A DNA stretch of 64,000 nucleotides from a virus (IMGVR_UViG_3300045592_000030), one strand, 5' to 3'. Positions 1 through 64,000 are shown, numbered from the stretch's first letter. Translations and numbers: made by a program. Notes: a model not told the origin generated them from the sequence alone.

Positions 1-1907
1 TCGTTGTGATAGTTCACATCGTTAAACTCCACGGGGGTAAAGCCTATCTTGCGCTCCTCGATAAAATCGTTGTTCAGTTCCGAGCAATCGCCTAATTCTA
101 CACCATGAAACTGCCCCACCTCAAACAATCGCGGCTGCAACTCACTGGCTTGCGTCGCGTCCTTATCCACCTTGATACGATAAACATTGCCAGTGCGCCG
201 GTCAATGTAACAATTGTGGTCGCCCGCACTAAGATTGCGGAAGAAATCAGTGTAGGTCTTATCCGTTACGGTATGATCCTGCGGATAATCGATATAATCG
301 TAGGTCGTATCGTAGTCGGGCTTACCATCCGTTATGTTCTTTTGCTGTTCACGGTCGCTGCTCTCCTTAGAATAAATCATACGGAAGCCCGTAATCTTCT
401 CGCTGATTTTATTCATCGAGATAATCTGTCCGACAAAATCAATCGGTGTTTCCTGTGAACGGAATATGTTGCGCACAAGATAAGCCGTTACCCGTTTCTT
501 CTCATAATCATAGCTGAAACGGATGCCAAAAGCGGCCTCCAATGCGTCGAGCACTTCCTGTACCGACGTATCAGGCAGACAATAGCTGTTGGCATACATA
601 CCCATTACATTGGCCGTAATGGTACTCGACTTAATCTTTGCGGTGATTTTAATCTCCTTTACCTTGTCAACGCCCACCTGAATATGCGATGTTTTCCACG
701 TCTTAGACGAAGTATCATACTGATACCAGTCGCACGAATCGACGCTTTTATTTTCGGTGTCCTCCAAGTAGAGCTTACCGCCACATCCTCGGCTGTCGAG
801 CCATGCCTGTATCTCATCGATATTCGAGAAATACGGCTGATAAGAAGAAATCTGCTTTCCTGTCTCGCCATCAGTGTAAACGGTCGCACCCTGACTGTCG
901 AGCGACACACTCGTACCATGAATGACCCGCTCATCATACTTACAGCGCGTCGTGAAGAAACAAAGGCGCGAGAAATCGCCAACGGCCAACAATGCCGACT
1001 TATCAAACGTTACACCTAAATATTCAAAGAGCTTATCAAGGAAGTGCAAGACATAGAAACACACGCCCGACTGCTGGCGGTCGGCATCGAGTACCCAATA
1101 CGGCGATTTGTCCTCCCACTGGTTTTTGCTGTCCTTTGCCGGAACAATATCAGAGGAAGTCTTACCATCGTCGTTTAAAGCATGATGACGATAACAGACA
1201 CGTGCATTGACATACTTTGCACCGTCGGAATAGGTCTTATCCGTATTGATGTAACTTGTATCGACTTTTGGAATGATGACTGAATGGCCGTTAGGATAAT
1301 CCCGCTGCGATGCTTTCACGGCTACCTGCTTGCCCGACACGACACATTTACCAGAAAAAGAAAAGCCTAAAGCCTGCGGATTACATGAAGCCGTGGTCTT
1401 GCGGTTGGTAGCCCAATAATCGGCATCTTTCTTTTTGCCCTTGTACTTCACATACACATGATAGTCGTAAGTGATTTCGGCCTTCACGTCGCCTATCTTC
1501 TCACCAATGAGAATATCATCTCCCATCGGCACATCTCGGCATTTCAACTGTCCGATAAGGTCAGAGAAACTATGCTCGTTGGCATCGATATTCATACTGA
1601 GCTTATCATCCACTTCCTCGTCGTCCTGCATCACAAGCGTACCACTGCGAAACGGCATACCGTCCACAAGAATACGCGCCGGAAGATGCTCTAATGATAC
1701 CGGCCGCAAATCGCTGTAAGCATCCTCAATATTCTTCACCACGGCACGGTTGCCGTCGAGCGGCATCTCCACGGGATAAGTGAACATCTCACTCTCATGG
1801 AACAGCTGGTTCTGATCTTCTATAGAGATAGAGGCATCCTCCTTGAGCGTCAGGTCGTGCAACGCCCCGTCCTTGGTCTGTACCTGTATGTTAAGATGAC
1901 TGTGCAT
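1..1907 (-). CDS. Large virion (tail/baseplate-type) structural protein; N-terminus complete, C-terminus beyond left edge
   Basis: Absent from the ORF track because there is no stop in the window. I checked every in-frame minus-strand codon from ATG 1907-1905 (MHSHLNIQVQTKDGALHDL...) to position 3 and found no stop (~635 codons). Upstream in-frame stop at 1923-1925. Distal gene of the leftward virion operon. Confidence 0.7.
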   Translation of the reverse strand, partial: MHSHLNIQVQTKDGALHDLTLKEDASISIEDQNQLFHESEMFTYPVEMPLDGNRAVVKNIEDAYSDLRPVSLEHLPARILVDGMPFRSGTLVMQDDEEVDDKLSMNIDANEHSFSDLIGQLKCRDVPMGDDILIGEKIGDVKAEITYDYHVYVKYKGKKKDADYWATNRKTTASCNPQALGFSFSGKCVVSGKQVAVKASQRDYPNGHSVIIPKVDTSYINTDKTYSDGAKYVNARVCYRHHALNDDGKTSSDIVPAKDSKNQWEDKSPYWVLDADRQQSGVCFYVLHFLDKLFEYLGVTFDKSALLAVGDFSRLCFFTTRCKYDERVIHGTSVSLDSQGATVYTDGETGKQISSYQPYFSNIDEIQAWLDSRGCGGKLYLEDTENKSVDSCDWYQYDTSSKTWKTSHIQVGVDKVKEIKITAKIKSSTITANVMGMYANSYCLPDTSVQEVLDALEAAFGIRFSYDYEKKRVTAYLVRNIFRSQETPIDFVGQIISMNKISEKITGFRMIYSKESSDREQQKNITDGKPDYDTTYDYIDYPQDHTVTDKTYTDFFRNLSAGDHNCYIDRRTGNVYRIKVDKDATQASELQPRLFEVGQFHGVELGDCSELNNDFIEERKIGFTPVEFNDVNYHN

Positions 1908-1912
1908 AAATA

Positions 1913-2575
1913 CTATTTTTCCTTATTGTATTTTTCGTAATAGGATGATGACGGTGCCAGCAAACGGCTCTCATCATCGAGTTCTACATGATAGGACGTA
2001 GTGCCGAACACCATGCTATGATAGGCACGGATAGACTCGTGGCCAAAGTCGAAACAAATGCCATCTCGAATGATGACCGATGCATTGTTGTGAGTCTCAA
2101 AAGCATTCCACGACTCCGCCCTGCTGTAATCATAACCCTTGCCATAGCCCTTTTTGAGCAATCCGTAGCTACTGCCGTATAAGTGGACATGCGAGAAGTC
2201 AGCCCGACAATGTATCTCTGCCTTATCGTAGGCATCGACATCCGACGGAGCAAGAATAAAAACCTTTGGCTTACCATGAAGAACAAGCGTTTGTCCCGGA
2301 TTATCGACGAATACGAAACCATGCTCAGAAGGCTCGTTGTAGAATACGTCGGCAGCATGGAAATCAGCCTCGTGCCCATTGAACCACTGCCCGAAATAAC
2401 GGCAAAAGAGATGATAGAAACCACCGTCGTACACCCAATCCCAATTGTTGTACATCACGCGCAACATCTGGGTATAGCTCTCCGAGGCCATCATCTGCCG
2501 GTAGCCATCAACACACGCATGGTTCTCGTGTGCTGCCTTGCGTATCTGTTTTTTGAAAGTATCAAAGTCTATCAT
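1913..2575 (-). CDS. Hypothetical protein, virion module
   Basis: 220-aa ORF packed 5 nt from the next gene in the same operon. No motif recognised. Confidence 0.6.
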   Translation of the reverse strand: MIDFDTFKKQIRKAAHENHACVDGYRQMMASESYTQMLRVMYNNWDWVYDGGFYHLFCRYFGQWFNGHEADFHAADVFYNEPSEHGFVFVDNPGQTLVLHGKPKVFILAPSDVDAYDKAEIHCRADFSHVHLYGSSYGLLKKGYGKGYDYSRAESWNAFETHNNASVIIRDGICFDFGHESIRAYHSMVFGTTSYHVELDDESRLLAPSSSYYEKYNKEK

Positions 2576-2577
2576 TG

Positions 2578-3591
2578 TTACTTGCTCCTTATCTTTTCCA
2601 TTTCCTCATTCTGCTGTGCCATATACTCCATGTGCTGCAAGACAATGTGGAAGTTCTGCTGATTGACCGACTGCTCGTCGAGTCCCAAATATTTCTCCAT
2701 CGTGGCCACGGTGCGCGTATAGAGTTCAAGCGGGGTGGAGCGGTGCCCGTCGTCGGTACTCTGCCGTTTGAAGCACCTCGGATAACGCTGCCCAAGATAG
2801 TGCATCATGCCCGACCACCAAAGCAAGACAACCTGCCACCGCACGGGGCTGAAATGGGAGAAGTCTTTCCAGTTCGTTATCGGTTGGTCGGGACGGAAAG
2901 CGAAATCGTGCTCCTTGATACCGCTCTGCTCGTTGACATAGCGCACACGACGGTTATAGATAGTGGCTAAAAACTGTGCCATTGCCTTTCTTACGAGCTT
3001 CTCCTGCGCTGCAATTGCTTTCACGTCATAGGTGCGACGATGCTTCATCATACGCACCAGCTCATTGCTGCAATGCACATACCACTCCATGAAGTCCTGT
3101 GCAAAACGATACCGCTGCCATGTGAAATCCTGCATCAGTGTGGCGGGTCCATCGTAGATATGGCGGTGGGGAAATGGATATAACGTCCACTTCTTGTAAG
3201 TTGGATAGACAAAATTTGTCAATCCATTGCCTTTCTCATCATCTATCCATTTAAGATTATCCTCGACGAATGAATGTAATTGCCACAAGTATAAAGAAAA
3301 TGTTTGTTCGTCGCCGTGTATCTTACAGACATAATATTTATGTAATAAGGCATCATCGGACGTATCATCCGCTTTTTCGTCTTGCTTAGTGGATAAAACA
3401 TCTATATTGGCCAATGCAAGAAAGATATTACATTTAGTCTCGAACATGGTAGACACATTCGCGGTCGCAAAGATCAACGACTGCCCGACAAAAACGGCAG
3501 CAATCGTTTCCAGTTGTTCACGGCTGCAAAAGTTCCATGCCCGTGGTATCTGAATATCTATCTTTCTCGGCGGTGTAAACATAACGTCCAA
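2578..3591 (-). CDS. Hypothetical protein, virion module
   Basis: 337-aa ORF, 2-nt gap to the downstream gene. No motif recognised. Confidence 0.6.
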   Translation of the reverse strand: MDVMFTPPRKIDIQIPRAWNFCSREQLETIAAVFVGQSLIFATANVSTMFETKCNIFLALANIDVLSTKQDEKADDTSDDALLHKYYVCKIHGDEQTFSLYLWQLHSFVEDNLKWIDDEKGNGLTNFVYPTYKKWTLYPFPHRHIYDGPATLMQDFTWQRYRFAQDFMEWYVHCSNELVRMMKHRRTYDVKAIAAQEKLVRKAMAQFLATIYNRRVRYVNEQSGIKEHDFAFRPDQPITNWKDFSHFSPVRWQVVLLWWSGMMHYLGQRYPRCFKRQSTDDGHRSTPLELYTRTVATMEKYLGLDEQSVNQQNFHIVLQHMEYMAQQNEEMEKIRSK

Positions 3592-3598
3592 CTAATTG

Positions 3599-4639
3599 TT
3601 AATTCATGCCCGGTAAAACGAACATAACATTTCCCGGATCGTTGTTTCTGAACTCTGGCTGCGCGTCGCAATCGCACGTATCGGATTTCTCGTACCAAGG
3701 TGCGAGCTTGACCGATGCAGATATAACGTCCATCTTTTCGAGTTCGTCCTGATGGATGCGGCAATACTCCACGGCGGCATTGATGTGCCGCTCGCCCTCG
3801 GTATGGGCAATGATTTTTCTGTCCTTGCTGACAGTGATAATACTCGTGCGTTCCTCAAGGTATGCGGCAAGACAGCGACTCAAACGGCTTATCAGCGTGC
3901 ATAACGTCTTATCGTCGGTACCCTTCACGGCTATGCGGCAAAGATCGTTGCAGAAGTCCTCTCCTATCAGGGGAGCTATCTGCTCGTCCTGTATATACCG
4001 TATGTCGGGAAGCATGGAAATGAACTTTTCACGGTTGCCGTAGATGTCAAGATACTGCTGCAATACGGTTGCCGACGGTATCAGCACGTCGGCTGCAAGA
4101 AAGTAGTAACGGCTCTCCTGCCATGCCTCGCAAATGTCGGATGCTTCCTTCTGTGCGTCGGTCATTGCCGTGGGGTCTGTAATAGCAGCATGATCGCGGC
4201 AAAGTTCCTCGAGGTATTCAAGTATCTGGTTGATGCAGATGCGTGTCTCCTTTAAGCACGTATTCTTGAAAAGGTCGAGCATGTCTTTTGTTGGCGTGCC
4301 GTAGTCGTCGGCTGTTGCCACGTTCACTCCCATGTTGCTCAGACTGACTGCCTGAACGCCGATGGCCCGCGACATGGCATCGAAGGCCACGGTGCGCTGG
4401 CAAAGGGCAATGAGATGTGTCATCGGATTCTGCTCGTTGTTGTTGGCCATGTCGGAAAGATAGGTTTTCACATCGAGCGACTTGTAGGCTTTCACGAGCT
4501 GCGTGTAAAGCTTACGTCCTAACTTATCAACCAAAAGTTCATGCTCACTGTTGTTGATGAACCCGGCCAACGGTCTTACGTCGTCAAGGGCATGTGCCGG
4601 AAAAGCCAGTTTTAATTCGTCTATCGTTGTTATGATCAT
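3599..4639 (-). CDS. Hypothetical protein, virion module (follows portal candidate)
   Basis: 346-aa ORF directly downstream of the portal candidate. Positional call only. Confidence 0.6.
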   Translation of the reverse strand: MIITTIDELKLAFPAHALDDVRPLAGFINNSEHELLVDKLGRKLYTQLVKAYKSLDVKTYLSDMANNNEQNPMTHLIALCQRTVAFDAMSRAIGVQAVSLSNMGVNVATADDYGTPTKDMLDLFKNTCLKETRICINQILEYLEELCRDHAAITDPTAMTDAQKEASDICEAWQESRYYFLAADVLIPSATVLQQYLDIYGNREKFISMLPDIRYIQDEQIAPLIGEDFCNDLCRIAVKGTDDKTLCTLISRLSRCLAAYLEERTSIITVSKDRKIIAHTEGERHINAAVEYCRIHQDELEKMDVISASVKLAPWYEKSDTCDCDAQPEFRNNDPGNVMFVLPGMN

Positions 4640-4657
4640 CGTCGTAGGTGTTAATGG

Positions 4658-6493
4658 TTATTCCTGTGTAGCATCGGCAATGCCGGTCTTGCTGTTGTCA
4701 AGTGTGGTGATAGCCTCTCGCTTGATGACCCAACGGAGGTGCGGGTCCCAGTCGTTGAACTGCGAGGCCACCTGCCAGGGTCTTAGCACCAGCTGCTGGG
4801 TAGGCATCATCTGTAACTGCTTCATCAGATAGCGCGTGCGCATGTCGGTGCCACTGTTCTTTCCCGCCGCGCCGGGGGTGTTGCCGATAAGGGTAGAGTC
4901 CAGTCCCATAGCAAAGAAGATGATGCTTGATATTTCCAACAGTTCGGTCTGCTGTGCATCGGCATTGTTCTTACTGCTGCTTTCTATCTCCACTACCTTG
5001 AAGCTGTCGTGGTCTTTGCCGTCGCTGCCCGAGAAGGTGAAGGCGATAAGGCTCTGTCCGGCATTGGTGCGATGGTTGAGCCAGTTATTGATTTGCGTGA
5101 AAAGCTCATCACGGAGCTGTGGTTTTGTCTTGATGGCTACTTCCTTGCCCTTTGCACGTTTCTGCTGTGCGTAGAGCGTCTGCTCGTTATAAAGCGAGTT
5201 GAGATAATCGTTGTGAATGTAAATCACGCGGCCAATGACATTAGCATTGCGCTTGCGCGTGTATCGGTCAGAGATGATCGTGGCGGCATATTCATAGACA
5301 TCACCCGTGAAGATGCTGTGCCACGGCTGCACGGGATAGTAAGGCCGTCCGCTGGTAGGGTAGGAGCAAGGGAGGATGAAGTGTGTGCGTCGCTGCTCCG
5401 GGCTCTTATCCCTGTCCTCGCGCACATAGCGTTTCATGTCGGCCAGTGGTGTTTGCCAGGTCAGTGCGGGCAAAGCGACGATTTCCTCGTCCTTGATGTT
5501 TTTCAATGTCGTGGGGTCATCATAGAAGCGGTTGGAGAGATACACGTAGTTGATACGTCCGTCGTCGTCCATGCGCTCCAGTCGGCAGAGATGTGCCGGA
5601 CGGTAGCGTATGGCCTGTACCTTCGGCTTCCATACGGGTTCGAGTTTGTGGGTACTATCGTTATAGCTCTGCTGATTGATGTCGAGTTCGGGGAAACATA
5701 TACCGAGCAAGTCAATATCACTGCCCAGTTGCAAGGCGGTCAGTCCGTTGCAGGTGTTGTCGCAAAGCTGCTGTATCTCCGGCGCGTCGAGCTGCCAGCG
5801 TTCCAAATCATTATTATACTGATCTATCTGATTGTCGATGCTGGCAATAAGCGTATCGGTGCTGTTGCCGTTCTGCTCTTCTCTGTTGTCGCCATCGATA
5901 GGAAACATCGCGGCAGAATCGGGATCGTCGGCAACGCCCTGCATTTGCAACTGTACCTTCTCGCGCTGTAAGTCACGGATAAAGCCCTTGAGCAAGACGT
6001 TGGCAAAGGCGTATGGCACATCACCCTCTATCATCGTACCTCCGTTCTGATAGCGCACATAGTGGTACATGGGCTGCGGGCCTTGTCCGGCGAGCAAGTC
6101 GGTATTGAACTTATGTCCTGCCGCGGTATAGGGAAGCATCGACGTGAGCAAGGCCACCACGTTAGGGATTTTGTTCTGTGCACCCCACGTGATATAGCCT
6201 CTGTCCTTTGTCCCCGCGTTGGCCACCAACTGCTCCGAGCCGCTGGTCTGCATCAGCAAGGGGAGCATACGGCGTTGGCCGGTGCCATCGTCCTGTCCGT
6301 TGCTACAACCGAGTTGTGCGTTGATATACTGTCCGTAGTCGCCACCCGGCATATTATTGTCGTCGTGAGTGTAGTGGTTAGGTGCCACGGCATAACCGGC
6401 TTCCAACAGATGCTGCTGCACACGGGCAAACTGACTGGTGCCCTTGGCGGTGATCACGCGCCGGTCGGCTAATGTATTCTTTGTGCGTACCAT
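4658..6493 (-). CDS. Portal protein candidate
   Basis: 611 aa. Size and placement in the packaging/head region with its own late promoter fit a portal. No signature verified by eye. Confidence 0.5.
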   Translation of the reverse strand: MVRTKNTLADRRVITAKGTSQFARVQQHLLEAGYAVAPNHYTHDDNNMPGGDYGQYINAQLGCSNGQDDGTGQRRMLPLLMQTSGSEQLVANAGTKDRGYITWGAQNKIPNVVALLTSMLPYTAAGHKFNTDLLAGQGPQPMYHYVRYQNGGTMIEGDVPYAFANVLLKGFIRDLQREKVQLQMQGVADDPDSAAMFPIDGDNREEQNGNSTDTLIASIDNQIDQYNNDLERWQLDAPEIQQLCDNTCNGLTALQLGSDIDLLGICFPELDINQQSYNDSTHKLEPVWKPKVQAIRYRPAHLCRLERMDDDGRINYVYLSNRFYDDPTTLKNIKDEEIVALPALTWQTPLADMKRYVREDRDKSPEQRRTHFILPCSYPTSGRPYYPVQPWHSIFTGDVYEYAATIISDRYTRKRNANVIGRVIYIHNDYLNSLYNEQTLYAQQKRAKGKEVAIKTKPQLRDELFTQINNWLNHRTNAGQSLIAFTFSGSDGKDHDSFKVVEIESSSKNNADAQQTELLEISSIIFFAMGLDSTLIGNTPGAAGKNSGTDMRTRYLMKQLQMMPTQQLVLRPWQVASQFNDWDPHLRWVIKREAITTLDNSKTGIADATQE

Positions 6494-6515
6494 ATCTTTC
6501 TCGTTATTTCTAAGG

Positions 6516-6549
6516 TAAAGATAGTGTTTCGGGATAGGATATTAGGGAC
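6516..6549 (-). promoter_or_regulatory. Late-type promoter TGTCCCTAA-N18-TATCTTTA
   Basis: Minus strand reads GTCCCTAA + 18 nt + TATCTTTA, 22 nt before portal ATG 6493. One of five copies with identical geometry. Confidence 0.6.
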
Positions 6550-6589
6550 ACGAAAAAGCTCATCAGTGCTTTACTTCATACGCACAACC

Positions 6590-6633
6590 GCAATACTCCT
6601 TACTTTCAACTGCAATACTCCTTACTTTCAACT
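6590..6633. repeat. Perfect 22-bp tandem duplication GCAATACTCCTTACTTTCAACT x2
   Basis: Read directly: 6590-6611 equals 6612-6633. Intergenic, just upstream of the portal promoter. Confidence 0.85.
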
Positions 6634-6640
6634 GCTAAAG

Positions 6641-6695
6641 AGAAAGCTCACAACCGCTAAACTTTGTGTATTGCGGTGGTGAGCTTTCTGTTTTT
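6641..6695. terminator. 17-bp-stem hairpin, terminator-like, after the methyltransferase gene
   Basis: AGAAAGCTCACAACCGC (6641-6657) pairs with GCGGTGGTGAGCTTTCT (6673-6689), with one G-T/A-C mismatch. T-run on the + side and CTTTAG on the minus side, so orientation is ambiguous. Confidence 0.5.
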
Positions 6696-6763
6696 CTAAG
6701 AAATTGAAGTTGTTTTTCTAAGAAAAGTTCATCGTTTTTCTTAGAAAAGTAAGTTTCTAAGAA
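6694..6763. repeat. Four phased TTCTAAGAA / TTCTTAGAA palindromic boxes
   Basis: Boxes at 6694, 6716, 6738 and 6755, giving spacings of 22, 22 and 17 bp. Intergenic between the MTase stop and the portal promoter. Confidence 0.75.
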
Positions 6764-7116
6764 ATGGCGAGCGATAATGATTAAACTACAAAGCTAATAG
6801 TGGATTGATATAGCGGTCAGCGAAACGGGATTGAACAAAGATTTTCTCCACACGCTTCACGGGTCTGTCGCTGTTCATAATGTTGCTGATGCCCGTGGCC
6901 GCAATGGGTGTAAAGCCTTCGGGCATGGCATACTCACTTACAAAGACGGGCTGTGGTTTGTCCAGACACCAGCCATAGAAAGCGTCGAAATCAAACGAGG
7001 AAAGATATTTCTTCGTATTCTGATAAGGTGGATCGCAATAGATAACACTATGCGGTGGAACAGCTACATTTCTGTAGTCAGCTTGCGAGACGTGCAAAGA
7101 GACGGAATGGCTGATA

Positions 7117-7123
7117 CCCCCCC
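7117..7123 (-). repeat. Homopolymer G7 (C7 on +) at the MTase frame break
   Basis: Read directly: ctgataCCCCCCCaag. Confidence 0.9.
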
Positions 7124-7125
7124 AA

Positions 7126-7260
7126 GTCTTTCTAAGCTCTGCAACCTTTCAAGGCTTTCTAAGCTCTCCAACCTTTCGAGTCTTTCTAAGCTCTGCAATC
7201 TTTCAAGGCTTTCTAAGCTCTGCAACCTTTCAAGGCTTTCTAAGCTCTGCAAACTTTGTA
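7126..7260 (-). repeat. Five 27-bp tandem units (three 9-bp subunits each) inside the MTase ORF
   Basis: Units start at 7126, 7153, 7180, 7207 and 7234. They are in frame and encode LERLQSLES-type triplets with Leu every third residue. Confidence 0.85.
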
Positions 7261-7932
7261 AAGACTCCAACCGCTGTAAGCGTTCCAGCCGCTCGATATT
7301 CGGGTTGCATTCAAATTCGCGGATGTCGCTTGTAGATTTCTTTTTATCTTTCTTGAAATGACAGGAAGCGTAGAGCGGATTGGTCTGCAACACGCGCTCA
7401 TCGCCATTGCGCTGCAAAGCTTCTACAACGGAGCCTTGAAAACGTATGCGACGGACATGGATATGGTTGTTGGTATCAGGATGACCGCAAAGCGATACTT
7501 TATCCTTAACATAGTCGCATATTTCCGGACAGAGCTGCTCCATCATCTGCCATCGGTCAAAGACGACGGCCTCGTGGCACGCACGCTTGTATGGTTCAAG
7601 CTGTTGGGAATACATATAACTGCGTTGGTCGTTACCAAAAGAAAAGCACAGCCGGGCATACGAATCATGGTCTTTCAGCGAGAAAAAATCCTTGCACGAA
7701 ATCCACCTGCGCTCATTGTGAAACTTACCCCGAATGGCATCTGGGAACACCAGTGCGGAGTCGGTGATGTCGTTGGCGATGACCTGCTTGTATCTGCCCG
7801 ATACCATCGCGGCATGGCTCGCGGCACAGCCACCGGCAAACAAATCAACAAAGGTATCTGCACCCGGCAATGAACTCATCAGCCAACCAATGACACGGTT
7901 CTTACTGCCCTGATAAGGTAATCCGTAATTTT

Positions 7933-8250
7933 TCATGCTGAATAAAATCTTGTGCCATCAACCTCTATCACCAGATAGTCGTTGATGCGTCGTATCTCGC
8001 CACTATTGACAAACTTAATCATGTGCTGGCGCACACGGGGAAAGGCTTTCAGACAGATGCAATAACCTTCCTCCAAAACGCCCTGCTGAGTAACATACTT
8101 GATATGGAACGGCACCTGCTGCTTGTGTCGTGCATCGGCAGGAGCGTTGTAACCTACGGTGTGATGACCCGTCAGCGGATCATCCCATTCCCATTTCTCG
8201 ATATAGTTGCGTAGATACTCGAAACTGACTGTTGGATTATTCTTTGGCAT
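7933..8250 (-). CDS. Hypothetical protein
   Basis: 105-aa ORF between terL and the MTase. Its stop overlaps the MTase start by 4 nt. Confidence 0.55.
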   Translation of the reverse strand: MPKNNPTVSFEYLRNYIEKWEWDDPLTGHHTVGYNAPADARHKQQVPFHIKYVTQQGVLEEGYCICLKAFPRVRQHMIKFVNSGEIRRINDYLVIEVDGTRFYSA

Positions 8251-8261
8251 AATGATAATGA

Positions 8262-10259
8262 TTAGAAACCGCCCGGCATACAGAGGCCGGTAAGGTTGTT
8301 ACGATAGAAACGACAACCGATGTAAAGGTCATCGAAAGCGTCGGTACCATCGGTACGCAACTCTGCGGGAACAGACGATCCATCCACATTGTCGGTACTC
8401 AGTTTCTCACCCGTCTTGTCTTTCTTGAAAGTGCCCATGACCTGGCGGATGCCGCAATTCTCCATCGCTATCAAGAGACTTTCGTTGTTCTCACGGTTGA
8501 AACGAATGACCGGATAGACATACCCTGCCAATCCCTCGTTGATGTTCTTATACTTCATGTCGTGTTCCATTGCCTGACCCATATAGATAGGGTTGACCGC
8601 CCAGCCATGTTTACGGAGCTCGGCAATCACGGTGTCCTTGATGTCGGCATTACCGCTGATGGAATAGACTTTCATCTTGGCCGTATGGTTGTAATAGTAA
8701 AAGACGTTGTTGTTCTTAGCCTTGTGAGGTGCATAATATTTATCCCACAGAGCGATCAAGTCCTGCAACATCTGACCGTCCTTGACGAACATACTGCTCA
8801 GCACGTTCATGGCCTCTACGCTATCACGGCGATACATCTGCGCCGTTACTATCCAGTTGATTTTCGCGTTGTAGTCAAGGGCAATGTGCAAGGGTAGTCC
8901 GTCGATGCAATCGCCATCCAACAAACAGTCGTTCTTTAAGCCTAAGTAGTGGAAGTTAGGCGTTTCATATTCCTGCTGCTGTAAGGCACCATTATACACC
9001 GTGCTGGCGGTCTTGACACAATAAGCGTTGTCGATGGCCGGGCAATCCTCACAGATATAACCATGCACATTCTCAATGTCAAGGTTGCAATAAAAGCCGT
9101 CGCTCAGTCGCTTGGGCTTTTGGTTAAGCACCGATATTTGGAACACGAGCGGGCTAAGGTCCCGCTTCATGCGTGCAATATATTCCTTGCCGAGAAGGTC
9201 AACGTTGTCAAGCGTGGATCCGCGATAGACGATGAATGCCGCACAACGCAAATCGTTGATGTGGCGTGCGTACTTCTTGCTGCCACGTATAGCCATCATC
9301 TCAAAATGCTGCTCCTGGGTAATGAGGAACTCGTAATCAAAGATAAGGTCGGCATCGTCAGCATCTATCAGATGATAGGAAAGACAATAGTCCACCATGC
9401 CCTTAGTCATGTTGACATATTGCCGCGGCAAAGCCTTGAACGGTCCCTCGTGGCGCATCATGGAAACGGCAATCTGCTGGATGCGGTCTTTCGTCTCCTT
9501 ATCGACTTCGTGAATGCGGTGTTTGCTATCCTCTGCACGGCGCATAAGCTCGTTCCAGAAGTCCACTTTGTCGGCATAGTCAAACAACTCCTGCTGAATA
9601 TCGCGGTAGGTCTTTCCGGCAAACTCACCGGACGGGATTTTCAGGTCGAGTTTCTTTTCCTCCTTTTCAAGCCAGTTGTTTTTATTCGACAAAGATGCAT
9701 CCGACGTGAAACATGTACTCTTGTAGAACGGATTGTTGTTGTTGAAACCATTGATAGGAGACGGGGGGACAATACCCGACAGAGCGGGCATCACTTCCTG
9801 GTTAAGCTTGGTGTAAGGAATGAACTTACACTCATCGATAATCAGCGAGTTCAGGGTCATGGAGTTCACGGATCCGAACACCGCAAGGGAGGCTGAATAC
9901 CATAGCCAGCCGTTAGCCATCCACAACATGTTGTCGTAAGATTTTGGTTTCATCACCGGCTTTGGCACCCATTTTGGCGGAATGCCCCAACCGAAATGCA
10001 CGCCCTCTTTGAAACCATAGAAACTTTCCATAGCAAAGAGCATGGCGGGAATGGTGCGAGCCCACAGCTGCTTGCGCGACGAACCGCAAATGGCACCCAG
10101 ACCGCGGGGCATGGTCTGCGCTACCTGCCATAGACGTGCGCCCTGGAACTGCGACTTTCCCCAACGGCGACCACATATCGCACGCAAATCACGAGCCTGC
10201 GAATAATAGAGCTTTCGCTGGCCACGGTGCATATAGACATCTCTACGCTTCTGTGCCAT
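8262..10259 (-). CDS. terL: Terminase large subunit
   Basis: 665 aa with a Walker A-like CGRRWGKSQ and a Walker B-like SLIIDECKF. Overlaps the upstream ORF by 17 nt. Confidence 0.85.
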   Translation of the reverse strand: MAQKRRDVYMHRGQRKLYYSQARDLRAICGRRWGKSQFQGARLWQVAQTMPRGLGAICGSSRKQLWARTIPAMLFAMESFYGFKEGVHFGWGIPPKWVPKPVMKPKSYDNMLWMANGWLWYSASLAVFGSVNSMTLNSLIIDECKFIPYTKLNQEVMPALSGIVPPSPINGFNNNNPFYKSTCFTSDASLSNKNNWLEKEEKKLDLKIPSGEFAGKTYRDIQQELFDYADKVDFWNELMRRAEDSKHRIHEVDKETKDRIQQIAVSMMRHEGPFKALPRQYVNMTKGMVDYCLSYHLIDADDADLIFDYEFLITQEQHFEMMAIRGSKKYARHINDLRCAAFIVYRGSTLDNVDLLGKEYIARMKRDLSPLVFQISVLNQKPKRLSDGFYCNLDIENVHGYICEDCPAIDNAYCVKTASTVYNGALQQQEYETPNFHYLGLKNDCLLDGDCIDGLPLHIALDYNAKINWIVTAQMYRRDSVEAMNVLSSMFVKDGQMLQDLIALWDKYYAPHKAKNNNVFYYYNHTAKMKVYSISGNADIKDTVIAELRKHGWAVNPIYMGQAMEHDMKYKNINEGLAGYVYPVIRFNRENNESLLIAMENCGIRQVMGTFKKDKTGEKLSTDNVDGSSVPAELRTDGTDAFDDLYIGCRFYRNNLTGLCMPGGF

Positions 10260-11007
10260 TGTCGTTGTCTCCTATGTTTTCATCATCGGGCATGGGCATT
10301 TCCATCTCCTTCTTGTTTTCCTCCTCGTCATCGTCGTCATCAGCGGAAAAGGTGCCGTCCTCCTGTTCTTTCAGTTCCTTCACCTCGGTAGGCGTGAGGC
10401 CGTAATGCCGTTCAAGACTCTTACGATCCTTTTCAGAAAGGTTACTGCGGCTGTTGTCAATGATGCTGACATCACCCGTAACGTTAAGGTTAGGATTGGC
10501 CATACTCTCCTGCGGATTGTCCTTCTCGTTGAAGTTCTGATATATATCCATATAGATTTTTGCTCCCGACGTAACGCTGCGGTCATTACCCATTTTCATG
10601 CCGTGCGACATCAGCCAGTCGGCACTGGCCGTTACCTTGATGCGGTCCATCGCACGCGTGGAAACAGTAAGGGTGTTGACAATATAGTTGAGCGTATACA
10701 CGTCGCTGCTTATCTCGCTCGGCGTGCGTGGCACACCTTCACGGATATTCAGTGCATCGACATATTCCTGTGCCTCACTGTTGCCCTCTTTGGCCTTGTG
10801 AAGAAGCATGGCATATTCGCGTTTCGCCAATCGACGAAGCGTATCAGACGGGTCTATGAAATGGTCTTGAAGCCACTCCCAATATGCCTCGTAAACAATA
10901 CGGGCACGAAAACGCTGTACGGTGGAGAAGTTGATGCGCTGCAAGTCGGCACCCCCGCGGATCCACTGCTCCACACGATGAAGATAGTTGGATGATGGTT
11001 GACTCAT
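10243..11007 (-). CDS. Possible terminase small subunit
   Basis: 254 aa immediately upstream of and overlapping terL, with a strongly acidic C-terminal tail. Positional call only. Confidence 0.4.
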   Translation of the reverse strand: MSQPSSNYLHRVEQWIRGGADLQRINFSTVQRFRARIVYEAYWEWLQDHFIDPSDTLRRLAKREYAMLLHKAKEGNSEAQEYVDALNIREGVPRTPSEISSDVYTLNYIVNTLTVSTRAMDRIKVTASADWLMSHGMKMGNDRSVTSGAKIYMDIYQNFNEKDNPQESMANPNLNVTGDVSIIDNSRSNLSEKDRKSLERHYGLTPTEVKELKEQEDGTFSADDDDDEEENKKEMEMPMPDDENIGDNDNGTEA

Positions 11008-11016
11008 GGATAAAGA

Positions 11017-12414
11017 TTACTTCTTTTGTTTCTTTGCTGCCTTTTTCTGTTCGTAGGCTTTGTTGTCCTCGATGGTCTTGTCAATAAATGGCTGATAGGC
11101 TTTTGCCTCTTCGTCGCCTATCAGTGCGGCTAACTCCTTTAGATTTTCCTGCATACCGGCAATACGCGTCTTGGTGGGCTGTTTGTCGGTACGGCGAAGA
11201 TACTTGATGATAGCATCGGCTTTTGCTTTTCGCTCAGCTGCTGCCTGGCGACGTGCCACGGCTTCGGGATTATTATCATCAATCCACTGGCGTACACTCA
11301 GCTCAAAAGCGGGGTCGGCCTCCGTTACCTTGCGATGATAAGACTTCAAGAGCGACAAAAGACGGACTTTTCCGTTTTCGTCTATCTTGAAGCGGTCTTT
11401 CATCTCTTTCTGATACTGCTCGTCATAGCGCAAACGAAGCCATACCTTTGCCAGTTCCCTATCTACATGCTCATAGACAGTCTCGTATTGCTTGGTGGCA
11501 TCAGCGGCTTGCTGAGCATAGACAGCCACTTCCTCAGGCTTACCGCCCTGCTGTGCCATCAGCTTTGCTCGCTCGGCGGCAGCGGTGGCGGTGGCACGCA
11601 TATTGCGCACGTTATCGACATCGGCTTGCAATGATGCCGGCAGCAGCCATTTCACCTGATCAAGATGCAAAGAAGAGGATAACGACATAGCATCAAGAGC
11701 GGATGCGCCACCATTTATGGAAACATCAGCATCGTTGCTAACATGCTCGGTAGATTGCTTGTTTACTTCATTCGTTGATGTTCCCTTTTTGTCGTTGGCG
11801 GTATCAGCGGATAGGGTAGGGGCTTTTGTCTGTGTGGGGGATGCCGGCGTGGCAGCATCAAACAAAGATGGTGCAATCTTTGCCTCTTCTGCCTCTCGCT
11901 CGGCTCTTTCGGCTGCAAGTTCATCATTGTTTTTCTCACGCGCCTCTTTGTCGGTGATAATTGTCATGCCCAACAATGCGGCTATCTTCTCTTGTGTCCG
12001 CGTGTCGGCTGACTGCAATTCTTTCTTGCATTGTTCGCGCTGCATGGCTTCCTCCTTGGTAGGACGACCACGGCGTTTCCTGCGCTGCAAGGCTGTGATA
12101 TAGGCATAGGTCTCGCCATTCACGCCCTGCACAGTCATACCCTTGCTGATTTCATCTTTTATCTGCTCGACATAATATCGCAAACGACTTACCCGGCGAC
12201 TGTAATCACCGAGCATTAATGAAGTCTTGGCAAACTTGTAGGCAAACTGAAAAGCGGTAATAAGCTTTAATCCGGTCTCAATATCCTTACGGTCGGATAA
12301 TTCCCATACATCCCCCAATCGCTCCAAACGGGGGAGCGTGTCAGTAGTAAAATTAGAAAAATCCGTTACCCATTTTAATTTTTCATCATCTGTCATATCC
12401 TTGTATAGCTCCAT
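11017..12414 (-). CDS. Hypothetical coiled-coil / low-complexity protein
   Basis: Start moved to ATG 12414 (MELYKDM) because the track start at 12468 lies inside the promoter at 12458-12491. Confidence 0.6.
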   Translation of the reverse strand: MELYKDMTDDEKLKWVTDFSNFTTDTLPRLERLGDVWELSDRKDIETGLKLITAFQFAYKFAKTSLMLGDYSRRVSRLRYYVEQIKDEISKGMTVQGVNGETYAYITALQRRKRRGRPTKEEAMQREQCKKELQSADTRTQEKIAALLGMTIITDKEAREKNNDELAAERAEREAEEAKIAPSLFDAATPASPTQTKAPTLSADTANDKKGTSTNEVNKQSTEHVSNDADVSINGGASALDAMSLSSSLHLDQVKWLLPASLQADVDNVRNMRATATAAAERAKLMAQQGGKPEEVAVYAQQAADATKQYETVYEHVDRELAKVWLRLRYDEQYQKEMKDRFKIDENGKVRLLSLLKSYHRKVTEADPAFELSVRQWIDDNNPEAVARRQAAAERKAKADAIIKYLRRTDKQPTKTRIAGMQENLKELAALIGDEEAKAYQPFIDKTIEDNKAYEQKKAAKKQKK

Positions 12415-12457
12415 AATCGCTGTATTTTTGATTCCACACAAAACTTTTCTTTCTACA

Positions 12458-12491
12458 CAAAGATACAAAACGGGGGAATTGACTAAGGGAC
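12458..12491 (-). promoter_or_regulatory. Late-type promoter AGTCCCTTA-N18-TATCTTTG
   Basis: Minus strand reads GTCCCTTA + 18 nt + TATCTTTG, 43 nt before ATG 12414. Confidence 0.6.
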
Positions 12492-12570
12492 TGAAAGTAA
12501 AGGTATTCTTCCCCTATTCTTAACGCCTTTGCCCATCATCCCGTGCGTCGAATTATAATTCGACAACTAT

Positions 12571-12611
12571 AAACAAAAAAAACCGCACCGAAGAAAAATC
12601 TCCGGTGCGGT
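12571..12611 (-). terminator. Rho-independent terminator after the 196-aa head-region gene
   Basis: Minus strand: ACCGCACCGG stem, loop, CGGTGCGGT stem, followed by TTTTTTTTGTTT. Confidence 0.7.
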
Positions 12612-12708
12612 ACCCTCTATGCGAGGTATATGCGGGCCTATGAAGCATCTCATTTATGAAACCTTAATGGCTAAGTAATAGTCGGTGCCCGCCTTGGTGA
12701 TACGTGGT

Positions 12709-13299
12709 TTAAGCTTTACTTGGGTCTTTTGCTGTCGGTGCTGCTGCCTTTGCGCTTGCGAGCAAGCTGTCCCAACCTTCGGTAGGCTCTTCGACGAACA
12801 GATGCGGATAGACTACTCCGTTGAGCTTTAAGTCCATCTTCATCTGTCGGTCAGAGCTTGCGCTGTCGCCGGTATCGGAGTTGATGCCTCCTGAATCGGC
12901 CTTCACCTTACGCACCTTATCGTAGAGGATCTGCGAGTTACCGTCAGAGTCGGGGATGATGACAAACACATCGTTGTTGTTCACGGCACGCGCAAACTTA
13001 CTGGTGGTTGCATCGACGACCTCGGAAACGACGGTAGCGGTCAAGTTAAAGCCCTTGCGATAGCCGGCGGAATCGCCGACAATCTTCTGCTTCTCATCAG
13101 CGGCCTCGAACTTATACAGTCCCTTACCTGAATTAAAGATAGGGGTGCTGTATGTATTATCGGTACGGGTCAGCGGAGCTGTAAGGTCAGACTTCAAACC
13201 GAAGTAGGCCACAGAGCCCATTCCGGCAAAGTTCTCCATACAACTGTTGGCGTTGGTAACGTCCATCATTGTAGGGCATGTTTCTTTAATTGCTGCCAT
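12709..13299 (-). CDS. Hypothetical head-associated protein (follows capsid gene)
   Basis: 196-aa ORF between the capsid gene and a strong terminator. Positional call only. Confidence 0.6.
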   Translation of the reverse strand: MAAIKETCPTMMDVTNANSCMENFAGMGSVAYFGLKSDLTAPLTRTDNTYSTPIFNSGKGLYKFEAADEKQKIVGDSAGYRKGFNLTATVVSEVVDATTSKFARAVNNNDVFVIIPDSDGNSQILYDKVRKVKADSGGINSDTGDSASSDRQMKMDLKLNGVVYPHLFVEEPTEGWDSLLASAKAAAPTAKDPSKA

Positions 13300-13412
13300 A
13301 ATTATATGTTTTTATTTGTTGTTACTAAGAATATGTTCTCTTATCAAGAAGCAAGATAGAAGAGAGTAGGAAGGCAAATGCCTGTCCTTGCTCTCTTTAT
13401 CTGGGGGCTTGT

Positions 13413-14702
13413 TTACTCCTTAGCGAAGATAGCGGTGATTGCGTCAGGCTGATTCTTCGTGATGTAGGTCAGAGCTGCGTTGGTAGAACCGTTGCTCCAA
13501 CGGACGAACTTATAACCAGTCTCGGCTGTTGCGGTCAGCGTCAGCGTTGTACCTGGAACGTATGCGCCATTGGCATCAGCACTGCCACCTGTAACGACTA
13601 CCTTACCACCCCCGGCAGGAGTGGCGGTAACAGCGAGCGTGTTATCGTGATAGTCGCCGCTAATCAACGATGTAGGAGCAACGACAGCTGCGTCAGTCAT
13701 CGCGAACTTAGAAGGCATGAGCTGCACGATACGCGTACCGATAGTGGTCTGAATCTGGAACTGGATGTCGGTAAGGTCGTCATCGGTGCCCTCCTTGATG
13801 CCAACGTAGTTGTCAACGGGATCGCCGTTGTTGACACCAATCTCAAAGTTATTAGGAACAGTGAACACGATGCGGTCGCCAACGCCCCAGTCCTCAACAG
13901 GAACAACAGTTAGTCGTGGCATCTCGATAAACTTGAAGTTGACAGTATTGCCCTGCATGATGACCTCACGGTTGTTGCGGCGAGCATTGCCGTAAGCATC
14001 AGAGATAGCAACAGATGTGTCAACATTCATGTAAGCAAAGGTTTCCTGACGTTTCAGGGCATCAGGCAGAGCGTTGTAAGCTGCGCGGAAATTCTTCCAT
14101 GCGGCTGTATCGCTGTCGTCCTTCGGCGCATCGAGCACATCGCAATGGATAAGGTTTTTATTCTCCTTAGAGATAAGGCCGTTCTCAACCTCGTGTGCTA
14201 TAACGGTCTGGAAACCGTCAAAGAGGCCAAGAGCTTTCTTGTCATCCTCATTAGCGTCGGCGTTGTCCTTATCACCCCACCACAGGTTAGACATACAGTC
14301 GTCAGAGAAGGCTGTTGCAATCTGGGTCAGTGCTAACTCAGAAAGCGGATAGCTGACAGTAGCATCGCCATTGACATTAGCAACAGGCAGCTCGCGATAG
14401 TTACCCTTATTGTCTGTGTAATGGTTCCAAACGGTGTAAGTAACCAGCGGACGCTCCTGTAAAAAGCCCATCTGCGAGTTAATCTTATCACCGGCATTCT
14501 TGCGACGTGTGGTGCCACCCTTACGATAGAACACATATTTTGTGTTCATGAGCTGAATGCCGGTAAGAACGTTGATGCCTAAGCGGGCAATCTCATCCTT
14601 GGCATAGTAAGCAGGACCCATAAGGATGTTTTGCTCAATCTGATTGGCCAAAGTCTTTAAGGTCTGAATTCCGATAAACGGAACAGTGTTAATTGTATTC
14701 AT
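13413..14702 (-). CDS. Major capsid protein candidate with C-terminal Ig/InlB-B-repeat-like extension
   Basis: 429 aa directly after the protease-scaffold gene. The C-terminal segment TLTLTATAETGYKFVRWSNGS resembles the Listeria-Bacteroides repeat (from memory). Confidence 0.6.
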   Translation of the reverse strand: MNTINTVPFIGIQTLKTLANQIEQNILMGPAYYAKDEIARLGINVLTGIQLMNTKYVFYRKGGTTRRKNAGDKINSQMGFLQERPLVTYTVWNHYTDNKGNYRELPVANVNGDATVSYPLSELALTQIATAFSDDCMSNLWWGDKDNADANEDDKKALGLFDGFQTVIAHEVENGLISKENKNLIHCDVLDAPKDDSDTAAWKNFRAAYNALPDALKRQETFAYMNVDTSVAISDAYGNARRNNREVIMQGNTVNFKFIEMPRLTVVPVEDWGVGDRIVFTVPNNFEIGVNNGDPVDNYVGIKEGTDDDLTDIQFQIQTTIGTRIVQLMPSKFAMTDAAVVAPTSLISGDYHDNTLAVTATPAGGGKVVVTGGSADANGAYVPGTTLTLTATAETGYKFVRWSNGSTNAALTYITKNQPDAITAIFAKE

Positions 14703-14748
14703 AGTGCTATGAGTTTATATGAATTAATATCTGATGATTTGTCGTTGA

Positions 14749-16440
14749 TTACTTCTTGCCGTTGTCGAACATCTGTGCGGCATAAGGCTTCGACGGGTCG
14801 TAAACCTGCTGCACAGCGGCAATGCGAACCTGCTTTGCACCTGCGCCATTATCGACGGGAGCGTTTCCGGCTTCGACATTCTTACCGGCACTCTGGCCCA
14901 TTTCCTTCATCTGCTCGTCGCGGTCTTTCAGGTTCTGCTCCAGTTCGGCGATGCGAGCGGTCTTTGCGTCGATGTCTTTCTGTATCTCGGCCATCTTCGC
15001 GTTGAGCTCAGAAACCTGTTTATCGCTTGCGGCCTTTGCGTCGGCAGTAGCCTTCTCGTTTGCAGCTTTCTCATCTGCAAGAGCTTTGTCGCTTGCGGCT
15101 TTTGCGTCGGCAGTGGCTTTCTCGTTTGCAGACTTCAACTCGGCAATCTGAGCCTCGTAGTTAGCCTTTGCGTCGGCCAGCTTCTTCTCGTAGTCCTCCT
15201 GGGCTTTCTGAGCGGCTGCGGCATTGTCTGCTTTCTGTTTCTCACTTTCCGCCTTGATGTTGCCAATAGCGGACTCAAGCGTATCAAGCTGTGCGATGTT
15301 GAGGAACGAACCGTTCTCAATCTCTTTCTCGCTACCAGTCTTTACGGCCAACTGCTCCACGTTGAGCAATGCGGCCACATTCTGATATTTCTTATCCATG
15401 TTGCTGTTATTTTGTTGATTAGAATGAGCATTGATTTGTACTGTTGCAGGGGCTTGTGCCTGTGCTGCAATCTGCGTTGGTGCGGACATAGCCACATGCG
15501 CTGTTGCGGAAGAAGCGGTAGTGCGTGCGGATGCGGCATCCTGTGCGGCTGGAATACCGGCAGCTTTTGCCAAAGCTATCACACGGTCGAAAGCCTGGCC
15601 ATAATCACACTGGCCATTCGTCCAGATGCCTTTGGTCTTTTCAGCGTCGTACAAGTTGCCATGTATCATTTCATCCTTGCTCTTCGGGAAACTTTTCATA
15701 ATGGCCGCGCGGAACTCCACGCCCGACTGAGCCAAATCATCGAGGATGATCTTATCGCCATCACTACCATCAGCCTTGCGGTACCATTCATTCTTATTGT
15801 AGCTATCCGGATCGTAAAGCTCGCGATAGGTTTCACCGGTGTAAAGCTTATCCATATCACCCATCTTGTAGAACATGGCCATCACACCAATAGAGCCAAA
15901 CTGGTCTTTCGGGTGCATGTACCATATTTCATCGCACATGCTGGCTAAGTACATAGCAGCCGACGCACACATACCATCGACCCACATCACTACCGGCTGC
16001 TTCTTGCTATGAGCATAATCGATAGCTTGCTGGTAATCGTTGTGCGTCCATGCGGCTCCGCCTGGAGAGTTCACAACAAAGAGATGACCGACGCACTTAG
16101 GGTTGTCGGCATTGCTCATAATCATATCGCGGTGGTCGGCACTTCCATAGGAACACAAGTCTCCGGCACGTGTCATTGGACCGTCGATAGTCATCACGTT
16201 TATGAATGGATCGTTGATATTGTCTTGATAAGAAGAAATGCTCAACCCCGTTTCCGTAGAGATGTTCACATCCTGAATGACCTCCATTGTCGCGGCGTTG
16301 ACCAACTGTCCAATCGTCTTTTCCATCGAAATGGGATAATGGCCGTTGAGATTTTGCTCCACCACATTGCGATAAGCTGCGGCGGCACTGGGCTCAATGG
16401 CAAATATCTTTGCGGTAAGTAATTCGTGTAATCCTCGCAT
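14749..16440 (-). CDS. Prohead protease (S49/SppA-like) fused to coiled-coil scaffold domain
   Basis: Contains GHLFVVNSPGGAAW and VDGMCASAAMYLAS, then an Ala/Lys/Glu-rich tail. Start set to ATG 16440 (MRGLHELL) because the 69-codon upstream extension looks non-coding. Confidence 0.7.
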   Translation of the reverse strand: MRGLHELLTAKIFAIEPSAAAAYRNVVEQNLNGHYPISMEKTIGQLVNAATMEVIQDVNISTETGLSISSYQDNINDPFINVMTIDGPMTRAGDLCSYGSADHRDMIMSNADNPKCVGHLFVVNSPGGAAWTHNDYQQAIDYAHSKKQPVVMWVDGMCASAAMYLASMCDEIWYMHPKDQFGSIGVMAMFYKMGDMDKLYTGETYRELYDPDSYNKNEWYRKADGSDGDKIILDDLAQSGVEFRAAIMKSFPKSKDEMIHGNLYDAEKTKGIWTNGQCDYGQAFDRVIALAKAAGIPAAQDAASARTTASSATAHVAMSAPTQIAAQAQAPATVQINAHSNQQNNSNMDKKYQNVAALLNVEQLAVKTGSEKEIENGSFLNIAQLDTLESAIGNIKAESEKQKADNAAAAQKAQEDYEKKLADAKANYEAQIAELKSANEKATADAKAASDKALADEKAANEKATADAKAASDKQVSELNAKMAEIQKDIDAKTARIAELEQNLKDRDEQMKEMGQSAGKNVEAGNAPVDNGAGAKQVRIAAVQQVYDPSKPYAAQMFDNGKK

Positions 16441-16620
16441 AATAGATATATTGTTTATTTCGATTTTGATTTCTACACCAAAAGTAAACAATACATTTTT
16501 CGTCAGGACGCAAAAATTAGGGGGAAAACCTTTGTTTTCGGGAAAGAGCAAAAAAAAAGTGAAAACAAAAAATCCGCATATCCTCACGGACAGCGGATCA
16601 ACCATTGAATTTATGAAATA

Positions 16621-16655
16621 CAAAAAAATCAGCAAATGAAAGCGCATCCCTGCGC
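16621..16655 (-). terminator. Rho-independent terminator after the 160-aa gene
   Basis: Minus strand: GCGCAGGGATGCGC hairpin followed by TTTCATTTGCTGATTTTTTTG. Confidence 0.6.
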
Positions 16656-16764
16656 CATCATTTGCAATGCCTATAGATATGAATGAAACAATCTATTTTC
16701 TAACATACAAAACATTTCCGACATTTTTAACCTTTTCAATATACAATCTTACTATTCAATCTTA

Positions 16765-17247
16765 CTATTCAATACTAACAATCCTTGACCTTGACTGCAT
16801 CACCAGTTCCACGTTCATGGTGTGCGTTAGGTCTGCATAGCTCTCTGATACAGCAAACGAACAGGTGTTTGGCAGTGGGACGAGTGCTTTCTGCTCGCCA
16901 TTGCGTATTGTCAATAAGACCAAAACGTCCATATTTTCGACGTTATCTGCCTTTTCGCGCACCGTATCGAAGCCACCTGTAACAACACACTGCAAAGTGT
17001 GCTGGTGAATACGTCCATAGACAGCATCCTTATCCTCCGTAGCCAGCGATGGTGAAGTGTCCATATCGCCGTCGCCGGTACCATCCATTGCTAACGACAA
17101 TACCGACGCGCCCAACGTAATATTCGATTTCTCCATGATCACAAGCTTAGGCACCAAATAAAGAATACCCTTACAAGCTTCAAGAGGAATGAAATCAACC
17201 TTGACCACATCATCTAATATCTGTTCCAAACAACTGTTATCTGCCAT
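16765..17247 (-). CDS. Hypothetical protein
   Basis: 160-aa ORF followed by a terminator. No motif recognised. Confidence 0.6.
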   Translation of the reverse strand: MADNSCLEQILDDVVKVDFIPLEACKGILYLVPKLVIMEKSNITLGASVLSLAMDGTGDGDMDTSPSLATEDKDAVYGRIHQHTLQCVVTGGFDTVREKADNVENMDVLVLLTIRNGEQKALVPLPNTCSFAVSESYADLTHTMNVELVMQSRSRIVSIE

Positions 17248-17376
17248 CGTTATTTATATATGCGCTGACAACGCAAAAAAACATCAGAAAAATCAATTCT
17301 GTTGTATGGTTGCCAAAAATACATTATTAATTATTTCTTTAACGTTTGTTTATAATTAACTTAACATCGTTTTTGC

Positions 17377-18141
17377 TTATACTTCTGTTTTTACCTTTTC
17401 GTCTTTCATTCCGTTGCTGATTTGCTCAGCCTCTTTTGCAGTGATATGCTCGAAGAATCGGTCAGAAAAATCTATGCGGTCGTTAGGCAAAATATTCGCG
17501 CGGTCAAGCCATCGGTTTGTCATCCGTCGCAACGACTCGCGTTCTTTCTTGTCTGCTGACACGGGAATACCATACACCATGAAGAAGCGTTCCAACGTCT
17601 CCAGCCGTGGCCGGTCTATGCCACGTTGGTTACAGAAACGACGGTCTTGTATCATCCAGTCGAGCAAACACAAGACAAATTCATGTCTGAGCATTCCTTC
17701 CAGTCTGGTAACACTGCTGCGGTCGAGCGAATAGCTGTTGTTGACGCGGATAAAACGTCCACCATCGCAAATCTCCTTTGGTGTGGCAATACAAAGATAG
17801 TCATAACATTCGTTGAGGAAGTTACCACTTTCCTTTGCCATTGTGCTTATTTCCTGCGCCGACGGCCATTCCTTTGCGTCCCGTTTGATGATTTTGTCCT
17901 TACCGTCGGGCGTGCGGCCACGAAGCATATTCTTCCATGCCATCTGCGAATAGCAATGATTGCGTGCCATGTCGCTCTCGCTCATCACGCGCAAGCCCAT
18001 CGACAACACGACATATTCCTGCGAGAAAGCACAGAACTGCAATGGCTGCTCCGGCGATAAGGGATGATCCGTATCGCGGTTGCGGTAGAACGCGCAAATG
18101 TACTGCGGCAATCTAAGATAGATGTTAGCCATAATCAGCAC
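17377..18141 (-). CDS. Hypothetical protein
   Basis: 254-aa ORF. No motif recognised. Confidence 0.6.
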   Translation of the reverse strand: MLIMANIYLRLPQYICAFYRNRDTDHPLSPEQPLQFCAFSQEYVVLSMGLRVMSESDMARNHCYSQMAWKNMLRGRTPDGKDKIIKRDAKEWPSAQEISTMAKESGNFLNECYDYLCIATPKEICDGGRFIRVNNSYSLDRSSVTRLEGMLRHEFVLCLLDWMIQDRRFCNQRGIDRPRLETLERFFMVYGIPVSADKKERESLRRMTNRWLDRANILPNDRIDFSDRFFEHITAKEAEQISNGMKDEKVKTEV

Positions 18142-18443
18142 TCCTCCTCGTGAAAGACTATCGGCCCCTGCACCTTGTCAGTGTCCGTATCGTTGTCGGG
18201 TTTATCCTCCTTTGTAAACTCTAAACGAAATACACTCAGCACAAAGAACAGCCAATTGAATGTTATGCCATAAACATAACGAAGTCCTGGCTTACCAATG
18301 GATTTTTCTTCGTGTGCCAATATAGGCATACAATTACGGTATATATATAGCGAAGGAATAACAAAGAAAGTGGCGAATGATCGACGCTGTGCTTTATTAC
18401 ACCAATAACAACGATCCAAAATCTTGAATTTTATCTTCTTCAT
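18135..18443 (-). CDS. Small membrane protein
   Basis: 102 aa with two hydrophobic segments (FATFFVIPSLYIY, WLFFVLSVF). Confidence 0.5.
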   Translation of the reverse strand: MKKIKFKILDRCYWCNKAQRRSFATFFVIPSLYIYRNCMPILAHEEKSIGKPGLRYVYGITFNWLFFVLSVFRLEFTKEDKPDNDTDTDKVQGPIVFHEEEC

Positions 18444-18454
18444 ATAATTAAAGG

Positions 18455-18691
18455 TTATATTGCCTGACTGATGTCCTTACCCACATGCCAACATCCACAA
18501 ATGGAACAGCGGTAAATAGTATATCCATCGTGCTTGAGCCACCAGTGGCGGCATAGCCAGTGTTTGGCCTTGTGCTCCGTAGAGAATGGCTGTTTGGGTT
18601 TCCATCGTCCTTGTTTCTTACTGTAATGCTCACGTGGCTGCTTACCTTTCGGATGCATCCGCCGGTCGTGGTAGGGTGTATAATCTTTCAT
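18455..18691 (-). CDS. Small Cys/His-rich (zinc-ribbon-like) protein
   Basis: 78 aa containing CRHWW...CSICGCWH. Confidence 0.5.
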   Translation of the reverse strand: MKDYTPYHDRRMHPKGKQPREHYSKKQGRWKPKQPFSTEHKAKHWLCRHWWLKHDGYTIYRCSICGCWHVGKDISQAI

Positions 18692-18750
18692 ACGCTGCCG
18701 GGATTGTTCCTTACCCTAAAGATAGAACAAAATGCTAACAGTAAAAGACG

Positions 18751-19437
18751 TTATTTCTTCCCTTTCTCACGTTTTGCGGCATCTGCTTTTTTACGCAACT
18801 GCGCACTCTTAGCAATGAATGTTTTCATGCGCTTGTCAAAGTAGTTTTCCATGCTGTCTGCATAGTCAGCAAAGAGAGCCTGCTGCTCTTCGGAGCCCGT
18901 ACTGCGCGTATGGCGGAAAGCGGAGGAAAGCTGATGCAAGGCAGTAGCCACACCCTCAAACTGCGTGAAGTCGTATTCTTCCTGCGGAAAGAGCTCTTTC
19001 AGTTCCTGTTGAATGTCTATCAACTTACTTTCGACAATATCAGAGAGGAAAGTAACCATATTGAGATGGTAGCTGCACAGCTGCTTCACATTCTGCTTGT
19101 GTTCATCGTCAGCCGGTATCTTCTTCCACAAGTCGTTAATCTTGATGTCCTGCTTTTCGGTGTGGTGCAAGGTTTTTCGTTGCATGGCGGTCAGGATCAT
19201 CATGGCAATGCGCTGGTCGTCTTGCTCCACTCCTTTACGAATGGCAAGAGGATTAGAACCGGGCCGCTCGGCCACCTTGAACATCTTGTTTCGATGCTCT
19301 ACAAGTCGCTCGAATTTCTCATCATGGAACACCAGTTCCAGTACGGACATGTATTCCGACGTGCGGCACACATCAAGCTCCATCGGCATGGTGAACGATG
19401 GCAGCTTTTCATAATTGATATATTCCTTCTGTTTCAT
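18751..19437 (-). CDS. Hypothetical protein
   Basis: 228-aa ORF. No motif recognised. Confidence 0.6.
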   Translation of the reverse strand: MKQKEYINYEKLPSFTMPMELDVCRTSEYMSVLELVFHDEKFERLVEHRNKMFKVAERPGSNPLAIRKGVEQDDQRIAMMILTAMQRKTLHHTEKQDIKINDLWKKIPADDEHKQNVKQLCSYHLNMVTFLSDIVESKLIDIQQELKELFPQEEYDFTQFEGVATALHQLSSAFRHTRSTGSEEQQALFADYADSMENYFDKRMKTFIAKSAQLRKKADAAKREKGKK

Positions 19438-19504
19438 AATTGTTATCTATTAAAATCGTAAATTTCAACATCGAAAGGTTTTTCCATTTTTTGAATTTTA
19501 TTTG

Positions 19505-20026
19505 TCAAACTAATAGATAATCTTGCCAAATTTCGGCAAATTGTTGGCCGAAATAGATTGCGATTTCATCGCTTTCGGAAGCAAGAGCACCACCGTTATG
19601 CGCGGACGCGCTCAAAACATCGTAGTACGAGTACAAACACGACGAACCGACATCGGAACCGCTGTTCGCACTACCGACGCAAAGCGAGGCGTCTTTCTTT
19701 ATGATTTTGAACCAAGGAAAATACTTATATTGACCAAAATCTGCCCAGTCAGGTTTCCAACTGCCCCGCAATGCCTTTGCTATTATACAAAGTTTAGCGT
19801 ATGCCTTTAGATGCTTAGGTGTAATTCCTTCAACATAAGAAGGATCATCTCCTGTTACCTTGCAGGCATCCTCGAAGGTCCTTATTTTTTCATAGTCATT
19901 CAGAAACATTTCTTCTCCGTATAGATTGCGGAGCATTTTCTTACCGTTTTCATCTGCATCTTTATATGCAGTCTGTAATTTTGAAACAGGCACGAATGCC
20001 ATGTTTATGTTTTCTTCTTTTTCCAT
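19505..20026 (-). CDS. Hypothetical protein
   Basis: 173-aa ORF. First gene of the AT-rich island. Confidence 0.6.
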   Translation of the reverse strand: MEKEENINMAFVPVSKLQTAYKDADENGKKMLRNLYGEEMFLNDYEKIRTFEDACKVTGDDPSYVEGITPKHLKAYAKLCIIAKALRGSWKPDWADFGQYKYFPWFKIIKKDASLCVGSANSGSDVGSSCLYSYYDVLSASAHNGGALASESDEIAIYFGQQFAEIWQDYLLV

Positions 20027-20032
20027 AATTAT

Positions 20033-20218
20033 TTATTTGAATTGTTCCTTACTCCAATTTACGCCTTTCTTAAATCCTTCTACAAATGCATTAGTGCATA
20101 TATCATGAATTTCCATATTACATATAGACTTTGGAAATGTCCATAAAAGGCATTTACCACATCTCTGACTTCTACCATCATATAAATTAGCTGCTTTTTT
20201 TATTCCTACCATAATCAA
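20033..20218 (-). CDS. Hypothetical small protein
   Basis: 61-aa ORF abutting its neighbours. Confidence 0.45.
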   Translation of the reverse strand: MIMVGIKKAANLYDGRSQRCGKCLLWTFPKSICNMEIHDICTNAFVEGFKKGVNWSKEQFK

Positions 20219-20452
20219 TTATTTTAAATGTTTCATATACCAATCAAATTTAGCACTTATCCTTCCGTAATAAGAGTCATAAATCCTCCTATTATATTCA
20301 GCCCTTTCATATCCTACAAAGAAACTATTACATTTACATGTATAAAAATCATTCAGATTCTCTAACTCGTTTGAAAAGTGTTCGGCTCTTTCTTTATAAT
20401 ATCCCTTAGAAAGTATCTTTTCCCGTAGCTTTTTTATTGTTCTTGCTTTCAT
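20219..20452 (-). CDS. Hypothetical small protein
   Basis: 77-aa ORF abutting the downstream gene. Confidence 0.5.
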   Translation of the reverse strand: MKARTIKKLREKILSKGYYKERAEHFSNELENLNDFYTCKCNSFFVGYERAEYNRRIYDSYYGRISAKFDWYMKHLK

Positions 20453-20699
20453 ATCTATTTTCCTGTATTAAATTATGATGCTTTGCGAAAAGACATGGAG
20501 TCTTACCATCAGAACGTAGATCATTACAATCATCAGTGCAATCAACTCCACAATCATACTTTTTTAAGCATGTACCCCAAAGAGAAGTTGCGCATCCGTC
20601 TTCATCTTTTCCATATCAAGGGCAATCTTTGAAAGTTTTCTTCTTGTATTTTTTCCTATGGTGCATGACTGCATCAGGGAATAGTTCCTGCTGCTTCAT
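20406..20699 (-). other. Cys-rich reading frame interrupted by one in-frame TGA (20616-20618)
   Basis: Hand translation: MKQQELFPDAVMHHRKKYKKKTFKDCP-TGA-YGKDEDGCATSLWGTCLKKYDCGVDCTDDCNDLRSDGKTPCLFAKHH... It fills an otherwise ORF-less gap. Confidence 0.3.
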
Positions 20700-20703
20700 T
20701 TCT

Positions 20704-20934
20704 TTACCTTCTCTTTTGCGTGATTTTTTTATAGATTTCATCTGCATGGTCAAACATCCATGTCATTCCCATACCAAACCCTTTCATGAAGAGCTGCTTT
20801 TCGTTATGCGTCATCTGATAAAGATGATGTTTCAGCAAAGAATCTTCCGCCTTGTCACCTTGGCGCATAGCCTCTTCGGTAATCAATTTTTCCTTTTCTT
20901 CCGGTGTCATTTCTTTACCTCCTTTTTCTTCCAT
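20704..20934 (-). CDS. Hypothetical small protein
   Basis: 76-aa ORF. Confidence 0.5.
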   Translation of the reverse strand: MEEKGGKEMTPEEKEKLITEEAMRQGDKAEDSLLKHHLYQMTHNEKQLFMKGFGMGMTWMFDHADEIYKKITQKRR

Positions 20935-21113
20935 GTTTGGTAAGAAACATTTACTTCACGAAATGCGTAAAAAGTCTTACCGCAATTTTCGCATTGGACC
21001 TCTTCTCGTTCAAAATCGTCGTCTCCTTCAAAGGCTGTACCTACCTCTTGATGATGTCCGCAATAGGGGCAGATTAATTCATAACTGCTCCATGTATCAA
21101 TATCTTCCATCAT
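20907..21113 (-). CDS. Small zinc-ribbon protein
   Basis: 68 aa with CPYCG...CENCG. Confidence 0.5.
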   Translation of the reverse strand: MMEDIDTWSSYELICPYCGHHQEVGTAFEGDDDFEREEVQCENCGKTFYAFREVNVSYQTWKKKEVKK

Positions 21114-21115
21114 AA

Positions 21116-21403
21116 TTATTTCTCCTTTCTAAAAACCTTTGATGATATTCTTTTATATTTCACATCAGGGTTAAAATTCTTTGCTAAAAAATTTAAGCTG
21201 CTGTCCTTAAGTTCTTTAACATCTTCAGCAAATTCTTTTGCATCGGATTGTCGGTCCCCAAAATTCCGTAGGCTGTGCCATCTTTTATGTGCCTCAGGAG
21301 GCAAAATAAACCATTCTTTAACAATATAACCATAATCAGTATTGCTAACTTGCGCCATATCTAATCTCCAATTATTTATTATTTTCGGTAAAATGTAATT
21401 CAA
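21116..21403 (-). CDS. Hypothetical small protein
   Basis: 95-aa ORF. Confidence 0.5.
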   Translation of the reverse strand: MNYILPKIINNWRLDMAQVSNTDYGYIVKEWFILPPEAHKRWHSLRNFGDRQSDAKEFAEDVKELKDSSLNFLAKNFNPDVKYKRISSKVFRKEK

Positions 21404-21629
21404 CCTCTACCGGATTATCCCCATAATTCATTTTATACCCCAATATTGATTTAATAGTCCCTTTCGGCAAGACCAGCCAGTCACCGTCAAACGACATGAA
21501 GTAATCTAAATGTGGCTTTTTCATTGATAGTATTTCTTCCTTTAAAGGATTCACCGAAAGATAAAATCTGTTCATCTTGCTCTTAATGCTGATACCTTCT
21601 TGGTATCTTTCAAAATCTGAATCCGTCAT
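21372..21629 (-). CDS. Hypothetical small protein
   Basis: 85-aa ORF overlapping its neighbours. Confidence 0.5.
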   Translation of the reverse strand: MTDSDFERYQEGISIKSKMNRFYLSVNPLKEEILSMKKPHLDYFMSFDGDWLVLPKGTIKSILGYKMNYGDNPVEVELHFTENNK

Positions 21630-21826
21630 ATCTGTTCCTCCTCTCCCAGATGGTTAGTGTTAACTTTTTTGCTTTTAGCTTTATCTCTCTCATCGGCATC
21701 GTCATCTCGAGCCATTAGAACAAGGCAAGCAAATATTGTCATCATCGCCATTATTATAATTAATCCTAATACTATAGCTCGTATGTTATCAAGTCTTGTG
21801 ATCCAATAAAATGTTTCCATAATCAT
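21626..21826 (-). CDS. Small single-pass membrane protein
   Basis: 66 aa with a hydrophobic core AIVLGLIIIMAMMTIFACLVLMA. Confidence 0.5.
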   Translation of the reverse strand: MIMETFYWITRLDNIRAIVLGLIIIMAMMTIFACLVLMARDDDADERDKAKSKKVNTNHLGEEEQI

Positions 21827-21840
21827 CTAATTTTTAGTTC

Positions 21841-22014
21841 TTATCCATGAAATTTAATTAATAACTTTGTAATATCTTCTTTAATATCAAGCACCATTTT
21901 TTGATTTTCTTCTGAATAACACATTGACTCTACATAATCACATAGATCATATAAGTCTACAATAGCATCTTTTTTGTCTTTTTCAAAAATTTGACGATCT
22001 AAATCCGTTTCCAT
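21841..22014 (-). CDS. Hypothetical small protein (57 aa, below track cutoff)
   Basis: Hand translation: METDLDRQIFEKDKKDAIVDLYDLCDYVESMCYSEENQKMVLDIKEDITKLLIKFHG. Fills a gap in the gene array. Confidence 0.4.
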   Translation of the reverse strand: METDLDRQIFEKDKKDAIVDLYDLCDYVESMCYSEENQKMVLDIKEDITKLLIKFHG

Positions 22015-22190
22015 ACATATACCTTTTCTATGTCTTTTTCTGTGGCGTAATTCTTAATTCCTTTAACCTTGTAAAGGTAAACTCCTCTACTGTCTTTAAG
22101 CACTTCGGTAATGATAGAGATCTTACCGATCATCTCTTTGTTTTTGTGACTTACAACCTTTACGGTGTCACCTAATTTAAATTTATTCAT
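21999..22190 (-). CDS. Hypothetical small protein
   Basis: 63-aa ORF. Confidence 0.5.
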   Translation of the reverse strand: MNKFKLGDTVKVVSHKNKEMIGKISIITEVLKDSRGVYLYKVKGIKNYATEKDIEKVYVWKRI

Positions 22191-22213
22191 AGTCTTTATG
22201 TTTAAATCATTTT

Positions 22214-22639
22214 TTACTTATCAGTGCACTTGTTTCTTACCAGTTCGTTATATTCTGCTATCCAATCTGCTGGTATAGCCTTATTTGCATCGATATAACG
22301 CTTAATCCCATCTTTTATCATGTCTATCCGTTTCCTGTCCCAGATAAATTTAGGCATTACTCCCAACGGTGGTCTATCTGTATTATCTTTTTTCGGATAT
22401 TTGGCAAAAAACACATCAAAATTAAGGTTTCCAATTATATCTCTCCAAAATGCGGGTCCTTCTTTAGTCCTCGACCACTCGAATCCACCATTATCAACAC
22501 AAGAAGATGGGTCTATTTGAAATACGCCCACGTCAGCCTTGTTTCCTTGGTGAACTTGATTGCTAACCATTTTCTGAACTATTTCTATAGGGAAATCCTT
22601 GATTTGCCCTTTTAAATCTGACTCTTTAACTTTGTACAT
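22214..22639 (-). CDS. Hypothetical protein
   Basis: 141-aa ORF. Confidence 0.55.
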   Translation of the reverse strand: MYKVKESDLKGQIKDFPIEIVQKMVSNQVHQGNKADVGVFQIDPSSCVDNGGFEWSRTKEGPAFWRDIIGNLNFDVFFAKYPKKDNTDRPPLGVMPKFIWDRKRIDMIKDGIKRYIDANKAIPADWIAEYNELVRNKCTDK

Positions 22640-22641
22640 AA

Positions 22642-22893
22642 TTACTTATTTAATAAGGGAGGTATTGGCATCCAATAGTCAACGTCATCTAATTCTGCAC
22701 TATCACATAAAAAATCACCTGTGTCACTCCATATAAATTCACCTTCATCAATAAACAAATATAACGTTGTATATTCATTATTTCCTTTTATATGACAAAG
22801 AACTTGTTTGGAACGCGACATTCCATCTTCTGATTCTTCTTTTGTTTCAGGAAGTCTTACTTTAGCATCTATCCATGTTTCTTGTTCTATCAT
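22642..22893 (-). CDS. Hypothetical small protein
   Basis: 83-aa ORF. Confidence 0.5.
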   Translation of the reverse strand: MIEQETWIDAKVRLPETKEESEDGMSRSKQVLCHIKGNNEYTTLYLFIDEGEFIWSDTGDFLCDSAELDDVDYWMPIPPLLNK

Positions 22894-23245
22894 AATTAAT
22901 ATTTTTTAAAATAAGCCTTCCTAAGAAAGAACTTATATCTTTAATCCGTAGGCAATCATATCTTTCCATAATTGGCTCTACTACATTATCTTTTTTAACT
23001 AAAATACATTTATCTGTTACTACTATGTTAGCTTCATCATCATCATCACGAAATAATTTAGCATCTAATCTACCCCACGGGCGTATATTGATATGGCCCA
23101 TTCTGATATATTCTAAACCCGCACTATTTAGATTTTCAACTATAAGATCAGCGGGAGAATACCATTCTCCGAATATATCCCTAAAACCCATATCAACACG
23201 TACATCGCTCGGTATAGGTATCATTATTCTATTTTCTTGTCTCAT
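22862..23245 (-). CDS. Hypothetical protein
   Basis: 127-aa ORF. Confidence 0.5.
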   Translation of the reverse strand: MRQENRIMIPIPSDVRVDMGFRDIFGEWYSPADLIVENLNSAGLEYIRMGHINIRPWGRLDAKLFRDDDDEANIVVTDKCILVKKDNVVEPIMERYDCLRIKDISSFLGRLILKNINYDRTRNMDRC

Positions 23246-23252
23246 AATCTAC

Positions 23253-23594
23253 TTATATTAATATTTTAAACATTTCACATGATTTATCATCATTTGATTT
23301 GTATGTTATAAATCCTATCCTTTTATACCAGTCTGCTATCCAACTGGTACTATCATTTACATGTAAGTACAGATATTTGCACCCTTTTTGTTTTGCAATA
23401 TCCTCAACTATGGATATAAGTTCTGTGGCCATTCCTTTTCTCCTCTCATGCTCTGAAACATTAAGATTTGACAGGAACATGTTATGGCGTTCATTCTCAT
23501 AATAGGTTAACTCACAGAAAGCATTTCCGTGTTCCTCCATAATGTATATTGATACATCATCATTATCTGAATTTATGTTAGTAATTGTTTTCAT
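23253..23594 (-). CDS. GNAT-family acetyltransferase (short)
   Basis: 113 aa. RRKGMATELISIVEDIAKQKG fits the acetyl-CoA-binding motif A (R/QxxGxG/A). Confidence 0.6.
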   Translation of the reverse strand: MKTITNINSDNDDVSIYIMEEHGNAFCELTYYENERHNMFLSNLNVSEHERRKGMATELISIVEDIAKQKGCKYLYLHVNDSTSWIADWYKRIGFITYKSNDDKSCEMFKILI

Positions 23595-23596
23595 AA

Positions 23597-23777
23597 TTAA
23601 TATTTTTTACCGTTCTTATAGGGGCGCAGTTCATTGTACTTCATCTTTAGGTCAATGAATTTGAACAAGTCAATATTGCATCTTTTAGCAAGTGGGAACA
23701 CATTCCTTTTCATGAAATCCGTGCGCCTTTGCGATTGAATAAGCACGGTCACGAAGTGCATTTAAATCTTGTTCCAT
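23597..23777 (-). pseudogene. Remnant of a MazG-like NTP pyrophosphohydrolase gene (internal deletion plus frameshift)
   Basis: MEQDLNALRDRAYSIAKAHGFHEKECVPTC-stop. The +1 frame continues ...CNIDLFKFIDLKMKYNELRPYKNGKKY. The N- and C-terminal ends look MazG-like (from memory) and the middle is missing. Confidence 0.3.
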
Positions 23778-23792
23778 AACTACTTTTATTAA

Positions 23793-23960
23793 TTATATAT
23801 TGTTATCTTTTTTTAATAGTTCATTTATTAAAACATCTGTATCTGAAATAGCTGTTCTTGCAATAATCTTTTTATCTGCATTAGCATTACTTGCCATTAA
23901 ATATTTAGCATATAGTTCCGTGGAAATGTACACTCTTACCAAATTAAAATTTTGTCCCAT
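23793..23960 (-). CDS. Small protein, paralog B (55 aa)
   Basis: Hand translation: MGQNFNLVRVYISTELYAKYLMASNANADKKIIARTAISDTDVLINELLKKDNNI. Paralog of 24704..24856. Confidence 0.45.
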   Translation of the reverse strand: MGQNFNLVRVYISTELYAKYLMASNANADKKIIARTAISDTDVLINELLKKDNNI

Positions 23961-23962
23961 AA

Positions 23963-24697
23963 TCATTCAATCATTAAATAGTCTTTTACCAGTTGCTCGT
24001 TGTACTTCAAAAATGAATCTCGTTGCTCTGCTGTATGGAAAGCAAGAAAATAATATCTATTTAGGCAATTGATTTCCATTATGATATTGTTAATCCTACT
24101 TATTACATATTTAGTAAGGTGTATATCATCCCATTCTTCATCAGTGATAGCACCCCCGTAATAGGGCATGAGCTGGCTAATCATTGCCATTGCAAGTGCT
24201 GACTTGGCATGCTTTTCATCATAGAAAACATTGCGATAATTATCACAAAAAACTTCGTATTCACTTATATCTTTTATTTCTGAATGTGTATCTATTTGAA
24301 CACAATCCCAAGGAATATCTTTTCCATGTAAATCATCCCAAGTTTTTATAGTTTGTTCATTGTCTTTTATTAACTCAAAAATTACATCATTATGATCTTT
24401 TCTGAAAATGCCATTACATTGATAAGGACCGCAACCTTTTATTTTTTCATAATAACATCCTGCACACCTACAATCAGAAGAGCGACATACCGATGACACA
24501 ACTCTTAATTTAGGGCCATTATATCCTAAAGGCCTAAGAATAGAATCTTCTTTTGGGTCTATTTCTTTTTTATGTCTGTTTTTAAATTCCTCATAACTGT
24601 CATTTTCGGCTTGTATTCTCTTATCTCTTTCTTCTTCTTCATGAAACTCTCCGTATTCATCATAATATCCTTGATTAGTCTGATATTTTACTGCCAT
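23963..24697 (-). CDS. Hypothetical Cys-rich protein
   Basis: 244-aa ORF flanked by the two paralogous small genes. Confidence 0.6.
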   Translation of the reverse strand: MAVKYQTNQGYYDEYGEFHEEEERDKRIQAENDSYEEFKNRHKKEIDPKEDSILRPLGYNGPKLRVVSSVCRSSDCRCAGCYYEKIKGCGPYQCNGIFRKDHNDVIFELIKDNEQTIKTWDDLHGKDIPWDCVQIDTHSEIKDISEYEVFCDNYRNVFYDEKHAKSALAMAMISQLMPYYGGAITDEEWDDIHLTKYVISRINNIIMEINCLNRYYFLAFHTAEQRDSFLKYNEQLVKDYLMIE

Positions 24698-24703
24698 AAT
24701 TTT

Positions 24704-24856
24704 TTATTTTAAAAGTTCATTAATTAAACAGTCTGTATCTTTTACAGCCGTTTTAGCGATTATAATCCTATCAGAATCCGGACAGCTTGCCATTAAATAT
24801 TTAGCATATAGTTCAGTGGCTATATATACTCTTACCATGTTTAAATCTTGTTCCAT
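24704..24856 (-). CDS. Small protein, paralog A (50 aa)
   Basis: Hand translation: MEQDLNMVRVYIATELYAKYLMASCPDSDRIIIAKTAVKDTDCLINELLK. Confidence 0.45.
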   Translation of the reverse strand: MEQDLNMVRVYIATELYAKYLMASCPDSDRIIIAKTAVKDTDCLINELLK

Positions 24857-24858
24857 AA

Positions 24859-25332
24859 CTATCTGTAATTATAAATTTTATTTTTAACTCCTTCACGTCT
24901 TGCAATAGATGCAAGCATACATAGATCGCCTGAGTTATTGCATTCAACAAACCTCGGTCTCTTTGTGACATCTATATTCTTTCCGTCATATTCGAGTAGT
25001 CCCCAATTTTCTGGTATTTCTTCTGGAGATAATAGACCTTTCGGAATAAGATAGTATCTAAAATTACCACAGGCATTTTCTTTTTTACGACATTTCTTTT
25101 TGCTATCTCTCAAAAAATCACTCCTACTTGTTTTAATTTCTATCACATAAGATAGAAATCCATTCGTCCCCCATACATCAGGATTCTCAATCCCAATCGT
25201 AATGAGCTCTATGGCTACGATTTTACAAGAGTCTATCATGGTTCCGTCGGAAGTGTATTTTATTCTTCCATTATGTAACCATCTTGCTCCTTCCTGGCAT
25301 AATCTATAATGTAATGAATCGGTAGCACTCAT
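24859..25332 (-). CDS. PD-(D/E)xK nuclease-like protein (MmcB-like)
   Basis: 157 aa. The D...E-x-K pattern (DVWG...VIEIKTSRSDF) is typical of restriction-endonuclease-fold proteins. Family assignment is from memory. Confidence 0.45.
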   Translation of the reverse strand: MSATDSLHYRLCQEGARWLHNGRIKYTSDGTMIDSCKIVAIELITIGIENPDVWGTNGFLSYVIEIKTSRSDFLRDSKKKCRKKENACGNFRYYLIPKGLLSPEEIPENWGLLEYDGKNIDVTKRPRFVECNNSGDLCMLASIARREGVKNKIYNYR

Positions 25333-25334
25333 AA

Positions 25335-25526
25335 TTATTTCTTTAAAAAGTCCTTACACTTTAAATTCTCTCCCCTGTGGTCTATCATATAGTACAGTCC
25401 TACCGTACCTTCTTTCAAATACCTTTTGCAGTTTTCTTTCCTCACGCATTTTCCATTCGTGCACATTGCTATGTCAGAATTTGGTGAGATAAATTGTACA
25501 GGATTTTTCTTTAAATCTGTTTCCAT
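25335..25526 (-). CDS. Small Cys-rich protein
   Basis: 63-aa ORF. Confidence 0.5.
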   Translation of the reverse strand: METDLKKNPVQFISPNSDIAMCTNGKCVRKENCKRYLKEGTVGLYYMIDHRGENLKCKDFLKK

Positions 25527-25528
25527 AA

Positions 25529-25771
25529 TCAGTTATTTTTATTTACCTTAAACTTATCACAAAACTCAAGAATCCGTAGAATATCTTCTGCAAGGTCAAT
25601 AACCTGCTTATCCAGCGTATTCTTCTTCATTTCTGAAACTACAAACTTTTGATACATAATGATATTATCAAGAGTATTTATCGTTTCCAATTTTAACTGC
25701 TTCATAACTTTCATAGTTAGTCCTTTCCATTTCCGAATATCGCACAGAAAAAGAACAGCGCTACGATCCAA
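25529..25771 (-). CDS. Hypothetical small protein
   Basis: 80-aa ORF. The start may be an internal Met. Confidence 0.45.
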   Translation of the reverse strand: MDRSAVLFLCDIRKWKGLTMKVMKQLKLETINTLDNIIMYQKFVVSEMKKNTLDKQVIDLAEDILRILEFCDKFKVNKNN

Positions 25772-25793
25772 ATTACTATAATCAATATTGCTT

Positions 25794-26327
25794 TCATTTG
25801 TCGGTGAATATTTGTTTCAAGTAATCCTCGAGATTGATAATACGATAGGGTAGGGCATTCTTCTTACAGTCGTTGACAAAGGTAACATCCACATCATCCA
25901 GTGTCAACGGTGTGCGTTCCTTGTCTCTGTCTTTGCGTGCGGCATCTATCTTCGTGCGGTCGGGTCGGCGGATATATATCACTCGGATGTTGCACTCGTG
26001 CGAGAAATGCTCACGAAGATAGGACAAACCTTTTTCGTCGATGACATACACGTTGATGCGTGTTGTGGAAAGGTCTTTGAAGTTGGCCCAATATTCATAT
26101 CCGCCATACTGCGTATAGGCGAACATATCCATCTTGTCATAGCCGATGTTCTTTGTCGGGTCGTGGAAGATATGCTCGCGGCGATTTTGCTCTCCCGGTC
26201 GCATCGGGCGTGTGGTGTGGCTGACCAGCACCTTGAAGCCTACGTCGGTCTTTTCCAACAACCGTGCGATGGTGTCCTTGCCGCTACCACTGGCACCAAC
26301 GATACATAATACTTTTCTGCGTGCCAT
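25794..26327 (-). CDS. Guanylate-kinase-like nucleoside monophosphate kinase
   Basis: P-loop GASGSGKDT followed by SHTTRPMRPGEQNRREHIF (GK signature S-x-TTR-x-x-R-x-GE). Confidence 0.65.
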   Translation of the reverse strand: MARRKVLCIVGASGSGKDTIARLLEKTDVGFKVLVSHTTRPMRPGEQNRREHIFHDPTKNIGYDKMDMFAYTQYGGYEYWANFKDLSTTRINVYVIDEKGLSYLREHFSHECNIRVIYIRRPDRTKIDAARKDRDKERTPLTLDDVDVTFVNDCKKNALPYRIINLEDYLKQIFTDK

Positions 26328-26548
26328 CAGCCTTCTATCTCCTTTAGGTTTTCCTCGACGAACCGATATTCCTCTGTTGTTTCGTCGAAATTGTACAAAG
26401 TCAGTTCCCGAAGCAATCCACGTATAGCCTCCGTTGTGGAATGCGCCTGCTCAACACTGCTCACACTGCCTTTCGGCAATGTAGCCGATACAAGCTCTGC
26501 GGACTTAAAACCGTCCTCGTCTGAATGAATTTTCAGTTCCATAATCAA
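26327..26548 (-). CDS. Hypothetical small protein
   Basis: 73-aa ORF abutting the kinase gene. Confidence 0.5.
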   Translation of the reverse strand: MIMELKIHSDEDGFKSAELVSATLPKGSVSSVEQAHSTTEAIRGLLRELTLYNFDETTEEYRFVEENLKEIEG

Positions 26549-26550
26549 TC

Positions 26551-27015
26551 TTATTTTATTTCAACTACAATTGCATCCGATGTAAGCGGGTACACCCACA
26601 TACGACGAAACATTTTAGATTTATTCGATGTAATCATCAGTTGCTCATTTTCCAAGCCCTCCACGCGATCAATACAGACAATCCCATTTTTCATAGGTAT
26701 TTCAATCTTGGTATCGCTATTTACCGTCAGGCGGTCAGCCGCAAGCGACACACCATCCAACACCTGAACGGCCTGCTGCTGCGCATTGTCAACTGTCGCA
26801 CTCTGCTGCGATTGATACTTATACTGTCGCTTAATCGACTCGAAAAAGAAGATATAAGCTCCAAGACAAAAGAAGCTTCCGGCAGCACAAGTGCACATCT
26901 GCACAAACTCCTTCCACAACCCGAAAAGACCTGCTGCGGAAAGAAACACAAATATGCAACAATATGCCAATGCACAAAGAAATGGCATCAGTTTACTTTT
27001 TACGTTTTTCTTCAT
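26551..27015 (-). CDS. Membrane protein (two TM segments)
   Basis: 154 aa. Hydrophobic segments LMPFLCALAYCCIFVFLSAAGLFGLW and AAGSFFCLGAYIFFF. Confidence 0.55.
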   Translation of the reverse strand: MKKNVKSKLMPFLCALAYCCIFVFLSAAGLFGLWKEFVQMCTCAAGSFFCLGAYIFFFESIKRQYKYQSQQSATVDNAQQQAVQVLDGVSLAADRLTVNSDTKIEIPMKNGIVCIDRVEGLENEQLMITSNKSKMFRRMWVYPLTSDAIVVEIK

Positions 27016-27502
27016 CTTTATAATGTTTTAGTTGCCAATATAACTGTTTACGTATCGTTTCCGCCTCGCTCGGTGATAACTGAATGGGGCAATGGAGATA
27101 ACTCCTTATGCAACGAGGATCAGCGAGCGAGGATAATGTTGGCGGTCCATACACGCGAACGGGGCTGCTGCTAAGACAGGAGGCATGAAGCTTGCCATCA
27201 GAAGGTAGCCAGTAGTAGCCATCACCGTTAATGATTTTGTCACGAGAAAATCTTAGCTCTGGGATGTCAAGGTGGTCTCGCACCTTTGACGATAACATAT
27301 CCGATATATCGTCCTGCTTTTTTGTATGCTGTAATGGCCCTTGCCATAGAAGCAATAAATCTGCAAATTGACAAAACCATTTCTTGCTGCGTCTTACGAA
27401 ACGACTGTAATGCCTCACTTTGCTATGTGTGTGCATCTCGTACAACTGCACCAACAGTTTTACATTATTCTTCTTTGTCTTTCTTATGCTTGTCATTTGC
27501 AT
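26993..27502 (-). CDS. Hypothetical protein
   Basis: 169-aa ORF. Confidence 0.5.
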   Translation of the reverse strand: MQMTSIRKTKKNNVKLLVQLYEMHTHSKVRHYSRFVRRSKKWFCQFADLLLLWQGPLQHTKKQDDISDMLSSKVRDHLDIPELRFSRDKIINGDGYYWLPSDGKLHASCLSSSPVRVYGPPTLSSLADPRCIRSYLHCPIQLSPSEAETIRKQLYWQLKHYKDEEKRKK

Positions 27503-27579
27503 CTATTTTATCAACCAGTCTTATAAAACTATCAAATATGCTTTCATTATCAATTATTTATTGAAATTCATCTTACTTT

Positions 27580-28224
27580 TTACTTTGTAAACGCTTCCCG
27601 TGTCTTGTCATCCGCCTCTTTCTTCTTTGCAAGGATATATGCTATACGCTCATTCACGGATTGCAGTTCTGTAAGATCGCATTCATGAATGGGCGTATCT
27701 TTCAACCCGACTTCATCGCCTTTATGATTCAGCTGTAAAAAGGATTTCCGCTTTTGATACTGCGCAAACATGTTGCCAGTCATCATCGACATAAACTGCG
27801 TATTCTGAACCTGCTGCAAGGTAACAATTCCAGAATTAGGGAGAAGACCAAGACATACATAGAACGCATAAGCGCGGAAAGAATCAAGCGAATAGATTTT
27901 GGTGCATATTTCCTTTATCTCTCGCTTTTTCGTCATCGGCTCTTTAAGTCGATAGTCTGGGTAGCGACCGACACACGGCTGAAATTCAGGCGCAATCTTA
28001 TTAGTCTCTGGCAGTGTGTCAGCCTCCAACAGATACTGCATATCTGCAACACCTTTCAACCACCGCGATGCTTCCACGGCATCGTGGCTTGTGCCAAGTC
28101 CGAAAGTGAATCCCTTGCTTGTAGAGTCGTAGCCTAAGCCGTGCCAGTCATTTCCCTGTAAAAGGGTATGGTCAGTACATAGCCGCATGGCTTCGTCGGC
28201 TCCCATAAATCGATATACTCTCAT
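27580..28224 (-). CDS. Hypothetical protein
   Basis: 214-aa ORF. Confidence 0.6.
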   Translation of the reverse strand: MRVYRFMGADEAMRLCTDHTLLQGNDWHGLGYDSTSKGFTFGLGTSHDAVEASRWLKGVADMQYLLEADTLPETNKIAPEFQPCVGRYPDYRLKEPMTKKREIKEICTKIYSLDSFRAYAFYVCLGLLPNSGIVTLQQVQNTQFMSMMTGNMFAQYQKRKSFLQLNHKGDEVGLKDTPIHECDLTELQSVNERIAYILAKKKEADDKTREAFTK

Positions 28225-28280
28225 TATCGTAAAATGTTTAAATCAGTTATTTATCATAATCAGTATTATGATTACTTTGC

Positions 28281-28661
28281 TTATCGCTCGTCGCCATTTC
28301 CGTCGATAACTCCACGTTGCTGTCGGCTGGCGAGCTTTTCAAGGTTCTCACGTGCCACGTCATCAAGTTTCCAGCCCATAACCGAACACAAGCCTGACAA
28401 CTGCCAAAGCACATCACCGGCCTCTTTGCGGATTAAGGCGATCTGCTCGTCAGTGAGATAATACGATTGTGATAACGGATGCTGGCCCTGCTCGGTGAGC
28501 GGCTGTGTTACCACGTGAAGATGTTCTTTGCGCACGGCTTTAGCGAACTTACCCAACAGTTCGCCACATTCAGCCGCAAGATTGAAGCCCATATAGACAA
28601 TGTTGTTGCATGTAGGCAAACAGGTCATCATGGCTTTCTTTTGATACTCGTTGATTTCCAT
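28281..28661 (-). CDS. MazG-like all-alpha NTP pyrophosphohydrolase
   Basis: 126 aa. AAECGELLGK and KEAGDVLW fit the ExxE...ExxD metal-binding helices. Confidence 0.6.
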   Translation of the reverse strand: MEINEYQKKAMMTCLPTCNNIVYMGFNLAAECGELLGKFAKAVRKEHLHVVTQPLTEQGQHPLSQSYYLTDEQIALIRKEAGDVLWQLSGLCSVMGWKLDDVARENLEKLASRQQRGVIDGNGDER

Positions 28662-28680
28662 TTTGATGAATATGTTTTGA

Positions 28681-29565
28681 TTAAACGTTAATTTTCATGC
28701 CATCCAGCGTTAGCTGATACTGAATAGCATTCTGTATTTTCTGTGCGATGATCACCGCATCGGGATGTGCCGGACCCGTTACCTGCCGCAAGCGCAAGTC
28801 GAGCAATGCTTTCCACTCGAAGCCGTTGTAGGTATAGACAGCACGGCTTGCGGTCTCCAGTGGCAGACAAGAGCGTGCATCCTGCGGCTTTACACCCAAC
28901 CGCAAAGCAAGACGATAAGCCCAATCGCTGACGTGCCAGGAAAGCTTTATCGGCCACGTGCGCCACCAGCGATGCCGCATCTCATCGCAATGTCCGGCCA
29001 ACTGAAACCATGATCGGCAAATGGTGATGCCACCATACTTCTTACCGAAGTTGACGTAGCGCGTGCTCTGTTCGGCAATGCTGTTAGGCGATTTGCGGTT
29101 GAGCTCACGCGTGATGGCAATGCTCGTCGTTACGCACAACGTATGGCGCACCAGCATCATCACAACTTTTACCTTCGTGGCCTTGGCCTTAGCGATAAAC
29201 TCTTTTGGCGACACCTCATTGTTGCCTAAGATTCCGTTGAAAATATCGTCATGGTCGCGGACAAACTGACCGTTGGTAGAGATGAAGGCGGTCTGCTTTT
29301 TCAGAACATAACAGCCCACATACGGCTCATTCTGCAAGAAGTGAAGCAACCAGTTATTCTTCATCTTCTGCACGTTGTTGATAATATAATACCGGCTCTC
29401 ATGGCGGAACATCGACGTATGGCCGTTAGCCTCCAGTCGTGCCACCATCTTTTCATTGTCGGTAGTCTTGTCAGAAGCATAGCACACACGGGCACAACGT
29501 GCCACATGCGCGGCGCGGTCGCTGCCCTGCTGCCAGTATTCTACTAAAGGATTGACGTAATTCAT
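28681..29565 (-). CDS. ThyX-like (flavin-dependent thymidylate synthase fold) protein with degenerate signature
   Basis: Contains ...ARVCYAS...GHTSMFRH... and ...RKSPNSIAEQSTRY, which aligns to the ThyX motif RHR-X7-S-x-RY but reads RKS-X7-S. Confidence 0.55.
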   Translation of the reverse strand: MNYVNPLVEYWQQGSDRAAHVARCARVCYASDKTTDNEKMVARLEANGHTSMFRHESRYYIINNVQKMKNNWLLHFLQNEPYVGCYVLKKQTAFISTNGQFVRDHDDIFNGILGNNEVSPKEFIAKAKATKVKVVMMLVRHTLCVTTSIAITRELNRKSPNSIAEQSTRYVNFGKKYGGITICRSWFQLAGHCDEMRHRWWRTWPIKLSWHVSDWAYRLALRLGVKPQDARSCLPLETASRAVYTYNGFEWKALLDLRLRQVTGPAHPDAVIIAQKIQNAIQYQLTLDGMKINV

Positions 29566-29628
29566 TTCTCAAAATTTATGTTGTACTTAATGTTATATAC
29601 ATCACCGATCATCGTGCGGACGGGGCCA

Positions 29629-29907
29629 TTATACAAAATCTATCAAACCCTCCACCTTCGAATTGTCCATCTGCTTCTCCGGCATAGGGGCATCAGTGAT
29701 AGCGTCCCACTCGTCGATAGCTTTTTGGATGAACAGCTGCTGTTTCTTCACCAGCCGGTGCAAATCCTCGCGTGCCAGGTCTGCCGTTCGGCATTGGTCG
29801 CTGATGAGCCGCAAGTCCTGATAAGTGAGGAAACTCTGAAATTTCAGCGGTTTGCCGTCGCTCCATGCCACGGGCCGCGTTTCCATCTTTGGTAATCGTT
29901 TATTCAT
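29629..29907 (-). CDS. Hypothetical small protein
   Basis: 92-aa ORF. Confidence 0.5.
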   Translation of the reverse strand: MNKRLPKMETRPVAWSDGKPLKFQSFLTYQDLRLISDQCRTADLAREDLHRLVKKQQLFIQKAIDEWDAITDAPMPEKQMDNSKVEGLIDFV

Positions 29908-29998
29908 CTACTCAAATAGTTTTGATTGTTTCACTTTCATCTTCTGCTGATACCGCACATTCGCCGGAACGTTGAACATCATCCGACGGTTCGTAAAA

Positions 29999-30976
29999 TC
30001 ATTCTCCATTGATAACCCGATGCCAAAAGCATTTTCGGTCGTAGTCGGTGGGGAAGTGCAAAGCGTCCCACGATACCGTACCACTATAATAGAGATTGCC
30101 CACAAGGGCGATGAAACCGGCGATGGTGCTTTTGCTCACCGACCGCAACAGCTCATCAAACTTCTTATCACACTCGGCGGCATTGTAATTGCCCGACAAC
30201 GCCGATACGCGGTGGAAGAAACCACGGCCTACGCCCTCACCCATCGACGCGAAACAGAAACCTATCTTATACCACGTGTCGTAGTCGTCGGCGATGTTGG
30301 CATGGTCACGCTCCAGCCTCGTTACAAGCTTATCGATAAATGCCGTCTGGTCGCGCTCCTGCGGCTGCAAGTCGTAGCGCATCGGACGGATGGCCCGTTT
30401 CGGCACATACAAGCCACGGTAGGCCACACATCGCTCGTTGATATAAGGCTGGTCATCATACGAGGCAAAGCGAATGCGAGTGATGTCGCTGCAAGCCTTG
30501 TCAAGGGTGATGCCAAGGGCCTTGTATTCATCATAGAGAGCCTGAAACTGCTCCTTATGTTTTTCGGGATAGGCGAGACGCACGAGAGCAAACAATCCGG
30601 TGCCACTGCAACTGTGCATGAACATCGCCACCTCCGGACGGAACCGCAACACCATCGCGATGTTGTCGGGATTGCTGATGCCCTCGTTGTCGCCTTTGTC
30701 AATGTCAAGCGCAATATATCCCGTGTGCCTGACAAGGGCATCGCCACGGCGCACACGAAACTCACCGCTCAGTGTGGCCCCTGGCAATTGCCGTTTGAGA
30801 GCCTGATACTCCGGCATGGCTTTGGCCGCTGCCGCACCATGATCGGCTATCAGTTGGCGAAGCTTACTGACCTGCGGCTTCCAACGGTCAGTGAACAGAA
30901 ACTCGCGCATCTCCACGGTCCCTATTCCCTGCCGGTCTTTGGCGTTGGCATATAAGCTGCATCTCTCGGTAAACAT
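29999..30976 (-). CDS. BT4734/VirE-N-like plus PriCT-like primase-associated protein
   Basis: DITRIRFASYDDQPYIN and DYDTWYKIGFCFASMGEG resemble Bacteroides mobile-element primase-associated domains (from memory). Confidence 0.5.
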   Translation of the reverse strand: MFTERCSLYANAKDRQGIGTVEMREFLFTDRWKPQVSKLRQLIADHGAAAAKAMPEYQALKRQLPGATLSGEFRVRRGDALVRHTGYIALDIDKGDNEGISNPDNIAMVLRFRPEVAMFMHSCSGTGLFALVRLAYPEKHKEQFQALYDEYKALGITLDKACSDITRIRFASYDDQPYINERCVAYRGLYVPKRAIRPMRYDLQPQERDQTAFIDKLVTRLERDHANIADDYDTWYKIGFCFASMGEGVGRGFFHRVSALSGNYNAAECDKKFDELLRSVSKSTIAGFIALVGNLYYSGTVSWDALHFPTDYDRKCFWHRVINGE

Positions 30977-31044
30977 TGTTGTTTAATATTAAAGTTTAAC
31001 GTTCAAAACAACCATCTCCAGTCATGGATAGGTCATTACATTTG

Positions 31045-31075
31045 CAAAGGTAAACATTATGTCCATATTTACAAA
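31045..31075 (-). promoter_or_regulatory. Host-type promoter TTTG-N19-TACCTTTG
   Basis: Minus strand matches the Bacteroides -33/-7 consensus. Lies upstream of ATG 30976. Confidence 0.55.
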
Positions 31076-31434
31076 ATAAATCAAGAGAAAATTTATAGAA
31101 AAAGTCGATTTTAGCCAAGATTTAACATTTCGTGGACGTTTCTACCTTCATAATAATAAATAATATATCCACATGCGCGTAAAGAAAACATTCATCAGCC
31201 AACATCGGCCGGGAAGATTGTTTCACACAGAAACTGAAAAGTAAACAACATCTCTACTGCAAGTATTGCTATGCTAAGGATGAAGTATTCAACTGCAATA
31301 CTCAATGTTCCACAATAGGGAGTTTCCAACTTACCACTGCTAAACTTCCAACTCACCACTGCTATAATAAGAAAAAGTATTAAAACCATGTAGAAATATT
31401 TTATTATTTGAATTATTCTTCTTATCTTTGCGAT

Positions 31435-32037
31435 ATGAAGAGTGCTAAAGTGTTAAAGATATTGCATGTATCGCGTCAAACGCTCGTGCAGTACGTGAAG
31501 AAGAAAGAGATAAGGGTCGTATCATTGCCAAACGGCACGTACGACTACAACGATGATGATGTATATCGCAAGGCTGGGCTTGCTTCAGAAAGAATGAACA
31601 TTGTCTATTCACGTGTATCTACGGCAAAACAAAAAAACGACCTTGATAATCAAGAAAAGACTTTGATTGACTATTGTAACAAGAATGGTGTTAAGGTAAG
31701 CAAGTCTTATAAGGATATTGCAAGCGGAATGAATTTTGACCGTAAGCAGTTCAAGCAACTACTTGGCGAGATACTGAATTTCAAAGTTGGCAGGTTATAC
31801 ATTACGTACAAAGATAGGCTTTCTCGCATCTCGTTCGATATGTTCAAGCGACTGTTCAGTGAATTTGGATGCGAGATAATAGCCATCAATGATACGGACG
31901 ATAAGGCAAACGAGACAGAGATATTCGAAGAAATCATTTCAATGCTTCATTGCTTCGCTATGCGGATGTATTCACGAAGGAGAAAAAGGAAACTCGAAAT
32001 AATGGAAGAGGATTTGAAAAATGAGATTAGTCTATAA
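31435..32037 (+). CDS. tnpA: IS607-type serine recombinase TnpA (MerR-like HTH + resolvase catalytic domain)
   Basis: MKSAKVLKILHVSRQTLVQYVKK... then VYSRVSTAKQKNDLDNQ. Start taken at ATG 31435, just after a TATCTTTG -7 box (31423-31430). The track start at 31408 is a TTG. Confidence 0.8.
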   Translation: MKSAKVLKILHVSRQTLVQYVKKKEIRVVSLPNGTYDYNDDDVYRKAGLASERMNIVYSRVSTAKQKNDLDNQEKTLIDYCNKNGVKVSKSYKDIASGMNFDRKQFKQLLGEILNFKVGRLYITYKDRLSRISFDMFKRLFSEFGCEIIAINDTDDKANETEIFEEIISMLHCFAMRMYSRRRKRKLEIMEEDLKNEISL

Positions 32038-33262
32038 GTTCTACATACGGCACGCAGAAGATCTTGACAGGTTGTTTAGTATTTCAAACAATCTGTACAA
32101 TCAGGCGTTGTATCTGTTCCGTCAGCAGCTGAATGCCGACGGTACGTGGCTGTGGTATAACGACATGGATAAACTCATGAAAAAGACCACTAACCTCGAA
32201 GGCGAATGTAACTACAAGTTGCTGAAATCTCAATGCTCTCAGCAGATACTCCGTGTTCTTGATAAGAACATCAAGGCTTATTGCAAGAGTATCAAGGATT
32301 GGAAGAAGCACCCCGAGAAATACAATGGAATGCCTAAGATGCCTTGTTACCGAAAACGAGGCGGTATGTTTAACCTGTATTATACCAATCAGTCATGCAG
32401 TATTAAAGATGGAAGAATCCGACTTGCTAAGGATTTATTTGTCTCTATTCCTCAATGGGAAAAATATGGCGAAAGTCTAAAGTCGATACACCAGGTACGT
32501 TTAATACCAAACTTCCGTAACATCAAGGTTGAAATTGTCTATGATAAGGAGACAGAGCAAGCTGATGTGGATAAGGCAAAATACGCTGCTATTGACCTTG
32601 GACTCGATAATCTCGCCACGATGGTTACTTCTGAAGGCTGCACGATTTATAGCGGCAAATATCTCAAATCTTACAATAATCACTTTAACAAGACACTTTC
32701 TCACTTGCAGTCTATCAAGAGTCTGCAAGGCATAAAGCGAACGACAAGAAGAATCACTCGTATTTACGACAAACGAGACCGCTATTTTGAGGACGCATTC
32801 CAGAAGGTTAGCCGTCAGATTGTCGATACACTTGTACGGAACCGTATAGGAACGTTAGTTGTAGGCTACAATGCCGGATGGAAACAAAAATCCGACATGG
32901 GCAAAAAGAACAATCAAAAGTTTGTTCAGATGCCTTTTGCGAGACTGGCAGACTATCTCCGCTATAAGTGCGAGATGATTGGAATTAAGTTCATTATGCA
33001 CGAGGAAAGTTATACAAGCAAGTGCGATGCTCTTGCTCTTGAACCTATTGAGAAGCATGAAACATATCTTGGGCGCAGGGTTAAGCGCGGATTATTCCGC
33101 TCCTCGACCGGGAAGATGATTAATGCTGACCAAAACGGAGCCTTTAACATTCTTAGAAAAGTAGTCGGCGATTCTGAGTTTTCTCGGATAGTCGGTAGCG
33201 GGCACTCGTTATGTCCGATACGATACCGCAATCCGTTTCAAACGGTTGCAGGAAGTATGTAA
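32021..33262 (+). CDS. tnpB: TnpB (RuvC-like RNA-guided nuclease family), atypical RuvC-II/zinc-finger region
   Basis: 413 aa with AIDLGLDN (RuvC-I), EESYTSK and NADQNGAFNILRK (RuvC-III). Overlaps tnpA by 17 nt. Confidence 0.8.
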   Translation: MRLVYKFYIRHAEDLDRLFSISNNLYNQALYLFRQQLNADGTWLWYNDMDKLMKKTTNLEGECNYKLLKSQCSQQILRVLDKNIKAYCKSIKDWKKHPEKYNGMPKMPCYRKRGGMFNLYYTNQSCSIKDGRIRLAKDLFVSIPQWEKYGESLKSIHQVRLIPNFRNIKVEIVYDKETEQADVDKAKYAAIDLGLDNLATMVTSEGCTIYSGKYLKSYNNHFNKTLSHLQSIKSLQGIKRTTRRITRIYDKRDRYFEDAFQKVSRQIVDTLVRNRIGTLVVGYNAGWKQKSDMGKKNNQKFVQMPFARLADYLRYKCEMIGIKFIMHEESYTSKCDALALEPIEKHETYLGRRVKRGLFRSSTGKMINADQNGAFNILRKVVGDSEFSRIVGSGHSLCPIRYRNPFQTVAGSM

Positions 33263-34114
33263 AAAGTAGAATAATTATTAATACATTTAATACTTTTAAT
33301 AACGTACTACAACCGCAACAATGCTTCACTTTCACTACACCACCGTTTCACTTCCACCGCGCCACGGGATCCGCCTTCATCATCCACACAAATCATGCTG
33401 TTTCAGCCACAATGTTTCACGGCTGGCGACCGCAAAATCAAGCGAAAAATCGTCATCGGGAGAAAAATATACGTTTTGTACGAGAAAGATATATTTTGTA
33501 TAAAAACGAGGGCGTTTGTACGAAATCAAGGGCGTTTTTGCAGTTGTTAACAATGTAAAATTATATTTTTCGTGTTAAATTATACACTCCATATATCTTT
33601 TTAGTACGAAAATTATACGTTTTTTTTTGCCTAACTCGCTGATTTCCTTTTACTTCCTATATAAAATATACATTTTAACACTATTTTTAGATATTACGTG
33701 TACGCAGGAGGAGTAAAATAAGGGTATAGAAAATAAGGTTTTACTTGAATAAATACGGACATTCGCGATCTCTCGCTTGCCTACCTTTCCTATCTGCAAC
33801 CAACTGATTTACAATATACAAGCGGAGCTTGTATATGCTGCTTACATTAATTTTACGGGTGAGGGTATTTTTACAAAATAGGGGTAATAGAGGTTGGGGA
33901 TTTTTTTTATTAGTTATAGAGAGATTTTCGACCAATTTGTATAATTTTGGGGACATTTTCGGGTTTAGTGGCTGATTATTAGTTAGTTAGCGTGTATAAT
34001 TTTTGTACGAAAAGTGTATGTGAGTGTATAATTTCCGAGACACGCCCACCTTCGGGAAGGGAGTAACGGAGCCTCTCGAAAGTGAGCGTGAAACATTTTT
34101 TGATATGTCTTGCG

Positions 34115-35068
34115 TCAGTAGGTTACATTTGGTTTGTCCTTCCATTCCACTTCCTCGAAGCCGACTTGAAAGCCGCCACCTTGTGCTGCCGTGGTACCAC
34201 CAAAGAAGTTGCCGGTATAGACGGTGCGGTAGCCGCGCTCAATGTCAGCGTCGGAGAATAGTTTTTCGTAGACAACATTTCCAGATTTGTCAAAAGCCTG
34301 AACTTGAACAACGAGTTTTCCGGTGCCGTCCGTGGATTTCGGGAAGGTGAACACGTCCCACTGCCCTACCCTGCCGTGCTGGTCTTGTGAGATGTTGAAT
34401 ACTTCCGTCTGCTTACTGTTTTCCGTGCCCTGGAGTGTTACGGGATTGAGCGTCGATGAGCCCTGAAGATAATAGAACTTCATCTGCGCCACCGTATCGG
34501 GTATCGCGTCGGTCGTCTTTAAGCGGAAACAAGCCACGGTGCGACGGAGCGTGAGATTGTGGCCGGTGTCGTTGTCGGTAACGGTAACATTGCCGCCATA
34601 AGCGAATGTGTCGCTCAGATGATTGCCGTTGAAGGTTATCTTTGTCGGTGTGGATATAATAGCTTCCTGTTGGCCGTTGTGCGCCACAGCGACGATAGAA
34701 TAATCGCCCGGCGTAAGATTGGCGGTCAGCGTGCCAAAATCAGCGTCATCGTTGGTCTGATGCGCTTGAAAGGCCACCTCACTGCCATAGAACACGATGA
34801 AGTCGATACGCTTCACCACGTCCTTTACGGCGGCGGCTTCCGCCCGCGTGACAGGGGTGCGGGGTGAGGATAAATGTTTGGCGGACGATGGTTCATGGGA
34901 TTGTGTGAAACCGTCGATTGTGAAGATTACCTTTGCGGGTGTGCCTTGCGGCATGGTGGGTGTGGAGGATAAGTCCTCGTCGATAGCTTTCTGACAGGCG
35001 GAAAGCGAGAACAGCATAGCGAGTGAAAGAGCGCACAATGCTGCGGAACAGAAATAAAAGTGCTTCAT
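34115..35068 (-). CDS. Secreted lipoprotein (moron)
   Basis: Signal peptide plus lipobox: MKHFYFCSAALCALSLAMLFSLSAC-QK. Isolated from the tail operon by a terminator. Confidence 0.7.
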   Translation of the reverse strand: MKHFYFCSAALCALSLAMLFSLSACQKAIDEDLSSTPTMPQGTPAKVIFTIDGFTQSHEPSSAKHLSSPRTPVTRAEAAAVKDVVKRIDFIVFYGSEVAFQAHQTNDDADFGTLTANLTPGDYSIVAVAHNGQQEAIISTPTKITFNGNHLSDTFAYGGNVTVTDNDTGHNLTLRRTVACFRLKTTDAIPDTVAQMKFYYLQGSSTLNPVTLQGTENSKQTEVFNISQDQHGRVGQWDVFTFPKSTDGTGKLVVQVQAFDKSGNVVYEKLFSDADIERGYRTVYTGNFFGGTTAAQGGGFQVGFEEVEWKDKPNVTY

Positions 35069-35140
35069 AAGTTTTTAGATTAGATGATCGGATTGTATGT
35101 TTGAACGTTACTCAACAGGATAACGGATTTCCTTTGTTTT

Positions 35141-35186
35141 TATTACAAAAAAGAGTGGCTATTTCCATCACGGAAACAACCACTCT
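35141..35186 (-). terminator. Rho-independent terminator after the tail operon
   Basis: Minus strand: AGAGTGG...CCACTCT stem (with inner TTTCC/GGAAA) followed by TTTTTTGT. Confidence 0.65.
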
Positions 35187-35256
35187 GAGCATCGAATGAA
35201 AACCAATCGCAATGACGTGGCTTGCGGCCACGCTGGTGCGTTATATTGTGTCCAGC

Positions 35257-35841
35257 TTAATGCCAGTACACAACCGACGTTACAAGCGCGTGTGTGGCTT
35301 TTATCGTAGGTCGGGTGTGGAGTTTGGCCATCATTGCCTCGGTAGCATTGCGCCAGGGGTTTATCTTTGCGCTGTCAGTTCCGGGAATGGAATAACCATA
35401 ATAGCCGGTGTATAGAGAAAGCGAGAAGTCTTTTTTATCCAACATGGCTCCTTGCAGGATAACCGACTTGATTTTGTCGCCCGTCAACGATGCGAAAGCA
35501 ATTTGCCCGTCAATCACAAGGGGGTCGTAGGCGTATTGCACGCGGTCGATGACATCACCTAAAGCGGCTCTGACCTGTTCGGTCCGGTCGTCGTGGGTGA
35601 GCAACAAAAGTCCGCCCTGCCATTCCCGCTGAAAATAATAGCGGATGGTGTTAAGCGTATCGCTGTCAACGGTTGGTACTTGCAGCAACATCACAAAAGG
35701 CGCGTCCACCATACAAGAAACTGCTTGCATGAAGCGAGCTATGGTAATGTCGCCGCTGGTCTGAAAGAATACCGGCTGACCGACATTGCTCTGTAAAAGA
35801 TTGGGCAACTGACGGTCAACACAACAGGGTTCTATATACAT
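35257..35841 (-). CDS. Hypothetical tail-module protein
   Basis: 194-aa ORF directly after the tape measure gene. Confidence 0.6.
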   Translation of the reverse strand: MYIEPCCVDRQLPNLLQSNVGQPVFFQTSGDITIARFMQAVSCMVDAPFVMLLQVPTVDSDTLNTIRYYFQREWQGGLLLLTHDDRTEQVRAALGDVIDRVQYAYDPLVIDGQIAFASLTGDKIKSVILQGAMLDKKDFSLSLYTGYYGYSIPGTDSAKINPWRNATEAMMAKLHTRPTIKATHALVTSVVYWH

Positions 35842-35865
35842 GGTCTATTCATTTAAATGAAATCG

Positions 35866-38800
35866 TTACTTATGTTTATTCATAAATTGCTGGGCTTTGT
35901 TCAATGCGTCCAGTGCTCCACCGCGTCCGTATGGATCCATACGAGCTTCAAAGGGCTGATTAAGACGATCAACGAGCGACGTGATAGCCACCGACAGCGC
36001 ACCCATAATGGCTTTCGTGTCGTTATCCACACCCGTAGCACCACTCGCCGCGGCCACCTGCTGCACGTTACCGGCATCGTAGGTGCGGTAAGGCATCGAA
36101 CTGCGGTTCTTATCGTACATGATGATTTCCCTCAGTAAGTCGGGTCGGTTCATCATCATGGCTGCTGTGGTCTCACGGCCTATCACCATTTCCGGACCGC
36201 GCTCGGCAACCAATGACGGTTGGCCGTTAATCATCGTAGCAATCGGTGAGCGCACAATACCCGTAACGGCTTGTGATATGCTTGTAGCAGCATAGACGCG
36301 GCCATCATCACCGACAACGGGATAGCTCTGACCGTCCAAAAGTCCACGGTATTTCTGCACGTTACCTTCATCATAGGTGAGCATTCCCGTCTTGAGCTTC
36401 GTATTCGTAGATGCCGAAGAAGTGTTGCTCTTGCCTAACTTGGAGAGGAAGGCAGAAAGCAAACCATTCAACAATGCTGTGATAACAGCCACCAAAGGAA
36501 TACCCCACCAACCTAATTTGCCAATAATATTAGCGGCACCGCTGACAATACCTCCCTCAGTATCAGTTGTGGCTTTCTTCACAGTGCTATGCGTGTTCGA
36601 TGCGTCCTGATCTTGCTGAGCCTTGTCAAGAGCAGCGTTCATCGTCGTGGTGATAGTCTGCTGACCGGCTGACTTGGCTGTTTCAGCCGCAAGAATATTC
36701 TTATTGCTCTCCTTGTGTTCCTGAACGCGTATCTTACTGCTTTCCTTTTCTGACTTGCTGATGGTTTTGGAGGAATTCTTATTCTCCTTTGCCATCTTGT
36801 CATTGTGCTTTTGGTTCTCTTTCTCAATGGCTTTATCATCGGCCACTTTTTGTTTCACTTTCGAAGATAACCCGCCCAAAGCATCACCAGCCACACTACT
36901 AATGGCACCACCGACAACACTTGTGGCATCGGTATTGCCCTGTCCAATACTCTGTGCTGCACCCGTGGCCGCGTTCTGCGCTGCCGTTACGTCAGTAGCA
37001 CCAGCCGAGGAAGTTCCTGTCATTGTTGCCGCACCATTGCCCTTACCCATATCCGTAGCTCCAGCCGCACCGCTTGCTGCACCGGTTGTCTCCGTGGGTG
37101 CGGGAGTTGACAAGTTGCTGTTACCAATAATAATATTCGCGTTCTCAATGGTTCCGGTCGGTATGCCGTTGTCATTGAAAAGCTCAGTTTCAAAACCGCT
37201 CTTCTTGCCTTTCTTCGCGGCTTTACGGATAAGCTCTTCCTTGACCTTGCGCATCATGAGCTCGTTGATGATCTTCACCGTCGATTGCGCATAGGCACGC
37301 ACCATGTCGGCCAATGCTTCCTTGACGGCATCACGGCCAGCCTTGGCACTATCCGACATCATCGCGAAAGCCTTACCCATTGCCGTGCCCAACTGCTCAA
37401 TAGGATCCGTCCACTGCTTCAACTCACTCATACGGTCGGTAACGCGTGTGGCTACGGTCTTTTCAAGTTCATTCTGCGCCTTATCTATCTTGTCAAGGTA
37501 ATCGTTTAATACCTTCGGGTCGGTAGTCTTTAGTTTGGCCATCTGGTATTGCGCCTGTGCCGCCCATAGATTATTGCGCTTTTCGGCCATTTCCACATCA
37601 TCGCCGCGGACGGTCTTGGAAAAACCGAATGGTTGCCAGTCGTTCTGCCGACGACCATAAAGACTTTCCTTATCTGACATTCGCGACAACGCCCTGTCAG
37701 CATTGCTGTACTGACGATACTCATTACTACGCTGCCACATCGTATCAATGATTTTCTTGAGTTCATCAGAACGTTTCTTCTGCTCTTCCCAAAAATCATC
37801 ACCATACTTCATAAGAAGATTATAGAGATAATAAATATTATCTCTCAATTCTCCTTTGTTAGCGTCGAGTATCTTCTTCAAGTCGTCAAGGTCGGGAATG
37901 CCATTACCGTCAAGTTTGACATCATATAAACCTTTTATATGATTACCCTTGTCATCCTCGTAGCCGTTCATCATCTTACCGGTGGTTTCCCAGTTGTTCG
38001 CCCATTTCACCATTTTAGGCGTACCATCCGGATTAAGAACACCGCTAAAATTAGAAACGAGTCCTGTTATCCATTTCCAAAGTCCTTTATCTGTGCTTAT
38101 ATCGCTCTCATAAGGATGATAACCATTACGCGGGAACTGCATAAGCATCTCATAAAACGGCGACATAAAGCGTTTGGGAGCCGTGCCATTAACAATTACC
38201 TCGTCAAGTGTATTACCGCTTCCCTTTGCCCCCTCTGTATTCTTTAACGGATTTGCTCCACCGGCATAACGACGGACATCGACAGGATTTAAGCCCACAT
38301 CGATAGCTTGCTGAGTATATTTCTTGATAACATTACCCAGTATATCAAACGACTCTACAACCTTTTCGGTTGCATCTGCCTGTTTTTCGTGAATATCAGC
38401 ATTAGACTTTAGATTTTCCGTTCCATTCTTATATATCTCATCAAGAACAGCACCGGCGTTTATGCCATAAACAGCATCGGAACCGTTGAACTTAGCGAGA
38501 TTTCTATAAGCCTTGTCAAGGTCAACATTCTGCATACGAGCCATGAGAGCCTTACTTGCGGTTCCGCCATTTTCCGTATCAAGTTGTAAATAGCCAGTAG
38601 AAAGCTCCTGAAGCATCTTAGAAAAGTCTAATTCAGGATGCTCGTTTTGGTGTCCTGACAAGCGGAAACGTGCTGCCGCAAGGAAACGGTTCTCGTAATC
38701 TTTCAACTGTGCTGTCAGTGCTACACCAACATCAGGCGTTAGGTCTTTTCCTATACGGTCTTTCAATCCTGTCAACTGTAAATTGAAATACGCCTCAATG

Positions 38801-41499
38801 TCAGATATAATAGCAGTAGCATCTGTCTTTGCGAGTTTCAATTCCTCATTAGCTGCTTTTCTTGCCTTAGCCCTTGCCTCACGTTCCTTCTTTAATCGAT
38901 CTCTTTCTGCTTTTGCTGCTGCCTTTGCCGCAAGTTTATCCTCGGTCTTATCATTATTGAATGTACCTGCGTCGGAATCGTCGGCGGAAAGATCCTCGTT
39001 AGAGATGAATGGCCCAAAAGCTGCATTTACCTTACCAGTCCATTTATCCGTGGATTTCTGTTGAGCGTAATAAGCCACTGCGTTCCAAAAAGCATTAGCT
39101 TCTCTCGCGTTCTTAGATGGATGCCACTTAAAACCGCTTGTTATACTATTCGCCTTAAATCGTCCATCAGGATCATCGAAGAATTTACCTGACCGTTGAT
39201 TTATAGCTGCGGCAAACTGAGCATCGGAAATGTTATACCCGGCATGGCGACGCAAAAAATTAGCGAACCCCCAAGGGCCTAAATGACTATGATCTTGATA
39301 AAAGCCATACAGCCACGAACTACCCTGCGCACTATGTTTTGTACCCTTTATACTTTCATCATAACTTTCAAGTCTGTTTGCCGACCACTGAATACGCGGC
39401 TGCACTACGCGTTTCATTTCTTTATCACGAGCCTCTAACGCATACTTGTTTTGCAGTTGTTTGACAACAGCGCGATAGGCATTTGACAAATCTTTAGCGG
39501 ACGAAGTCTCCGTTAATAGATTATTAAGATAGCCTCCGTAAATCTTATTAAATTCCTTAATAGCTGCCGTGCGCTCTTGCGTGCCCTTCTTTGCTTTAAG
39601 AATAGCCTGATAATGCCGATAAACTTCTATTTCCGCCGCTTTCGCTTGCACCTTGTACTCATGTACGGCATCATTCAGACTATTTTGTTTTTCAGTAGCT
39701 TCTTTTGTTGCCGACGCATACGCATAAATAGTGCCGATGACAGTAACGACGAGAGCCGCGATTGCACCAAAGACATTCGACTTCATCGCAATGTTCAAGC
39801 CCTCTTGCGCTGTCCTGGCCGCAAGCATAGAGGCACGAAGTTCTGTAAGAGCTGTTACCGCTCCCTGTATGCCACGGATGATGCCATAGGTACTAAAGAA
39901 CATGATGATTTGCGGCAAAAAGCGGATGATGGTCTTTGCGTCGAAAATGAGCAACTCAAAAGTCAGGCGCAAAGAGTTCATCACACCCTGCGAGCCGGTC
40001 ATCTCTTTGCTCAGATTGTACCACTGCAAAGCCAGTTCCTTCACAGAGTCAACTCCATCTTTGTTGACGAAAGCTTTAGACCAAAGATTATTGGCCCGCT
40101 CCATCAATCCGTTGGCAGTCTCCTGACGAAGATTGTACTCCTTAGTAACATCCTGGCCATCGATGAATGCTTCATTAGCTGTTTTGACATGCTCACGAAG
40201 CATATCAACGTTCTTTGCCATTGACACAGCCACGGCATTCAGTCGCGCACCTTCTGAACCTAACGGCTTAAAAATATTCCACATGGCATTCATGTTACCC
40301 ATGTCGTGCATGCGCTGGAAGATAAGCAAGAGCGCGTCCATCGTCTTACCTGCCGAAAGCATGTCTTTCAACGTGTCCTTCGGTAACTTTAATGCTTTAG
40401 CAAGAGTTTGCGGCTGCGTCTGCAACGCCGTGATCATCTTATTGAATGCCGTTGACGCGACTTCCGGCATCAGCATCATGGAGTCGGATGCCGAGCCTAA
40501 TGCCAACAGCTGCGGTGTGGTAATTTTACTTACCGATGCAAGGCCGGCCAATCGTTTAGCAAACTCCATGATGTTGTTTGCCGATGACGTACTGCTGGAA
40601 GCCAGTCGGAACATGGCCGAGCCGGTGGATAACAGTGCCTTCTCAATTCCCATCTTTTTGATGAGCCCCATGTTTTCCACCATCTTAGACATCATCGGCA
40701 ACGTGTCCTCACCCATCTGCTCTTTCAGCGCGACGTTTACCTGGTTGGCTGCTTCCGTGAAACCAGCCAAACCCTCTACGCCGTACTTACCAAAGCCGAG
40801 CTTACTGCCCTCGTAGGCAATCTGCTGTAAATCGGTCAGTGTAGAACGTGTGTCAACCTGCCGCAACCGCTCGCTCAGCTTATCCACCATACGCATCGAC
40901 AATCCCGACACCATGCGGATTTGCGAAAGCTGGTCGCTCATGTCAAGGTTCTTTCGGAACATGTCGCCCAACTTCGATATAGCTGTGCTGACAAGGGCAA
41001 ACATTCCAAGGTAAGTACCGATATTGCGGATAGACGTTTTCCACGCATTGCCATGTTTGCTCACGGCACCCGTGTTTTTGTCTATCTGCTTTTGCACGGC
41101 TTTCATCTGCATCTGCAACTGCTTCTGCCGTTGTATCTCACTGCCGGATGTATTCTCCAGCTCTTTTCTCAGCGTAGAGAGAGCCGAGCGAAGCTGCCGT
41201 GTGGTAGCCCCACCAAGGTTTTTCAGAATTTTATTGATGTCGCCAAGTTCCTGCAAGTTGTGCTTCTCGGCACTGTCGAGCGTCTTGAACTGCCGTTCCA
41301 GCGCATTGATTTCCTTGCGCAACTGTCGTGTTTTGTCAGTCTCCTTACCCGACTGTGCAAGGAGCTTCTTGTATTCCTCCACGCGCTTTGCATAGGTCCG
41401 ACGGAGCTGCTCAGCTTTTGCTCTGAGCATTTCTATCATCTGCTTTGCCTGTGAAGCGTTACAGGTGATGACAACCTCTGCCTTTTGTGATCTTGCCAT
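35866..41499 (-). CDS. Tail tape measure protein
   Basis: 1877 aa with a coiled-coil N-terminal third, internal hydrophobic segments and a Gly/Ala/Thr low-complexity region. Largest gene in the tail module. Confidence 0.8.
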   Translation of the reverse strand: MARSQKAEVVITCNASQAKQMIEMLRAKAEQLRRTYAKRVEEYKKLLAQSGKETDKTRQLRKEINALERQFKTLDSAEKHNLQELGDINKILKNLGGATTRQLRSALSTLRKELENTSGSEIQRQKQLQMQMKAVQKQIDKNTGAVSKHGNAWKTSIRNIGTYLGMFALVSTAISKLGDMFRKNLDMSDQLSQIRMVSGLSMRMVDKLSERLRQVDTRSTLTDLQQIAYEGSKLGFGKYGVEGLAGFTEAANQVNVALKEQMGEDTLPMMSKMVENMGLIKKMGIEKALLSTGSAMFRLASSSTSSANNIMEFAKRLAGLASVSKITTPQLLALGSASDSMMLMPEVASTAFNKMITALQTQPQTLAKALKLPKDTLKDMLSAGKTMDALLLIFQRMHDMGNMNAMWNIFKPLGSEGARLNAVAVSMAKNVDMLREHVKTANEAFIDGQDVTKEYNLRQETANGLMERANNLWSKAFVNKDGVDSVKELALQWYNLSKEMTGSQGVMNSLRLTFELLIFDAKTIIRFLPQIIMFFSTYGIIRGIQGAVTALTELRASMLAARTAQEGLNIAMKSNVFGAIAALVVTVIGTIYAYASATKEATEKQNSLNDAVHEYKVQAKAAEIEVYRHYQAILKAKKGTQERTAAIKEFNKIYGGYLNNLLTETSSAKDLSNAYRAVVKQLQNKYALEARDKEMKRVVQPRIQWSANRLESYDESIKGTKHSAQGSSWLYGFYQDHSHLGPWGFANFLRRHAGYNISDAQFAAAINQRSGKFFDDPDGRFKANSITSGFKWHPSKNAREANAFWNAVAYYAQQKSTDKWTGKVNAAFGPFISNEDLSADDSDAGTFNNDKTEDKLAAKAAAKAERDRLKKEREARAKARKAANEELKLAKTDATAIISDIEAYFNLQLTGLKDRIGKDLTPDVGVALTAQLKDYENRFLAAARFRLSGHQNEHPELDFSKMLQELSTGYLQLDTENGGTASKALMARMQNVDLDKAYRNLAKFNGSDAVYGINAGAVLDEIYKNGTENLKSNADIHEKQADATEKVVESFDILGNVIKKYTQQAIDVGLNPVDVRRYAGGANPLKNTEGAKGSGNTLDEVIVNGTAPKRFMSPFYEMLMQFPRNGYHPYESDISTDKGLWKWITGLVSNFSGVLNPDGTPKMVKWANNWETTGKMMNGYEDDKGNHIKGLYDVKLDGNGIPDLDDLKKILDANKGELRDNIYYLYNLLMKYGDDFWEEQKKRSDELKKIIDTMWQRSNEYRQYSNADRALSRMSDKESLYGRRQNDWQPFGFSKTVRGDDVEMAEKRNNLWAAQAQYQMAKLKTTDPKVLNDYLDKIDKAQNELEKTVATRVTDRMSELKQWTDPIEQLGTAMGKAFAMMSDSAKAGRDAVKEALADMVRAYAQSTVKIINELMMRKVKEELIRKAAKKGKKSGFETELFNDNGIPTGTIENANIIIGNSNLSTPAPTETTGAASGAAGATDMGKGNGAATMTGTSSAGATDVTAAQNAATGAAQSIGQGNTDATSVVGGAISSVAGDALGGLSSKVKQKVADDKAIEKENQKHNDKMAKENKNSSKTISKSEKESSKIRVQEHKESNKNILAAETAKSAGQQTITTTMNAALDKAQQDQDASNTHSTVKKATTDTEGGIVSGAANIIGKLGWWGIPLVAVITALLNGLLSAFLSKLGKSNTSSASTNTKLKTGMLTYDEGNVQKYRGLLDGQSYPVVGDDGRVYAATSISQAVTGIVRSPIATMINGQPSLVAERGPEMVIGRETTAAMMMNRPDLLREIIMYDKNRSSMPYRTYDAGNVQQVAAASGATGVDNDTKAIMGALSVAITSLVDRLNQPFEARMDPYGRGGALDALNKAQQFMNKHK

Positions 41500-41525
41500 A
41501 TCTCAATCCTTTAATTTTTCTTAGG

Positions 41526-41559
41526 TAAAAATACGAAATACAAAGAGGCCGTTAGGGAC
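41526..41559 (-). promoter_or_regulatory. Late-type promoter TGTCCCTAA-N18-TATTTTTA
   Basis: Minus strand reads GTCCCTAA + 18 nt + TATTTTTA, 26 nt before tape-measure ATG 41499. Confidence 0.55.
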
Positions 41560-41686
41560 AATACCCAACGAAACAGCCCCGCCATTATCACAACGACGGG
41601 GCCGTAAAGACAGAAAAAAACACATCCTTTCTGTTTACTGATCGTAAACCTAAAAAAATACTATGATAAAAAAAGAGTTCCTGAAG

Positions 41687-42208
41687 TTATATCTGCATGG
41701 CCATACCCTCGATACCCTCTGCAAGGTAGGTCTGACCTTTCAACCCGTAATAATCCTGCACATAACCGCACACACGACTCTGCACATGTCGCATCTCCAT
41801 CATAATAGCCGGTCGCTGCGAGCGTCCTGTACGACGGTTCCACTTCTGTGTATAGGTTGTTTTGTATCGTGCCTTGCGCGAACTATCAACACCGCCTAAC
41901 TTCGTGCCATCACCAACACCCATATCCACAAATCGCAAATAGTCGTTGAAAGAGAACACCATCGCAATGTCTGCCGGATTGTTGGCATTGATGATACGCG
42001 CTTCGACGCTTCTTTCTCCTTCACCGGTGGAATACCACTGACCACGCACACGGCGGTACTCGTTGATGGCATCATAGCCAGGATAGACAAGCGTAGGCCA
42101 TACATGTTGTGTAAACATATTAGCATGCAACTGATACATCGCATCGGTCATAAACTCATAGATGACGCGGTTCAGCGGTCGGGTGCGTTTCTTGTATTTT
42201 ACTGCCAT
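41687..42208 (-). CDS. Hypothetical tail-module protein
   Basis: 173-aa ORF upstream of the tape measure gene. Confidence 0.6.
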   Translation of the reverse strand: MAVKYKKRTRPLNRVIYEFMTDAMYQLHANMFTQHVWPTLVYPGYDAINEYRRVRGQWYSTGEGERSVEARIINANNPADIAMVFSFNDYLRFVDMGVGDGTKLGGVDSSRKARYKTTYTQKWNRRTGRSQRPAIMMEMRHVQSRVCGYVQDYYGLKGQTYLAEGIEGMAMQI

Positions 42209-42228
42209 GATGGTTCCTCCTCTGATGA

Positions 42229-42795
42229 TTATTCCTTTGCATCCAACAGTTTCTTCACCGTCTGCCAGTCGGTAGTCTGAAAGTTCTCGCTGTCATAGTC
42301 GTAGGTTCCCACAAGAATGATGACTCCTGCGGGCTTTTCGTGTTTTGTCTCATCATTCGGTTTCTCGCTCTGCTCGCGCACCACATAGAACTCAAACGGC
42401 TCTACCTTTGGCATAGCCACATCGTCCTGCTTGATTTCATCGCGCCGTGCATGACGGATGCGCATCACGTCGGCATGGGTCAGCACAGCATATTTGCGCT
42501 GAGCACGATGAACGGATTTTATTTCTTCCTGCTGAAAATACTTTTCGTAAGCCTCCTGACACTGATGATAGTAAAGCCAGTAGAAAGCATTTTCAAGAAA
42601 AGCCATCCACTTCTCCGCACTGACCATCATCGTGCGAGCAATCGGCTCCTCGATGAACAGCCGTCGGGTCTTGACATCAAAGGACAACAGCCCTTCTTTC
42701 TGCACGGCATCGAAGGTGGCAAAGAGGCGGATGGTACGCGTCGCGACATCTTCCTCCTGCTTGTGCTTACGTTTGAATAAGGATAAATTTTTCAT
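42229..42795 (-). CDS. Hypothetical tail-module protein
   Basis: 188-aa ORF. Confidence 0.6.
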   Translation of the reverse strand: MKNLSLFKRKHKQEEDVATRTIRLFATFDAVQKEGLLSFDVKTRRLFIEEPIARTMMVSAEKWMAFLENAFYWLYYHQCQEAYEKYFQQEEIKSVHRAQRKYAVLTHADVMRIRHARRDEIKQDDVAMPKVEPFEFYVVREQSEKPNDETKHEKPAGVIILVGTYDYDSENFQTTDWQTVKKLLDAKE

Positions 42796-42798
42796 CGC

Positions 42799-43380
42799 TC
42801 AAAGATTATATTTGGCATTAACGACACAAAGCGGTCGCTGCACCAGTTGAATAACATTCAGTTCACACACCCACCAGGCGTTGTACATCTTCGGTATCGT
42901 AGCCCAATTAGCGTTTTCCACCTGCAAGCCAGCGCAAGGCGCAATGTCGAACTGCTCACGAAACGGCTTCACCATCGCAAGCTGTTCCTCGCTGAGCCCA
43001 TTGAGATGATTCGACGCGGCTTTCTTCAACAACGAGAGGAAAGCCAAACAATCCAGTGCCATATCGTTACCTAATATCTTGCAGTCGGACGCATCCATAT
43101 CGCGCTGCGCCTGTGTGGTAGCCATGCCGCCAAGGTTTTGCTTCACCATAAATAAGATGCGGTGCTGATAACTGATGACAGAACCCTGCACCATACCATC
43201 TATCTGCGTGCAATAGCCCACGGAAGGCGACGAAACCAGCGGCAAACTTTTTATCCACTCATCGCTGCGGTAGTCCACCTCGGTACGAAAGAAAGTCCTA
43301 CGCTTTCCTCCCGCTCCGCCGTTATTGGTCAGCTTATACAGCTCCGTCCACCGCTCTAACATGTTATCAAGTCTGAACAT
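42799..43380 (-). CDS. Hypothetical tail-module protein (first gene of the operon)
   Basis: 193-aa ORF with its own late promoter. Confidence 0.6.
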   Translation of the reverse strand: MFRLDNMLERWTELYKLTNNGGAGGKRRTFFRTEVDYRSDEWIKSLPLVSSPSVGYCTQIDGMVQGSVISYQHRILFMVKQNLGGMATTQAQRDMDASDCKILGNDMALDCLAFLSLLKKAASNHLNGLSEEQLAMVKPFREQFDIAPCAGLQVENANWATIPKMYNAWWVCELNVIQLVQRPLCVVNAKYNL

Positions 43381-43404
43381 AATACTAATGTTTTGTTGCT
43401 ATAA

Positions 43405-43438
43405 CAAAGATAGAATATAGACTAACAGATATAGGGAC
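43405..43438 (-). promoter_or_regulatory. Late-type promoter TGTCCCTAT-N18-TATCTTTG
   Basis: Minus strand reads GTCCCTAT + 18 nt + TATCTTTG, 24 nt before ATG 43380. The leader also carries GTTATAG..CAAAACAT. Confidence 0.6.
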
Positions 43439-43624
43439 AGCTTCGACTATTCAAAAGAAAATTGCGGAGCACAGATTTTATAGGTGTTTTTAGTAATCAT
43501 AACATTGTTTATTTTTCTATGAAAAACGAGTAAGAAAAACAAAATAAAATTCTAAGAAAAGTACGAAGCTTATAATAAGAGAGCACAATGCTCAGATATT
43601 GCGAGCTCCGTACTTTTCACTGCG

Positions 43625-43786
43625 CTACTCCTCGATACGCGGTGTAGTCTGCGTGCCGTCCTTAAAGAACGACACCACACTGACGATAATCAGGAACAGA
43701 CACAAAAGGCCAACGATGGCAAGGGGCAACCCGAAGAGGATAGTCACAGTCCAGGCGAGCCACGTAGGAACGATAATTGTTGTCAT
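43625..43786 (-). CDS. Small membrane protein (53 aa, below track cutoff)
   Basis: Hand translation: MTTIIVPTWLAWTVTILFGLPLAIVGLLCLFLIIVSVVSFFKDGTQTTPRIEE. Confidence 0.35.
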   Translation of the reverse strand: MTTIIVPTWLAWTVTILFGLPLAIVGLLCLFLIIVSVVSFFKDGTQTTPRIEE

Positions 43787-43815
43787 AGCTATAAAGTGTT
43801 TGGTGAGACAAATGG

Positions 43816-44967
43816 TTAGGCGTTCTCGGCCAGCAAGAGTGGCATCTGCAAGAGCGACAACGACGATTTCGGATCTTCCTCTTTCATGGTGATGGCCTTC
43901 GACGGGTCGGACATCATCAGTCGCACGTTGTCGGTGGTGGTCAGTGAAAGCATGCTGATGAAGTCAACACCTTTCAAGCCTATCTGGAAACCGACAGGCA
44001 GCGTACACTCCACACACTGCAAGGTCTCCTTGCTGGAACGTGCGAAGTCAAGGTCCTGCGAGAATAAAGATAACTCACCGTCTTTCTCGCATTTCAGGCA
44101 GATAAGCGATGTCTGTATAGAAGAAAACATCACGATACGCTTCAAGGCAGAAACGAGCATCTTTACATCGACGACAACATGGTAGTCCTGCTGTTGTGGG
44201 AACACGACGTTGTAGTTAGGATAACGGCCTTCGATGGTAGTAATGTACATACTGGTGCCACCGGCATAGAAATGCACGGCGCGGTTGTCAGCCTCGATAT
44301 GTACGGTCTCGACACCACAAAAGGCTTTAATCAATGGACGGATGGCAGACTGCAGAAGAAGTAACTGCATGGGTGATCCAGCCGTGAGGAACGGTACTCC
44401 GGGCAGTGTGCTGCGCTTATAGAGCTTGTGCCCGTCGGTGGCGACAATCACATAGCCGTCATTGGTCGCATCGATAAGTACAGCCGACATCACGGGTCGG
44501 ATGGTATCACCTTTCACAGCGCACGAAGATGCTTTATTGATAGTGGGGAAAAGGTCAATGGCGTCAGCGTCGAAAGCAACAAAACGTCCGTCAACCTTGA
44601 TGGTCTGCATACGAGGGTAGTCCTCACTGCCTTCAACGGGCACATCGAATGATCCGTTCTGATATTCCATCTTGGCATTGTGGTCGTCGATGGTAACGGT
44701 GAGCGGCTGCACGCCTAATGTGCCTAACACTTTCGAGATGTCAGGGCTGATGCAGAAAGCCTCGAAGTCGCCCTTTGTTACCTGTAAAGAGGCAAATGGC
44801 ACGGTGAGCTCATTCTCCGAAGAAGAGCCGACGGCAAAGAAATCGTCGCCCTGCTTAGTGATAAGTACCTTGGAAAGGATGGGTAGCATATTCTTCGGTA
44901 TGATGACCGATGACGCAACATCCAACACATTTTTCAGTTCGTCGGAACTGATAACAAACTTGAACAT
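43816..44967 (-). CDS. dnaN: DNA polymerase III beta sliding clamp homolog
   Basis: 383 aa. The N-terminus MFKFVISSDELKNVLDVASSVIIPKNMLPILSKVLI and the overall length are typical of DnaN. Confidence 0.7.
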   Translation of the reverse strand: MFKFVISSDELKNVLDVASSVIIPKNMLPILSKVLITKQGDDFFAVGSSSENELTVPFASLQVTKGDFEAFCISPDISKVLGTLGVQPLTVTIDDHNAKMEYQNGSFDVPVEGSEDYPRMQTIKVDGRFVAFDADAIDLFPTINKASSCAVKGDTIRPVMSAVLIDATNDGYVIVATDGHKLYKRSTLPGVPFLTAGSPMQLLLLQSAIRPLIKAFCGVETVHIEADNRAVHFYAGGTSMYITTIEGRYPNYNVVFPQQQDYHVVVDVKMLVSALKRIVMFSSIQTSLICLKCEKDGELSLFSQDLDFARSSKETLQCVECTLPVGFQIGLKGVDFISMLSLTTTDNVRLMMSDPSKAITMKEEDPKSSLSLLQMPLLLAENA

Positions 44968-45010
44968 AGTCTATAATTGTCTTTATGGTTTTACTTGATG
45001 GTTGAGAGAA

Positions 45011-45592
45011 TTAGAAGGGCAAATCGTCGTCGTCCACGGGCAGTTCTAATGGGTCGGAATTGCCTTCTGCATCAACCGTTGGCGGTTGCCATCCGGTGGC
45101 CTGCGGCATGACGGGCTGCTGGGTATAGGTAGGCTGATGCGGTTGAGCGACATGCGCATAGATGTTGCCGAGCTTGATGCGCACGGCGTTGTATATCTCG
45201 TTTTTCAGTTCGCGCTCATGCTCCGGCGCGTCCTTCCAGTCAGGGTGCTCGGTGAGGATGCGTTTCTTTGCGGCCTCCATAGCCTTCTCGCGAAAGTCTG
45301 AATCGTAGTTGACATCCGCCCCGTGCGATGGCGGATTGAAGTTAGTTACGTCCTCGCCACGGCTGGCACGAGAGGCAATGGCTTTCTGCCGGTACGACTC
45401 CGGCAATGGCCAAAGGTTGATAGGGAGCGTAGCGCGGTAGGTGCCGTTGTCGCCACTCTTTAGCTCCACACCCGAATAGTTCACGCACGGGATGCACACG
45501 TAGTTCATCTTCGGGTGCTTTTCGTCAAGTCCTGACAGAACTTTAGCCCCTTTGATTTTCATTAAATCGATGGTTCCATAAAATGATGCCAT
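45011..45592 (-). CDS. SSB-like protein (called from C-terminal acidic tip)
   Basis: 193 aa with a Pro/Gln-rich linker, ending in VDDDDLPF (SSB tip consensus D-D-D-I/L-P-F). The OB fold was not verified. Confidence 0.5.
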   Translation of the reverse strand: MASFYGTIDLMKIKGAKVLSGLDEKHPKMNYVCIPCVNYSGVELKSGDNGTYRATLPINLWPLPESYRQKAIASRASRGEDVTNFNPPSHGADVNYDSDFREKAMEAAKKRILTEHPDWKDAPEHERELKNEIYNAVRIKLGNIYAHVAQPHQPTYTQQPVMPQATGWQPPTVDAEGNSDPLELPVDDDDLPF

Positions 45593-45660
45593 AATTGTAA
45601 CGTTTTAGAATGTGAATATTATATTTACTTCATAGAATATTATGTTTACCATTCCTTAGA

Positions 45661-48600
45661 TTAGAATGGTAAGTCCTCGTCCTGCTGTTTCACCGCTGCT
45701 GTTTCCTGTTGTGGTGCCGCATAACGTTTCTTGCCCTGCTTGCGGTCTTGATAGTCCTGCAAGCGTTGCTTCTCATCATCGGTGAGTGCAACCACATTGC
45801 CGTTCTCATCGCGGAAGGGTGCGGGGTCAGGCTGACGGATGAAGTCCTTATAGTGCTGCATCAGTTCGTCACGTCCTGCAGGTATCTTGTCTTTGTCGGT
45901 GCGATAGAAAAAGACGACGTACTGCGATTGTTCCAACTGACGGATGGCCTTCGGTTCAACCGTGGTATCGCCTTTCCACTCATTGCCCGCAAAATAGATT
46001 TCCGTTACCCATGCCTTTAAAGATAAGTAACGACGACGCTCCTCGCGGCTGTCCTTCTTGTAGAGACGTGGCGGATTGCACACGACATTGATAGTCTGGC
46101 AATAGTCGAGGATGCGCTGATAGAACGCCTTGCGCGAATATTTGTCAGCCTTAGAGTCGCTGGCATCGGTGTAGTCGCGGATGTATTCTTGCATGGCTGA
46201 GTCCAAATCCACAGGATTGCCATATATCCATTCCTGCTCAAAGAAGCTCTGAGCAAAGCGGACAAAGCTATCACTGAGCGAGCGAACCAACGTGCGGTAG
46301 CGCAAATCATCCTGCGGTGCATCTACCTTTTCGTCGTACTTCATCACGAACTGCACGGCCAGCGCACAGATATAAGCAATCTGATTGCGCGTCTCCAATT
46401 TCATGTTATCGACATTGCCAGTCGTGAAGTCAGGCATGATGTCGGAAATCTGACGTGCCGCCCGGTTCTGTATGCTGTTCTCGCCACAGAAGCGGTGAGA
46501 GAAACCACCGATACACAAACGGCGCATACTGGAGTCATCCATATCGGACGGCGGATAGTTGCTGCTGACGATCATACCAGGCGAACCGTCAAGTTCTATC
46601 TGTTTGGCGTTGTCGAACATCTTACGCACACTGATACCGCTCGTAATGAAGTTGTAGAGCATCTTGATACTGTCGCGGCTCTCCCAATCTTCCCAGTGGA
46701 TGACACGGTGATGGTGCAAGCGGAAAGTAGCCAACGACTTGGCAAGGTTGTTCTTATCCTCAAGGTTCTTACAGTCCACGTTATAGACGTAACCGGCACA
46801 CGCGGCAAAGACTTTTACGAAAGAGCTCTTACCACTACCGCCCTGTGCCTTGCGCTCGTTATCGACGGTATTCTCCATGAGATAGGGAAGGCAGTTGCTC
46901 TTGCTGTCGCGGTACCGCCAAAGGATGCGCCCAAGGCAAAAGATAAGATTGGCAAAGTGGCCGTTAAGTTCCGCCATCTGGTCATCGTCGAAGTCGCTGC
47001 CATTGCGCAACAGTTCCTCTTCAACATCCCAATGCTCGTTGGCAAAGCCGCGGAGCACACGTAGCGACGGCCACATGTCGCGGATATTAGATGTTGTAAA
47101 GTCTATCAGCCAGCGGTGCAAGCGTCCCCATACGCTAAGGTCGCTGCGCTGCTGGGCAATCTGCTGCAAGGTGTAAAGAGGATGCCCGTTGTCGTCGGTC
47201 TGATTGCGGTGTTCCTCTATGAGATCCTTGCGGCCTATGTATTCGGGGTTTTCATCAATTGTGAAAGGTACGTTGTCGTCCTTAAACGGTGTGGCATAAC
47301 GCCAGTGGAGCACCTCGCTGCGATCAACGTTGAAATCAAGCTGCGTATAGGGAATTAAACGGATGTCGGTCTTGGTGATCCGCAAAGCCCCATTCTCATA
47401 GAAGAAATGCTCCACGTCTTTGCCATATCCGCCAGTATAGTCCACCTTGAAAGGAGGAATGGCGGCAATCGACTTTTCGTTAATCTCCTTGCTGTGCGCT
47501 ACGGCTTGCTTCATCAGTACAAAGTCATCGGTGCCGGTACGCGCTACCGATTTAGCATATTCAACCAATGCGCTGTTGGCAGCTGCTACCATCGACGGTT
47601 TATCGAGCTCATCGACAAAAGGCCAGTCAAGATGAACAAAACGTCCTATCTTATCTGTGCTTTCATCATCGACATCACGCACATAGCCCTCACTTGCCAT
47701 GAACTCCCACACGGTTGCAGGATTGATGATGTAGTAAGTCTCTTTTAGATTGCCATTGCGGTCGCGGTTCTCCTTATATTCAAACGGATTGGTTGTAACA
47801 GCCGATGAGAAACACTTGCTGAACAGTTTGTTCAGGTCGCCATCGTAACGGTACCGCTCCTCATAGGGCATGTTGTAAGCGAGGAAGAAATCGCGCACCG
47901 TATGCACGGGACGATTGTAGAGCCGGGCATAACGCTGATAGACGACGCTATGGAAGGTATCGGGTAACTGCGCACGGTAAACATCACGATGACGACGGCA
48001 AATCATGCGCGAGATACGCAACGACTTCATATCGCCGGGAAAGAGAATATAAACGTTATCAGCAAAGCGAGCCAGCTGCCGATGGTGAACCGTAGAAAAG
48101 TCAACGCGCCCGTAAGTAAAGGCAACATGATAATATATCTTTGCGTCGCTGCCTTCGGTGTAGGTATGTCGAAGTGCTTGCAAGTGATAGAACGTAGCCA
48201 CGGCATCCTGTGGTGTGGTGCAATAGACTACCGCACGCGCCTTGATGTCCTTATCCTCAATCGGTACATCTACCTGGTCGCGCCCTTGCCATACGGTGTT
48301 TGTCTCTTTGACATCCTCCATCGTCGAGACTTCATCGATGGCACGGCGCACGCCAGTAGTGCGCTCGTCGGCATAGTTCTTTGCCAAAGCAAACACGCGG
48401 TCTCCGGTGAGCCAGCGACCAATCTTGCGAGGCGTATCCTCGTCGTTGTTGGAGAAGGGTATCGGTGCATCGTCGGTACCGGGACGGAACAGGCAACCAC
48501 ACTGCATACTGTCATCGGTGAAACAGACAAACAAAGGATTGAATGGTGTGCCGTGGATAACCTCGGACACTTCTTCTCCCTTGCGCATGACTGCTGGAAG

Positions 48601-49164
48601 GGTCGCGCTCTGTAAGGAGTAGATTCGGAAATCCTTGTTAATCATATCCGGCGTGAAATAGCTGCTGTTCTCGCGCCATGTGTCAAAGCCATAACGGATA
48701 ACGCCTTTGGCATCGAGCTTGACCGTACAGCCTAACGATTGCAACTCCTGCGGCGTAAAATCAGCCGTAGGCATAAACGTAAAAGTCTGTTGCGGTCGCT
48801 CGGCAATGGTACGCAAGTCGCGCTGATAAAGTTCGGGGTAGTCGATACCCTGCAACTTAGCCAATTCCAAGCACACCTGGCGTAGGTCATCGCCATCCAT
48901 CGGCAACTCCCTCACTGCTGCCAACAGCTCGACGGCTCCATAGCCGGTGCGCTTGGTTTCGGTACACATCCATTTCATCACGGGGGTACCATAGAGTCCA
49001 CCCTTGATATTCTTGTATATGATAAAATGCGGTGTCGTGCTCTTCCCCTTGCAGAACGGACAGAAGCACGCAATGCGGTCGGCATCGTGCTGCGTGTCCG
49101 ACGGCTTCACCAACAGCGTGAGCGGTAATGCCGCCAGTGTGTCTATAATAGGGGAATATCTCAT
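45661..49164 (-). CDS. Primase-helicase fusion (zinc-ribbon N-terminus, P-loop NTPase)
   Basis: 1167 aa with CFCPFCKGKS...C near the N-terminus and Walker A AQGGSGKSS. The C-terminus ends in QQDEDLPF. Confidence 0.7.
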   Translation of the reverse strand: MRYSPIIDTLAALPLTLLVKPSDTQHDADRIACFCPFCKGKSTTPHFIIYKNIKGGLYGTPVMKWMCTETKRTGYGAVELLAAVRELPMDGDDLRQVCLELAKLQGIDYPELYQRDLRTIAERPQQTFTFMPTADFTPQELQSLGCTVKLDAKGVIRYGFDTWRENSSYFTPDMINKDFRIYSLQSATLPAVMRKGEEVSEVIHGTPFNPLFVCFTDDSMQCGCLFRPGTDDAPIPFSNNDEDTPRKIGRWLTGDRVFALAKNYADERTTGVRRAIDEVSTMEDVKETNTVWQGRDQVDVPIEDKDIKARAVVYCTTPQDAVATFYHLQALRHTYTEGSDAKIYYHVAFTYGRVDFSTVHHRQLARFADNVYILFPGDMKSLRISRMICRRHRDVYRAQLPDTFHSVVYQRYARLYNRPVHTVRDFFLAYNMPYEERYRYDGDLNKLFSKCFSSAVTTNPFEYKENRDRNGNLKETYYIINPATVWEFMASEGYVRDVDDESTDKIGRFVHLDWPFVDELDKPSMVAAANSALVEYAKSVARTGTDDFVLMKQAVAHSKEINEKSIAAIPPFKVDYTGGYGKDVEHFFYENGALRITKTDIRLIPYTQLDFNVDRSEVLHWRYATPFKDDNVPFTIDENPEYIGRKDLIEEHRNQTDDNGHPLYTLQQIAQQRSDLSVWGRLHRWLIDFTTSNIRDMWPSLRVLRGFANEHWDVEEELLRNGSDFDDDQMAELNGHFANLIFCLGRILWRYRDSKSNCLPYLMENTVDNERKAQGGSGKSSFVKVFAACAGYVYNVDCKNLEDKNNLAKSLATFRLHHHRVIHWEDWESRDSIKMLYNFITSGISVRKMFDNAKQIELDGSPGMIVSSNYPPSDMDDSSMRRLCIGGFSHRFCGENSIQNRAARQISDIMPDFTTGNVDNMKLETRNQIAYICALAVQFVMKYDEKVDAPQDDLRYRTLVRSLSDSFVRFAQSFFEQEWIYGNPVDLDSAMQEYIRDYTDASDSKADKYSRKAFYQRILDYCQTINVVCNPPRLYKKDSREERRRYLSLKAWVTEIYFAGNEWKGDTTVEPKAIRQLEQSQYVVFFYRTDKDKIPAGRDELMQHYKDFIRQPDPAPFRDENGNVVALTDDEKQRLQDYQDRKQGKKRYAAPQQETAAVKQQDEDLPF

Positions 49165-49190
49165 TTGTTGTTTTGAATAAAAGGGAAGAG

Positions 49191-49955
49191 TCAGTCTTTG
49201 TCAGTTGGGATGTACTGGTTCATAATGCACCAGACGTTCCATGTGCTGCGGATGGCATCGCAAAGGGCATTGTGAGTGCCACCACTAACAAGACTGTTTA
49301 AGATGTCGGTTGTTTCTTTGGGTATCTCCGGGATATACTTATAAACCATATTCGGATTCTTCACCCATTCGTTTTTTATAGCGCACCACTCATTTTTAGG
49401 AACACCAAAGAGATAACCACCAGTTCTACCAGTTCTATTTCTACGCGCACACACTATTGCATAAGCCAAGCCGCCTTCGAGAACAAAAGTGCGGGCATCA
49501 CGAAAACGAGTGTGCTCAATTGGGAAATCATGTAGCTTCACTCCCATAAAGCGCGACATGGCCGATTTCAAGATAGCAATATCGGTATCGGGACCTTGGC
49601 ACCAAAGATTAACTTCATCGGCATTCGTCGATTTCTTCAATCTGTCGATATAACCGAAGAAGTCACCAATAGATTTCTCAACCGTATCACTTTTGCCGTT
49701 AAGCGTCTGTTTTACTTTTTCGTCTTGCTCTTGCCACCATTCCTGCGTATCTCTGTCGAAGTCGCAACCACCAACAAACTGACCGTTCAACGCTACATTG
49801 TACAAGAAAAAGGTATCTCCTTCATCTTTCTTACTTACAATAAACGGAGTATTGCGATTTTCTCTATCCCACGCCACGGCACCTATCTGCAAGATTGCTG
49901 CATTGGCGCTAAGGGATGTGGTTTCTAAGTCGAAGGTAATATCAAGTAACTTCAT
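49191..49955 (-). CDS. DEDDh 3'-5' exonuclease (DnaQ/epsilon-like)
   Basis: ExoI FDLETTS, ExoII QGPDTDIAIL, ExoIII HNALCDA. Confidence 0.7.
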   Translation of the reverse strand: MKLLDITFDLETTSLSANAAILQIGAVAWDRENRNTPFIVSKKDEGDTFFLYNVALNGQFVGGCDFDRDTQEWWQEQDEKVKQTLNGKSDTVEKSIGDFFGYIDRLKKSTNADEVNLWCQGPDTDIAILKSAMSRFMGVKLHDFPIEHTRFRDARTFVLEGGLAYAIVCARRNRTGRTGGYLFGVPKNEWCAIKNEWVKNPNMVYKYIPEIPKETTDILNSLVSGGTHNALCDAIRSTWNVWCIMNQYIPTDKD

Positions 49956-50416
49956 ATATTTTGTTTTATCTTTAGTTTTCTAATTTTTGTTCTACAATCA
50001 AAGTTCCATCGTCCGGCATCTGTAGTATTCAGGAAGTCATCAACCGGCATTTGCTGTATAGTGCCTATCGCGGAAGCTTTGAAACGGCTCTCGACGAGTA
50101 ATATCAAATCTTCCAACGAGCAGAAACGATCATGCAAGTTTACGATGCTTACCTGCCAACGCCAATAGCCGTGCCCGTTGAGATAACGGAAATCATGCTC
50201 ACGCGACATCACAAAGTCGTCGGCTGCACCCTTGCCGTTGGATGGGATAAGAAACGTGAAGATATTGCAGAGCGTGCGAAAGGAGATACCGCGAAAATGG
50301 AACGTTATCACGCCATCCTCCACCATCACACAATAGGCCACACGCTGCGGAATGAACCACGCCGTGCCATACCGCGCAAAATAGCGAAAGCCATACCCTG
50401 CTATCCTCCAGTTCAT
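49952..50416 (-). CDS. Hypothetical protein
   Basis: 154-aa ORF with 4-nt overlaps on both sides. Confidence 0.5.
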   Translation of the reverse strand: MNWRIAGYGFRYFARYGTAWFIPQRVAYCVMVEDGVITFHFRGISFRTLCNIFTFLIPSNGKGAADDFVMSREHDFRYLNGHGYWRWQVSIVNLHDRFCSLEDLILLVESRFKASAIGTIQQMPVDDFLNTTDAGRWNFDCRTKIRKLKIKQNI

Positions 50417-50898
50417 GCCGCGCCTTTCTGTGCTTGCACGTAGTCGCTGATGATCTTGCTAACACCACAACGCTCGTAAGGTTTCCAATCATCAGCGTTG
50501 AAACGCTTGATGATTGTTACATCGCTCATCATACCTTTTTCGTGCATGATGTTCTTAAAGGCTGTTATCAAGCCGGGCACCTGACCAATGGCACGCCAGA
50601 AACCGCCATCGCTATTGTCAAGCGACAAAGCGAAAGCATAACCTTTGGTTCCGTCGGCATCCTCGCTTTCCATCATTTCTTTCTCATGCGCCTTGAGGAA
50701 GTCCGACTTAATGGCATCTACACCATCAAGCTCCCAGGGATGAAAACCCTTCTGAAAGAAACGGTCATAAGCAAAACCATTGCTGGCGCCATGCTGCACC
50801 AACAACGCAAACAAAGCCTTCTTTTCGTCAGGAGATAAATCGTCTACCCCTAATGGACTTTTTGTTTGCAAGATTTTGTCAAAAACAGACATTTTCAT
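50413..50898 (-). CDS. Hypothetical protein (first gene of the replication operon)
   Basis: 161-aa ORF downstream of a host-type promoter. Confidence 0.55.
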   Translation of the reverse strand: MKMSVFDKILQTKSPLGVDDLSPDEKKALFALLVQHGASNGFAYDRFFQKGFHPWELDGVDAIKSDFLKAHEKEMMESEDADGTKGYAFALSLDNSDGGFWRAIGQVPGLITAFKNIMHEKGMMSDVTIIKRFNADDWKPYERCGVSKIISDYVQAQKGAA

Positions 50899-50933
50899 TT
50901 CTTAGTCTAATATATATATTGTAAATTTGTATG

Positions 50934-50963
50934 CAAAGGTAAACAAAATATTGTTATCACAAA
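50934..50963 (-). promoter_or_regulatory. Host-type promoter TTTG-N18-TACCTTTG
   Basis: Minus strand match. Divergent from the + strand HTH gene. Confidence 0.5.
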
Positions 50964-51064
50964 TGTATTATCCATTTTATTTTTGGATTTTAACATTTTG
51001 AAAGAAACAATACATAAATAAAACGTTCAAAATCAACTATCGTATAACTCTAAATTCTGTTATT

Positions 51065-51835
51065 ATGGAGTATCGTTATAATTACAAGTTCTTGCAGTCA
51101 TGGATGACCGAGAACAACATCAGCAACCGCCGTATACTGAACTGCATCGGTACACAGGACAACAAAAGTATGAACGCATGGAAGAATGGGGAACGGCCTA
51201 TGCCCGTTGAGACTATCCTGCGCGTGTGCAACACCTTTTCTATTCCGCTTGCTTGTTTCTTCTTCGATATGGACGATGACGCACCGCAACAGATCCGCCG
51301 TCCGCAATCGGAAGAGGAATACGAACCCATCGGTGGCTATCCCAAGGACAGCGAGCGGGGCAACCGGCAGAACGTGAACCCGGCACCACGTTTTCATCAG
51401 AAAACACACATGCCAGCGGAATATCCGTCAATGCCGGTTTCTTCAAAGGAAACGCCTGCGAAAGATGAAAAGTCGGACGATAACAACGCGCCCGACAATA
51501 GCAGTCAGACTTCTGCACCTACACCTATTCCTACACCGACCATCAATGAGAACGATACCGACAATATCGCTCTATTGAAAATGGAACTGAAATGTCAACA
51601 GGGAATCATGCGCATCAAGGACGAGGCGCGTGCCCACGAAACAGCCATGCGCACGGAGTTCATCAAGCGCAACGAAAGACTGCGCGATAAGCTCTACGAC
51701 ATTATCAACAGTCAGAACGAGACGATCAAGATGCTCAACGCACAACTGGCTCAAATAGAAAAGAACAAAGGGGGCTACCTTTCATTCGACAGCGACCTGG
51801 TATCGGACAACAAAGGGGAAAGCGCACAACGCTGA
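51065..51835 (+). CDS. XRE/CI-like HTH regulator with coiled-coil C-terminus
   Basis: N-terminal LQSWMTENNISNRRILNCIGTQDNKSMNAWKNGERPMPVETILRV is HTH_3-like. Divergent from the replication operon. Confidence 0.6.
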   Translation: MEYRYNYKFLQSWMTENNISNRRILNCIGTQDNKSMNAWKNGERPMPVETILRVCNTFSIPLACFFFDMDDDAPQQIRRPQSEEEYEPIGGYPKDSERGNRQNVNPAPRFHQKTHMPAEYPSMPVSSKETPAKDEKSDDNNAPDNSSQTSAPTPIPTPTINENDTDNIALLKMELKCQQGIMRIKDEARAHETAMRTEFIKRNERLRDKLYDIINSQNETIKMLNAQLAQIEKNKGGYLSFDSDLVSDNKGESAQR

Positions 51836-51889
51836 TAGTGCCCTTTACGCCTAAACAGATTTAAGACTGCTTAGGCGGACACAACAGAA

Positions 51890-51919
51890 AATGCCGGTGT
51901 GCTCACGCATACCGGCATT
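51890..51919. terminator. Bidirectional hairpin terminator between convergent genes
   Basis: AATGCCGGT (51890-51898) pairs with ACCGGCATT (51911-51919). Confidence 0.55.
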
Positions 51920-52070
51920 CTAATCTTCTCAAAAATAATAACGTTCAAAATCAATACTCCTATCGATTTCTGTTACCTAATAACAATCATTTACCTTGAA
52001 CTAAAAACTAATACTAAAAACTAATCTACTAATCGTATGATAAAACCTGTAAAAAACCTTGCTAACCTTT

Positions 52071-52922
52071 CTATTTTGTTTCTTTCTTTTCATTGCAGAA
52101 CTTCTCAAAATCGCGCTGCGCCTGCATATATTCAGCAACTGACAGAGGCTTCATATCCTCGCTATTGCAAGGATAGTCAAGCGAAATATAGAAGTTGTGG
52201 AAGTAATGGAAGAAGGTAGGTGTATTTCCTATACCTTTCTTCTTTCCTTTCTGATTGGCATCACTGCGTAAGTCTGCGCCCACGACTTCATAGAACCGCG
52301 ACGTTGGCACCACGGGCAAAGAAAGACGCATACGCTCGGCAGACAAAGCCTTCATCTGATTTTGCGTATATCGCTTTTTGCCATTGGGTTTTTCTACGAT
52401 CATTCCTGATGGCACAAGGCGCATCAGCGAATAGAACTTCTTACCAGAGACGACGGAGTGAATGGCTGAAGTAATTTCCTCGTCAGTGAGTCCTTTCACA
52501 TCAAGGCGCAACCACTTTGCCCAGCCCTGCAAGTCGAACTTACCTTTTATTTCATCGAAAGTCTTTCCGATACCACTATAAATCCTATCACGGGTATTGC
52601 TCGGATGCATCTTGTCAGACATAAAAGCCATGCCATCATAGACGCAAACATTAGGTACATAACAACCATTGCCATCATCGGTCATGTCCTTACGCCAAAC
52701 GCTGGTATTCACCTTGCGCTCGTCGGCAAAGATAAGATAGGACACGCCACCGGCAAAGAAGTTAGGGTCGCTGATCCACTCGGAAGCTCCCATCTTCTTG
52801 CAGTATTTCTGCGCCTCCAGTTCTGCACGATAGGCACTGTGATGGAACCGCATCATCTTAAAACCGCGTGTGCCACGATGCAAATCACCATCATGGAATT
52901 TATAATAATACCGCTGTTGCAT
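52071..52922 (-). CDS. Hypothetical protein
   Basis: Start moved to ATG 52922 (MQQRYYYKF) because the track start at 52949 lies inside the -7 box at 52947-52954. Confidence 0.6.
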   Translation of the reverse strand: MQQRYYYKFHDGDLHRGTRGFKMMRFHHSAYRAELEAQKYCKKMGASEWISDPNFFAGGVSYLIFADERKVNTSVWRKDMTDDGNGCYVPNVCVYDGMAFMSDKMHPSNTRDRIYSGIGKTFDEIKGKFDLQGWAKWLRLDVKGLTDEEITSAIHSVVSGKKFYSLMRLVPSGMIVEKPNGKKRYTQNQMKALSAERMRLSLPVVPTSRFYEVVGADLRSDANQKGKKKGIGNTPTFFHYFHNFYISLDYPCNSEDMKPLSVAEYMQAQRDFEKFCNEKKETK

Positions 52923-52946
52923 AGACTTAATAATCAATTTTCGGTG

Positions 52947-52977
52947 CAAAGATAAGCAAAAAAGTTAAATTGACAAA
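52947..52977 (-). promoter_or_regulatory. Host-type promoter TTTG-N19-TATCTTTG
   Basis: Minus strand match to the -33/-7 consensus. Confidence 0.5.
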
Positions 52978-53050
52978 TTGAATGGACATAATATCCAAAA
53001 AATTTTCGTACTTTTGCCAAAACATAACATTCAATATCTTAATCTTACGT

Positions 53051-53368
53051 ATGAGTAAAAAGAAAGACGAGGATAAAGCCCCTAAGTTAATGGATTTCGT
53101 TGCAGTACAAAAGGTGGATGCCTTTTGTCGGCAATATCAGCCGGTCAGCAAACAGGACTACAATACAGAAGTCTATAATGAGATACGGCTCCGCAACTTC
53201 TTCAAGGCGGATGTTTGCCCTTGCGGTGATCCGCTTACCATATATCTGTCTTTATTAGAGAAAGAAGGATTTGAAATGTCAGTCAGCTTACAGGACGAGC
53301 CTGTATTGCTCGTTAAAGAAAGATATGACCCATCCTCATGGCATCCGTCCTACCGCGACTGCGACTAA
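53051..53368 (+). CDS. Hypothetical small protein
   Basis: Start taken at ATG 53051 (MSKKKDEDK), downstream of a TACTTTTG -7 box at 53009-53016. Confidence 0.45.
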   Translation: MSKKKDEDKAPKLMDFVAVQKVDAFCRQYQPVSKQDYNTEVYNEIRLRNFFKADVCPCGDPLTIYLSLLEKEGFEMSVSLQDEPVLLVKERYDPSSWHPSYRDCD

Positions 53369-54006
53369 AGTTTCCTGATATATCGCTGCCATAGCTTGCA
53401 AACGAGGCACACAATGACCACAACGACAAAGAAAACAATTTCAATCATACCTATCCACCAAAAAAAATCATGCTTCTGCCTTTGTTTCTGCATTACTTTG
53501 CTCGCTGATATGGAGTCGGTCTTTGCCAGGATGCTATCAATATTCAAAGCTGCTACCGATACTTGACTGTCGTTTCGTTGCTGTTGATTGGCCGATGAGT
53601 GATTTTTCTGCGTGCTGTTAACTGCAAATCTGTCTTTCTTGTGCGTGCTGGTCTTATCTATCGTGCGCTTTATAATCTTACCGTTGCCATCAAGTTCTGT
53701 TACTTCATGGATATAGACACTATCCTGATCATGTATACTATCACGCAACTGCTCCCCTACCCTATTGCTGTCAGCACTGGCAACAACAACAGCCACATTG
53801 CCACTGTCCTTCACTGATACGGATTGCTTTGTCTGCTGCTGTAAGACATTCACGCTGCGCGTATTCTCCACCATCTTGCTACTCTTGCAACTTACAAACA
53901 AAGGAACTAACAAAACAAGTAAACAAGCAATGTTGTTTACTTTAATATTTGCAAACCTACTTGCAACCTTGCTCGCAAGGTAAATAAAAACATTATTAGC
54001 TTTCAT
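53365..54006 (-). CDS. Envelope protein with N-terminal lipoprotein-type signal and C-terminal TM anchor
   Basis: N-terminus ...IACLLVLLVPLFVSC-KSS and C-terminus FFWWIGMIEIVFFVVVVIVCLVC. Driven by a late-type promoter. Confidence 0.6.
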   Translation of the reverse strand: MKANNVFIYLASKVASRFANIKVNNIACLLVLLVPLFVSCKSSKMVENTRSVNVLQQQTKQSVSVKDSGNVAVVVASADSNRVGEQLRDSIHDQDSVYIHEVTELDGNGKIIKRTIDKTSTHKKDRFAVNSTQKNHSSANQQQRNDSQVSVAALNIDSILAKTDSISASKVMQKQRQKHDFFWWIGMIEIVFFVVVVIVCLVCKLWQRYIRKL

Positions 54007-54038
54007 AATTCTATACTTTGATAATTGTTTATTTACTC

Positions 54039-54072
54039 CAAAGATAAGAATGAAGAAAGATAACTTAGGGAC
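54039..54072 (-). promoter_or_regulatory. Late-type promoter TGTCCCTAA-N18-TATCTTTG
   Basis: Minus strand reads GTCCCTAA + 18 nt + TATCTTTG, 32 nt before ATG 54006. Confidence 0.6.
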
Positions 54073-54104
54073 AAACTTTCACACAAGCAAGCATAATATC
54101 AATA

Positions 54105-55412
54105 TTATTTGGACTTGAATATATAGAGAGCCGGATAATACTTCGTACCGAACATCTCCTTTATTTTCTTTAAGAACTTCTCATAGTCGGCCATGACCTT
54201 TGGCTCACTCATCTTCGCATGATCCTCCTGGCACATGCTGATGGCAAAGAGATGCCGCACCACACCCCTGTCATCTTTCACATTCCTTGCATCAACAAAT
54301 GTTGCACGACGAAATAACGGCTTCAATCCGCCACGACCATTGAAAGCTTTCACGACCGCCAGCCAATTGCGTCTATCCTGCTCATTCATTGTCAACGGCT
54401 CATTCTCAAACAAACTTTGCATGATGACACCTTGCGACTTCCCTTTGTTTTGCTTGTGCGCAATACCCAGGCGCGAGGCATGAAGCGTGAACTCTACATA
54501 GTCAGGAACTCCCCTACCCCGTCCGTTATTATACACGCAATGGTATTCAAAAGAAAACTCGCTGTTGTTTTCTAAGCATAGCCGGTCTAAGTCTTTCTTT
54601 GCCGGTTCAATCACCCTACGTACATAATCATTCCACCGAGGATAATCCTCTTTCGCAAGTTGATCGGTCTTTAAATCAAAAATAATATGTCCGGTAGTTT
54701 TTTTTAAGTCCACTGGTGTTACCTTAAAAGTCCTGGTATTCAACTGATACGATCGCATTTTTAGATAAACATAAAGTTTAGACGTTGCATCGTTATTACT
54801 ATATTTTGCAATACGGGCAAGATGCTCGACAAAGCCGTGATTCATGTCAAACACAGTAGAAACAACAGAACTGTTAATTTCCATCTCAATATAACCAGCC
54901 TTGCGCCCATCATTGCCCTCTATCGACGTATCATTACCATTATTATTACTATCAGGAAAAGAAATACGTGAAAACATCGGCATGATGTCATTATAGTGCA
55001 TGTACTTCGGATTTCCATGCCGGTCGTACATCAACTCTCCATCCCGGTTTTTCTTTTGTTCAAAGTGCTCAGTACGCACGTGAAGTTTATAAAGGTCTTT
55101 CAATGCAGCCTCTAAGCGACTATAAGCATAGACATCTACCAAATCACTCATCTTTAGACGTACCAACAACATGCCATTTTTCTGAAACGCGTCGTTTGGT
55201 ATTGCAGAATGCTGCGGGAACGTATCATCATGCGACTTACCCAAGAAATCGTTGACATAGCTTTGCATTTGCTTGCTTACCATAAACATTACGTCCTGCT
55301 GCATTTTGTTAAGAGTAACGCCCTGCTGCACATACGGAACGGGAGTCTTAATCCACCTCTCCTTATCAAGATCAGATACGGTAATCGGTAACTGCTTTTT
55401 ATCTTTATCCAT
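54105..55412 (-). CDS. Replication initiator-like protein (Rep), called from context
   Basis: 435-aa ORF whose start abuts four phased iterons. The N-terminal region is loosely Rep_3-like by eye. Confidence 0.5.
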   Translation of the reverse strand: MDKDKKQLPITVSDLDKERWIKTPVPYVQQGVTLNKMQQDVMFMVSKQMQSYVNDFLGKSHDDTFPQHSAIPNDAFQKNGMLLVRLKMSDLVDVYAYSRLEAALKDLYKLHVRTEHFEQKKNRDGELMYDRHGNPKYMHYNDIMPMFSRISFPDSNNNGNDTSIEGNDGRKAGYIEMEINSSVVSTVFDMNHGFVEHLARIAKYSNNDATSKLYVYLKMRSYQLNTRTFKVTPVDLKKTTGHIIFDLKTDQLAKEDYPRWNDYVRRVIEPAKKDLDRLCLENNSEFSFEYHCVYNNGRGRGVPDYVEFTLHASRLGIAHKQNKGKSQGVIMQSLFENEPLTMNEQDRRNWLAVVKAFNGRGGLKPLFRRATFVDARNVKDDRGVVRHLFAISMCQEDHAKMSEPKVMADYEKFLKKIKEMFGTKYYPALYIFKSK

Positions 55413-55430
55413 AGTCTTATTATATTAACG

Positions 55431-55515
55431 ACATAGCAATCTGTCGTAATCGACATAGCATGTTGTCGCAAAACACATAGCAACTTGTCGTAAACAACAT
55501 AGCACATTGTCGTAA
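55431..55515 (+). repeat. Iteron array L: 4 x ACATAGCA-N3-TGTCG(T/C)AA, 22-bp phasing
   Basis: Copies at 55431, 55453, 55475 and 55497, read directly. Confidence 0.9.
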
Positions 55516-55523
55516 AATATTTG

Positions 55524-55689
55524 CGTAACTTATTGATAATCAATAGAAACATCTCCAGTAATTATAACTATAATAATAATTCTATTATTTATCAAGTTTA
55601 CTTGGAAACTTGTAATTAATAGTATAGTATTTACTATACCAATTATAATTAAGCGGTTTTTGCGGATCGTAACTTATTGATAATCAATA
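55524..55689. promoter_or_regulatory. AT-rich origin core (putative DUE) bounded by two copies of CGTAACTTATTGATAATCAATA
   Basis: 22-mers at 55524-55545 and 55668-55689, each containing the palindrome TATTGATAATCAATA. The interval between them is very AT-rich. Confidence 0.55.
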
Positions 55690-55705
55690 CTAATCCTTTT
55701 TTCTT

Positions 55706-55790
55706 TTACGACAACCTGCTATGTTCTTTACGACAACCTGCTATGTTCTTTACGACAACCTGCTATGTTCTTTACGACAACCTGCATGTC
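55706..55790 (-). repeat. Iteron array R: 4 x reverse-complement iterons (TTACGACAACCTGCTATGT), 22-bp phasing
   Basis: Copies at 55706, 55728, 55750 and 55772. The last is degenerate. Confidence 0.9.
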
Positions 55791-55792
55791 AG

Positions 55793-56266
55793 TTAACCTT
55801 TTCTTTGCCGCTTCTCTTTCTTCTCCATTGCGTCGAGCCAATAGCGCGTTGCCTCGACGAGCATATCCTTTAGCGATACGTTGTTGCGAAGCTTGTACAT
55901 CATCATGCGCATGTAGATACTTTCCGGCATAGGCACCTGCACACCCTTCGTCGGTTCCGCCATCACCTTACGACTGGTAAGTATCTCTCCGCCATCAAAG
56001 GAACTGCCTAAGAACTCGCCCTTTTCTTCTTCCTTTTCAGGCGCATTGTGGGCATTCTCTTTTTCAGGTGCATTGTGGGCATTGCTGTTGTCGGCACCAT
56101 TGTTACCAGTGTTCCCTTTGCCATTGTTGGCATTGCTGCCAGAAATATTCTTTGCGGTTTCATCCACTGCTGGCTCATTAGCCACGCTTTCTAAACCGTT
56201 CTCCACCTGCTGCTCGGTCTTGCTGACAAGAGCCATTGCCTGAGCATCCTTGAAATTCTTTGCCAT
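55793..56266 (-). CDS. Putative ParG-like ribbon-helix-helix partition/centromere-binding protein
   Basis: 157 aa downstream of parA. C-terminus VQVPMPESIYMRMMMYKLRNNVSLKDMLVEATRYWL fits a strand-helix-helix. The N-terminus is low-complexity with an NAHNAPEKE duplication. Confidence 0.45.
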   Translation of the reverse strand: MAKNFKDAQAMALVSKTEQQVENGLESVANEPAVDETAKNISGSNANNGKGNTGNNGADNSNAHNAPEKENAHNAPEKEEEKGEFLGSSFDGGEILTSRKVMAEPTKGVQVPMPESIYMRMMMYKLRNNVSLKDMLVEATRYWLDAMEKKEKRQRKG

Positions 56267-56407
56267 ACTGATTGATTTTGAATTGTTATTTTCTAGTTTT
56301 TGAACGTTCCTATAATGATAGGTATGATGATAATTATCTTGCTTGAAGCGAAGCTAACAACGAAACAAACTTGCTTGCAAACAAGTAATCAAGTTTATTC
56401 CGGAGCG

Positions 56408-57226
56408 TTATTTGAAGATTTCTTTCTCCAAAGCCGCATAGTCAACAGCCGCGGGACTTTTCTGCGCGTAGTCGAAGATGTCCTGGCACTGGCTCTGCGC
56501 CTCGTTAACCTTTAAGGATCTATGAATAAAAGTCTTGGTAACATAATCACCATACTGCTGCGGAAGATAGTCGAGAAAGCCCTTAGTAATATTGCCTCGC
56601 ATATCCACCATGACCGGTACAATGCCTTTTATCTCCAAATCCTTGTTAACCGTCTTTTTGACGCGTGTCATCTCTACAAGGATAGAACCGAGTCCGTTAA
56701 CTGACAGGCCCTCCATTTGCACTGGAATGAGCAAACTGTCGGCCACGGCCATTGCATTGTACGTTGTACGGGACAGGGAAGGGGGGCAGTCGATCAAGAC
56801 ATATTCAAAGCTATCATTCACATAGCTCAGTCCGGCATCGGTGTGATCGTCGATGGAAGCACCGAAACAACCATACAACACCTGCATGGGCTGCATCTGA
56901 TGATTGATAACATTGTCAGCCTCTTGTAACAGCGGTGAAGCCGGAGCGTAGTAGATACCCTCCTGACCTCGATAGACAGGCACGCGACCCGTATTCTCTT
57001 CCAGTGGGGAATATTCCTTTAGCGCGTCCATCATCGTGCGCCCGTTACCGTCGAACCCGAACAGCGTAGAGAGATTACCCTGCGGGTCGAGGTCAATGCA
57101 AAGCACACGATACTTAGGATGGCGGAGCACAATCGCCTTGGCGAGGCTCTGCACGGTAGTAGTCTTACCGACACCACCTTTGTTGTTGACTACCGCAACA
57201 ACTTCCTTCAACTCATCATGTTTCAT
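56408..57226 (-). CDS. parA: ParA-family partition ATPase
   Basis: Deviant Walker A NNKGGVGKTTT. Start taken at ATG 57226 (MKHDELKEV). Confidence 0.8.
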   Translation of the reverse strand: MKHDELKEVVAVVNNKGGVGKTTTVQSLAKAIVLRHPKYRVLCIDLDPQGNLSTLFGFDGNGRTMMDALKEYSPLEENTGRVPVYRGQEGIYYAPASPLLQEADNVINHQMQPMQVLYGCFGASIDDHTDAGLSYVNDSFEYVLIDCPPSLSRTTYNAMAVADSLLIPVQMEGLSVNGLGSILVEMTRVKKTVNKDLEIKGIVPVMVDMRGNITKGFLDYLPQQYGDYVTKTFIHRSLKVNEAQSQCQDIFDYAQKSPAAVDYAALEKEIFK

Positions 57227-57632
57227 ATATTGAATGATTTTAACGTTATTATTTCTGTTGGCAAATATAATACATATTTTCAAAATAAACAAAACTTTCC
57301 GCGTTTATTTCTTGTTTTTATTGTTATTTTCTTTTTTTCATCTTTCTTTTATCCAAAGATACCATAATAAAAACATTGCTTGCTTGATAACTTGAAAACT
57401 TGTAACGTTGTAATATTGATATATTGAAAGAAAAAAAGGAATGAAAACAGAAATGAAAATTGGTAGAAATGGACGTAGAAATCAGTGAATTTTCAGCGGC
57501 CTATAATAAGGAACTTAGAAAAAAACGAAAATCGAAAATCGAAAAATAGGATAGGGGAGCGAGGAAACAAGCAAGAGGTTAAGAGCCTTTTTTGCCGCTC
57601 ATTGCTCCCCAAACAAGATATTCAAACCATCA

Positions 57633-58544
57633 TCATCGCCGGCTGTTCTCACTTTCCTCGTCCATCTTGCGGAGCATCTTGCGTGCCGCGACATTGGCCG
57701 CTGCCTGTCGGCGAAGTTCATTCAGGGGTGCGGGGTTCGCACTATTCGCCTGTTGTTCTTTCAACCGGGCATATTCTTCCTTTTCTTCCTCGTCGAAGGG
57801 GTGCATGACATCACGCGGAGCGCGGCGCGACGGGTCTATGTGATCCACACCGATACCACATGCACGCGGCAAAAAAATGCTGACATTCTCGCGGTCGTAG
57901 GCACCATGCCAGTCGAGCAATGGTTGCCAGTCGTCGGCATCCGTGGCAAACTCCGAGCGTTCGCGGATAGGAGTAAACCCGACGATATACTGCGCCATCC
58001 ATTGCATATAATAGTAGAGTCCTTGCAGGTCGATAAGGTTGCCATCACGCGCCGGACCGATAGGCTCCTTGCTAATCTCCACATCTTCCATACAACCGTA
58101 CAGCTCGAGATAAATGTTCAGTCCGGGACACTTTGCCACCAGGCGCGGCTCATCAAATTCTTCATCGTAAGTCTCGCCGATACTCTCCAGATATTCGCGC
58201 ACTGAAAGATGTTCGTATTCAGCGCGTGAAAGATTGCGCCATGCCACTAACCGCTCGCGGAGCCATTCCTCGCGCTTTTCACGGTTGCTTTCGCGCTTCA
58301 TTTTCTGCGTACTGGATGTTGCGAAACGATGCAACTTGCAAACAATATAAGGCCACTGTGTCATCACGCACACCTGTGCCATGTCCGTGCGTAGCGAGGC
58401 ACCGGCGACAACGATAAACGGCTGGTGCATCTTCATATTCGTGCGAAATGCCGGGATGTCCTGACGCGTGCACCCTCCCATAACATGAAGCTTTGAATTA
58501 TCATTCTTTCGATTATTGCTTGCGTTAATTCTTGAATTATCCAT
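57633..58544 (-). CDS. Hypothetical protein
   Basis: 303-aa ORF. Last gene of the early operon. Confidence 0.6.
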   Translation of the reverse strand: MDNSRINASNNRKNDNSKLHVMGGCTRQDIPAFRTNMKMHQPFIVVAGASLRTDMAQVCVMTQWPYIVCKLHRFATSSTQKMKRESNREKREEWLRERLVAWRNLSRAEYEHLSVREYLESIGETYDEEFDEPRLVAKCPGLNIYLELYGCMEDVEISKEPIGPARDGNLIDLQGLYYYMQWMAQYIVGFTPIRERSEFATDADDWQPLLDWHGAYDRENVSIFLPRACGIGVDHIDPSRRAPRDVMHPFDEEEKEEYARLKEQQANSANPAPLNELRRQAAANVAARKMLRKMDEESENSRR

Positions 58545-58588
58545 AGTTATCTAATTTTATTGTTTACTTGTTTACTTTGTTCGTTGCT

Positions 58589-58843
58589 TTATTTATTTGT
58601 AGTTTCCTTCTTCGCTTGCTCGATGATGCGCTCATAGTCACACACCCAGCGCAATGCCCGATTGAGTCGGGCATTGTCGTTGTCAAGTTCTGCAAGGATG
58701 CGCGGATTCGTTGTCATGCCCTTTATCTCATTGTTGCGTTTCATAGCCTGAATGAGGCTATCTGCCATGATTTCGAGTTGATCCAATGGCAGCACGGGCA
58801 ATGCTGCAATAGCTGCTATAACTTTCTCTGAAATGGTTTCCAT
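58589..58843 (-). CDS. Hypothetical small protein
   Basis: Start moved to ATG 58843 (METISEK), 8 nt after the leader element. The track start at 58933 overlaps the upstream gene. Confidence 0.5.
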   Translation of the reverse strand: METISEKVIAAIAALPVLPLDQLEIMADSLIQAMKRNNEIKGMTTNPRILAELDNDNARLNRALRWVCDYERIIEQAKKETTNK

Positions 58844-58851
58844 AATCTGTA

Positions 58852-58874
58852 ATTTTTGTGATGTTCTATAACAT
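58852..58874 (-). promoter_or_regulatory. Leader hairpin element copy a (GTTATAG + CAAAAAT box)
   Basis: Minus strand: ATGTTATAGAACATCACAAAAAT, then 8 nt, then ATG 58843. Confidence 0.6.
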
Positions 58875-58892
58875 ATTGAATACTGAAAATGA

Positions 58893-59366
58893 TTAATAAT
58901 CTTCTGCTCTGGCAATGGCTCCACCGGTGCCAAATATGGCAGCGATGACCATTATGCCAGGGAAGAAAACAATCGTACCGATGACAATTGCCGCAACAAT
59001 GAGGATAAAAAGCAAAGAGAATAAGCTATTATCCGGCTGCTGTTCCTGTTCGTCGGTTGTCCGGCTGACTGGTTTTTCTTTTCGCTTTCGCGGTTTTCGT
59101 GGCCGTGGCTGCGTTGTTTCCGTTGCCGCGGCTGATTGTTTGTCCGGCGTTGTTGGCGTGTCTGTTGCTTGATTATCGTCATCGTCGAACCATTCTATTT
59201 CCTCCGGATCATCAAAAAACATCGAGTAGATATGATCATCATCGCCATCTTTCTTAAAAGTCGTCCAGCCCTTACAGCCGCCTTCCGTTTCCACACAAAT
59301 AAACGTTGCGGTAAAGGAAGGACAGCCGGGATATTTTGGTGTGTATCTAAATCTTTTCTGTGCCAT
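58893..59366 (-). CDS. Acidic protein with C-terminal TM anchor
   Basis: 157 aa with DDPEEIEWFDDDDNQ and a C-terminal LFSLLFILIVAAIVIGTIVFFPGIMVIAAIF. Confidence 0.55.
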   Translation of the reverse strand: MAQKRFRYTPKYPGCPSFTATFICVETEGGCKGWTTFKKDGDDDHIYSMFFDDPEEIEWFDDDDNQATDTPTTPDKQSAAATETTQPRPRKPRKRKEKPVSRTTDEQEQQPDNSLFSLLFILIVAAIVIGTIVFFPGIMVIAAIFGTGGAIARAEDY

Positions 59367-59373
59367 TTCTCTG

Positions 59374-59405
59374 ATTTTTGCGAGCCTCTATAACGTAGGC
59401 CGTCG
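59374..59405 (-). promoter_or_regulatory. Leader hairpin element copy b
   Basis: Minus strand: CGACGGCCTACGTTATAGAGGCTCGCAAAAAT, then 7 nt, then ATG 59366. Confidence 0.6.
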
Positions 59406-59421
59406 GCGGTTAAACATGTGA

Positions 59422-60054
59422 TTAGTCGTTGTCGTTATCATTAACGAGCCCTATTGCCCAGATGGTAACGTCGTTGTCGTGGTACATCATAGAGTATTTG
59501 TTGTGTATTTCAATGCTGCTCTCATCGCCCTCGCTGCCAATGCACACGGTAACGAATTGTTCCGGCGTGCAAGACTTGACAGCATTCAGAAGCTTATCAC
59601 GCCATGCGGCTACACCTTCCAAAGCCTCCTGCAAGTCATCGTCTCCTTCATGGTCGCTACGGACACAATCAACAAGGTCGTTATACTCGTCGTTCACCTG
59701 CTCCTCGTCGGCTATCATGTAATAGTTAGGATCATCTTCGTAATCTTCCAACACGGACAGCCCGTTATCGTCCGGGTAATAACTGAAAACATTCCAGCTC
59801 TGCCATCCGTCGCGCCGCTTGAGTATTACCGTTGTAAGATTAAACTTACTTGCAAGTTCACGCACAGCTGCCATATTATCAAAGTTAATAACAGCGGGTA
59901 CAGAGGCACCACATGGAAATCCGCTGTTATCCGCCGACGCGTCCACCATTTCAGTACCAGGCATGCAGTCAGCAATAGCCTGCAATGTGTCCCAACCTTG
60001 AGCAATGTTGCTCTTGATATTCTCTAAAGTCTGATTATCTATAACGTTTGTCAT
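59422..60054 (-). CDS. Highly acidic protein
   Basis: 210 aa with long Asp/Glu runs (EDYEDDPNYYMIADEEQVNDEYNDLVD..., C-terminal NDNDND). Confidence 0.6.
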   Translation of the reverse strand: MTNVIDNQTLENIKSNIAQGWDTLQAIADCMPGTEMVDASADNSGFPCGASVPAVINFDNMAAVRELASKFNLTTVILKRRDGWQSWNVFSYYPDDNGLSVLEDYEDDPNYYMIADEEQVNDEYNDLVDCVRSDHEGDDDLQEALEGVAAWRDKLLNAVKSCTPEQFVTVCIGSEGDESSIEIHNKYSMMYHDNDVTIWAIGLVNDNDND

Positions 60055-60065
60055 ATTCGTATGTG

Positions 60066-60093
60066 ATTTTTGCGAGCCCCTATAACGGGGCTC
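60066..60093 (-). promoter_or_regulatory. Leader hairpin element copy c
   Basis: Minus strand: GAGCCCC-GTTATA-GGGGCTC-GCAAAAAT, then 11 nt, then ATG 60054. Confidence 0.65.
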
Positions 60094-60128
60094 TATGTGA
60101 ATAATATGTGAATGAATTAAGAATGAAT

Positions 60129-60560
60129 TTATTTTTTATAGAAATCTGCTCTCGTATATGAGCCGCATGTACAGCCCTTAATTCCACAAAAGTAATTTTC
60201 TAATCTTTTTTTCTGATTATCAGATAGATAATTTTCTATCCATTCCGATGAGCTTATCAGACCTCTTTCTACATCATCGAAGGCGTTATAAGCTTTTTGA
60301 GATACAATTACGTAAGTTTCTTTCGAATTATGGAACCCCCCACTTGCAAAAATCTTGTAAGTCTTCTTCTCTTTTAAATTTGAAAATGCGTCGTTACCGA
60401 TGAAGACGGCATCTTCTAATGTACCTCCACTTTCGTCACAATCAGAAATTATCTGGTCAATAAACTCGTCAAATGTTGCATTGGCATCTTTTTTATTGTA
60501 TTCGCTCTCTGTAAAGTCAATTGAGTTAATCAATTGTTCTTTTCTAATAATAGTTTTCAT
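60129..60560 (-). CDS. Hypothetical protein
   Basis: 143-aa ORF. Confidence 0.55.
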   Translation of the reverse strand: MKTIIRKEQLINSIDFTESEYNKKDANATFDEFIDQIISDCDESGGTLEDAVFIGNDAFSNLKEKKTYKIFASGGFHNSKETYVIVSQKAYNAFDDVERGLISSSEWIENYLSDNQKKRLENYFCGIKGCTCGSYTRADFYKK

Positions 60561-60586
60561 AATGATATGATTTTGAATGTTATTAT

Positions 60587-60874
60587 TTACTTGTTATGAA
60601 CTTCAATGAAGTTAATATCGCTTGCATTGATGATAGTCGTCACGAAATGAACATCCGAGGGGAATATCTGGATAAATCTAAAAGGCTCGTTAATGATATA
60701 CTGGAATGTCCCGTTAACGCGGTCAATCTTAATATCACGCGGCTCACCCCGTAAAGAAATGCGGACGAAATCGACATCCGGTTTTGTTGCCATCTTATCG
60801 AAAACGTACTTAATTGCTTCTATTGTCATAGTGTTATTTGTTTTGTGCCAACCTTGCGGTGGCGGGTTCAACAT
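60587..60874 (-). CDS. Hypothetical small protein
   Basis: 95-aa ORF. An internal Met at 60829 is an alternative start. Confidence 0.5.
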   Translation of the reverse strand: MLNPPPQGWHKTNNTMTIEAIKYVFDKMATKPDVDFVRISLRGEPRDIKIDRVNGTFQYIINEPFRFIQIFPSDVHFVTTIINASDINFIEVHNK

Positions 60875-60902
60875 GTAAATTATCTCTTACTTAATTACAC
60901 TG

Positions 60903-60934
60903 CAAAGATACGAAGATTATTTGAAAATACCAAA
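60903..60934 (-). promoter_or_regulatory. Host-type promoter TTTG-N20-TATCTTTG
   Basis: Minus strand match. Divergent partner of the + promoter at 60972. Confidence 0.5.
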
Positions 60935-60971
60935 TATTTTAGCGATTATTTTTGAGAAAAACCAAAAATAT

Positions 60972-61002
60972 TTTGTTATCCAACAAAAACACATTATCTT
61001 TG
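60972..61002 (+). promoter_or_regulatory. Host-type promoter TTTG-N19-TATCTTTG
   Basis: Plus strand match upstream of the HTH gene at 61048. Confidence 0.5.
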
Positions 61003-61047
61003 CAGCCGTAAACAATACATCCACATTAATATATATAATATATAGAC

Positions 61048-61419
61048 ATGCAAAAAGTCGATTTAGCAACGTTGTGCGCCCGGTATGGGTACAACAATCA
61101 AACGGAGGTAGCAAAGGCCGTAGGCATCACGCAACAGGCCGTAAACTATCTATTTAACAACAGTGATAAAATAGGATTGCAGAAGTTGCGCGAGCTTTGC
61201 GACGGCATCGGCTGCAAAGATATGCGGGAAGCATTTACCGACGCGGAAGGCGTGCCCTATACCGGTGCACCTGGTGAGTTAAGCAACAACCGCACATCCG
61301 CCGATCCGGACGAAGTATCAGCAAAACAACTGCTCACCATCAAAGATGATGAAGTTCTTTGTCCTCATTGCGGACAAAAAATGAAGCTGGCTCGCCGGTG
61401 GATTGCAACGGTAGAATAA
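61048..61419 (+). CDS. Cro/XRE-like HTH regulator with C-terminal CxxC element
   Basis: LATLCARYGYNNQTEVAKAVGITQQAVNYLFN is HTH-like. CPHCGQKM near the C-terminus. Confidence 0.6.
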   Translation: MQKVDLATLCARYGYNNQTEVAKAVGITQQAVNYLFNNSDKIGLQKLRELCDGIGCKDMREAFTDAEGVPYTGAPGELSNNRTSADPDEVSAKQLLTIKDDEVLCPHCGQKMKLARRWIATVE

Positions 61420-61433
61420 TAATCAGGACACGC

Positions 61434-61477
61434 ACTAAAAAAGCGGAGGCAAACAATTTGCCTCCGCTTTTTTAGTG
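61434..61477. terminator. Bidirectional rho-independent terminator
   Basis: CACTAAAAAAGCGGAGGC-loop-GCCTCCGCTTTTTTAGTG. Perfect palindromic arms with A/T runs on both sides. Confidence 0.8.
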
Positions 61478-61528
61478 CCCCGTGGACGAACAAAAAGCAA
61501 AACACGTCCACGGCTGCATGATCGTTAT

Positions 61529-61672
61529 TTATGCATACATAAACACAAAATACGCGGTGTATATAGACACGATGAAGATAACGCCCTGCACAAACTTTTC
61601 ATGTTGCCGGATGAAGTTCTCTATCTTACGCGCCGTGCGCATCTGGGTGAGGTACATTGCATTTACTTTCAT
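61529..61672 (-). CDS. Possible tail-anchored small membrane peptide (47 aa)
   Basis: Hand translation: MKVNAMYLTQMRTARKIENFIRQHEKFVQGVIFIVSIYTAYFVFMYA. Confidence 0.3.
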   Translation of the reverse strand: MKVNAMYLTQMRTARKIENFIRQHEKFVQGVIFIVSIYTAYFVFMYA

Positions 61673-61745
61673 AGCTACAAAGATTTAATGAGTGAAACGA
61701 TATTCAGGAAATGATAGGGTAGGGGATAGCCCTACCCCGAAATGC

Positions 61746-62693
61746 TTACAACTGAATGCCCAACTCCAAATAACGAAGTGAGTAAATAGCATTATGAGTG
61801 AGTTGCCGCTGCCATGCCCCGGCGGACGGACTCCAGCGGAATCCGTTATGCTTTAACCGGTCGCGGACATCGGGCGCGGGTTTATCATCAAACAACAGGC
61901 GGAGCCGGTTGTCGACATAGTCCTGCACCACTTTTCCACCGGCAAACGTCGTTACCTTTGGCTCACTTTGCGCGGTTTCTTCCATCTTTACCGAGTATTT
62001 TAGTGCAAGTTCAGGAAGTCGGTACCACTTATGGCGGCGAGTAAAAACGGGCTTCTTATGCTTACTGTTATATTCCTCCACAAGGGCCATTGCTTTTTCC
62101 ACAATCGACATCTTGCCATTGCGAGCTTTGCGCTCCACGAATCCATACAGATTACTCACGAAAAGCGAACGATAGCCCCATCCGTTCTTTTCGTCGATGT
62201 CGCAGATAGCTGCCACTTCATCGAATATTTTCTTACGTGCCTCCTGCCATTCTTCATCGTCGCGCTGCTCCTGGCTTTTGCCATTCTCCACACATCGCAA
62301 GATTGCACCGACAGCCTTTTTGCGCCACTCGGCAAAGTCCCGACACGCACCATCGTAACTGGCAATCGCTTTTTTATTACGTGCCACGGGGAAACGCGCC
62401 GGACCCGTAACAGCGGCGGATGCAATACGCGACTCACGAGCAAACAGGTCGCGCACCTTCGCGCGGAACTGCTCACGATAGCGGTCTTTATCCTCGTCGG
62501 TAGCTGTCTGTATCTCGCACAGATCATCAGCGAGTGAATGTGTGTATGAATCAAGTTCCACACGTCCGGCGCGTTCAGGGTCGAAGCTGCTCCAGTAGTG
62601 TGCATCTTGTGAGTCTTTCTTCAACGATGATAATGTTTCCTCTGCTTTGCCAGTGGCAACAACATAATCCAAATGCTTACTAAGTCTTTCCAT
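61746..62693 (-). CDS. Hypothetical protein, DUF3560-like C-terminus
   Basis: 315 aa. C-terminal LKHNGFRWSPSAGAWQRQL resembles a motif I associate with DUF3560 proteins of plasmids and phages (from memory, unverified). Confidence 0.55.
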   Translation of the reverse strand: MERLSKHLDYVVATGKAEETLSSLKKDSQDAHYWSSFDPERAGRVELDSYTHSLADDLCEIQTATDEDKDRYREQFRAKVRDLFARESRIASAAVTGPARFPVARNKKAIASYDGACRDFAEWRKKAVGAILRCVENGKSQEQRDDEEWQEARKKIFDEVAAICDIDEKNGWGYRSLFVSNLYGFVERKARNGKMSIVEKAMALVEEYNSKHKKPVFTRRHKWYRLPELALKYSVKMEETAQSEPKVTTFAGGKVVQDYVDNRLRLLFDDKPAPDVRDRLKHNGFRWSPSAGAWQRQLTHNAIYSLRYLELGIQL

Positions 62694-62701
62694 AATTTGT
62701 A

Positions 62702-62731
62702 ATTTTTGCGCGGCCCTATAATAGGGGCCGC
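62702..62731 (-). promoter_or_regulatory. Leader hairpin element copy d (loop variant TATTATAG)
   Basis: Minus strand: GCGGCCCCTATTATAGGGCCGC-GCAAAAAT, then 8 nt, then ATG 62693. Confidence 0.6.
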
Positions 62732-62755
62732 TGGTGAAACATATTCTTTGCTTGT

Positions 62756-63310
62756 TTATTTATCGAGTGTATGATAGGATAAATCCTCGACGACAACCGG
62801 TTTGCCGTTGCTCACGAGCGGCGGCATACCTTGTGCCACGGTTGCGGCGTTTGCCCGCTGGAGGTATTCGTCATCCGTCCACGACGGATCACGCTCTACA
62901 AAGCTATCTATCACTTCGCCGAGCTGGTCGCAATAGACATCATCGGACTGGTGGATAACTTCTCCATCTTTGCCCGTAGTAACGACGATATACGTATCAT
63001 TGCCCTCGTTATAGATAACGTGTACATGACCATCCGGCAAAAGCAATCCGGCCACGTGGAACCGCAACACGGGAATGAGTGCCCGCTGCTCGCCATCGCT
63101 ATTCAGTGCCTCGTAGCACAGGCCCTTTAATTGCGACGCGCCCCAGGACCAAACCGTATTATTACGGCCAACGCCATCGACGATCTGCTCGAGCATTTGC
63201 TGAGTGATAAGCTTTGTATATTCGAGCGCGTATTGTGCGCTATCTTTGCGGAGGTCTATCTGATTAATAACAGCGTCCACACCGAATGAGTCTAAATGTA
63301 TTGTTTTCAT
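62756..63310 (-). CDS. Hypothetical protein
   Basis: 184-aa ORF. Confidence 0.6.
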   Translation of the reverse strand: MKTIHLDSFGVDAVINQIDLRKDSAQYALEYTKLITQQMLEQIVDGVGRNNTVWSWGASQLKGLCYEALNSDGEQRALIPVLRFHVAGLLLPDGHVHVIYNEGNDTYIVVTTGKDGEVIHQSDDVYCDQLGEVIDSFVERDPSWTDDEYLQRANAATVAQGMPPLVSNGKPVVVEDLSYHTLDK

Positions 63311-63447
63311 ATCTTTCTTTTTGTTGTGTCCGGCGGACGAACCGCCGGACGGGTTAAACTTAATCTTTACTTAGTGCCACGATTGCAGCAAGACAGGCAA
63401 AGCACAGCAGGCAGAGGCCTAACTGGATAACGACGGGTGCAAGCATA

Positions 63448-63630
63448 TCAAGCGCAATAGAAATCATCGGGGCTGAATGAGAAATCTTTGAATGCTGAGT
63501 AAACTTCATCATCGCTTACGAATGCATCCGGGTTAGCAATCTCGCTCCACGTCGGCTCCATAGAGCTCTGGCAGAGGATAGCTTGTTTCAACTCGCAAAT
63601 CTGATCGTGATTTAATTCTTTTACTGACAT
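63448..63630 (-). CDS. Hypothetical small acidic protein (first gene of the early operon)
   Basis: 60-aa ORF preceded by a promoter and a leader element. Confidence 0.5.
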   Translation of the reverse strand: MSVKELNHDQICELKQAILCQSSMEPTWSEIANPDAFVSDDEVYSAFKDFSFSPDDFYCA

Positions 63631-63638
63631 AATCCAAA

Positions 63639-63667
63639 ATTTTTGTGACCGTCTATAACGTGCGGTC
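63639..63667 (-). promoter_or_regulatory. Leader hairpin element copy e
   Basis: Minus strand: GACCGCACGTTATAGACGGTC-ACAAAAAT, then 8 nt, then ATG 63630. Lies downstream of the promoter at 63697, so it is transcribed. Confidence 0.6.
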
Positions 63668-63696
63668 TGGTTTAACTTACTTTCTTAATTCTGTTG

Positions 63697-63727
63697 CAAA
63701 GGTACAAAGAATATTTTATATAACAAA
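63697..63727 (-). promoter_or_regulatory. Host-type promoter TTTG-N19-TACCTTTG (early operon)
   Basis: Minus strand match to the Bacteroides -33/-7 consensus. Confidence 0.55.
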
Positions 63728-63789
63728 ATATTTTGTGTTAAAATTTGAGTGGAACATCATTTTTGTTTATTCGCAACTGTAAACCGGTG

Positions 63790-63823
63790 ATTTTTGCGGG
63801 GGCCTATAACGTATATATACCCC
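63790..63823 (-). promoter_or_regulatory. Leader-hairpin-like element copy f (orphan, upstream of the early promoter)
   Basis: Minus strand: GGGGTATATATACGTTATAGGCCCCCGCAAAAAT. No ATG follows at the usual distance. Confidence 0.45.
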
Positions 63824-63864
63824 TATATACCCTGCGAAAACGGGCGCGGGTGGAGTGTTATTCA

Positions 63865-63999
63865 CGGGGCGCAATACGGGGCGCGTGGCTGCACCTTTGT
63901 GCCCTTTGCGGATAATCTCCCACCAGGGGCGCAATACGGGGCGCGTGGCTGCATTGATACGCCCTTTGCGGATAATCTCCCACGGGGCGCAATACGGGG
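63865..63999. repeat. GC-rich tandem repeat, 58-60 bp period, at least 2.3 copies, running off the right edge
   Basis: Unit: GGGGCGCAATACGGGGCGCGTGGCTGCA + variable heptamer (CCTTTGT or TTGATAC) + GCCCTTTGCGGATAATCTCCCAC. Copies start at 63865, 63925 and 63983. Confidence 0.85.
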
Positions 64000-64000
64000 C

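What the first reader, a model, noticed from the sequence alone, without database searches (positions are those of the whole stretch)
58852..63823. Family of covarying hairpins with conserved GTTATAG loop and CAAAAAT box in the leader of each early gene
Six copies, read on the minus strand:
- (a) 58874..58852: ATGTT-ATAG-AACAT CACAAAAAT.
- (b) 59405..59374: CGAcgGCCT-acGTTATAG-AGGCTCG CAAAAAT.
- (c) 60093..60066: GAGCCCC-GTTATA-GGGGCTC GCAAAAAT.
- (d) 62731..62702: GCGGCCC-CTATTATA-GGGCCGC GCAAAAAT.
- (e) 63667..63639: GACCG-cacGTTATAGA-CGGTC ACAAAAAT.
- (f) 63823..63790: GGGG-...GTTATAG-gCCCC CGCAAAAAT.

The stem sequences all differ but stay complementary, while the loop and the 3' box are conserved. 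That pattern argues for selection on structure. In copies a-e the box ends 7-11 nt before the start codon of the next gene. Copy e lies downstream of the mapped-by-consensus promoter at 63697, so the element should be present in the mRNA.

A stem-less version (GTTATAGCAACAAAACAT, then 8 nt, then ATG) sits in the leader of the tail operon at 43381-43408. A degenerate copy is at 57488-57510.

No U-tract follows the stems, so these are not canonical terminators. Possible roles are a translational operator or enhancer, an RNA-processing site that generates monocistronic mRNAs, or a DNA-level hairpin signal comparable to N4-type hairpin promoters or single-strand promoters of plasmid leading regions.
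Basis: partly seen in the sequence, partly recalled or inferred. Interest (0 to 1): 0.65.

Follow-up and report, generated by a model that had tools for sequence, protein, structure and literature searches.

The report
Hairpin leader modules between phage early genes
An uncultivated Bacteroidota phage-plasmid carries, in front of many early genes, a short mRNA module made of a variable GC-rich hairpin, a fixed TTATAG motif and an A-rich ribosome-landing box. The module probably controls expression of each gene within long transcripts, and it also marks the points where related phages have swapped genes.

Summary
Six minus-strand copies of TTATAG-N7-CAAAAAT, always with a 7-nt spacer, lie at 58852-63823 (0.24 expected by chance).

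In most copies the N7 spacer is the 3' arm of a hairpin. About nine different stem sequences, in this genome and seven related contigs, pair in the same register. One orthologous T-A/A-T swap and several G·U wobbles occur, and the wobbles pair only in the sense strand. This argues for structure in the mRNA.

New findings:
- The CAAAAAT box puts an A-run at about -14 to -10, the known translation-initiation determinant of Shine-Dalgarno-blind Bacteroidia.
- A third conserved box, (CAT)GTTTAACC, sits 5' of the stem.
- Four more leaders share this layout with other loops.
- Copy e and two such variants lie downstream of canonical TTTG-N19-TAnnTTTG promoters.
- The elements sit exactly at gene-cassette breakpoints between relatives.

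"Each early gene" is overstated: five of about eleven genes have a TTATAG copy, copy f has no gene, and copy a is essentially stemless. The 43381 "copy" is not a member.

I found no support for a terminator, an N4-type promoter, a nut site or an attC site. Best reading: a lineage-specific intercistronic and 5'-UTR RNA module. The role of the TTATAG motif is unresolved.

The parts
63790..63823 (-). Copy f: GGGG(T)...acGTTATAG-(G)CCCC-CGCAAAAAT. No gene follows within 30 nt. It lies between the 60-bp tandem repeats and the 63727-63697 promoter.
   Evidence: conserved in L137
63639..63676 (-). Copy e with its 5' box: GTTAAACC (63676-63669), stem GACCG/CGGTC, TTATAG (63658-63653), CAAAAAT (63645-63639). 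ATG of the 60-aa gene is at 63630.
   Evidence: it lies in the 5'UTR downstream of the promoter. The L137 ortholog gains a U·G pair.
63697..63727 (-). Bacteroidota-type promoter TTTG-N19-TAccTTTG driving the 60/184/315/47-aa operon.
   Evidence: 11 such sites vs 1.8 expected in the window
63317..63359 (-). Variant module before the 184-aa gene: GTTTAACC, a 9-bp hairpin GTCCGGCGG/CCGCCGGAC with loop UUCGU, then ACAACAAAAAG. ATG at 63310.
   Evidence: -20.1 kcal/mol, z -4.5; the loop is UCUGU in L199
62702..62742 (-). Copy d with its 5' box: ATGTTTCACC, stem GCGGCCC/GGGCCGC, TTATAG, GCAAAAAT. ATG of the 315-aa gene is at 62693.
60832..60875 (-). Variant module in the 5'UTR of the second early operon: CATGTTGAACC, hairpin GCCACC-GCAA-GGUUGGC, then ACAAAACAAAT. 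The likely true start is the ATG at 60829 (80 aa), not 60874.
   Evidence: A-U in the window is G·U in L133/L199; the gene is called at the downstream ATG in L133
60903..60934 (-). Bacteroidota-type promoter TTTG-N20-TAtcTTTG of the second early operon. It diverges from the HTH-regulator promoter at 60972-61002 (+).
60066..60093 (-). Copy c: GAGCCCC-GTTATA-GGGGCTC-GCAAAAAT. ATG of the 210-aa gene is at 60054. It is preceded by a TTCATTCACA-repeat flank instead of the GTTTAACC box.
   Evidence: (z -5.1); the L133 ortholog has C>U, giving an internal U·G pair
59374..59418 (-). Copy b with its 5' box: CATGTTTAACC, 5' arm CGACGGCC(T), TTATAG, 3' arm AGGCTCG (degraded here; a perfect 8 bp GGCCGTCG in L133, L137 and L201), GCAAAAAT. 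ATG of the 157-aa gene is at 59366.
58852..58874 (-). Copy a: linear motif TTATAG-AACATCA-CAAAAAT with only a 5-bp AU-rich stem in this genome. ATG of the 84-aa gene is at 58843.
   Evidence: no stem in L133, L137 or L201
57488..57510 (-). Degenerate member TTATAG-GCCGCTG-AAAATTC in the long non-coding stretch upstream of parA. No gene follows.
   Evidence: conserved in L133; two copies in L138
56300..56325 (-). Stemless variant TTATAGGAACGTTCAAAAAC about 35-40 nt upstream of the 157-aa gene that follows parA (approximate coordinates). It has the exact CAAAAAT form in L127, L133 and L134.

Best explanation
The elements are cis-acting modules in the early mRNAs of a Bacteroidota (probably Prevotellaceae-infecting) phage-plasmid.

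Host RNA polymerase starts at three near-identical TTTG-N19-TAnnTTTG promoters and makes polycistronic early transcripts. Within them, in the 5'UTRs and between cistrons, sits a module with this layout:
- a single-stranded AU-rich 5' box, (CAU)GUUUAACC;
- a GC-rich hairpin of free sequence;
- UUAUAG at the 3' side of the loop;
- immediately after the stem, CAAAAAU, followed 7-11 nt later by AUG.

The CAAAAAU box supplies the A-run at about -14 to -10 that SD-blind Bacteroidia ribosomes use for initiation.

The hairpin, whose 3' foot is fixed at about -16, most likely acts as a processing and stability determinant. It would be a structural barrier and landmark beside AU-rich single-stranded boxes, so that each cistron becomes an independently stable, independently translated unit (selective RNA processing and stabilisation). 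It may also display UUAUAG and CAAAAAU for ribosome/S1 docking or for an unidentified factor.

Because the roughly 55-nt modules are shared by unrelated genes, they also serve as homology for cassette insertion, deletion and replacement.

Shown: the motif, its fixed spacing, the pairing and covariation, sense-strand wobble pairs, position inside promoter-defined transcripts, the fixed distance to AUG, the match of the A-run to the published Bacteroidia initiation determinant, and coincidence with mosaic breakpoints.

Inferred: that cleavage or stabilisation occurs, that the module enhances translation, and what binds UUAUAG.
For: 1. Non-random, fixed-spacing motif: 6 copies vs 0.24 expected. 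There are 34 distinct copies in 10 related loci, and TTATAG is invariant in all 23 aligned sequences.

2. Structure under selection.
- In a swap test, each native 5' flank with its own 3' arm is the best combination in both row and column for classes f, e, d, c, b and n1.
- In-register pairing is 88% of cells, against 27-49% when the arms are slid by 1-3 nt. Stem positions 2-6 each show both C-G and G-C.
- Orthologous copies before the same gene carry GTCGGCC/GGCCGAC (L133, L201) or GACGGCC/GGCCGTC (L137, L200).

3. RNA of the sense strand. All wobble pairs are U·G or G·U in the gene-sense strand: c in L133, n2 in L133, e in L137, the L196 copy, and the 80-aa-gene hairpin, where A-U becomes G·U.

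4. Copy e, the 80-aa-gene variant and the AAA_5-operon variant each lie about 25 nt downstream of a canonical promoter.

5. The A-run falls at -14 to -10 when the spacer is 8 nt. Baez et al. 2019 (PMC6847099) show that A at -14 to -11 is enriched and that A-12 and A-13 stimulate translation in Flavobacterium johnsoniae.

6. Homology breakpoints.
- L133 carries an extra gene flanked by two copies of exactly the intergenic element 59421-59367.
- L196, an unrelated phage context, shares only 60069 to 59363, that is the 210-aa gene plus element b up to the next ATG.
- Strain variants replace 60041-60591.

7. b-type elements precede at least five unrelated genes.

8. The motif is absent from host-type genomes: 56 single hits across 185,579 species genomes, which is about chance level (my estimate, about 70). 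There is no Rfam family.
Against: - There is no transcript-end or expression data. The RNA runs that hold this phage are stored only as contigs.
- In-silico disruption of the 5' arms changes predicted accessibility of the initiation region by only 0-0.07. A simple 'keep the start site open' role for the hairpin is therefore not supported.
- The linear motif persists without a stem (copy a, the parA-downstream copy, the 57488 site) and without a downstream gene (copy f, 57488). This fits recognition of the sequence itself by some factor, on RNA or DNA, better than a purely structural role.
- The strict conservation of UUAUAG is unexplained.
- The stem register was fitted by me, and some compensatory changes may be whole-hairpin gene conversion between paralogous copies. 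For example, the L137 b and n1 copies share an identical loop.
Confidence: 0.5

Rival explanations
1. The module is an operator for a phage-encoded (or host) RNA-binding regulator. A protein would recognise UUAUAG, the 3' strand and foot of the hairpin, and CAAAAAU. It would then repress or activate translation of the set of early genes, or cleave their mRNAs, in the manner of T4 RegA/RegB, Mu Com or coat-protein operators.
For: - The conserved block is contiguous along the 3' side of the hairpin with invariant spacing, whatever the loop length (6-15 nt) or stem sequence.
- It persists in stemless and gene-less copies.
- It is lineage-specific: absent from the 42%-Rep relative L001 and from host-type genomes. 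This is as expected for co-evolution with a phage factor.
- The hairpin does not measurably change predicted accessibility of the start site.
Against: - No early protein has a recognisable RNA-binding, RegA-like or nuclease domain. All are orphans.
- No candidate partner was identified.
- The box alone is explained by ordinary initiation signals.
Confidence: 0.2
2. The module is a DNA-level signal. TTATAG-N7-CAAAAAT would be an asymmetric 20-bp operator or a non-canonical phage-specific promoter in front of each cassette. That would be analogous to the dispersed asymmetric C1 operators of phage-plasmid P1, or to the promoter half of T4-type PeSLs, and would give very short-leader transcripts. 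(The P1 and T7/SP6 comparisons below are from my own knowledge, not from a tool result.)
For: - The linear bipartite motif has rigid spacing, as protein-DNA sites have, and it is kept in stemless copies and in non-genic sites (f, 57488).
- TATAG followed by a purine resembles the initiation region of T7/SP6-type promoters.
- The genome is a phage-plasmid with an HTH regulator.
Against: - There is no TAnnTTTG or TTTG element inside the module, and only 7-11 nt remain before the ATG.
- Neither an RNA polymerase nor a sigma factor was found among the proteins scanned.
- Pairing of N7 with upstream sequence, and sense-only wobble pairs, have no role in a duplex-DNA site.
- Copy e and two variants already lie inside promoter-defined leaders.
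Confidence: 0.12
3. The modules are recombination linkers only. They would be conserved intergenic spacers that persist and spread because cassette exchange happens through them, with no expression function of their own.
For: Breakpoints between relatives coincide with the modules, and the same module precedes unrelated genes.
Against: - Homology-driven spread would homogenise stems, yet nine stem classes coexist with invariant TTATAG and box.
- Pairing is maintained through substitutions.
- The fixed distance to the ATG and the match to the known initiation determinant point to an expression role.
Confidence: 0.08
4. The modules are single-stranded-DNA hairpin signals: N4-type hairpin promoters, plasmid leading-strand ssDNA promoters, or priming signals.
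For: The stems vary while conserved bases flank them, as in N4 early promoters, and the replicon is plasmid-like.
Against: - No giant virion RNA polymerase was found. The largest ORFs are a tape-measure protein and a primase-helicase.
- Loops are 6-15 nt, not 3.
- The modules sit inside host-promoter transcription units and at a fixed distance from start codons.
Confidence: 0.03

Closest known systems
PeSLs (promoter-early stem-loops) of T4-type phages (Arbiol et al. 2010, PMC2839356; Comeau et al. 2014, PMC4122927)
   Same: Both are short composite intergenic motifs repeated in front of many small, non-essential early genes. In both, stems vary in sequence while flanking motifs stay conserved, and the motifs sit at the insertion, deletion and replacement boundaries that distinguish close relatives.
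   Different: A PeSL is a functional terminator plus a sigma-70-type -35/-10 promoter. Here there is no U-tract and no host-type promoter in the module. The conserved parts are an initiation-region A-box, UUAUAG and a 5' box, and several copies lie inside longer transcripts.
SD-independent translation initiation region of Bacteroidia (Baez et al. 2019, PMC6847099)
   Same: Both have an A-run at about -14 to -10 and A at -3 upstream of AUG with no Shine-Dalgarno sequence. The F. johnsoniae EF-Tu leader has the same A-run position.
   Different: The published determinant is a loose nucleotide preference. It has no adjoining hairpin, no UUAUAG and no fixed 20-nt block.
Intercistronic stem-loops of selective RNA processing and stabilisation (e.g. 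the cip-cel operon, PMC10311766; E. coli survey, PMC10667835)
   Same: Both are stable hairpins between cistrons of a polycistronic mRNA, flanked by AU-rich single-stranded stretches, and are thought to set segment-specific stability.
   Different: Those hairpins have no shared loop or box sequence and no fixed distance to the next start codon. Processing is demonstrated there and is untested here.
Lambda nut sites (boxA + boxB) (comparison from my own knowledge)
   Same: Both have a conserved single-stranded box followed by a short GC-rich hairpin, placed near early promoters. GUUUAAC shares UUUAAC with the boxA consensus CUCUUUAACA.
   Different: There are eight or more copies rather than two. 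The loops are not GNRA-like pentaloops. The modules are tied to start codons, and no N-like protein was identified.

Membership tests
PeSL (T4-type promoter-early stem-loop) | Stem-loop of variable sequence within a conserved repeated intergenic motif | tested here: met
   Nine stem classes with invariant TTATAG and box
PeSL (T4-type promoter-early stem-loop) | Host-type early promoter (-35/-10 equivalent) inside the motif | tested here: not met
   TTTG-N17-21-TAnnTTTG sites are at 63697, 60903, 57262 and elsewhere, none inside a module. The sigma-70 scan is at chance level.
PeSL (T4-type promoter-early stem-loop) | Stem-loop is an effective intrinsic terminator (U-tract) | tested here: not met
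   The stem is followed by (G)CAAAAAT. None is flagged on either strand.
PeSL (T4-type promoter-early stem-loop) | Located at indel or replacement boundaries between close relatives | tested here: met
   BLAST breakpoints at 59421/59367, 60128, 60069/59363 and 60041-60591
Bacteroidia SD-less initiation region | A-run at about -14 to -11 and A at -3, no SD | tested here: met
   The box ends 7-11 nt before the ATG. ATTATG context in a, d and e. Copy f and the 57488 site have no ATG.
Intrinsic (Rho-independent) terminator | GC-rich hairpin followed by a U-tract | tested here: not met
   A canonical bidirectional terminator exists separately at about 61421-61487.
N4-type hairpin promoter | 5-7 bp stem with a 3-nt loop | tested here: not met
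   Loops are 6-15 nt.
N4-type hairpin promoter | Virion-packaged giant RNA polymerase encoded by the phage | tested here: inconclusive
   No ORF longer than 1877 aa. The large ORFs are a tape-measure protein and a primase-helicase. About 5 kb of the 83.5-kb genome was not examined.
Lambda-type nut site | boxA consensus plus a boxB hairpin with a GNRA-like pentaloop, one per early operon | tested here: not met
   Only a UUUAAC core is shared. The loops are different and there are at least 8 copies.
Integron attC site | Outer complementary RYYYAAC / GTTRRRY cores forming the hairpin base; an integron integrase nearby | tested here: not met
   GTTTAAC fits RYYYAAC, but GTTATAG lies in the loop, not opposite it, and mismatches GTTRRRY at two positions. 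No integrase was seen in the gene lists.
Any Rfam family | Covariance-model match | tested here: not met
   No gathering-score hit in the window. In the E-value search, only the terminator hairpin gives spurious miRNA hits.
Selective RNA processing/stabilisation stem-loop | Endonucleolytic processing next to the hairpin and differential segment stability | not testable with these tools
   RNA runs are available only as undirected contigs.

The most novel reading that the evidence does not exclude
The module is a dedicated, portable ribosome-recruitment or translational-control element for ribosomes that cannot use Shine-Dalgarno pairing. The hairpin would present UUAUAG and the A-tract as a bipartite docking site, either for S1/30S or for an unknown phage regulator that switches the whole early gene set. 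That would make it a phage-evolved counterpart of an IRES or operator in Bacteroidia.
Probability: 0.25. Interest if true: 0.7.

Novelty: new variant of a known kind. Interest (0 to 1): 0.45.

Why it matters
How Bacteroidia and their phages select start codons and balance expression within operons, without Shine-Dalgarno pairing, is still poorly understood. A compact module of about 55 nt that a phage places in front of unrelated genes is a natural experiment on that question. It is also a candidate expression part for Bacteroides or Prevotella engineering. In addition, it extends the idea that conserved regulatory linkers drive modular gene shuffling. That idea was described for T4-type coliphages; here it appears in a Bacteroidota phage-plasmid, with an RNA-level linker rather than a promoter/terminator one.

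Tried and rejected
- Megablast, blastn and tblastn against GenBank phages found no relative of the region, of a 68-nt element or of the Rep protein.
- Three protein-anchored scans of IMG/VR gave only one 42%-identity Rep relative, which lacks the motif.
- Pattern scans of IMG/VR returned only single, chance-like hits: coding sequences, with no GC hairpin and no ATG.
- The Rep profile found nothing in 185,579 species genomes. The 17-base motif pattern gave 56 single hits, about the chance number by my estimate (about 70).
- The metagenome scan with the HTH protein gave only 4 loci. The useful relatives came from exact-protein look-ups instead.
- I did not build a covariance model. I used a swap test and register-slide counts instead.
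- RNA-seq end mapping was not possible. All RNA runs are stored as undirected contigs, and several 'RNA' wastewater runs look like mixed-strain total nucleic acid.
- 'The hairpin keeps the start site unstructured': scrambling the 5' arm changes predicted unpaired probability by 0.07 or less. Not supported.
- Upstream mini-ORF from the ATG of the 5' box to the TAG of TTATAG: it is in frame in only about half of the copies, and other copies run into or past the main ATG. Rejected as a consistent feature (from reading the sequences).
- Antisense promoter or terminator reading of the plus strand: there is no TAnnTTTG, and the T-run precedes rather than follows the hairpin. Rejected.
- Integron attC, IS200/IS605 ends and REP elements were considered because of the TnpB gene and the GTTTAAC/GTTATAG cores. 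The architecture does not fit.
- The early proteins have no informative Pfam or PHROG domain.

Full report
**What is there.**
Read on the minus strand, 57300-64000 is a block of small genes of unknown function. They are arranged around a plus-strand HTH regulator gene (61048-61419). The pattern TTATA-N4-12-CAAAAAT occurs six times in the 64-kb window. All six are on the minus strand within 58852-63809, against 0.24 expected. The stricter TTATAG-N3-10-GCAAAAAT occurs four times against 0.01 expected. Every match is exactly 20 nt, so the spacing is an invariant 7 nt. CAAAAAT alone is not enriched. The box ends 8, 7, 11, 8 and 8 nt before the ATG of the 84-, 157-, 210-, 315- and 60-aa genes. Copy f has no gene behind it. 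Hairpins c and d are strong (z -5.1 and -2.4), b, e and f are modest, and a is marginal.

**Context.**
- The element belongs to an uncultivated siphovirus-like phage of about 83.5 kb.
- It encodes a tape-measure protein, a primase-helicase and a DnaN homolog. It also has a plasmid-type module: ParA, a Rep3-like initiator and two arrays of 22-bp iterons.
- Near-identical contigs come from bioreactor sludge and wastewater, and relatives are abundant in bovine gut data.
- The host is a Bacteroidota member. The phylum's promoter, TTTG-N17-21-TAnnTTTG, occurs 11 times against 1.8 expected.
- The only database relatives of Rep are replication initiators of Segatella and Prevotella plasmids.
- Promoters at 63727-63697 and 60934-60903 drive two minus-strand operons. 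A third, plus-strand promoter at 60972-61002 serves the regulator gene.
- A canonical bidirectional terminator lies at about 61421-61487.

**Relatives and covariation.**
Annotated phages and IMG/VR hold no close relative. Exact-protein look-ups of Rep and 210-aa-protein homologs recovered seven informative contigs (L131, L133, L137, L138, L196, L199-L201). Together these give 34 distinct copies of the motif.
- TTATAG is invariant, and the box nearly so, in 23 aligned sequences. The stems fall into about nine classes.
- In every stemmed class the 3' arm is the G of TTATAG plus the N7 spacer. The 5' arm lies 6-15 nt upstream.
- In a swap test, each native 5' flank with its own 3' arm was the best of 12 in both row and column for classes f, e, d, c, b and n1.
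- With arms in register, 88% of cells pair, against 27-49% when slid by 1-3 nt. Stem positions 2-6 each show both C-G and G-C. The register was fitted by me.
- Orthologous copies before the same gene read GTCGGCC/GGCCGAC in L133 and L201 but GACGGCC/GGCCGTC in L137 and L200. Part of this may be whole-hairpin conversion from the b-type copy.
- All wobble pairs are U·G or G·U in the gene-sense strand and would be A·C in the antisense strand. This points to sense-strand RNA.

1. A 5' box, (CAT)GTTTAACC, lies 0-3 nt before the stem in classes b, d, e, n1 and n2 and in the L196 copy.
2. The same layout (5' box, GC hairpin, A-rich box, about 8 nt, ATG) recurs with other loops:
   - before the 184-aa gene (9-bp stem, loop UUCGU, -20.1 kcal/mol);
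   - before the 80/95-aa gene (loop GCAA);
   - outside the window, before the AAA_5 and DUF7192 genes.
3. Three near-identical promoters are each followed about 25 nt later by such a module. So at least those copies are in 5'UTRs.
4. Copy a, the copy downstream of parA and the 57488 site keep the linear motif without the stem.

**The 3' box.**
In Bacteroidia the anti-SD is sequestered. Initiation depends on an A-run at -14 to -11 (A-12 and A-13 tested), on A-3 and on low structure (Baez et al. 2019, PMC6847099). With the 8-nt spacer, the A's of CAAAAAT fall at -14 to -10, the position of the A-run in the F. johnsoniae EF-Tu leader. Most of the genes also have ATTATG. The box is therefore largely the ordinary initiation determinant of this phylum.

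**Cassette boundaries.**
- Against L133, homology breaks at the gene ends. L133 carries an extra 132-aa gene flanked by two copies of exactly the intergenic element 59421-59367.
- L196, a different phage context, shares only 60069 to 59363. That is the 210-aa gene plus element b up to the next gene's ATG.
- In L199-L201 the gene ends plus the modules are 82-90% identical, while the gene interior has diverged to about 50% protein identity.
- Strain variants replace 60041-60591 with another cassette, and contigs from mixed samples break at the modules.
- b-type modules precede at least five unrelated genes.

This is the behaviour described for PeSLs of T4-type phages (PMC2839356, PMC4122927).

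**What it is not.**
- Not a terminator: there is no U-tract and no scan hit.
- Not a host-type promoter on either strand.
- Not an N4-type or ssDNA promoter. The loops are too long, no giant RNA polymerase was found, and the modules lie inside ordinary transcription units.
- Not a nut site, an attC site or any Rfam family.
- Not a host-genome motif: 56 single hits, about the chance number by my estimate.
- The 'copy' at 43381-43408 lacks the box at the fixed spacing, and its GTTATAG abuts a TAtcTTTG -7 box.

**Mechanism.**
The best-supported reading is an mRNA-level module in 5'UTRs and between cistrons. It combines the SD-less initiation region with a structure-selected hairpin whose foot is fixed at about -16.

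I tested the simplest role for the hairpin, keeping the start site unpaired. Scrambling the 5' arm changes predicted accessibility by 0.07 or less, so that role has no support.

The hairpin is therefore more likely a processing and stability landmark flanked by AU-rich single-stranded boxes, as in selective RNA processing and stabilisation. Alternatively, it could be part of a binding site for S1/30S or an unknown regulator.

The strict conservation of UUAUAG at a fixed distance from the A-box, even without a stem or a gene, is not explained by any of this. It keeps a trans-factor model (RNA-binding, less likely DNA-binding) alive. No early protein has an informative domain. No transcript-end data could be obtained.

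**Verdict.**
This is a real, lineage-specific, structured intergenic element. It is a new variant of known kinds: PeSL-like cassette linkers, structured SD-independent leaders, and intercistronic stabiliser hairpins. It is moderately interesting, and its exact function is open.

Noticed in passing
window 54105-57293 (ParA 56408-57226; Rep3-like 54105-55412; iterons 55427-55516 and 55705-55789): A plasmid-type replication and partition module sits inside a tailed-phage genome. It comprises ParA, a Rep3-like initiator with distant homologs on Segatella/Prevotella plasmids, and two arrays of about four 22-bp iterons flanking the rep promoter region. This suggests a phage-plasmid lifestyle in Bacteroidota.
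   Followed up: partly
window 63863-64000 (continues beyond the window; L122 6049-6189): A 60-bp tandem repeat (2.3 copies here, more copies with a period of about 57 bp in L138) lies just upstream of copy f and the first early promoter. Its function is unknown.
   Followed up: partly
window 32021-33262 (+): A TnpB/IS605 OrfB-type gene (OrfB_IS605 plus the Cas12f-like TNB domain) sits on the strand opposite to almost all other genes. It is probably an inserted IS element.
   Followed up: no
window 60829-60874: The longest ORF of the first gene of the second early operon starts at an ATG inside the CATGTTGAACC 5' box (95 aa). The relative L133 is called from the downstream ATG (80 aa), which has the usual hairpin and A-box leader, so the shorter form is probably the real one.
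   Followed up: partly
window 60094-60128; L001 230-300 and 6975-7043: Copy c is preceded by TTCATTCACA-type short repeats instead of the GTTTAACC box. The distant relative L001 has no hairpins at all but uses long TCATCAATTCATCA repeat leaders before its genes. This may be an alternative unstructured leader type.
   Followed up: no
window 63697-63733 and 60897-60934; L122 3640-3668: The early promoters are near-identical blocks of about 40 nt. In rumen and wastewater assemblies many unrelated sequences are joined to this block (loose ends at 63695/63733 and 60897-60914). So the promoter block itself is shared among many genomes.
   Followed up: partly
L200 1113-1132: An exact TTATAG-N7-CAAAAAT lies inside a called 584-aa ORF (LPD29 hit), followed by ATG codons. 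The long ORF may be a read-through call across two genes separated by a module.
   Followed up: no
window 61421-61487: A perfect bidirectional terminator (A-tract, GC hairpin, T-tract) lies between the convergent 47-aa gene and the HTH regulator gene. It is the only Rfam 'hit' in the region (spurious miRNA models).
   Followed up: partly
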